Below are positions 1 to 11,951 of a stretch of DNA of 11,951 nucleotides, in pieces. A program made the position numbers and the translations under genes. Source of the stretch: Candidatus Thorarchaeota archaeon. GTDB lineage: Archaea; Asgardarchaeota; Thorarchaeia; Thorarchaeales; Thorarchaeaceae. The DNA is taken from positions 1-11,951 of the forward strand of contig JAOUFI010000070.1 of NCBI GenBank assembly GCA_029858305.1, read 5' to 3'. The number at the start of each line of letters is the position of its first letter. The first letter of the stretch is position 1. Below the pieces are notes generated by a model. It ran no database searches and was not told the origin of the DNA. It was given only the letters and a program-made list of their open reading frames with translations.

Positions 1-8
1 CTCTGAGC

Positions 9-38
9 TTGTGAGCAATCAAATTTGACGGCTCACAA
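9..38. terminator. 30-bp near-perfect palindrome downstream of ssb; candidate terminator/3' hairpin or protein-binding site
   Basis: TTGTGAGC(9-16)-AA-TCAAATTTGA-CG-GCTCACAA(31-38); 26 of 30 positions symmetric; about 45 nt past the ssb stop on the - strand. The palindrome is seen directly; its function is inferred. Confidence 0.5.
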
Positions 39-81
39 TCAAACAGCTATTGCTGCTTTAGATAATTTACAAATTTGAAAT

Positions 82-675
82 CTAGTATCTGCGTCGACTG
101 TCGCCGCCACCGTAGCCGCCACCACTGCTTCTTCGGTCACGACCACCATAGCCGCTACTACCACCACGTCGGTCGCCACCGTAGCCGCCTTCGCTGTTTC
201 GACCACTATAGCCGCCACCGCCGCCACGACGATCTCCGCCGTAACCACCACTGCCGCCACTTCGACCGCCACCACCGTAGCTCCTACGTGGTCTATCGTC
301 TTCGTGCTCTTCAGCAGACATATCGACATCCATGTTGACTTCCTCGATGGCTTCTGCAGCCTGCTCGAGTTTGCCATATCTACCGACATTCAATCGTAAG
401 TTTCCTCGAAAGAGTCCAGTGTATCCATTTGTAAGATTGTAACTAGTTCCTTCCGTAATGTTATCAATAGCCTCATCCCAGAGCGGAACTTGAACAGTTC
501 CACTTGTATCACCAACAGTGATATCACAGACACGGTGAGATGTCCCATCACTGCGGGACTCAATCTCACGCTCTTCGCCCATGCTGATCACCTTGAAAGA
601 TATGGTGACATTCTTCATTCGTGGCTTTAGTTCTGCCACTGTAGCCTCAATTGGCTCACGTTCTTCATAACCCAT
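82..675 (-). CDS. ssb: Single-stranded DNA-binding protein, single OB fold (crenarchaeal SSB/hSSB1-like), with acidic linker and Gly/Arg/Tyr-rich disordered tail
   Basis: OB-fold pattern VAELKP..NVTISFKVI..HRVCDITVGDTSGTVQVPLWD..NGYTGLFRGNLRLNVGRYG; aromatics W66/Y85/F89 sit where base-stacking residues occur in Sulfolobus SSB; GAGTGA RBS upstream of ATG 675; TAG stop. Confidence 0.9.
   Translation of the reverse strand: MGYEEREPIEATVAELKPRMKNVTISFKVISMGEEREIESRSDGTSHRVCDITVGDTSGTVQVPLWDEAIDNITEGTSYNLTNGYTGLFRGNLRLNVGRYGKLEQAAEAIEEVNMDVDMSAEEHEDDRPRRSYGGGGRSGGSGGYGGDRRGGGGGYSGRNSEGGYGGDRRGGSSGYGGRDRRSSGGGYGGGDSRRRY
85..294 (-). repeat. Low-complexity coding repeat (GGYGG / GGYGGDRRGG units) in the SSB tail
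   Basis: GGYGGDRRGG occurs at aa 143-152 and 163-172; five YGG plus one YSG; recurring ccaccgtagc-type units in the DNA. Confidence 0.9.
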
Positions 676-904
676 TATTAATCACTCGCTAAATGCGATA
701 TGCAAGTCGTCAAAACTAGTGTGTCCTTCTGCGAAATTTACGATGCTTGAAAAAATAACTCTCGACAATTCCTATGATAGAAACGCTTCTCGCTTCTCGT
801 GTACCTGCACGATGATTCTCAGAATCGTTCCTTAAGAACTTGTGTACAGCGGCCTCAAATCAGAATTTGCCTGAGTTGGGCCAACGTCGCCTTTCTTGCA
901 GTAT

Positions 905-1546
905 CTAATTCTTCTCATCTTTGAAATCGATTTTCTTATGGGAGTTGTCACAGAATGGTTTGTTCTTCGATCCTCCACAACGACAGAGAGTATAATGCTC
1001 CTTGGACTCAGGACGCGATTCCTGGTCATCGATTAGCTCAATCCAACCAACGAATTCAAGAGGCCCATTTTTGGCAATTTTTATTGCAGGTTCACGATTC
1101 AAGTCTTGAATTCGTTGAGTGCCAATCTTGTAGCTGAGTGAACCGGAGGGACATTTTTCAATGGTTTCGATGGTCTTTCGCACACTTCCATTATCAGGAA
1201 AGATCCACATAGGTTTCTTATCCTTTTGAAATACTTCCGGACTCTCCCTCACACAGGCACCATCAGCTGAACATACACCTCGGTTGTCAAGAATAGTTAT
1301 TTCCTTCCCTTTGAATTCAACAACTTTGTCTGGACGTCGGTCAGGTTCTTTCGCTCCTGAGAAATCAACTTTGGAATGTGAACCATCACAGTAAGGTTTG
1401 TCCTTCGAATGTCCACATCTACAGAGAGCTGTTACAGGTCCCATATCTATCTCTTTACCCTTAGAGTTGACACACTTTGGCGCACCAACTACCATGTATG
1501 GTCCATACAAATCAAAAACGACCATGGGCTTGTGGTTCTTATTCAT
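905..1546 (-). CDS. CDGSH iron-sulfur protein with CDGSH - divergent mono-cluster ferredoxin (Fer4_19/DUF1271-like) - CDGSH architecture
   Basis: LCRCGHSKDKPYCDGSH and LCRCGGSKNKPFCDNSH motifs, each preceded by a GPY/GPL strand; central CSADGAC...CPSG. Start moved from 1567 to ATG 1546 because a GAGCTGTGA RBS-like site precedes it and a TATA-like ATTAAAA lies at 1587-1581. Confidence 0.9.
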   Translation of the reverse strand: MNKNHKPMVVFDLYGPYMVVGAPKCVNSKGKEIDMGPVTALCRCGHSKDKPYCDGSHSKVDFSGAKEPDRRPDKVVEFKGKEITILDNRGVCSADGACVRESPEVFQKDKKPMWIFPDNGSVRKTIETIEKCPSGSLSYKIGTQRIQDLNREPAIKIAKNGPLEFVGWIELIDDQESRPESKEHYTLCRCGGSKNKPFCDNSHKKIDFKDEKN

Positions 1547-1580
1547 ATAATCACAGCTCTCATACATGGATGAGCCTGCA

Positions 1581-1587
1581 TTTTAAT
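1581..1587 (-). promoter_or_regulatory. Candidate TATA box for the CDGSH gene
   Basis: ATTAAAA on the - strand, 35-41 nt upstream of ATG 1546. Confidence 0.4.
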
Positions 1588-1631
1588 GTTACAATCTCTC
1601 AAGCTACCAAAACAAGTAGGAATATTTTACA

Positions 1632-1769
1632 GGACCCACCCACAGCACGATAGAGGCGGATCTATGCTGTGTCCACGGGTGGGTCCAAGGGAGGGGTTGT
1701 CATCTGAGTGTCAAAGAGTGCTTAGCACTTTGAGGGCTCCCAAAGAGGGTAGGGGTGTAGTACTTTGAT
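1632..1769 (-). ncRNA. Putative structured non-coding RNA or leader of about 140 nt (three hairpins, C-rich single-stranded segments); family not recognised
   Basis: Perfect 10-bp stem GGACCCACCC/GGGTGGGTCC (1632-1641/1677-1686) with nested ACAGCA/TGCTGT and TAGA/TCTA; two related TCAAAG..CTTTG hairpins (1712-1733, 1741-1768); TATA-like TTATAT at 1799-1794 on the - strand about 30 nt upstream; no credible protein ORF. Strand and expression are inferred. Confidence 0.5.
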
Positions 1770-1793
1770 ACGAAACTATGTATGATGTTTGAG

Positions 1794-1799
1794 ATATAA
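1794..1799 (-). promoter_or_regulatory. Candidate TATA box for the putative ncRNA
   Basis: CTTATATC on the - strand; a TA initiator-like step at 1770/1769 lies at the expected archaeal spacing. Confidence 0.4.
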
Positions 1800-1894
1800 G
1801 GTCATAATGCAAGTGAGCGGCGATTTTCAATCCCCGAATACACATTGTTTGATAATAGGCATGCTCGAAATGCATACATGAAAACATGGTAACG

Positions 1895-1900
1895 TATAAA
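1895..1900 (+). promoter_or_regulatory. Candidate TATA box for the oxidoreductase gene
   Basis: TATAAA at 1895-1900; GGAGTGA RBS-like site at 1935-1941. Confidence 0.5.
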
Positions 1901-1956
1901 GCGGAATGTGCACGCGGACGTATACAACCTGATTGGAGTGAATTAACACGACATCC

Positions 1957-2949
1957 TTGAAGATTGGTATCATAGGCGCGGGAAATATGGGGCGTATCCA
2001 TGCTCGTATCCTCAATGACATGGGCGCCTTAGCTGGTATTGCAGACAAAGATATAGAAACAGCAATGAGTGTCGCTAAAACGTACGATGTACCAGCCTAT
2101 GAAAACTATGAAGAACTGATTGAGAATGTTCAGCCAATTGCACTAATCATCTCTACACCTACATCGTTACACGCATCAATTGCCAACCGAATAGCATCTA
2201 AGTATGACAACATTCGGGGATTGCTAATTGAAAAACCTCTAGCTAGTACTCTTGAAGATGGAAAGAAGGTAGCTGAAGTGGTCAAGAGGAAGGGAATCGT
2301 CACGCTGATATCACACTCAGAGATTTACAATCCGATTGTAACCAAGGCCTTGTCCCTCATCCAAACGGACGCTATTGGTGTTCCACGTACAGTGATCCAC
2401 GACCGCCGGGGTTTTGTAGAACCTTCAAGGATTGCTTCCCTTGGAGATGTATACGAAGATATTGGAGTACATGATTTTGATATCATGGCTCGTATTAGTC
2501 AAGGACCAGCAAGTCTGTTCGCCCGAAGTCACAAAGAGAGTGGAATCTATAATAGTGGTACTGTAATGGTCGATTTTGAAACCGGTGCACATCATATCTT
2601 CCATTTGTCGCGTCAATACACTGGTAGAAGAAGATACATGGATGTTTCAGGAACTAAAGGGTCATTAGTGCTTGACTTGTTTGGACAGATTATAAAGATA
2701 CAGAATCTTGATCAGGCACCAATGGCAGCAAGCGACACAATCAAACTCCCCGAGAGAGGTGCTACGATTAAAGTCTACGGAGAGCCCGTAAGAGAGGTGC
2801 TTAATGACTTCATTACCTGCGTAAAGACAGGGAGAACACCGAAGGTGAACATCGATGATGCACTCTCGGCACTTGAGATAGTTGAAGCAGCACGAGAAAG
2901 TACTAGGACAGGTAAAGTAGTCAATATAGAGGTCAAGCGAAGGAAATAA
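1957..2949 (+). CDS. Gfo/Idh/MocA family NAD(P)-dependent oxidoreductase (substrate unknown)
   Basis: N-terminal Rossmann motif KIGIIGAGNMG, STPT..H, LIEKPLA motif, catalytic DIGVHDFD; TTG start, with an in-frame TGA at 1939-1941 limiting any upstream extension. Confidence 0.92.
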   Translation: MKIGIIGAGNMGRIHARILNDMGALAGIADKDIETAMSVAKTYDVPAYENYEELIENVQPIALIISTPTSLHASIANRIASKYDNIRGLLIEKPLASTLEDGKKVAEVVKRKGIVTLISHSEIYNPIVTKALSLIQTDAIGVPRTVIHDRRGFVEPSRIASLGDVYEDIGVHDFDIMARISQGPASLFARSHKESGIYNSGTVMVDFETGAHHIFHLSRQYTGRRRYMDVSGTKGSLVLDLFGQIIKIQNLDQAPMAASDTIKLPERGATIKVYGEPVREVLNDFITCVKTGRTPKVNIDDALSALEIVEAARESTRTGKVVNIEVKRRK

Positions 2950-4228
2950 TCCTACCAAAGAGATGAGTTCGCGCCGCTTTCACCACTTGCAAGTTGACAA
3001 TAGAACCAAGATCTGCCTCTTCATGAACTATGATGGATTTGTATGACGAATTTCGACAGAGAAAACCGCTGCGAGACCCCCTCTCGGTCACGATAGCAGG
3101 ACCAGACCAGCCAATCCAAGTGTTGTTGTCCTCTAGAAGTATCCTATTCACAAGCATTGTGAGACGCCGACTTCGTTGTTTCTTTGTTGAGGTTTCTACC
3201 TTGTTCTTTGACTTGGATGCTTGTGTTCCAGGACGGTCACCATATTTTGAAATATTAACAACAGTGGGTCGGATTCTTCGAATAACATCGAGCGTGAGAT
3301 CAAAGTCATCCTTGGTTTCTCCGGGAAATCCAACAATGATATCCGTCGCAATGGTAGCATCATTGAAATTCTCTCTTATGGTTCTGATGATACTCTCCCA
3401 GTCTTCTACGGTGTACAATCGACCCATTGCTTTTAGGACTGAATCACTGCCAGACTGCAAGGGAATATGAAAGAACTTGAAGAAATGATCCGACTTCATT
3501 GTCTGAAGAAGTTCGCCAATAGATTCTGACACAAGATTAGGATTAAACATTCCAAGTCTAAACTTATGACGACCCTCTATCTCGTCGATTTTTTGTATCA
3601 ATGTTACAAGATTGCTGTCAATGTCAAAACCATACGCTCCAAGGTCTTGAGAGGTGATACGAATCTCACGGTATCCATCTCTTGTACACTTTTCAATGGC
3701 TTGACAGATTTCTCTCTCCAAATGGCTTTTTACCTGTCCTCTTGCAAACTTGACTGCGCAGTAGGAACAATTGCCCAGACAACCTTCACAGATTGGTATC
3801 GTACAAATGACACTCTCAGCCGGAGCCTCAAGCCATGTCAACTTGGATATATCCGTGGAGTCTAAATGACTGATACCTCTCGCACCGGCCAATATCTTAG
3901 GTACAATCTCAATCATAGATTCGATTGCCTGAGGCCCTAGAATAGCTGCATAGTTAGGAATTGCTTTTTCAATACGTGAGAGGGAGATTTTCGGAAGGCA
4001 TCCTGTCACAATTACTGGCTTGGTGCTCCCACTCAATTCTTCCAGTCTATGAATTATACGATCCTCGGTAGGTTCTTTCACTCCACATGTATTCAATATG
4101 ATAAGTTCTGCTTGTTCAAAACTCCCAACAGGCTGAGCATCAATCTCTCTCAATTTACCTATTATTATATCGGAATCAGCTGAATTAAGGGAACAGCCGT
4201 ATGTTTCCAAGTAGAATCGGATGGGCAT
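2933..4228 (-). CDS. mtaB: tRNA t6A37 methylthiotransferase, archaeal/eukaryotic MiaB-like type (e-MtaB/CDKAL1 family), radical SAM
   Basis: UPF0004 cysteines ETYGC, LNTC, VTGC; radical SAM CLGNCSYC; SQDLGAYG, RLGMFNP, HIPLQSGSD, ATDIIVGFPGET; C-terminal TRAM-like region. 3' end overlaps the convergent oxidoreductase by 17 bp. Confidence 0.88.
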   Translation of the reverse strand: MPIRFYLETYGCSLNSADSDIIIGKLREIDAQPVGSFEQAELIILNTCGVKEPTEDRIIHRLEELSGSTKPVIVTGCLPKISLSRIEKAIPNYAAILGPQAIESMIEIVPKILAGARGISHLDSTDISKLTWLEAPAESVICTIPICEGCLGNCSYCAVKFARGQVKSHLEREICQAIEKCTRDGYREIRITSQDLGAYGFDIDSNLVTLIQKIDEIEGRHKFRLGMFNPNLVSESIGELLQTMKSDHFFKFFHIPLQSGSDSVLKAMGRLYTVEDWESIIRTIRENFNDATIATDIIVGFPGETKDDFDLTLDVIRRIRPTVVNISKYGDRPGTQASKSKNKVETSTKKQRSRRLTMLVNRILLEDNNTWIGWSGPAIVTERGSRSGFLCRNSSYKSIIVHEEADLGSIVNLQVVKAARTHLFGRIISFA

Positions 4229-4238
4229 TAACTACAAG

Positions 4239-4520
4239 TCAGCCCCCTTGAACATGAGGAAGAAGAGCCAATTCATCACCCGCTTTAACAATGATGTCTG
4301 GACCCCCAAGAGTGGATACATCTCTTTTGTTAAGCATGATAATCAGATTGCTATCGATTTTCCCATTCTCTATCACCAGGTCTTTCAGAGGGGGTCCACC
4401 AAATTGAACCACTTGTTCTACCACGTGTAGAACTGTCGAACCCTCCGGCACATCTAGCTCAATTACCTGTTGCCCGAGAATTCTACGTATAGGCCCAAAG
4501 GACTTGAATCGGACTAGCAA
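4239..4520 (-). CDS. MoaD/ThiS family ubiquitin-like sulfur carrier (SAMP/Urm1-like)
   Basis: 93 aa beta-grasp pattern VRFKSFG..LDVPEGSTV..IIMLNKRDV..VKAGDELALLPHVQGG ending in free Gly-Gly; TTG start. Confidence 0.9.
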   Translation of the reverse strand: MLVRFKSFGPIRRILGQQVIELDVPEGSTVLHVVEQVVQFGGPPLKDLVIENGKIDSNLIIMLNKRDVSTLGGPDIIVKAGDELALLPHVQGG

Positions 4521-4551
4521 TTACTTTCACAAAGCTGCCTTTCAAGGTGTA

Positions 4552-4938
4552 CTATTCAGCCTTTTGATAGTGCACTATCAGTTCTTTTACAAGCCAATTG
4601 ACAGCTTCAATGATGTTTTCTATGTCGCCTTTAGTTGCTTTATCATAATGAATTCCTGTCGTTACAACAACTGATCGTTGGAGCGCCTTGCAGATTTGCT
4701 CAGCTGCGGAATTCGCCACGAGGTAATCTTTGTGACCGGGAAACGTCAGAGTGCTCACGCTTACTGTTGTAGCATCTCTATAATGACTTCTGGTTTCATA
4801 TGCTACAGAAACTCCACCAAGATGGTGTTCGTCTCCACCATATATAGTGACTAGCAGGTCTTTGCCAATATCCTTGGCTTCAAGGAAGATGGAATGAGGA
4901 CCTACCTTTCTTTCGAGAATCATCAAACCACCATACAT
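4552..4938 (-). CDS. LpdD-like protein (prenylated-flavin chaperone LpdD / proteasome assembly chaperone-like fold)
   Basis: Pattern IGKDLLVTIYGGDEHHLGGV...PGHKD...VVVTTGIHYDKAT matches my recollection of the LpdD family (G-x-D..GG..HxG, GHK[D/E], GIH-x-D); GAGGT RBS before ATG 4938; alternative ATG at 4923. Confidence 0.7.
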   Translation of the reverse strand: MYGGLMILERKVGPHSIFLEAKDIGKDLLVTIYGGDEHHLGGVSVAYETRSHYRDATTVSVSTLTFPGHKDYLVANSAAEQICKALQRSVVVTTGIHYDKATKGDIENIIEAVNWLVKELIVHYQKAE

Positions 4939-4973
4939 TTACTTACCTCTAATCCTTTCGGTCAGATGATATA

Positions 4974-6539
4974 CTATTCATTACCACCAGCAGCAAGTCT
5001 TTGCTGATACATCCTATAGGATAGAGTGAGGGTTTTTGGATGGGCAGACCTGTATTCATCTAAGCGTCGTACTGATGTTGAATGAGGTGCATTCCTAACC
5101 TTGTCCGGGTCCTCATGAGCCTCTCTTGAAATCTGACGAAGTGCTTCAATAAAGTAGTCAAGCTCCTGTTTCGATTCTGTTTCTGTTGGCTCAATCATTA
5201 ATGCTTCTGGGACAATAAGCGGAAAATATACAGTAGGAGCGTGCACTCCAAAATCCAAGAGCCGTTTTGCAACATTCATTGCAGTCACCCCGGTCGATTC
5301 TTTCAGCTCTTCCGCAGAGATGACGCATTCGTGCATACGTGGTGCATCCTGAGAGAATGGTAGTGTGAATCCTGAAATCTTTCTAACATGATGAGCGATA
5401 TAATTCGCGTTGAGCACAGCCACCTCAGAGGCTCTTTTGAGACCCTCTCTACCAAGTGAGTAGATGTATGCGTATGCTCTAACCAGTACCCCAAAGTTGC
5501 CATAGAAAGATTTCACCTTGCCAATGGATCTGGGTCGATTATAATCTAAATCAAATGAACCGGTTTCTGTTTTGATGATACGAGGAACTGGCAAGAATTC
5601 GGCAAGTTTGTCTTTCACCCCTACTGGACCTGCTCCAGGACCTCCACCACCATGTGGCGTTGAGAATGTCTTGTGAAGGTTGAGGTGCACAACATCAAAG
5701 CCCATGTCACCAGGACGCACTTTGTGCATAATTGCATTGAAGTTCGCCCCATCATAGTACACAAGGCCACCGGCGTCATGAACGATATCGGTAATCTCAC
5801 CTATATCCTTCTCAAAAACACCGATAGTATTGGGGTTCGTAAGCATTAGGCCGGCAGTTTTGGGTCCCGCCGCCTCCTTCAGAGCTTCTATGTTTACTAG
5901 CCCTTCCCTACTAGAAGGAATCACAACCACATTGTAACCAGCCATGGCAGCTGAGGCGGGGTTCGTTCCATGCGCAGCATCAGGTATCAGCATTTCATTT
6001 CTCTGATCACATTCCTGCGTTATGCATCGATGATACTCACGCATCATCATCACACCAGTCCACTCACCCTGGGCTCCTGCTGCAGGTTGAAGTGTTACCG
6101 CATCCATGCCTGTTATTTCACCCAACCATTGCTCAAGCTCCCACATCAACTCAAGGGCACCTTGAGTTGTAGAAACATCCTGTAGTGGATGAAGCCATGA
6201 AAAACCAAGCTGTGAGGCCGCCCAGTTATTCTGTTCAGGATTATACTTCATGGTACAACTTCCTAGAGGATAAGTACCAAGGCTGACTGCGTAATTCATC
6301 TGAGATAGTCTTGTGAAGTGTCGCACAACAGCGGGCTCAGAAACCTCAGGAATCTTTGGAGGTGTTTTTCTCCGCATTGCCTTTGGTAGAGTATTTCGTA
6401 CATCTTGGACCTTACGTATTTCTTCCTCAGCTACAGGAAACTTATGAGCAATCACTCCAGGATTCGAACGTTCAAAAAGAAGGGGCTCGATCCACTTTGC
6501 TTGTCGCATTCTAGATTCGATTGGGTGTTGGTCGCTCAT
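4974..6539 (-). CDS. gcvPB: Glycine dehydrogenase (decarboxylating) subunit 2, glycine cleavage P-protein beta
   Basis: YPLGSCTMKYNP, LQPAAGAQGE, AHGTNPASA, MLTNPNT, YYDGANFNA, PLP-lysine motif HLNLHKTFSTPHGGGGPG, HAPTVYFP, MIEPTETE; ATGA overlap with gcvPA at 6536-6539. Confidence 0.97.
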   Translation of the reverse strand: MSDQHPIESRMRQAKWIEPLLFERSNPGVIAHKFPVAEEEIRKVQDVRNTLPKAMRRKTPPKIPEVSEPAVVRHFTRLSQMNYAVSLGTYPLGSCTMKYNPEQNNWAASQLGFSWLHPLQDVSTTQGALELMWELEQWLGEITGMDAVTLQPAAGAQGEWTGVMMMREYHRCITQECDQRNEMLIPDAAHGTNPASAAMAGYNVVVIPSSREGLVNIEALKEAAGPKTAGLMLTNPNTIGVFEKDIGEITDIVHDAGGLVYYDGANFNAIMHKVRPGDMGFDVVHLNLHKTFSTPHGGGGPGAGPVGVKDKLAEFLPVPRIIKTETGSFDLDYNRPRSIGKVKSFYGNFGVLVRAYAYIYSLGREGLKRASEVAVLNANYIAHHVRKISGFTLPFSQDAPRMHECVISAEELKESTGVTAMNVAKRLLDFGVHAPTVYFPLIVPEALMIEPTETESKQELDYFIEALRQISREAHEDPDKVRNAPHSTSVRRLDEYRSAHPKTLTLSYRMYQQRLAAGGNE

Positions 6540-7942
6540 TGGCGCGCACCTCCTGTTGTAACAATCTCTTCGACTGATTTGACAAGTCTATCAATAGATT
6601 TCTGGCTGTGCATCTCTGATACGCAGAACAACATCGACTCACCCATCTCTGGAAATTCATCGGTCAGTATTTTTCCTCCCTGAATTCCCAGTTTTAGAAG
6701 GCCATCATGAACTTGCTTTGCCGTGATACCGCTCTCAAATTGCACAACAAACTCTTTCCAAATGAACTCGCCAAGTGCCGGGCTTCTTACTCCACTAATC
6801 TTGCCAAGTCGATTTGCAGCATAATTTGATTTTAGTGAAATAGTTTCTCCAAGACTTTCCAATCCTGTTGGACCAAGGACTGACATATAGACTGCTGCAG
6901 TCACCGCAGCAAGTGCCTGATTTGAACAAATATTACTTGTCGCTTTCTCTCTACGTATGTGCTGTTCTCGGGGACTGAGGGTCAGAACATAACCGTTCTC
7001 GTACGGTTCTTCCTCAGTTCGGGTCATCCCAACAAGACGACCTGGCATTTGGTATATCAGTTTGCGGTCATTCTTGCATCCGAAGATACCAAGTAAGGGG
7101 CCACCATAGCTCATAGGAGAACCAAGATGTTGCCCTTCAGCAACTACGATGTCAGCATCGTATTCACCAGGAGGACGCATGACTCCAAGGGAGAGAATAT
7201 CAACCCCTACTACAAACAGGGCACCCTTTTCATGTACCAGTTTCGCAATTTCATCTACTTGTGTCTCAATGAAACCTAGATGACTCGGGTTTTCAATATA
7301 AACACCTGCAACCTTGTCACTCATCTTAGCTTCTAAATCCGAAAGAATCATGAGGCCAGTCTCTTTATCGAAATCAACTTTGATTACATCGATGCCAGCA
7401 GGCTCGGTATATGTGTGAATCACCTGGTAATGCTCTGGATTTATTGAGCCAGGCACAAGGAATGTAGAACGGTTCTTATTCACACGCGTTGTCATCCGAG
7501 CTGCTTCTGCTACAGCTGTTGCCATGTCGTACATTGATGAGTTTACTACATCTATCTGGAGAATCTCGGACAACAGACTTTGATATTCAAACAATGTCTG
7601 TAGCATACCCTGACTGATTTCAGCCTGGTAACTAGTATACGACGTGACAAATTCTGACCTCCCGGCTAATGCTGGAACTATAGCAGGAATGTAATGCATG
7701 CCCACTCCAGAACCAAGAAAGACATCGCCATCAGAAGCAGATACATTCCTATCTGCAAGCTCCTGAATTCTTCGTATGACTTCGAGTTCAGTATGAGACT
7801 CGGGAAGATCAAGTTCATTCTTTACTCTGAATTTGTCAGGGATATTACAGAACAAATCTTCTAGATTTTTCTTACCAATAGACGCAAGCATTTCTTCTTC
7901 TGTAGCCTTTGTAATTGGGATCCATGGATGTTTGTATTCCAT
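6536..7942 (-). CDS. gcvPA: Glycine dehydrogenase (decarboxylating) subunit 1, glycine cleavage P-protein alpha
   Basis: FLGSG, TSYTSYQAEISQGMLQTLFEYQS, NSSMYD, SYGGP, MPGRLVG, REQHIRREKATSNICSNQAL. Start reassigned from 8056 to ATG 7942 (MEYKHPWIP, GGAG RBS upstream), where the family N-terminus begins. Confidence 0.95.
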   Translation of the reverse strand: MEYKHPWIPITKATEEEMLASIGKKNLEDLFCNIPDKFRVKNELDLPESHTELEVIRRIQELADRNVSASDGDVFLGSGVGMHYIPAIVPALAGRSEFVTSYTSYQAEISQGMLQTLFEYQSLLSEILQIDVVNSSMYDMATAVAEAARMTTRVNKNRSTFLVPGSINPEHYQVIHTYTEPAGIDVIKVDFDKETGLMILSDLEAKMSDKVAGVYIENPSHLGFIETQVDEIAKLVHEKGALFVVGVDILSLGVMRPPGEYDADIVVAEGQHLGSPMSYGGPLLGIFGCKNDRKLIYQMPGRLVGMTRTEEEPYENGYVLTLSPREQHIRREKATSNICSNQALAAVTAAVYMSVLGPTGLESLGETISLKSNYAANRLGKISGVRSPALGEFIWKEFVVQFESGITAKQVHDGLLKLGIQGGKILTDEFPEMGESMLFCVSEMHSQKSIDRLVKSVEEIVTTGGARQ

Positions 7943-7973
7943 CGCACTCTTCTCCGATTGGGCCCTTGGTCTG

Positions 7974-8034
7974 CTGGCAAGTCTTCTTACCCAAATAGCT
8001 TTTGGGTGAGGCGATTTCAAATAGCTCCTGCCAG
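7974..8034. promoter_or_regulatory. Nested inverted and direct repeats in the divergent gcvPA/trm112 intergenic region
   Basis: CTGGCA(7974-7979)/TGCCAG(8029-8034); ACCCAAA(7989-7995)/TTTGGGT(8001-8007); direct repeat CAAATAGCT at 7992-8000 and 8018-8026. Confidence 0.45.
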
Positions 8035-8088
8035 AATGTTTTTTACGATAATACACAAATCGACGCTCATCATAGGAGTGACATCATA

Positions 8089-8400
8089 ATGAAGCGCTGG
8101 CTCATGGATATCCTTGCCTGCCCAGTGAGTGACTGTAGAAATGAGCTTAATCTAGAGGTTTACAAGTCACATAAACTGGAAACTGAGGGAGAGGAAGTTG
8201 AAGAAATCGATGAAGCGCTAATCAGATGTCCTAAATGTGGTCGTTGGTATCCGGTCATTGATGGGATAGCGTGCATGCTCCCGGACAATTTACGGATGGA
8301 TGGTAAGCAGCGTATAGAGGAAACAGCCTTTCTAGAGCGGTGGAAGAAGAACATCCCAACCGACATCTTGAAGAGTGGAATACCTTTTGGACTTACCTAA
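8089..8400 (+). CDS. trm112: Trm112 family methyltransferase activator (zinc-binding)
   Basis: MKRWLMDILACPVSDC...EIDEALIRCPKCGRWYPVIDGIACMLP, four Cys; AGGAGTGA RBS at 8074-8081 supports ATG 8089 rather than 8002. Confidence 0.9.
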   Translation: MKRWLMDILACPVSDCRNELNLEVYKSHKLETEGEEVEEIDEALIRCPKCGRWYPVIDGIACMLPDNLRMDGKQRIEETAFLERWKKNIPTDILKSGIPFGLT

Positions 8401-8404
8401 TTAT

Positions 8405-8480
8405 AGCCCCGTGGTGTAGTGGTCCAGCATTGAGGGTTTTGGCCTCTCAGACCTAGGTTCAAATCCTGGCGGGGCTACCA
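8405..8480 (+). tRNA. tRNA-Gln (anticodon UUG), intronless, CCA encoded
   Basis: Acceptor AGCCCCG/CGGGGCT + A + CCA; D arm GTGT/GCAT with GG in the loop; anticodon stem GAGGG/CTCTC, loop TTTTGGC (TTG at 8439-8441); T arm CTAGG-TTCAAAT-CCTGG; A1-U72 pair typical of archaeal tRNA-Gln. Confidence 0.97.
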
Positions 8481-8506
8481 CCTCTCATAACGTCTTTGGA
8501 CGGGCT

Positions 8507-9373
8507 TTATTCCTTTTCAGCAATACTTAATGCATCGTCAGGTTGTGCCATCTCAACCCTGAATAGTCGCTTGACGTGAGACAGCACAAGACGGTCTCCG
8601 TTGACCTCGACATCAATGTCGATATAGTCCTTGAGTCCGGAGGTGGACAGCTTCTTTTCAAGAATTGCCTGAACTTGGAAGACTCCTGCAGGGTTTGCCA
8701 TCGCCACGGTGATCTGAAGCGGGATTGATTTGCTCTTGGATAAAGTGACATTCTCGATGGCCATAGCACTCACCGAATGAATATCGACCTTGCCTTGCTG
8801 GAATGGGACCGTAGTTCGGCCTTTTGTCATGTCGCACCCATCACCAATTTTAGTTATTCCAGCTTCTAGAGTGAGACACTGTGTATCATCATCATGGGCA
8901 TAGATGCCATGATAAATGAAAGAGAGAATATCCGTTGCCTTTCCCGGGTCACCATAGATATTGTCAAGTTTGGACTCTAGAATCTCATTTGCAAGCTGGA
9001 CTGCAGCCTGATTATGCTCATTTCTGTGAACAACCATCCCGATGTCGTGTAGATAGGTTGATGCTAGCACAATGAGGCGCGCATCATCAACATCACCAAT
9101 ACCCTCTGCAACCACATTTGGTTTGAAGGTGTCTTCAAGGATGTCAAATGCCTTTAGGGCATACCAAGTTGCCACTTCTGCATGAACTGGACCATGGTCA
9201 GTATAGCCTAGTCTGGATACAGCCATACGATTTGCACTCCGAAGATATGACTGCACCTTTGGCGATCCAGTCAGGTATTGATACATCTCAAGAGCCAGAG
9301 ACTCATCTTGGAGCAACTCTCTCGCTCTGATTGTCTGACGGTCAACAGATTCATGCTTGTTCATTGAAATCAC
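8507..9373 (-). CDS. HD-domain metal-dependent phosphohydrolase (function unknown)
   Basis: DHGPVH, YLHDIG, HRNEH, IYAHD, GDGCDMTKGR motifs of the HD superfamily; start is GTG 9373 or ATG 9364; TATA-like CATATAAT at 9435-9428. Confidence 0.88.
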   Translation of the reverse strand: MISMNKHESVDRQTIRARELLQDESLALEMYQYLTGSPKVQSYLRSANRMAVSRLGYTDHGPVHAEVATWYALKAFDILEDTFKPNVVAEGIGDVDDARLIVLASTYLHDIGMVVHRNEHNQAAVQLANEILESKLDNIYGDPGKATDILSFIYHGIYAHDDDTQCLTLEAGITKIGDGCDMTKGRTTVPFQQGKVDIHSVSAMAIENVTLSKSKSIPLQITVAMANPAGVFQVQAILEKKLSTSGLKDYIDIDVEVNGDRLVLSHVKRLFRVEMAQPDDALSIAEKE

Positions 9374-9454
9374 TCTTTAAGGACAGATAGGAAATCATCC
9401 TGTTTTGATAAGACTTGCGAAGGTGACATTATATGCTCTAATTGGAGAAAGAGT

Positions 9455-9489
9455 GAAATCTAGATAGACAAGACGTCTATCTAGACTTC
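9455..9489 (-). terminator. 15-bp hairpin overlapping the stop codon of the ribophorin fusion gene; candidate terminator/3' stabiliser
   Basis: TCTAGATAGAC(9459-9469)/GTCTATCTAGA(9475-9485) perfect 11 bp with a 5-nt loop; extends to 15 bp with one G-U pair on the - strand; followed by pyrimidine-rich ACTCTTTCTCC. Confidence 0.6.
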
Positions 9490-11951
9490 TCCAGCCTCTT
9501 CCTGTATTGAGAGGAGGATCCTATCAGTAGCACTAGTAGCCTTCTGGATCGTCTTCAGGTAATCTTGTCGTGACTTCTCAAAGGCCACGCGACTGATTCT
9601 CTGTTTCTTCTTTCTGAGAAGTAATTGACGAAGACCAGCTTTCGCACCTTCGATTCTTTCATCCTGAAGCTCTAGTTGAGCAATTAGGTCTCTGTACCTT
9701 GGACCATGGCGTGCAAGTTCCTCCTTCACGGATGGAAGCTTTGAATCTATCTCCTCAACCTGTTTCCTCAAATCGCCCTCGCGCATCATATACTCTCGCT
9801 TTTTGACCTTCCCTCTTCGTCTGGATGCATCAAGTTTTTCCAAATCAATATTGAGAGAGGTCTTTCTGGAGTAAAGATTGGCAAAGTTTGAAAGTAGTTC
9901 AGGAGGCGCTCCTAATTGCTTGACCTTGTAAGACTCGTCATAGTCCTCTGCATCGATACGTGCTCCAAGAGCTTCCTCAGGCACTTCCACTTTTCTGTAT
10001 GAAACATACAGAGCTGCAATGACTCCGACTATCAATGTAAAGAGAATTGGCCTAGCTGCAGCTCCGAGCGTGGTCTGGTAGACCAGAGAGATTTTTGCAG
10101 GATTCCTCTGGGTCTGATTGTGGAAGACATAACTATATGATGTATCGAACACACCATATCGTTTTATGTAACCCTCAGTTGCTTCGCTGGCATATACTGA
10201 CACTGGAAAAACGATGTCAATATTATGGGTGAAAACAAGGATATCACCTAACAAGGCTATAGGAACTTCTAATAGAACCCCACCAGGAGCCACGCCTTGG
10301 TAGGAACTTGTCTGAACTACATATGAAACCTTGAATGTGTATTTGAAGGATGGTTCTAATCCGTTCCCAAATCTATCGGTTGCCAGATTGATTTGAAGGG
10401 CTCTTGTTTCATTAAAATCCCCAATAGTAATCGCAGCCTGTGTCTGTGATGTGGCTAATGCTCCGACCTCATCAAAAATTTTGATGTTGGCAGAATATGC
10501 GGGTAGAGTCAGTGGAAGTTGATTGAGAGTGCTTCCACCGGTGTTTTCTAATGAGATAGTTTCCTCGTATGACAACCAACCCCACGCATCCACCGTGATT
10601 CTTGTTACACGACTTGCTATAATGTTCTGTGTGAATAATCGTAGACTAGCACTGAACACATTCTCTGTTAGGGGAGCAACATTTTGTTCCTGCAGATCGG
10701 GTACTTCTTCATTTGGAACAAGAGAGCCACCACCCTCAAAGGCGAGGGAGAACACAGCACGATTCTGTACGTAGGGGATTACTGGGTACCGTAGGAACTC
10801 GAGCTCGTACTCGAATTCGTTTGGAACTGTTAGATAAAATAGACTATGTAGATAGGTAATAGTTTTGAATGTAAATGATTCTTGGTATCGAATCGGATCC
10901 GAAAAATGTATTCTCCATCGTATCATTCCATTTGCATTTGTCAACCTAACAAAGAAAATATCATTGCCGGATGTATCTCTGGCTACGAATTCAAGAAGAT
11001 TGGATTCATATTTTTCTGGGAAGTAGATATCCATTGCGTTGATTGGGACAGAACCATTATTCTTTACAATGTAGGTATCCTCAGCTCTAGAGCCAAAGTT
11101 TGGTGTGACTATTAATGTACGAGTTGCATCCACACGCATGCCGAGAAGTGGGAAGAATGGTCTATCAATCTCGATATTGACATAGACAAGACCATCGGCA
11201 TCTGAAAGGTCTGTAGCATTGAATGTTATGACATGTGGACCTTCATCGTAGATTGATAGGTCAACAGAGCCAGTCCATAATAATGTCTTAAAGTCGTAGG
11301 ATAGACTGGCCCAAGATTCGTTATCTACTCGATAGGACGCGCGCCAGACAAAATCATTGGTTGCGTTAAGCTTCAACAAAGCTACCCAATCAATTATTGC
11401 ACCCGCTTCAGGACTTAGCACGACCATAGTAGGAGGCTTGTTAGGCAACACCTTGACCATTACTGGTTCGTTCCAGTATGTGTGTTGTGTAGGAAGACCA
11501 TTGAGTTCTTCACTTGAGCCGTACATGAAAACAAAAGGAAATATCATATCTGTGCTGTTGAATAATGGGATGTCATTGAAATCGGTGCTGTTCATTTGAA
11601 TGACGTATTCCAACTGTGTGATTGTACCGTTGTCAGATCCATCAGCTGATAGAATCTGAGTCTGATTTGAATCAGGTAAATGTTGGAATGTGCTCGTTCC
11701 ATGCTCGTCACTGTATACAATTTGGCTTGAGCTAGCAGGATTGATGGTTCTAGATACTCCTGATCTATAGATGCGTTGCAAAGTGATTGTATAGATGAGA
11801 TCCTGTCCATAAAGCTCATGGCCTTTGGTGTTGTACGCTTGAGTAGCAGGAATAATGAAATGGCGTACCTCGCCGATTCGCATTCCAATGATTGCATCTT
11901 TGTACATTTGAAGGGCTGACAGACTCTCGACAGGCTCAATCGATCCGATAT
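9481..11951 (-). CDS. Ribophorin I (RPN1/OST1)-like membrane protein with N-terminal FKBP-like, DOMON-like and Ig-like domains; N-terminus lies outside the window
   Basis: The frame stays open from ATG 11907 to the window edge (IGSIEPVESLSALQ-MYKD). TRITVDAWGWLSYEETISLENTG and IFDEVGALATS parallel the eukaryotic RPN1 motifs RxIEVSHWGNIAVEE and YRDEIGNxSTS; single TM helix ILFTLIVGVIAALYVSY (about 10047-9997); charged helical cytoplasmic tail. Confidence 0.8.
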   Translation of the reverse strand, partial: IGSIEPVESLSALQMYKDAIIGMRIGEVRHFIIPATQAYNTKGHELYGQDLIYTITLQRIYRSGVSRTINPASSSQIVYSDEHGTSTFQHLPDSNQTQILSADGSDNGTITQLEYVIQMNSTDFNDIPLFNSTDMIFPFVFMYGSSEELNGLPTQHTYWNEPVMVKVLPNKPPTMVVLSPEAGAIIDWVALLKLNATNDFVWRASYRVDNESWASLSYDFKTLLWTGSVDLSIYDEGPHVITFNATDLSDADGLVYVNIEIDRPFFPLLGMRVDATRTLIVTPNFGSRAEDTYIVKNNGSVPINAMDIYFPEKYESNLLEFVARDTSGNDIFFVRLTNANGMIRWRIHFSDPIRYQESFTFKTITYLHSLFYLTVPNEFEYELEFLRYPVIPYVQNRAVFSLAFEGGGSLVPNEEVPDLQEQNVAPLTENVFSASLRLFTQNIIASRVTRITVDAWGWLSYEETISLENTGGSTLNQLPLTLPAYSANIKIFDEVGALATSQTQAAITIGDFNETRALQINLATDRFGNGLEPSFKYTFKVSYVVQTSSYQGVAPGGVLLEVPIALLGDILVFTHNIDIVFPVSVYASEATEGYIKRYGVFDTSYSYVFHNQTQRNPAKISLVYQTTLGAAARPILFTLIVGVIAALYVSYRKVEVPEEALGARIDAEDYDESYKVKQLGAPPELLSNFANLYSRKTSLNIDLEKLDASRRRGKVKKREYMMREGDLRKQVEEIDSKLPSVKEELARHGPRYRDLIAQLELQDERIEGAKAGLRQLLLRKKKQRISRVAFEKSRQDYLKTIQKATSATDRILLSIQEEAGEV

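What the first reader, a model, noticed from the sequence alone, without database searches (positions are those of the whole stretch)
1632..1799. Unannotated three-hairpin RNA with C-rich, anti-Shine-Dalgarno-like segments upstream of an Fe-S gene
Seen on the - strand after a TTATAT box: hairpin 1 UCAAAG-(UACUACACCCCUACCCU)-CUUUGG; hairpin 2 UCAAAGUGCUAAGCACUCUUUGA; linker ACAACCCCUCCCUU; then a long stem GGACCCACCC..ACAGCA-UAGA-loop-UCUA..UGCUGU-GGGUGGGUCC. Hairpins 1 and 2 share TCAAAGT[A/G]CTA...CTCTTTG, and the C-rich motif occurs twice (ACACCCCTACCCT / ACAACCCCTCCCT). It does not resemble tRNA, SRP RNA, RNase P RNA, or C/D or H/ACA guides by eye. Inference: either a trans-acting sRNA whose exposed C-rich tracts pair with G-rich ribosome binding sites (the logic of C-rich-loop sRNAs such as Staphylococcus RNAIII/RsaE), or a regulatory leader for the downstream CDGSH gene, perhaps iron-responsive.
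Basis: partly seen in the sequence, partly recalled or inferred. Interest (0 to 1): 0.72.

Follow-up and report, generated by a model that had tools for sequence, protein, structure and literature searches.

The report
Conserved C-rich small RNA gene, Thorarchaeota
The flagged stretch is a real, single-copy, previously uncatalogued small RNA gene of one family of Asgard (Thor) archaea that displays unpaired copies of the ribosome's mRNA-docking motif, so it probably controls translation, but it is not a leader of the neighbouring iron-sulfur gene.

Summary
Window 1626-1771 (minus strand) is a stand-alone gene for a non-coding RNA of about 145 nt. A conserved TATA box (1794-1799) lies upstream. 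The RNA ends in a GC-rich 10-bp stem (1677-1686 with 1632-1641) and a U-rich tail.

- **Copy number and distribution:** it is single-copy in its genome. It occurs in 7 of 7 sampled same-genus and 14 of 26 same-family Thorarchaeota genomes, and in only 1 weak match among 124 other genomes of the phylum.
- **Neighbours:** it always sits divergently next to a Gfo/Idh/MocA oxidoreductase (20 of 20 and 14 of 14 loci). The CDGSH gene follows it in only 4 of 20 loci, so the leader reading fails.
- **Structure:** the terminal helix keeps pairing through compensatory changes (487 of 490 cells).
- **Motif:** CCUCCC, the core of the 16S anti-Shine-Dalgarno tail, is in 21 of 23 lineages and predicted unpaired (0.84 versus 0.48).
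- **Databases:** no Rfam family matches.
- **Function:** masking of ribosome-binding sites is inferred only. I found no conserved target and no expression data.

The parts
1794..1799 (-). TATA box (TTATAT, within CCTTATATC) of the RNA gene
   Evidence: Conserved as CTTATAT or CTTAAAT about 26 nt upstream of the conserved 5' end of the RNA, in 20 of 20 genus loci and in the wider Thorarchaeota loci.
1801..1828 (-). Upstream promoter-proximal conserved block (GAAAAnCGnCG ... CATnAnGAC). Possible BRE or regulator site. Conserved within the genus only.
   Evidence: Alignment of 20 loci. The distal part is not conserved in more distant loci. Its function was not tested.
1626..1771 (-). Predicted RNA body of about 145 nt. 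The 5' end is inferred from the TATA spacing and the 3' end from the U-rich tract. Neither end has been mapped.
   Evidence: Single copy in the genome.
1754..1767 (-). Conserved 5' single-stranded tract CAAAGUACUACACC (CA-rich)
   Evidence: Conserved as CCAAAGUAnCACACC or CCAAGAUUCACACACACC across the three genus subgroups.
1739..1768 (-). Present here but not conserved.
   Evidence: Only 64.4% of cells are paired in 10 sequences, and the 3' arm is absent in the closest relative.
1711..1733 (-). A variable middle hairpin.
   Evidence: Every relative has a hairpin in this region, but it is built from different arms (for example GGAAUCC/GGAUUCC or GCUACAG/CUGUAGC). No column-wise covariation test was possible.
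1687..1704 (-). Invariant single-stranded C-rich tract GAUGACAACCCCUCCCUU, holding the anti-Shine-Dalgarno-like core CCUCCC
   Evidence: This is the best-conserved segment in BLAST hits (91% identity over query 124-156). CCUCCC is present in 21 of 23 lineage representatives against a shuffled maximum of 10. Predicted unpaired probability is 0.84 against 0.48 for the rest.
1632..1686 (-). Terminal hairpin. The lower stem is 1677-1686 with 1632-1641 (GGACCCACCC/GGGUGGGUCC). The inner stem is 1665-1670 with 1642-1647. The apical loop holds GCCUC (1653-1657).
   Evidence: 487 of 490 cells are paired in 49 sequences, with 16 distinct arm pairs, compensatory changes at positions 3, 4, 6, 7, 8, 9 and 10, and 16 G-U cells. 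In distant relatives the loop carries GCCUCCC.
1620..1631 (-). U-rich tail after the stem (UGUAAAAUAUUC here, UUUUACA in most of the genus). Presumed termination signal.
   Evidence: Termination is inferred, not shown.

Best explanation
This is an independent gene, read from the minus strand, for a non-coding RNA of about 145 nt that is specific to one family of Thorarchaeota (Asgard archaea). The RNA has four parts: a CA-rich 5' end, a fast-evolving structured middle, an invariant unpaired C-rich tract (…GACAACyCCCUCCCUy), and a very stable terminal hairpin followed by U residues.

The hairpin's loop carries a second C-rich motif: GCCUC in this genus and GCCUCCC in relatives. The exposed CCUCC(C) motifs copy the core of the organism's own 16S rRNA 3' tail.

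The most likely mechanism is that the RNA acts in trans. It would base-pair with GGAGG-type Shine-Dalgarno regions of certain mRNAs and so block (or otherwise alter) their translation or stability, as bacterial C-rich sRNAs and Methanosarcina sRNA41 do.

**Shown here in silico:**
- conservation;
- single copy;
- promoter and hairpin signals;
- covariation of the helix;
- strand;
- conservation and predicted accessibility of the motif;
- use of Shine-Dalgarno sequences by the genome.

**Inferred only:**
- transcription;
- the RNA ends;
- trans action;
- targets.

I put the claim 'real stand-alone ncRNA gene' at about 0.9. The figure in the confidence field is for the anti-SD mechanism.
For: **Independent unit**
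- A conserved TATA box lies about 26 nt before the conserved 5' end, and a stem plus U-rich tail closes the unit, in 20 of 20 genus loci and in distant loci.

**Single copy**
- The DNA search of the own genome gives 1 full match; the next best is 18 nt at E 1.14.
- Covariance model R1 gives 1 hit in the own genome.

**Distribution**
- R1 hits 48 of 68 fetched Thorarchaeota loci plus the window.
- In a phylum sample of 151 genomes it hits 16: the own genome, 7 of 7 same-genus genomes, 7 other same-family genomes (14 of 26 in the family), and one weak hit (E 0.008) among 124 genomes of other families.

**Helix and strand**
- 487 of 490 cells are paired, with compensatory changes at 7 positions.
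- 16 cells are G-U or U-G, which would be A-C mismatches on the plus strand. Only 1 cell shows the reverse (C-A).

**Motif**
- CCUCC is in 22 of 23 and CCUCCC in 21 of 23 lineage representatives. The shuffled maximum is 10 for 6-mers.
- The motif's unpaired probability is 0.84 against 0.48, and is higher than the rest of the RNA in 49 of 49 sequences.
- The 16S 3' end reads GGAUCACCUCCU.
- GGAGG and GGAGGUGA peak at -15 to -10 before first ATGs of long ORFs, so the genome uses Shine-Dalgarno sites.

**Not another known RNA**
- RNase P RNA, SRP RNA, 16S and 23S lie elsewhere in the genome.

**Precedents**
- Cuckoo RNAs carry CCUCCUCCC anti-SD-like loop motifs (PMC4615179, passages read).
- M. 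mazei sRNA41 masks ribosome-binding sites (review PMC5867862, passages read).
Against: - **No expression data:** no RNA run is listed for this sequence, so transcription and the RNA ends are unproven.
- **No specific target emerged:**
  - A genome-wide duplex scan gave 1022 sites without a stand-out. Most of the 15 top sites I inspected lie inside or antisense to coding regions.
  - The most attractive candidate was the internal ribosome-binding site before a 2-oxoacid:ferredoxin oxidoreductase beta-like ORF. Only its generic AAGGAGG is conserved in 19 relatives; the extended match is not.
  - Pairing with the neighbouring oxidoreductase's 5' region is no better for cognate than for non-cognate pairs (-43.6 against -42.3 kcal/mol, ranks spread evenly).
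- **The stem sequence is too constant:** the outer 6 bp of the terminal stem (GGACCC/GGGUCC) are nearly invariant in sequence, more than a mere terminator needs. This hints at protein recognition or another role.
- **The synteny is unexplained:** the strict association with the oxidoreductase is not accounted for by a trans-acting model.
- **The motif is weakly specific:** any CCUCC-bearing RNA would be predicted to pair with Shine-Dalgarno sites, so the motif argument is suggestive rather than specific.
Confidence: 0.45

Rival explanations
1. Protein-binding or sponge RNA. The repeated unpaired C-rich motifs and the sequence-invariant GGACCC/GGGUCC stem would form a platform for an RNA-binding protein, for example a KH-type poly(C)-binding or 16S-3'-end-binding factor, or an Sm-like protein on the U tail. 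The RNA would titrate or scaffold that protein rather than pair with mRNAs.
For: - The stem sequence is conserved far beyond what pairing requires: 28 of 49 sequences have identical arms, and positions 1-6 are almost invariant.
- Two or more motif copies sit in loop and linker, as in sponge RNAs.
- No conserved mRNA target was found.
Against: - No candidate protein gene is linked to the locus. The constant neighbour is a sugar-type dehydrogenase.
- The motif equals the anti-SD core, which is more simply explained by SD pairing.
- Nothing was tested directly.
Confidence: 0.25
2. Cis-acting leader or riboswitch of the downstream CDGSH iron-sulfur gene, perhaps iron-responsive.
For: - In this window the CDGSH/Fer4_19 gene starts 65 nt after the stem on the same strand.
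- The same arrangement is seen in 4 of 20 genus loci.
Against: - In 16 of 20 genus loci the downstream gene is different or lies on the opposite strand.
- The RNA ends in a strong stem plus U tract.
- An AT-rich TATA-like box (ATTAAAAT, about 1583-1590) lies between the RNA and the CDGSH start (by eye).
- No riboswitch family matches.
Confidence: 0.03
3. An element functionally tied to the divergent Gfo/Idh/MocA oxidoreductase. It would be either a plus-strand 5' leader of that gene, or a divergent promoter-associated RNA whose transcription, rather than its product, regulates the oxidoreductase.
For: The oxidoreductase is the neighbour in 20 of 20 loci found by DNA, in 14 of 14 family loci found by the RNA model, and in 48 of 68 loci found by the protein.
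Against: - G-U pairs fit the minus strand: 16 against 1.
- On the plus strand no promoter precedes the stem (by eye).
- The oxidoreductase has its own conserved TATA-like box about 50 nt before its start, closer than the RNA gene (by eye).
- There is no cognate complementarity to its 5' region.
- Conserved gene order alone can be inherited.
Confidence: 0.07
4. A diverged member of a known housekeeping or guide RNA class that the Rfam models miss: H/ACA or C/D guide, RNase P or SRP fragment, or tRNA-like.
For: The length and the hairpin plus 3' ACA seen in one subgroup (UUUUACA) loosely recall H/ACA RNAs.
Against: - There is no Rfam hit even at E up to 10.
- ACA is not conserved across subgroups.
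- The internal-loop sequences vary while the stem is invariant, the reverse of guide RNAs.
- Complementarity to 16S or 23S is no better than for shuffled segments.
- RNase P and SRP RNAs are found elsewhere.
- No tRNA is called here.
Confidence: 0.03
5. A mobile repeat (MITE) or a chance GC-rich palindrome with no function.
For: The hairpin is an inverted repeat, and thermodynamic significance is modest (z about -2.5).
Against: - One copy in the genome.
- Fixed syntenic position across a family.
- Compensatory changes in the stem.
Confidence: 0.01

Closest known systems
Cuckoo RNA family of Alphaproteobacteria (RSs0680/CcsR, SmelC397 and others; PMC4615179, passages read)
   Same: - Small RNAs whose only strongly conserved sequence is an unpaired anti-Shine-Dalgarno-like C/U-rich motif (CCUCCUCCC there, CCUCCC here).
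- The motif is displayed in hairpin loops.
- The hairpin architecture is modular and variable, and the genomic context is preserved.
   Different: - Those are bacterial, this is archaeal, and there is no sequence or model similarity.
- Here one motif copy lies in a linker 5' of the terminal stem.
- The terminal stem sequence is nearly invariant here, whereas cuckoo stems vary freely.
- Cuckoo RNAs are often multicopy; this RNA is single-copy.
RsaE/RoxS-type C-rich sRNAs of Firmicutes
   Same: - A trans-acting design with exposed C-rich tracts next to a terminator-like hairpin.
- Proposed pairing with G-rich ribosome-binding sites.
   Different: - No homology: the Rfam scan found nothing.
- Different domain of life.
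- No targets or regulators are known here.
Methanosarcina mazei sRNA41 (and sRNA154/162), archaeal intergenic sRNAs (review PMC5867862, passages read)
   Same: An archaeal, intergenic, independently transcribed sRNA, proposed to repress translation by masking ribosome-binding sites.
   Different: - sRNA41 has experimentally supported targets and nitrogen-dependent expression. Here nothing is measured.
- I did not compare sequences, because no sRNA41 sequence was on hand.
- My one polycistronic candidate site was not conserved.
Other CU-rich CCUCC-bearing small RNA genes of Thorarchaeota noted earlier in this scan (unpublished AI notes)
   Same: - Same host family.
- Own TATA promoter.
- A GC-rich closing stem holding open or flanked by pyrimidine-rich CCUCC tracts.
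- No Rfam match.
- In distant relatives, the terminal hairpin of this RNA is exactly such a 'closed loop' (for example L066).
   Different: - Different locus and sequence family. R1 finds only one copy per genome.
- Two further such units lie on another contig of this genome (C75).

Membership tests
Any Rfam 15 family | Covariance-model score at or above the family's gathering score | tested here: not met
   At gathering thresholds the only hit in the window is the tRNA at 8405-8477. With E up to 10 on 1500-2000, the only hit is STnc350 at 13.9 bits, E 9.4, at 1510-1567, outside the element.
C-rich anti-SD-type trans-acting sRNAs (functional class: cuckoo, RsaE/RoxS, sRNA41) | Independent transcription unit (own promoter and terminator, not tied to one downstream gene) | tested here: met
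   The TATA box and the stem plus U tail are conserved. The downstream gene varies. This is in silico only; no RNA reads were available.
C-rich anti-SD-type trans-acting sRNAs (functional class) | Conserved, unpaired C-rich motif complementary to the host's Shine-Dalgarno sequence | tested here: met
   CCUCCC is in 21 of 23 lineages. Unpaired probability is 0.84 against 0.48 in 49 of 49 sequences. The 16S tail is GGAUCACCUCCU. GGAGG is enriched at -15 to -10.
C-rich anti-SD-type trans-acting sRNAs (functional class) | Pairing with defined mRNA ribosome-binding sites, with an effect on translation | tested here: inconclusive
   The duplex scan gave no stand-out. The best polycistronic candidate is not conserved. 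There is no signal with the neighbour's 5' region. Experiments are needed.
Archaeal H/ACA guide RNA | ACA box at fixed distance 3' of the hairpin, and a guide pocket complementary to rRNA | tested here: not met
   The 3' flanks read UGUAAA, UUCCAA, AUUUAA, UUUUAC and so on, so ACA is not conserved. The internal loop is variable. rRNA complementarity is no better than for shuffles. I looked for K-turn GA pairs only by eye and did not see them.
Archaeal C/D box sRNA | Conserved C (RUGAUGA) and D (CUGA) boxes near the ends | tested here: not met
   CAGAUGAC in the window corresponds to CAGAAGAC and CACAGACA in sister subgroups. There is no D box at the 3' end.
Riboswitch or cis leader of the CDGSH gene | Constant association with the regulated downstream gene | tested here: not met
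   CDGSH is downstream in 4 of 20 genus loci. Other or opposite-strand genes lie there elsewhere.
MITE or dispersed repeat | Many copies with target-site duplications | tested here: not met
   One copy by BLAST and one by covariance model.

The most novel reading that the evidence does not exclude
The RNA would be a dedicated mimic of the 16S rRNA 3' tail in Asgard archaea. Its invariant GGACCC/GGGUCC stem and two exposed CCUCCC motifs would form a ribonucleoprotein that globally tunes translation initiation. It would do so either by competing with the ribosome for Shine-Dalgarno-led mRNAs, or by titrating a factor that recognises the anti-SD tail during small-subunit maturation. [quoted passage not shown]
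Probability: 0.12. Interest if true: 0.8.

Novelty: new member of a known kind. Interest (0 to 1): 0.5.

Why it matters
My three literature searches found no paper describing small RNAs of Asgard archaea. I searched for Asgard with small or non-coding RNA and transcriptome, for Thorarchaeota with ncRNA, and for Asgard archaea with Shine-Dalgarno.

This locus gives a clean, family-wide conserved, single-copy RNA gene with a defined promoter, a covarying helix and an exposed anti-Shine-Dalgarno-like motif. It is therefore a ready probe for metatranscriptomes and a concrete candidate for RNA-based control of translation in Thorarchaeota. It also adds a seed alignment for a new RNA family.

It does not open a new mechanism. 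If the inferred function holds, it is an archaeal counterpart of well-known bacterial C-rich sRNAs.

Tried and rejected
- **Expression:** The look-up of sequencing runs listed 21 runs, none on record as RNA. No RNA holder is listed.
- **rRNA guide idea:** duplex scans of three RNA segments against 16S and 23S were no better than 20 shuffles each.
- **Exact 11-mer complements in the genome:** counts were at chance level.
- **Target scan:**
  - Scanning with the 20-nt C-rich tract gave 1022 sites at or below -17 kcal/mol. 325 of them had a start codon and an ORF of at least 60 codons downstream, with no baseline and no stand-out.
  - Most of the 15 top sites I inspected lie inside or antisense to ORFs.
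- **2-oxoacid:ferredoxin oxidoreductase alpha/beta junction as target:** in 19 relatives only AAGGAGG is conserved, not the extended match. Rejected.
- **Co-evolution with the neighbouring oxidoreductase's 5' region:** no signal. The method was also crude, using duplexfold on whole RNAs.
- **Shared extended promoter motif with other stable-RNA genes:** not seen by eye upstream of the RNase P RNA, SRP RNA, 16S, 23S and tRNA-Gln genes. My genome-wide pattern (8 matches) missed even this gene's own promoter, so that part of the test says nothing.
- **MAFFT alignment A2 and model-fitted alignment A4:** about 12 rows are one column out of register in the 5' arm. The pair counts (85-88% paired) therefore understate the helix. 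I recounted with hairpin-anchored arms. That count is partly by construction, because my hairpin finder required 9 uninterrupted pairs.
- **A pseudoknot I drew by eye in the 5' domain of two subgroups:** not tested and not claimed.
- **A CACACC 5' motif:** not among the top enriched words across lineages.
- **Earlier-notes look-ups:** look-ups by place and by sequence gave nothing.

Full report
**What is in the window.** Read on the minus strand, the flagged stretch contains these features in order:
- a TTATAT box (1794-1799);
- a CA-rich tract (CAAAGUACUACACC, 1754-1767);
- a C-rich linker GAUGACAACCCCUCCCUU (1687-1704);
- a long hairpin whose 10-bp base is GGACCCACCC (1677-1686) with GGGUGGGUCC (1632-1641), with an inner ACAGCA/UGCUGU stem and an apical loop holding GCCUC;
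- the tail UGUAAAAUAUU.

The element lies in a 390-bp gap between two divergent genes. One is a CDGSH plus Fer4_19 iron-sulfur protein (905-1567, minus strand). The other is a Gfo/Idh/MocA oxidoreductase (1957-2949, plus strand). The gap is locally rich in G+C: 0.53-0.55 against 0.38-0.45. Folding energies are only modestly better than shuffles, and equally so on both strands (z -2.45 and -2.47). Thermodynamics alone therefore proves little.

**Not a catalogued RNA and not a repeat.**
- Rfam gives nothing for the region, even at E up to 10.
- ARAGORN finds only the tRNA-Gln at 8405-8480.
- RNase P RNA, SRP RNA, 16S and 23S rRNA are found on other contigs.
- The element is single-copy in its 3.04-Mb assembly, both by BLAST (next best match 18 nt, E 1.14) and by a covariance model. 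This excludes a MITE.

**Conservation and gene signals.** A DNA search of 40 relatives found the element in same-genus genomes. The core around the C-rich tract and the stem matched at 78-91% identity. Aligning 20 loci shows three things:
- a conserved promoter block ending in CTTATAT about 26 nt before the first conserved RNA residues;
- a variable middle;
- the nearly invariant …GACAACyCCCUCCCUyGGACCCACCC…GGGUGGGUCC followed by UUUUACA-like tails.

Indels of 1, 2, 4 and 8 nt between close relatives argue against a coding frame.

**Synteny.** The oxidoreductase is the divergent neighbour in 20 of 20 loci. CDGSH is downstream in only 4 of 20. Elsewhere the downstream gene is an SSB-like gene, another ORF, or a gene on the opposite strand. 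This rules out a dedicated CDGSH leader.

**Wider family.**
- A protein-anchored search with the oxidoreductase brought 77 loci. 68 of them are titled Thorarchaeota, Promethearchaeota, Hermodarchaeota or uncultured archaeon, so the host is a Thorarchaeota MAG.
- 4 of the 68 loci hold too little upstream DNA to judge.
- A covariance model of the 3' domain (R1) hits 48 of the 68 loci plus the window at E below 0.01, always on the strand divergent from the oxidoreductase.
- The RNAs range from about 90 to 230 nt. The 5' part is highly variable and modular.
- Several further loci (for example L075, L096, L098, L085, L088) have a TATA box and a CU-rich structured RNA of different shape at the same place. 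A few (for example L059, L060, L068, L071, L077, L091) have a tRNA gene there instead (by eye).
- In an even sample of 151 genomes of the phylum, R1 hits the own genome, 7 of 7 other same-genus genomes, 7 other genomes of the same family (14 of 26 in the family), and one weak hit (E 0.008) among 124 genomes of other families. This search used Infernal's stricter filters.
- All 14 family loci found by the RNA model carry the oxidoreductase next door.

**Structure and strand.**
- The MAFFT and model-fitted alignments put about 12 rows one column out of register. I therefore recounted the terminal helix on hairpin-anchored arms.
- In 49 sequences, 487 of 490 cells pair. There are 16 distinct arm pairs.
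- Double (compensatory) changes occur at positions 3, 4, 6, 7, 8, 9 and 10. Examples are A-U to G-C at position 7 in 8 sequences and C-G to U-A at positions 8-10.
- 16 cells are G-U or U-G, against a single C-A cell. G-U pairs become A-C mismatches on the other strand, so this result, together with the TATA box and the U tail, fixes the minus strand.
- Caveat: my hairpin finder required 9 uninterrupted pairs, so the high pairing fraction is partly by construction. The compensatory changes are not.
- Each relative has some hairpin in the middle region, but built from different arms.

**The conserved motif.** Among 23 lineage representatives, the most widespread words outside the stem are CCUCC (22 of 23), GCCUC (22 of 23) and CCUCCC (21 of 23). 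The maximum for 6-mers in composition-matched shuffles is 10. The motif sits in the linker 5' of the terminal stem, in the stem's loop, or both. Loop examples are UGCCUCCCUC, CAGCCUCCCCC and CCGCCCUCCCUC.

In partition-function folds the motif positions are unpaired with mean probability 0.84, against 0.48 for the rest of each RNA. The motif is more open than the rest in 49 of 49 sequences. The organism's 16S rRNA ends …GGAUCACCUCCU. GGAGG, GAGGU and GGUGA peak 10-15 nt before the first ATG of long ORFs. The genome therefore uses Shine-Dalgarno sites that the motif could cover.

**Mechanism.** The best reading is a trans-acting small RNA that presents copies of the anti-Shine-Dalgarno core to mask ribosome-binding sites. 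This matches the cuckoo RNAs of Alphaproteobacteria (CCUCCUCCC loop motif; PMC4615179, passages read). It also matches Methanosarcina sRNA41, which masks ribosome-binding sites in polycistronic mRNAs (review PMC5867862, passages read).

This step is inferred. I found no RNA-seq run and no convincing target:
- The scan gave 1022 sites without a stand-out.
- The attractive internal ribosome-binding site before a 2-oxoacid:ferredoxin oxidoreductase beta-like ORF keeps only a generic AAGGAGG in 19 relatives.
- Cognate RNA and oxidoreductase-leader pairs are no better than non-cognate ones.
- rRNA complementarity is at shuffle level.

**What remains unexplained.**
- The outer six base pairs of the terminal stem are almost invariant in sequence across the family. 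A terminator would not need this, which keeps a protein-binding or sponge role alive.
- The strict pairing with the oxidoreductase gene has no functional explanation.
- The genus-level block GAAAAnCGnCG upstream of the TATA box may be a regulator site.

**Relation to other notes of this scan.** Earlier AI notes describe other CU-rich, CCUCC-bearing small RNA genes in Thorarchaeota at other loci. I treated these as leads. In this genome I did find two such units, each a TATA box followed by a GC-rich closing stem around a CU-rich loop, in a gene-free gap of contig C75 at about 5677-6120. The present RNA is thus one more family within what looks like a lineage-wide class.

In distant relatives such as L066, the terminal hairpin of this RNA is itself a 'closed loop' of 21 pyrimidine-rich residues.

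**Verdict.**
- The first interpretation (C-rich trans sRNA) stands as the best but untested reading. The second (CDGSH leader) is rejected.
- The RNA is a new, uncatalogued family of a known kind.
- My literature searches found no description of it. I saw only listings and abstracts for most papers, and passages for PMC5867862 and PMC4615179.

Noticed in passing
own genome contig C75, about 5677-6120 (+), outside the window: A gene-free gap holds at least two further small-RNA-like units. Each has a TATA-like box (GCTTAAAT, CTTATAT) followed by a GC-rich closing stem (GGGGGCC/GGCCCCC, GGGGGUCCG/CGGACCCCC) around a CU-rich loop with CUCCUCC or CCCUCCC. They resemble the clustered CU-rich RNAs noted earlier in other Thorarchaeota.
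   Followed up: partly
L123 (G068:C43:12645-12722, minus strand), a genome of another family of the phylum: A weak R1 hit (23.9 bits, E 0.008) with the same layout: CCCCCCUCCUCGCC, then a GGACCCG...CGGGUCC stem with CCUGCCUCUACC in the loop. There is no oxidoreductase nearby. It may be a distant relative or an independent look-alike.
   Followed up: partly
L057, L058, L063, L078, L085, L088, L092, L096, L098 and others, just beyond the RNA gene: In many Thorarchaeota loci a long-arm tRNA gene lies convergent to, or in place of, the RNA gene. It is seen as its reverse complement, GGTGCGGAGGGCGAGATTTGAAC.... In loci without the RNA (for example L059, L060, L068, L071, L077, L091) it directly adjoins the oxidoreductase.
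   Followed up: no
L068, L071, L091, about 320-395 nt upstream of the oxidoreductase (RNA orientation): Another conserved long inverted repeat (GTGACGGCGGGCTGAGCC ... CTCGCCGTCAC, about 73 nt) of unknown nature sits next to the tRNA.
   Followed up: no
window 905-1567 (-): The downstream protein joins two CDGSH iron-binding domains with a divergent 4Fe-4S mono-cluster domain (Pfam zf-CDGSH with 2 stretches, and Fer4_19). No NCBIfam model names it. Its likely true start is the ATG near 1546, judging from relatives.
   Followed up: partly
window 82-675 (-): An SSB/RPA-like OB-fold protein with a long Gly/Arg/Tyr-rich (RGG/GGY) C-terminal tail. It is the usual gene further downstream of the RNA across the genus.
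   Followed up: no
window 2933-2949: The 3' ends of the oxidoreductase (plus strand) and of the MiaB-like tRNA methylthiotransferase (2933-4228, minus strand) overlap by 17 nt, convergently.
   Followed up: no
window 8405-8480 (+): tRNA-Gln (anticodon UUG), the only Rfam or ARAGORN hit in the window.
   Followed up: no
own genome contig C138, about 3555-3610 (+): An intergenic hairpin GAGGGAGGGG...CCCCUCCC followed by GUUUUCUUUAUU. It is a terminator-like structure whose 5' arm is a near-perfect complement of the RNA's C-rich tract. It came up in the target scan.
   Followed up: no

Follow-up and report, generated by a model that had tools for sequence, protein, structure and literature searches.

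The window analyzed here is an entire contig of 11,951 nt from a Candidatus Thorarchaeota archaeon whose genome is 88.9% complete. Toward its far end lies a single open frame on the minus strand (9481..11949) of 822 aa, with its 5′ end open. It encodes the C-terminal portion of a type I membrane protein of ~994 aa. Residue numbers (1–971) follow a recorded 971-aa protein (P0003), and coordinates were checked by translation. The features are as follows:

8507..9373, minus strand: downstream gene of 288 aa, weakly matching an HD domain (Pfam HD at E 4.5e-4, under the cut-off)
9481..9912, minus strand: cytoplasmic four-helix bundle (residues 829–971) and stop codon (8whn structure and profile match)
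9913..9993, minus strand: acidic, low-confidence linker (residues 802–828; pLDDT <50; 0/27 columns invariant)
9994..10071, minus strand: single transmembrane (TM) helix (residues 776–801; hydrophobic core 782–800; helix 777–800 in the model), followed by R/K
10072..10632, minus strand: OST1/ribophorin I beta-sandwich 2 (residues 589–775; Ribophorin_I profile 250–354/437 and RPN1/Ost1 structural alignments)
10633..11157, minus strand: OST1/ribophorin I extracellular beta-sandwich 1 (residues 414–588; RPN1/Ost1 alignments; pLDDT about 88–92)
11158..11439, minus strand: Ig-like domain of Big_7 type (residues 320–413; 6tn6 fold match, Pfam Big_7 in orthologs)
11440..11754, minus strand: second half of a DOMON-type beta-sandwich (residues 215–319; structural alignment of the head model)
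11755..11951, minus strand: C-terminal two thirds of an FKBP domain (residues 150–214; Pfam FKBP_C and fold match)

The complete protein thus consists of a signal peptide, a DOMON-type sandwich with a complete FKBP domain nested in it, an Ig domain, two OST1 sandwiches, a TM helix and a four-helix bundle. We use "head" for the ~390 residues that follow the signal peptide and precede the OST1 body (residues 414–971). Upstream of the gene, and divergent to it, is a GT4 (Alg7/AglH/MraY-superfamily) gene, from the family that begins N-glycan assembly, and this neighborhood is conserved across the order. The HD-like gene is present in five other genomes as well (G344, G362, G368, G313 and G311); we regard it as a conserved neighbor only. 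NCBIfam returned nothing for the HD-like gene, only MraY models scoring far under cut-off for the GT4 gene, and no useful name for the protein itself (BamJ, 22.6 bits versus a cut-off of 100).

Beyond the window end, the gene carries on into contig C140, which overlaps the window by 127 bases at 100% identity and encodes the first ~170 residues of the ~994-aa protein, comprising the signal peptide, the leading half of the DOMON sandwich and the N-terminal two thirds of the FKBP domain. Relatives likewise have a signal-like segment at the N-terminus. Joined, the two pieces give the full ORF and are letter for letter the recorded 971-aa protein, which lies on a single 17.6-kb contig. Logan contigs from two runs (X1 and X2) also extend beyond the window end with no mismatching tail. 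The window itself possibly comes from the X1 sample, and the support from that run would then not be independent. The preliminary description of this DNA, made from the window alone, had claimed one continuous ORF with a set domain order, and its coordinates agree with ours within about 12 bases. In one metatranscriptome run, three short contigs map to the gene, including one that agrees with it at every one of 252 bases; contigs from an RNA library are not proof of transcription.

Ribophorin I (OST1) is a helper, non-catalytic subunit of oligosaccharyltransferase (OST), the protein glycosylation machinery that these archaea have in common with eukaryotes, and it counts among the eukaryote-signature proteins found in Asgard archaea. 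The top 8 Foldseek matches of the model are all RPN1/Ost1 chains (8b6l_O at E 1.1e-26, yeast 6ezn_A at 7.9e-18), with the next match at 4e-12. VIA-align placed seven human RPN1 and yeast Ost1 chains at Z 27.4–29.2 over model residues 412–964, and an eighth (6c26_1) at Z 24.9, confirming the earlier assignment to ribophorin I. These alignments cover 358–475 residues. They start at model residue 412–418, equivalent to RPN1/Ost1 residue 25–29, which supports the earlier remark that comparable N-terminal domains are missing from eukaryotic RPN1, and they cross the TM helix to residue 804–814, with the RPN1 alignments reaching 959–964. Each OST1 sandwich singly matches the LTA4H/ERAP1 N-domain (Z 10.3–11.6), indicating that the two are repeats of one fold. 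For 'Ca. Prometheoarchaeum syntrophicum' MK-D1, the cytoplasmic domain of OST1 has a PDB structure (8WHN), to which the tail aligns over 141 of 142 residues (Z 17.8, rmsd 1.9 Å), and a sequence profile searched against the PDB found 8whn_A at E 3.8e-6. The two-sandwich extracytoplasmic body, the single TM helix with type I topology and the cytosolic four-helix bundle of RPN1/MK-D1 type are therefore all present in the model, as the preliminary description had read them from the letters (two sandwich repeats, a TM helix and a helical tail).

The Pfam Ribophorin_I model (PF04597, cut-off 25 bits) was not reached by the window piece (21.5 bits), by the full protein (20.8 bits) or in the genome-wide scan (15 bits), and it matches 11 of 39 orthologs at E <= 0.01 (best 4e-8). 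It is thus the predicted fold, and not this sequence model alone, that places the protein. Searches with PF04597 and with the 971-aa protein did not find a second OST1 in the 88.9%-complete genome, so this appears to be its only OST1/ribophorin I.

The head model is of high quality (pLDDT 91.8, pTM 0.85); in the full-length model (pTM 0.41), the placement of the head relative to OST1 is not predicted. Pfam FKBP_C (PF00254, cut-off 21.1 bits) scores 35.1 bits on the full protein (profile 5–93/94). Of the separate pieces, the window covers profile 49–93/94 at 22.5 bits and C140 covers 5–72/94. All 39 orthologs match. The fold agrees with this, with matches to SlyD (Z 12.7), FKBP13 (Z 11.8), FKBP2 (Z 11.6) and FKBP11 (9ygy_A, Z 11.0, rmsd 1.9 Å), and the FKBP call of the preliminary description therefore holds for both profile and structure (Z 11–12.7). 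Sequence matches include the ER-type FKBPs FKBP2, FKBP14 and FKBP11, as well as wheat FKBP73 (E 1.7e-11).

Four tyrosines that line the FKBP pocket (Tyr132, Tyr165, Tyr188 and Tyr202) are the same in all 39 orthologs. Other equivalents of canonical FKBP pocket residues, which we name by what we take to be FKBP12 numbering, have changed according to the alignments and ortholog counts: Asp37 to Gln (38/39), Arg42 to Pro, Phe46 to Ser and Trp59 to Tyr (each 39/39). The equivalents of Tyr26 and Tyr82 are retained, and that of Phe99 is Tyr. With the pocket diverged in this way, peptidyl-prolyl isomerase (PPIase) activity of the head is doubtful. The invariance of the four tyrosines nevertheless suggests that the pocket is in use.

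Head-model residues of about 3–92 and 190–294 together align to DOMON-superfamily chains, each alignment spanning model residues ~1–295 with the FKBP domain skipped. The best is ethylbenzene dehydrogenase gamma (2ivf_C; Z 15.8, 168 residues, rmsd 2.8 Å), followed by 7b04_C (Z 14.6), 4zel_B (Z 13.3), 6jt6_A (Z 12.5), 1d7c_A (Z 12.2) and 1i82_A (Z 12.1), which identifies the fold as a beta-sandwich of the DOMON/CBM9/EB_dh superfamily. The DOMON-like segment of the preliminary description is thus real as a fold (Z 13.3 to the dopamine beta-hydroxylase DOMON), but the stretch named there is the second half of the sandwich only. Its placement of the FKBP domain ahead of DOMON has to be revised, as FKBP (head-model residues 94–189) is nested within the sandwich.

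The DOMON assignment was visible by fold and not by sequence profile against the PDB: the best 60 of 147 matches of the head profile to PDB chains were FKBPs only, one of them trigger factor, with no DOMON chain. Pfam DOMON (PF03351) matches 8/39 orthologs (best 4.7e-5) and does not match the window protein at E <= 0.01; the head profile also retrieved a two-DOMON protein (P0263; Pfam DOMON E 2.6e-16). Foldseek on the head model gave generic Ig/adhesin matches (E >= 8e-6) and, weakly, NxrC (7b04_O, rank 18), and the alignment-free VIA search was required to reveal the DOMON relatives. We note that a head-profile search of a representative library was flooded by multi-Ig proteins, with 11 of the 150 matches listed being head-type, and that it says little on distant DOMON-FKBP relatives. 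Head-model residues H43, H214, M266 and H280 are nearly invariant in orthologs and variable in the paralogs (see below) and sister family. No conserved heme-ligand pair or sugar site could be assigned in the sandwich, and no Met, His or Lys of the DOMON halves is invariant once paralogs and sister family are included.

For the Ig domain, also called beforehand, the closest fold is 6tn6 (Z 13.7–13.8, rmsd 1.6–1.9 Å, 89 residues aligned). Pfam Big_7 (PF17957) matches 13/39 orthologs (best 6.4e-11) and does not match the window protein at E <= 0.01; together, these observations make it a Big_7/Ig-like domain.

We then considered conservation among the 39 orthologs. The cytoplasmic bundle is the most conserved part of the protein (mean pairwise identity 0.81, 61/143 columns invariant), and the head (0.63–0.70) exceeds the OST1 sandwiches (0.50–0.52), its DOMON halves being the best conserved extracellular parts (0.70 and 0.63). 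The ectodomain carries 16 N-X-S/T sequons, compared to 7.9 ± 2.5 in shuffles, and the tail carries 0.

To place the architecture within Asgard archaea, we surveyed 400 genomes, including 85 other genomes of the window's family (f1) and one genome of a sister family (f2). The full-length gene is uninterrupted in 69/85 f1 genomes and is found in the f2 genome at 35% identity. A whole-head profile matches 80/85 f1 genomes, the f2 genome (1/1) and 0/301 genomes of 30 other families; in family f10, 2/12 genomes match, through a plain FKBP only. The other 31 families have a plain OST1 of 570–640 aa that matches only residues ~420–970, and 56/56 matches listed from other families begin at a query residue of at least 419, in frames of 301–638 aa. 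Among the 400 Asgard genomes, the head is confined to the window's order, of which it is a conserved trait. The preliminary description would have been undone by a fusion missing from related genomes together with reads pointing to a misassembly; the fusion is conserved in those genomes and is therefore no misassembly. Three of the 85 f1 genomes gave no match to the protein or to the 39-sequence profile; they are 86%, 60% and 62% complete, and the 86%-complete one (G320) is one contig. In 2/86 genomes of the order, surface-anchored paralogs of 586 and 598 aa carry the same head without OST1.

Public records name such proteins "FKBP-type peptidyl-prolyl cis-trans isomerase" or "hypothetical", hiding the OST1 of a whole order. 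Some fusion-bearing database records carry submitter labels other than Thorarchaeota (Sifarchaeia, Promethearchaeota, Hodarchaeota and Lokiarchaeota). A literature search combining Asgard, FKBP and ribophorin found no published description of an OST1 with an FKBP-DOMON head, and work on Thorarchaeota with FKBP was absent among the matches listed.

With a probability of roughly 0.6, we infer that the OST1 body works with AglB/STT3 beside SecY and docks the ribosome, and that the head holds or chaperones nascent chains. Following the eukaryotic model and the one proposed for MK-D1, the body would be a non-catalytic subunit located beside the SecY channel together with AglB/STT3, and the basic four-helix bundle would dock the translating ribosome. 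The head would hang outside the membrane at the exit of nascent chains, where the four-tyrosine FKBP pocket may bind or chaperone unfolded segments, possibly as a prolyl isomerase; the DOMON sandwich would offer another ligand site, and the Ig domain would be a spacer. One chain would then unite what human cells build from separate parts, where FKBP11 is recruited beside OST-A. That folding outside the cytoplasm might be linked to N-glycosylation in the manner of ER quality control, as the preliminary description proposed, seems reasonable in light of this FKBP11/OST-A parallel, although the same parallel cautions against it through the adaptor role and buried catalytic site argued for FKBP11. 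We think it improbable that the head is, more specifically, a co-translational folding and ligand-checking station on the outer side of a SecY-AglB translocon and a one-chain prokaryotic counterpart, possibly an evolutionary relative, of FKBP11/OST-A and the ER-resident FKBPs. In such a station, the OST1 tail would dock the ribosome, AglB would add the glycans, and the built-in FKBP and DOMON would handle the chain as it emerges. If true, the coupling of a folding helper to N-glycosylation would have arisen within Asgard archaea, before any ER.

A possible, if rather unlikely, alternative is that the protein is OST1 and its head is no folding device: DOMON and Ig would bind a ligand (a glycan or the lipid-linked oligosaccharide, part of the cell envelope, or a cofactor, for instance heme), and FKBP would be a non-catalytic structural insert or a surface on which another subunit docks. 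The sandwich's best relatives do bind ligands (the heme-b subunits 2ivf_C and 7b04_C, the CDH cytochrome domain and CBM9), yet the DOMON halves lack a Met, His or Lys that is invariant when paralogs and sister family are counted in. The strong extracellular conservation of these halves and the occurrence of the same head on paralogs without OST1 fit this alternative. So do the diverged FKBP catalytic-site equivalents and the burial of the FKBP11 pocket by a partner in the human translocon (PMC12804085); the invariant pocket tyrosines point instead to a pocket in use.

Less probable still is a translocon role independent of OST, in which the OST1 body is merely a ribosome-tethered anchor for a secretion chaperone, with AglB working on its own, as it does in most archaea. 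Single-subunit activity is the general rule for archaeal AglB, the OST1 gene is not adjacent to either STT3 or OST3/6 (both on contig C50), and conservation peaks in the cytoplasmic bundle and not in the OST1 sandwiches. However, the whole OST1 body is retained at Z 27–29 to RPN1/Ost1, including the TM helix, which in eukaryotic OST contacts partners; an OST3/6-like gene has likewise been kept in the genome, close to STT3, and the conserved divergent neighbor is a GT4 family member.

An assembly artifact or chimeric contig joining an FKBP/DOMON gene to an OST1 gene, suggested by the break at a contig end within the FKBP domain, is ruled out for practical purposes by the identical C140 overlap, the single-contig 971-aa record, the uninterrupted gene with the same neighborhood in 69/85 related genomes and the Logan contigs.

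An OST1 with an FKBP-in-DOMON head that is order-wide and strongly conserved suggests selection, in one Asgard lineage at least, for a ribosome-docked OST subunit that brings a chaperone or ligand-binding device to the secretion exit. The fusion is a Rosetta stone-like clue to the role of ribophorin I in Asgard archaea. It makes a link between translocation, glycosylation and folding testable through a soluble head of ~390 residues and a tail of ~140 residues, and it gives the human FKBP11/CCDC134/OST-A translocon, itself described recently, a natural counterpart to be compared with.

Among known systems, the DOMON superfamily (2IVF chain C, NxrC 7B04, the dopamine beta-hydroxylase DOMON 4ZEL, the CDH cytochrome domain 1D7C and CBM9 1I82) resembles the head sandwich at Z 12.1–15.8 over 140–174 residues, whereas the thorarchaeal sandwich is split by an entire FKBP domain. 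Human RPN1 (8B6L chain O, 6S7O chain E) aligns through residues 28–607 to model 416–964 (Z 29.2), and yeast Ost1 (6EZN chain A, 8AGB chain E) through residues 25–474 to model 412–808 (Z 27.4–27.6); mammalian RPN1 also has the cytosolic helical bundle. Identity to these proteins is only 11–17%, and the eukaryotic proteins are headless, starting directly at the first sandwich. The partners RPN2 and OST48 are reported in Asgard archaea only for Heimdallarchaeia (PMC10307638). The MK-D1 OST1 (607 aa) shares the signal peptide, two extracellular sandwiches, TM helix and four-helix bundle, but not the ~390-residue head of DOMON with nested FKBP and then Ig. Ribosome binding has been measured for the MK-D1 protein, whose tail pulls down human ribosomes (PMC11417166).

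Human FKBP11 adjoins OST-A at the CCDC134-bound Sec61/OST-A translocon (PDB 9YGY), its authors argue for an adaptor role with the catalytic site buried and against a nascent-chain isomerase, and its knockout gave no glycosylation defect, all according to PMC12804085. Other FKBPs (SlyD, FKBP73) match the head FKBP equally well, and a common descent with FKBP11 would be conjecture. By the same account, FKBP11 is a non-cytosolic FKBP beside OST that is tied to the ribosome via a basic cytosolic element, a placement that the thorarchaeal domain would share. FKBP11, however, is there a separate small TM protein that is dynamically recruited, whereas the thorarchaeal FKBP is a covalent part of OST1, carried inside a DOMON sandwich.

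The window takes up the whole of an 11,951-base contig (C81). The gene lies on the minus strand, where a frame of 822 codons (9481..11949) stays open and leaves the window at the contig end. The 127 terminal bases of the window (11825-11951) are identical to positions 8482-8608 of L003, a locus on contig C140 of the same genome, where they form the contig's end. This identity resembles an assembly k-mer overlap, with the gene split inside its FKBP domain. On C140, an open frame (L003:7965-8606) gives the first 214 residues of the gene. They begin with a signal-like hydrophobic stretch, followed by a beta-rich segment and by positions 5-72 of the 94 in the Pfam FKBP_C profile. The window piece carries profile positions 49-93, so the two pieces together yield one whole FKBP domain. 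P0003, a recorded 971-aa protein from a single 17.6-kb contig that we use for reference numbering, corresponds letter for letter to residues 25-214 of the C140 piece plus the complete window ORF. Because relatives in frames of 993-998 aa open with the same signal-like segment, we place the true protein at about 994 aa, with the TTG at L003:7965 as its probable start. In sequencing runs X1 and X2, Logan contigs extend beyond the window end and show no divergent tail, X1 being possibly the window's own source sample and its support then non-independent. The contig break is an assembly gap and not the end of the gene.

We modelled the full-length protein from 39 orthologues (mean pLDDT 75.7; approximately 88-92 over residues 420-735). 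The best eight Foldseek PDB matches are exclusively ribophorin I/Ost1 chains, among them human 8b6l_O (E 1.1e-26) and 6s7o_E (8.7e-22) and yeast 8agb_E, 7oci_A, 6ezn_A and 6c26_1 (E 6e-19 to 9e-16); the first non-ribophorin match is an integrin (E 4e-12). VIA-align gave Z 27.4-29.2 for seven of these chains and 24.9 for the eighth, 6c26_1. Residues 28-607 of human RPN1 align to model residues 416-964, and residues 25-474 of yeast Ost1 to 412-808, so both beta-sandwiches and the transmembrane helix are covered and, for RPN1, the cytosolic bundle as well. The tail matches the crystal structure of the OST1 cytoplasmic domain from 'Ca. Prometheoarchaeum syntrophicum' MK-D1 (8WHN) with Z 17.8 and an rmsd of 1.9 A over 141/142 residues, and a sequence profile search also recovers this chain (E 3.8e-6). 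Across the 39 orthologues, Pfam matches FKBP_C in 39, Big_7 in 13, Ribophorin_I in 11 (best 4e-8) and DOMON in 8; on the window protein itself, Ribophorin_I reaches 20.8-21.5 bits, under the cut-off of 25. Membership in OST1 is therefore grounded in the modelled fold, the topology read from sequence and model, and the tail, and not in a Pfam threshold.

This genome, 88.9% complete, yielded no second OST1. On contig C50, approximately 3.5 kb separates its one STT3 from an OST3/6-like frame:

C50:44553-44870, upstream of STT3/AglB: OST3/OST6-like frame, 158 aa, profile positions 182-287 of 294
C50:48425-49660: STT3/AglB, STT3 profile match, the sole one in the genome

The STT3 frame is 554 aa long and lies no more than about 280 bases from the end of its locus, and the contig end may truncate it.

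The approximately 390-residue N-terminal head was modelled alone on an orthologue with 74% identity over the whole protein (from genome G362), using 46 aligned sequences (mean pLDDT 91.8, pTM 0.85), and searched against 48,161 PDB representatives. Residues ~3-92 and ~190-294 of this model fall in the DOMON superfamily, with the sandwich aligning to ethylbenzene dehydrogenase gamma (Z 15.8, 168 residues), NxrC (14.6), the dopamine beta-hydroxylase DOMON (13.3), the PDH and CDH cytochrome domains (12.5 and 12.2) and CBM9 (12.1). Residues 94-189 are an FKBP (SlyD Z 12.7, FKBP13 11.8, FKBP2 11.6) and residues 297-388 an Ig-like domain (6tn6, Z 13.7). Because residues 94-189 interrupt the two DOMON segments, the model places the FKBP as an insertion within the sandwich. 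The preliminary description had assigned 11724-11446 to a DOMON-like segment; the fold holds, but this stretch is only the second half of the sandwich, the FKBP being nested between the halves. The head profile also retrieved, via the DOMON halves alone, the representative-library protein P0263 (602 aa), in which Pfam DOMON matches twice (E 2.6e-16) and a bacterial TSP3 repeat is also present. At the sequence level, P0263 links the Thorarchaeal sandwich to Pfam DOMON.

Pocket positions of the FKBP were read off alignments to FKBP2 and wheat FKBP73 and counted over the 39 orthologues, numbered by what we take to be the corresponding FKBP12 residues. Tyr is found in 39/39 at the counterparts of Tyr26 and Tyr82, and equally at those of Trp59 and Phe99. 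The Asp37 equivalent is Gln in 38/39, and the Arg42 and Phe46 equivalents are Pro and Ser, respectively, in 39/39 each. The pocket is thus conserved yet non-canonical, which makes binding likely and isomerase activity uncertain.

We compared conservation along the protein as mean pairwise identity over the same 39 orthologues.

Mean pairwise identity by part of the protein
DOMON, first half: 0.70
FKBP: 0.64
DOMON, second half: 0.63
Ig domain: 0.51
OST1 sandwich 1: 0.50
OST1 sandwich 2: 0.52
Cytoplasmic bundle: 0.81 (61/143 columns invariant)

By these identities, constraint on the head at least equals that on the OST1 core. The ectodomain holds 16 N-X-S/T sequons, where shuffles give 7.9 +/- 2.5; there are no sequons in the tail. 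Three short contigs of a sediment metatranscriptome run (X24) fall on the gene, at window 9678-9929 (identical across 252 bases), 10358-10543 and 11228-11455, and give no more than a weak indication of expression.

Of the 400 genomes of the phylum, 355 gave a match to P0003. The window's family (f1) has 85 other genomes; 82 matched, 69 of them uninterrupted (from residue 23 or earlier to at least residue 969, in frames of 981-1233 aa) and 13 with pieces at contig ends. The longest frame, 1233 aa at G387:C47:57148-59985 on the minus strand, runs approximately 240 aa beyond those of all other genomes, which could be an N-terminal extension or merely a stop-free upstream stretch. Neither P0003 nor the 39-sequence profile found a match in three of the 85: G320 (86% complete), G327 (60%) and G380 (62%). 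In G320, a single contig, neither the protein nor either of the two profiles found OST1 or the head, which could reflect a loss, a gap or masked sequence. The sole genome of the sister family in the same order (f2) has a 1034-aa frame with 35% identity that spans residues 26-969. The fusion is conserved across the order.

Matches to P0003 in other families number 56 among the matches listed and 247 further; all 56 start at residue 419 at the earliest, in frames of 301-638 aa. At E <= 1e-15, the head profile matched 80/85 f1 genomes, 1/1 in f2 and 2/12 in another Asgard family (f10), where the matches comprise the FKBP part only (frames of 214 and 246 aa), and none of the 301 genomes outside these three families. 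Free-standing head paralogues occur in 2/86 genomes of the order, the window's genome having none:

L008:3534-5321: free head copy in G318, 595-598 aa
L009:3130-4890: free head copy in G337, 586 aa

In both, a signal peptide is followed by the DOMON with nested FKBP, the Ig domain, an additional domain of Ig/PKD-like type and a stalk rich in Ser/Thr, and a transmembrane helix lies at the C-terminus.

Around OST1 the genes run TopoVI-B, TopoVI-A, GT4 (divergent), OST1, a gene with a weak HD-domain match and two glycine-cleavage P subunits; the list also covers other genes of the window's contig:

L003:6744-7781 on C140, minus strand: GT4 gene, 345 aa (Glycos_transf_4, Pfam E 2.3e-28)
window 8507-9373, minus strand: 288-aa gene, sub-threshold HD-domain match
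window 4974-8056, minus strand: glycine-cleavage P subunits, split
window 4552-4938, minus strand: PAC_bac proteasome-assembly-chaperone-like gene (E 2.3e-33)
window 2933-4228, minus strand: MiaB-like radical SAM enzyme
window 905-1567, minus strand: CDGSH + 4Fe-4S protein
window 82-675, minus strand: Ssb-like OB-fold protein

The same order is found in four f1 genomes; the G344 contig stops at OST1, so its TopoVI-B, TopoVI-A and GT4 are unseen. GT4 is divergently upstream of OST1, in a neighbourhood retained in G362, G368, G313 and the sister-family genome G311, the last keeping the GT4/OST1/HD trio. The GT4 product is a MraY/WecA/Alg7-superfamily member and scores far under the NCBIfam MraY cut-offs. 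It may be AglH/Alg7-like, a candidate enzyme for initiating N-glycan lipid-carrier synthesis. The 288-aa HD-like protein, which has no NCBIfam family, is encoded directly downstream of OST1, a position conserved across the order.

Fusion proteins of this kind are already public under other names. Among the protein-database matches listed, 115/120 are 920-996 aa long, and the source names, where given, are FKBP-type isomerase, Ig-like domain-containing protein or hypothetical. Labels are mostly Thorarchaeota, with a few fusion records under the possibly incorrect labels Sifarchaeia, Promethearchaeota, Hodarchaeota and Lokiarchaeota; at 46-63% identity to P0003, these records fall inside the family's own range. 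OST1 itself is already known from Asgard archaea, Ost1 and Ost3 homologues being described there (PMC10307638). In the text literature we found no published description of an OST1-FKBP-DOMON fusion in Asgard archaea or Thorarchaeota, and supplementary tables may list accessions.

We infer that the OST1 tail would dock the ribosome, that the body, together with AglB, would be located at the SecY channel, and that emerging chains would meet the head, which would hold or chaperone them and/or bind a ligand. The divergence of the FKBP pocket from the canonical one speaks against this mechanism. The tail of MK-D1 OST1 is reported to be a four-helix bundle that pulled down human ribosomes (PMC11417166). 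Human FKBP11 is described as a small transmembrane FKBP with a ribosome-binding basic helix, located next to OST-A along with CCDC134. Its catalytic site is buried at this position, and the study prefers to see it as an adaptor or a shield (PMC12804085). The FKBP11 chain of the translocon structure 9YGY aligns to the nested FKBP of the Thorarchaeal head with Z 11.0.
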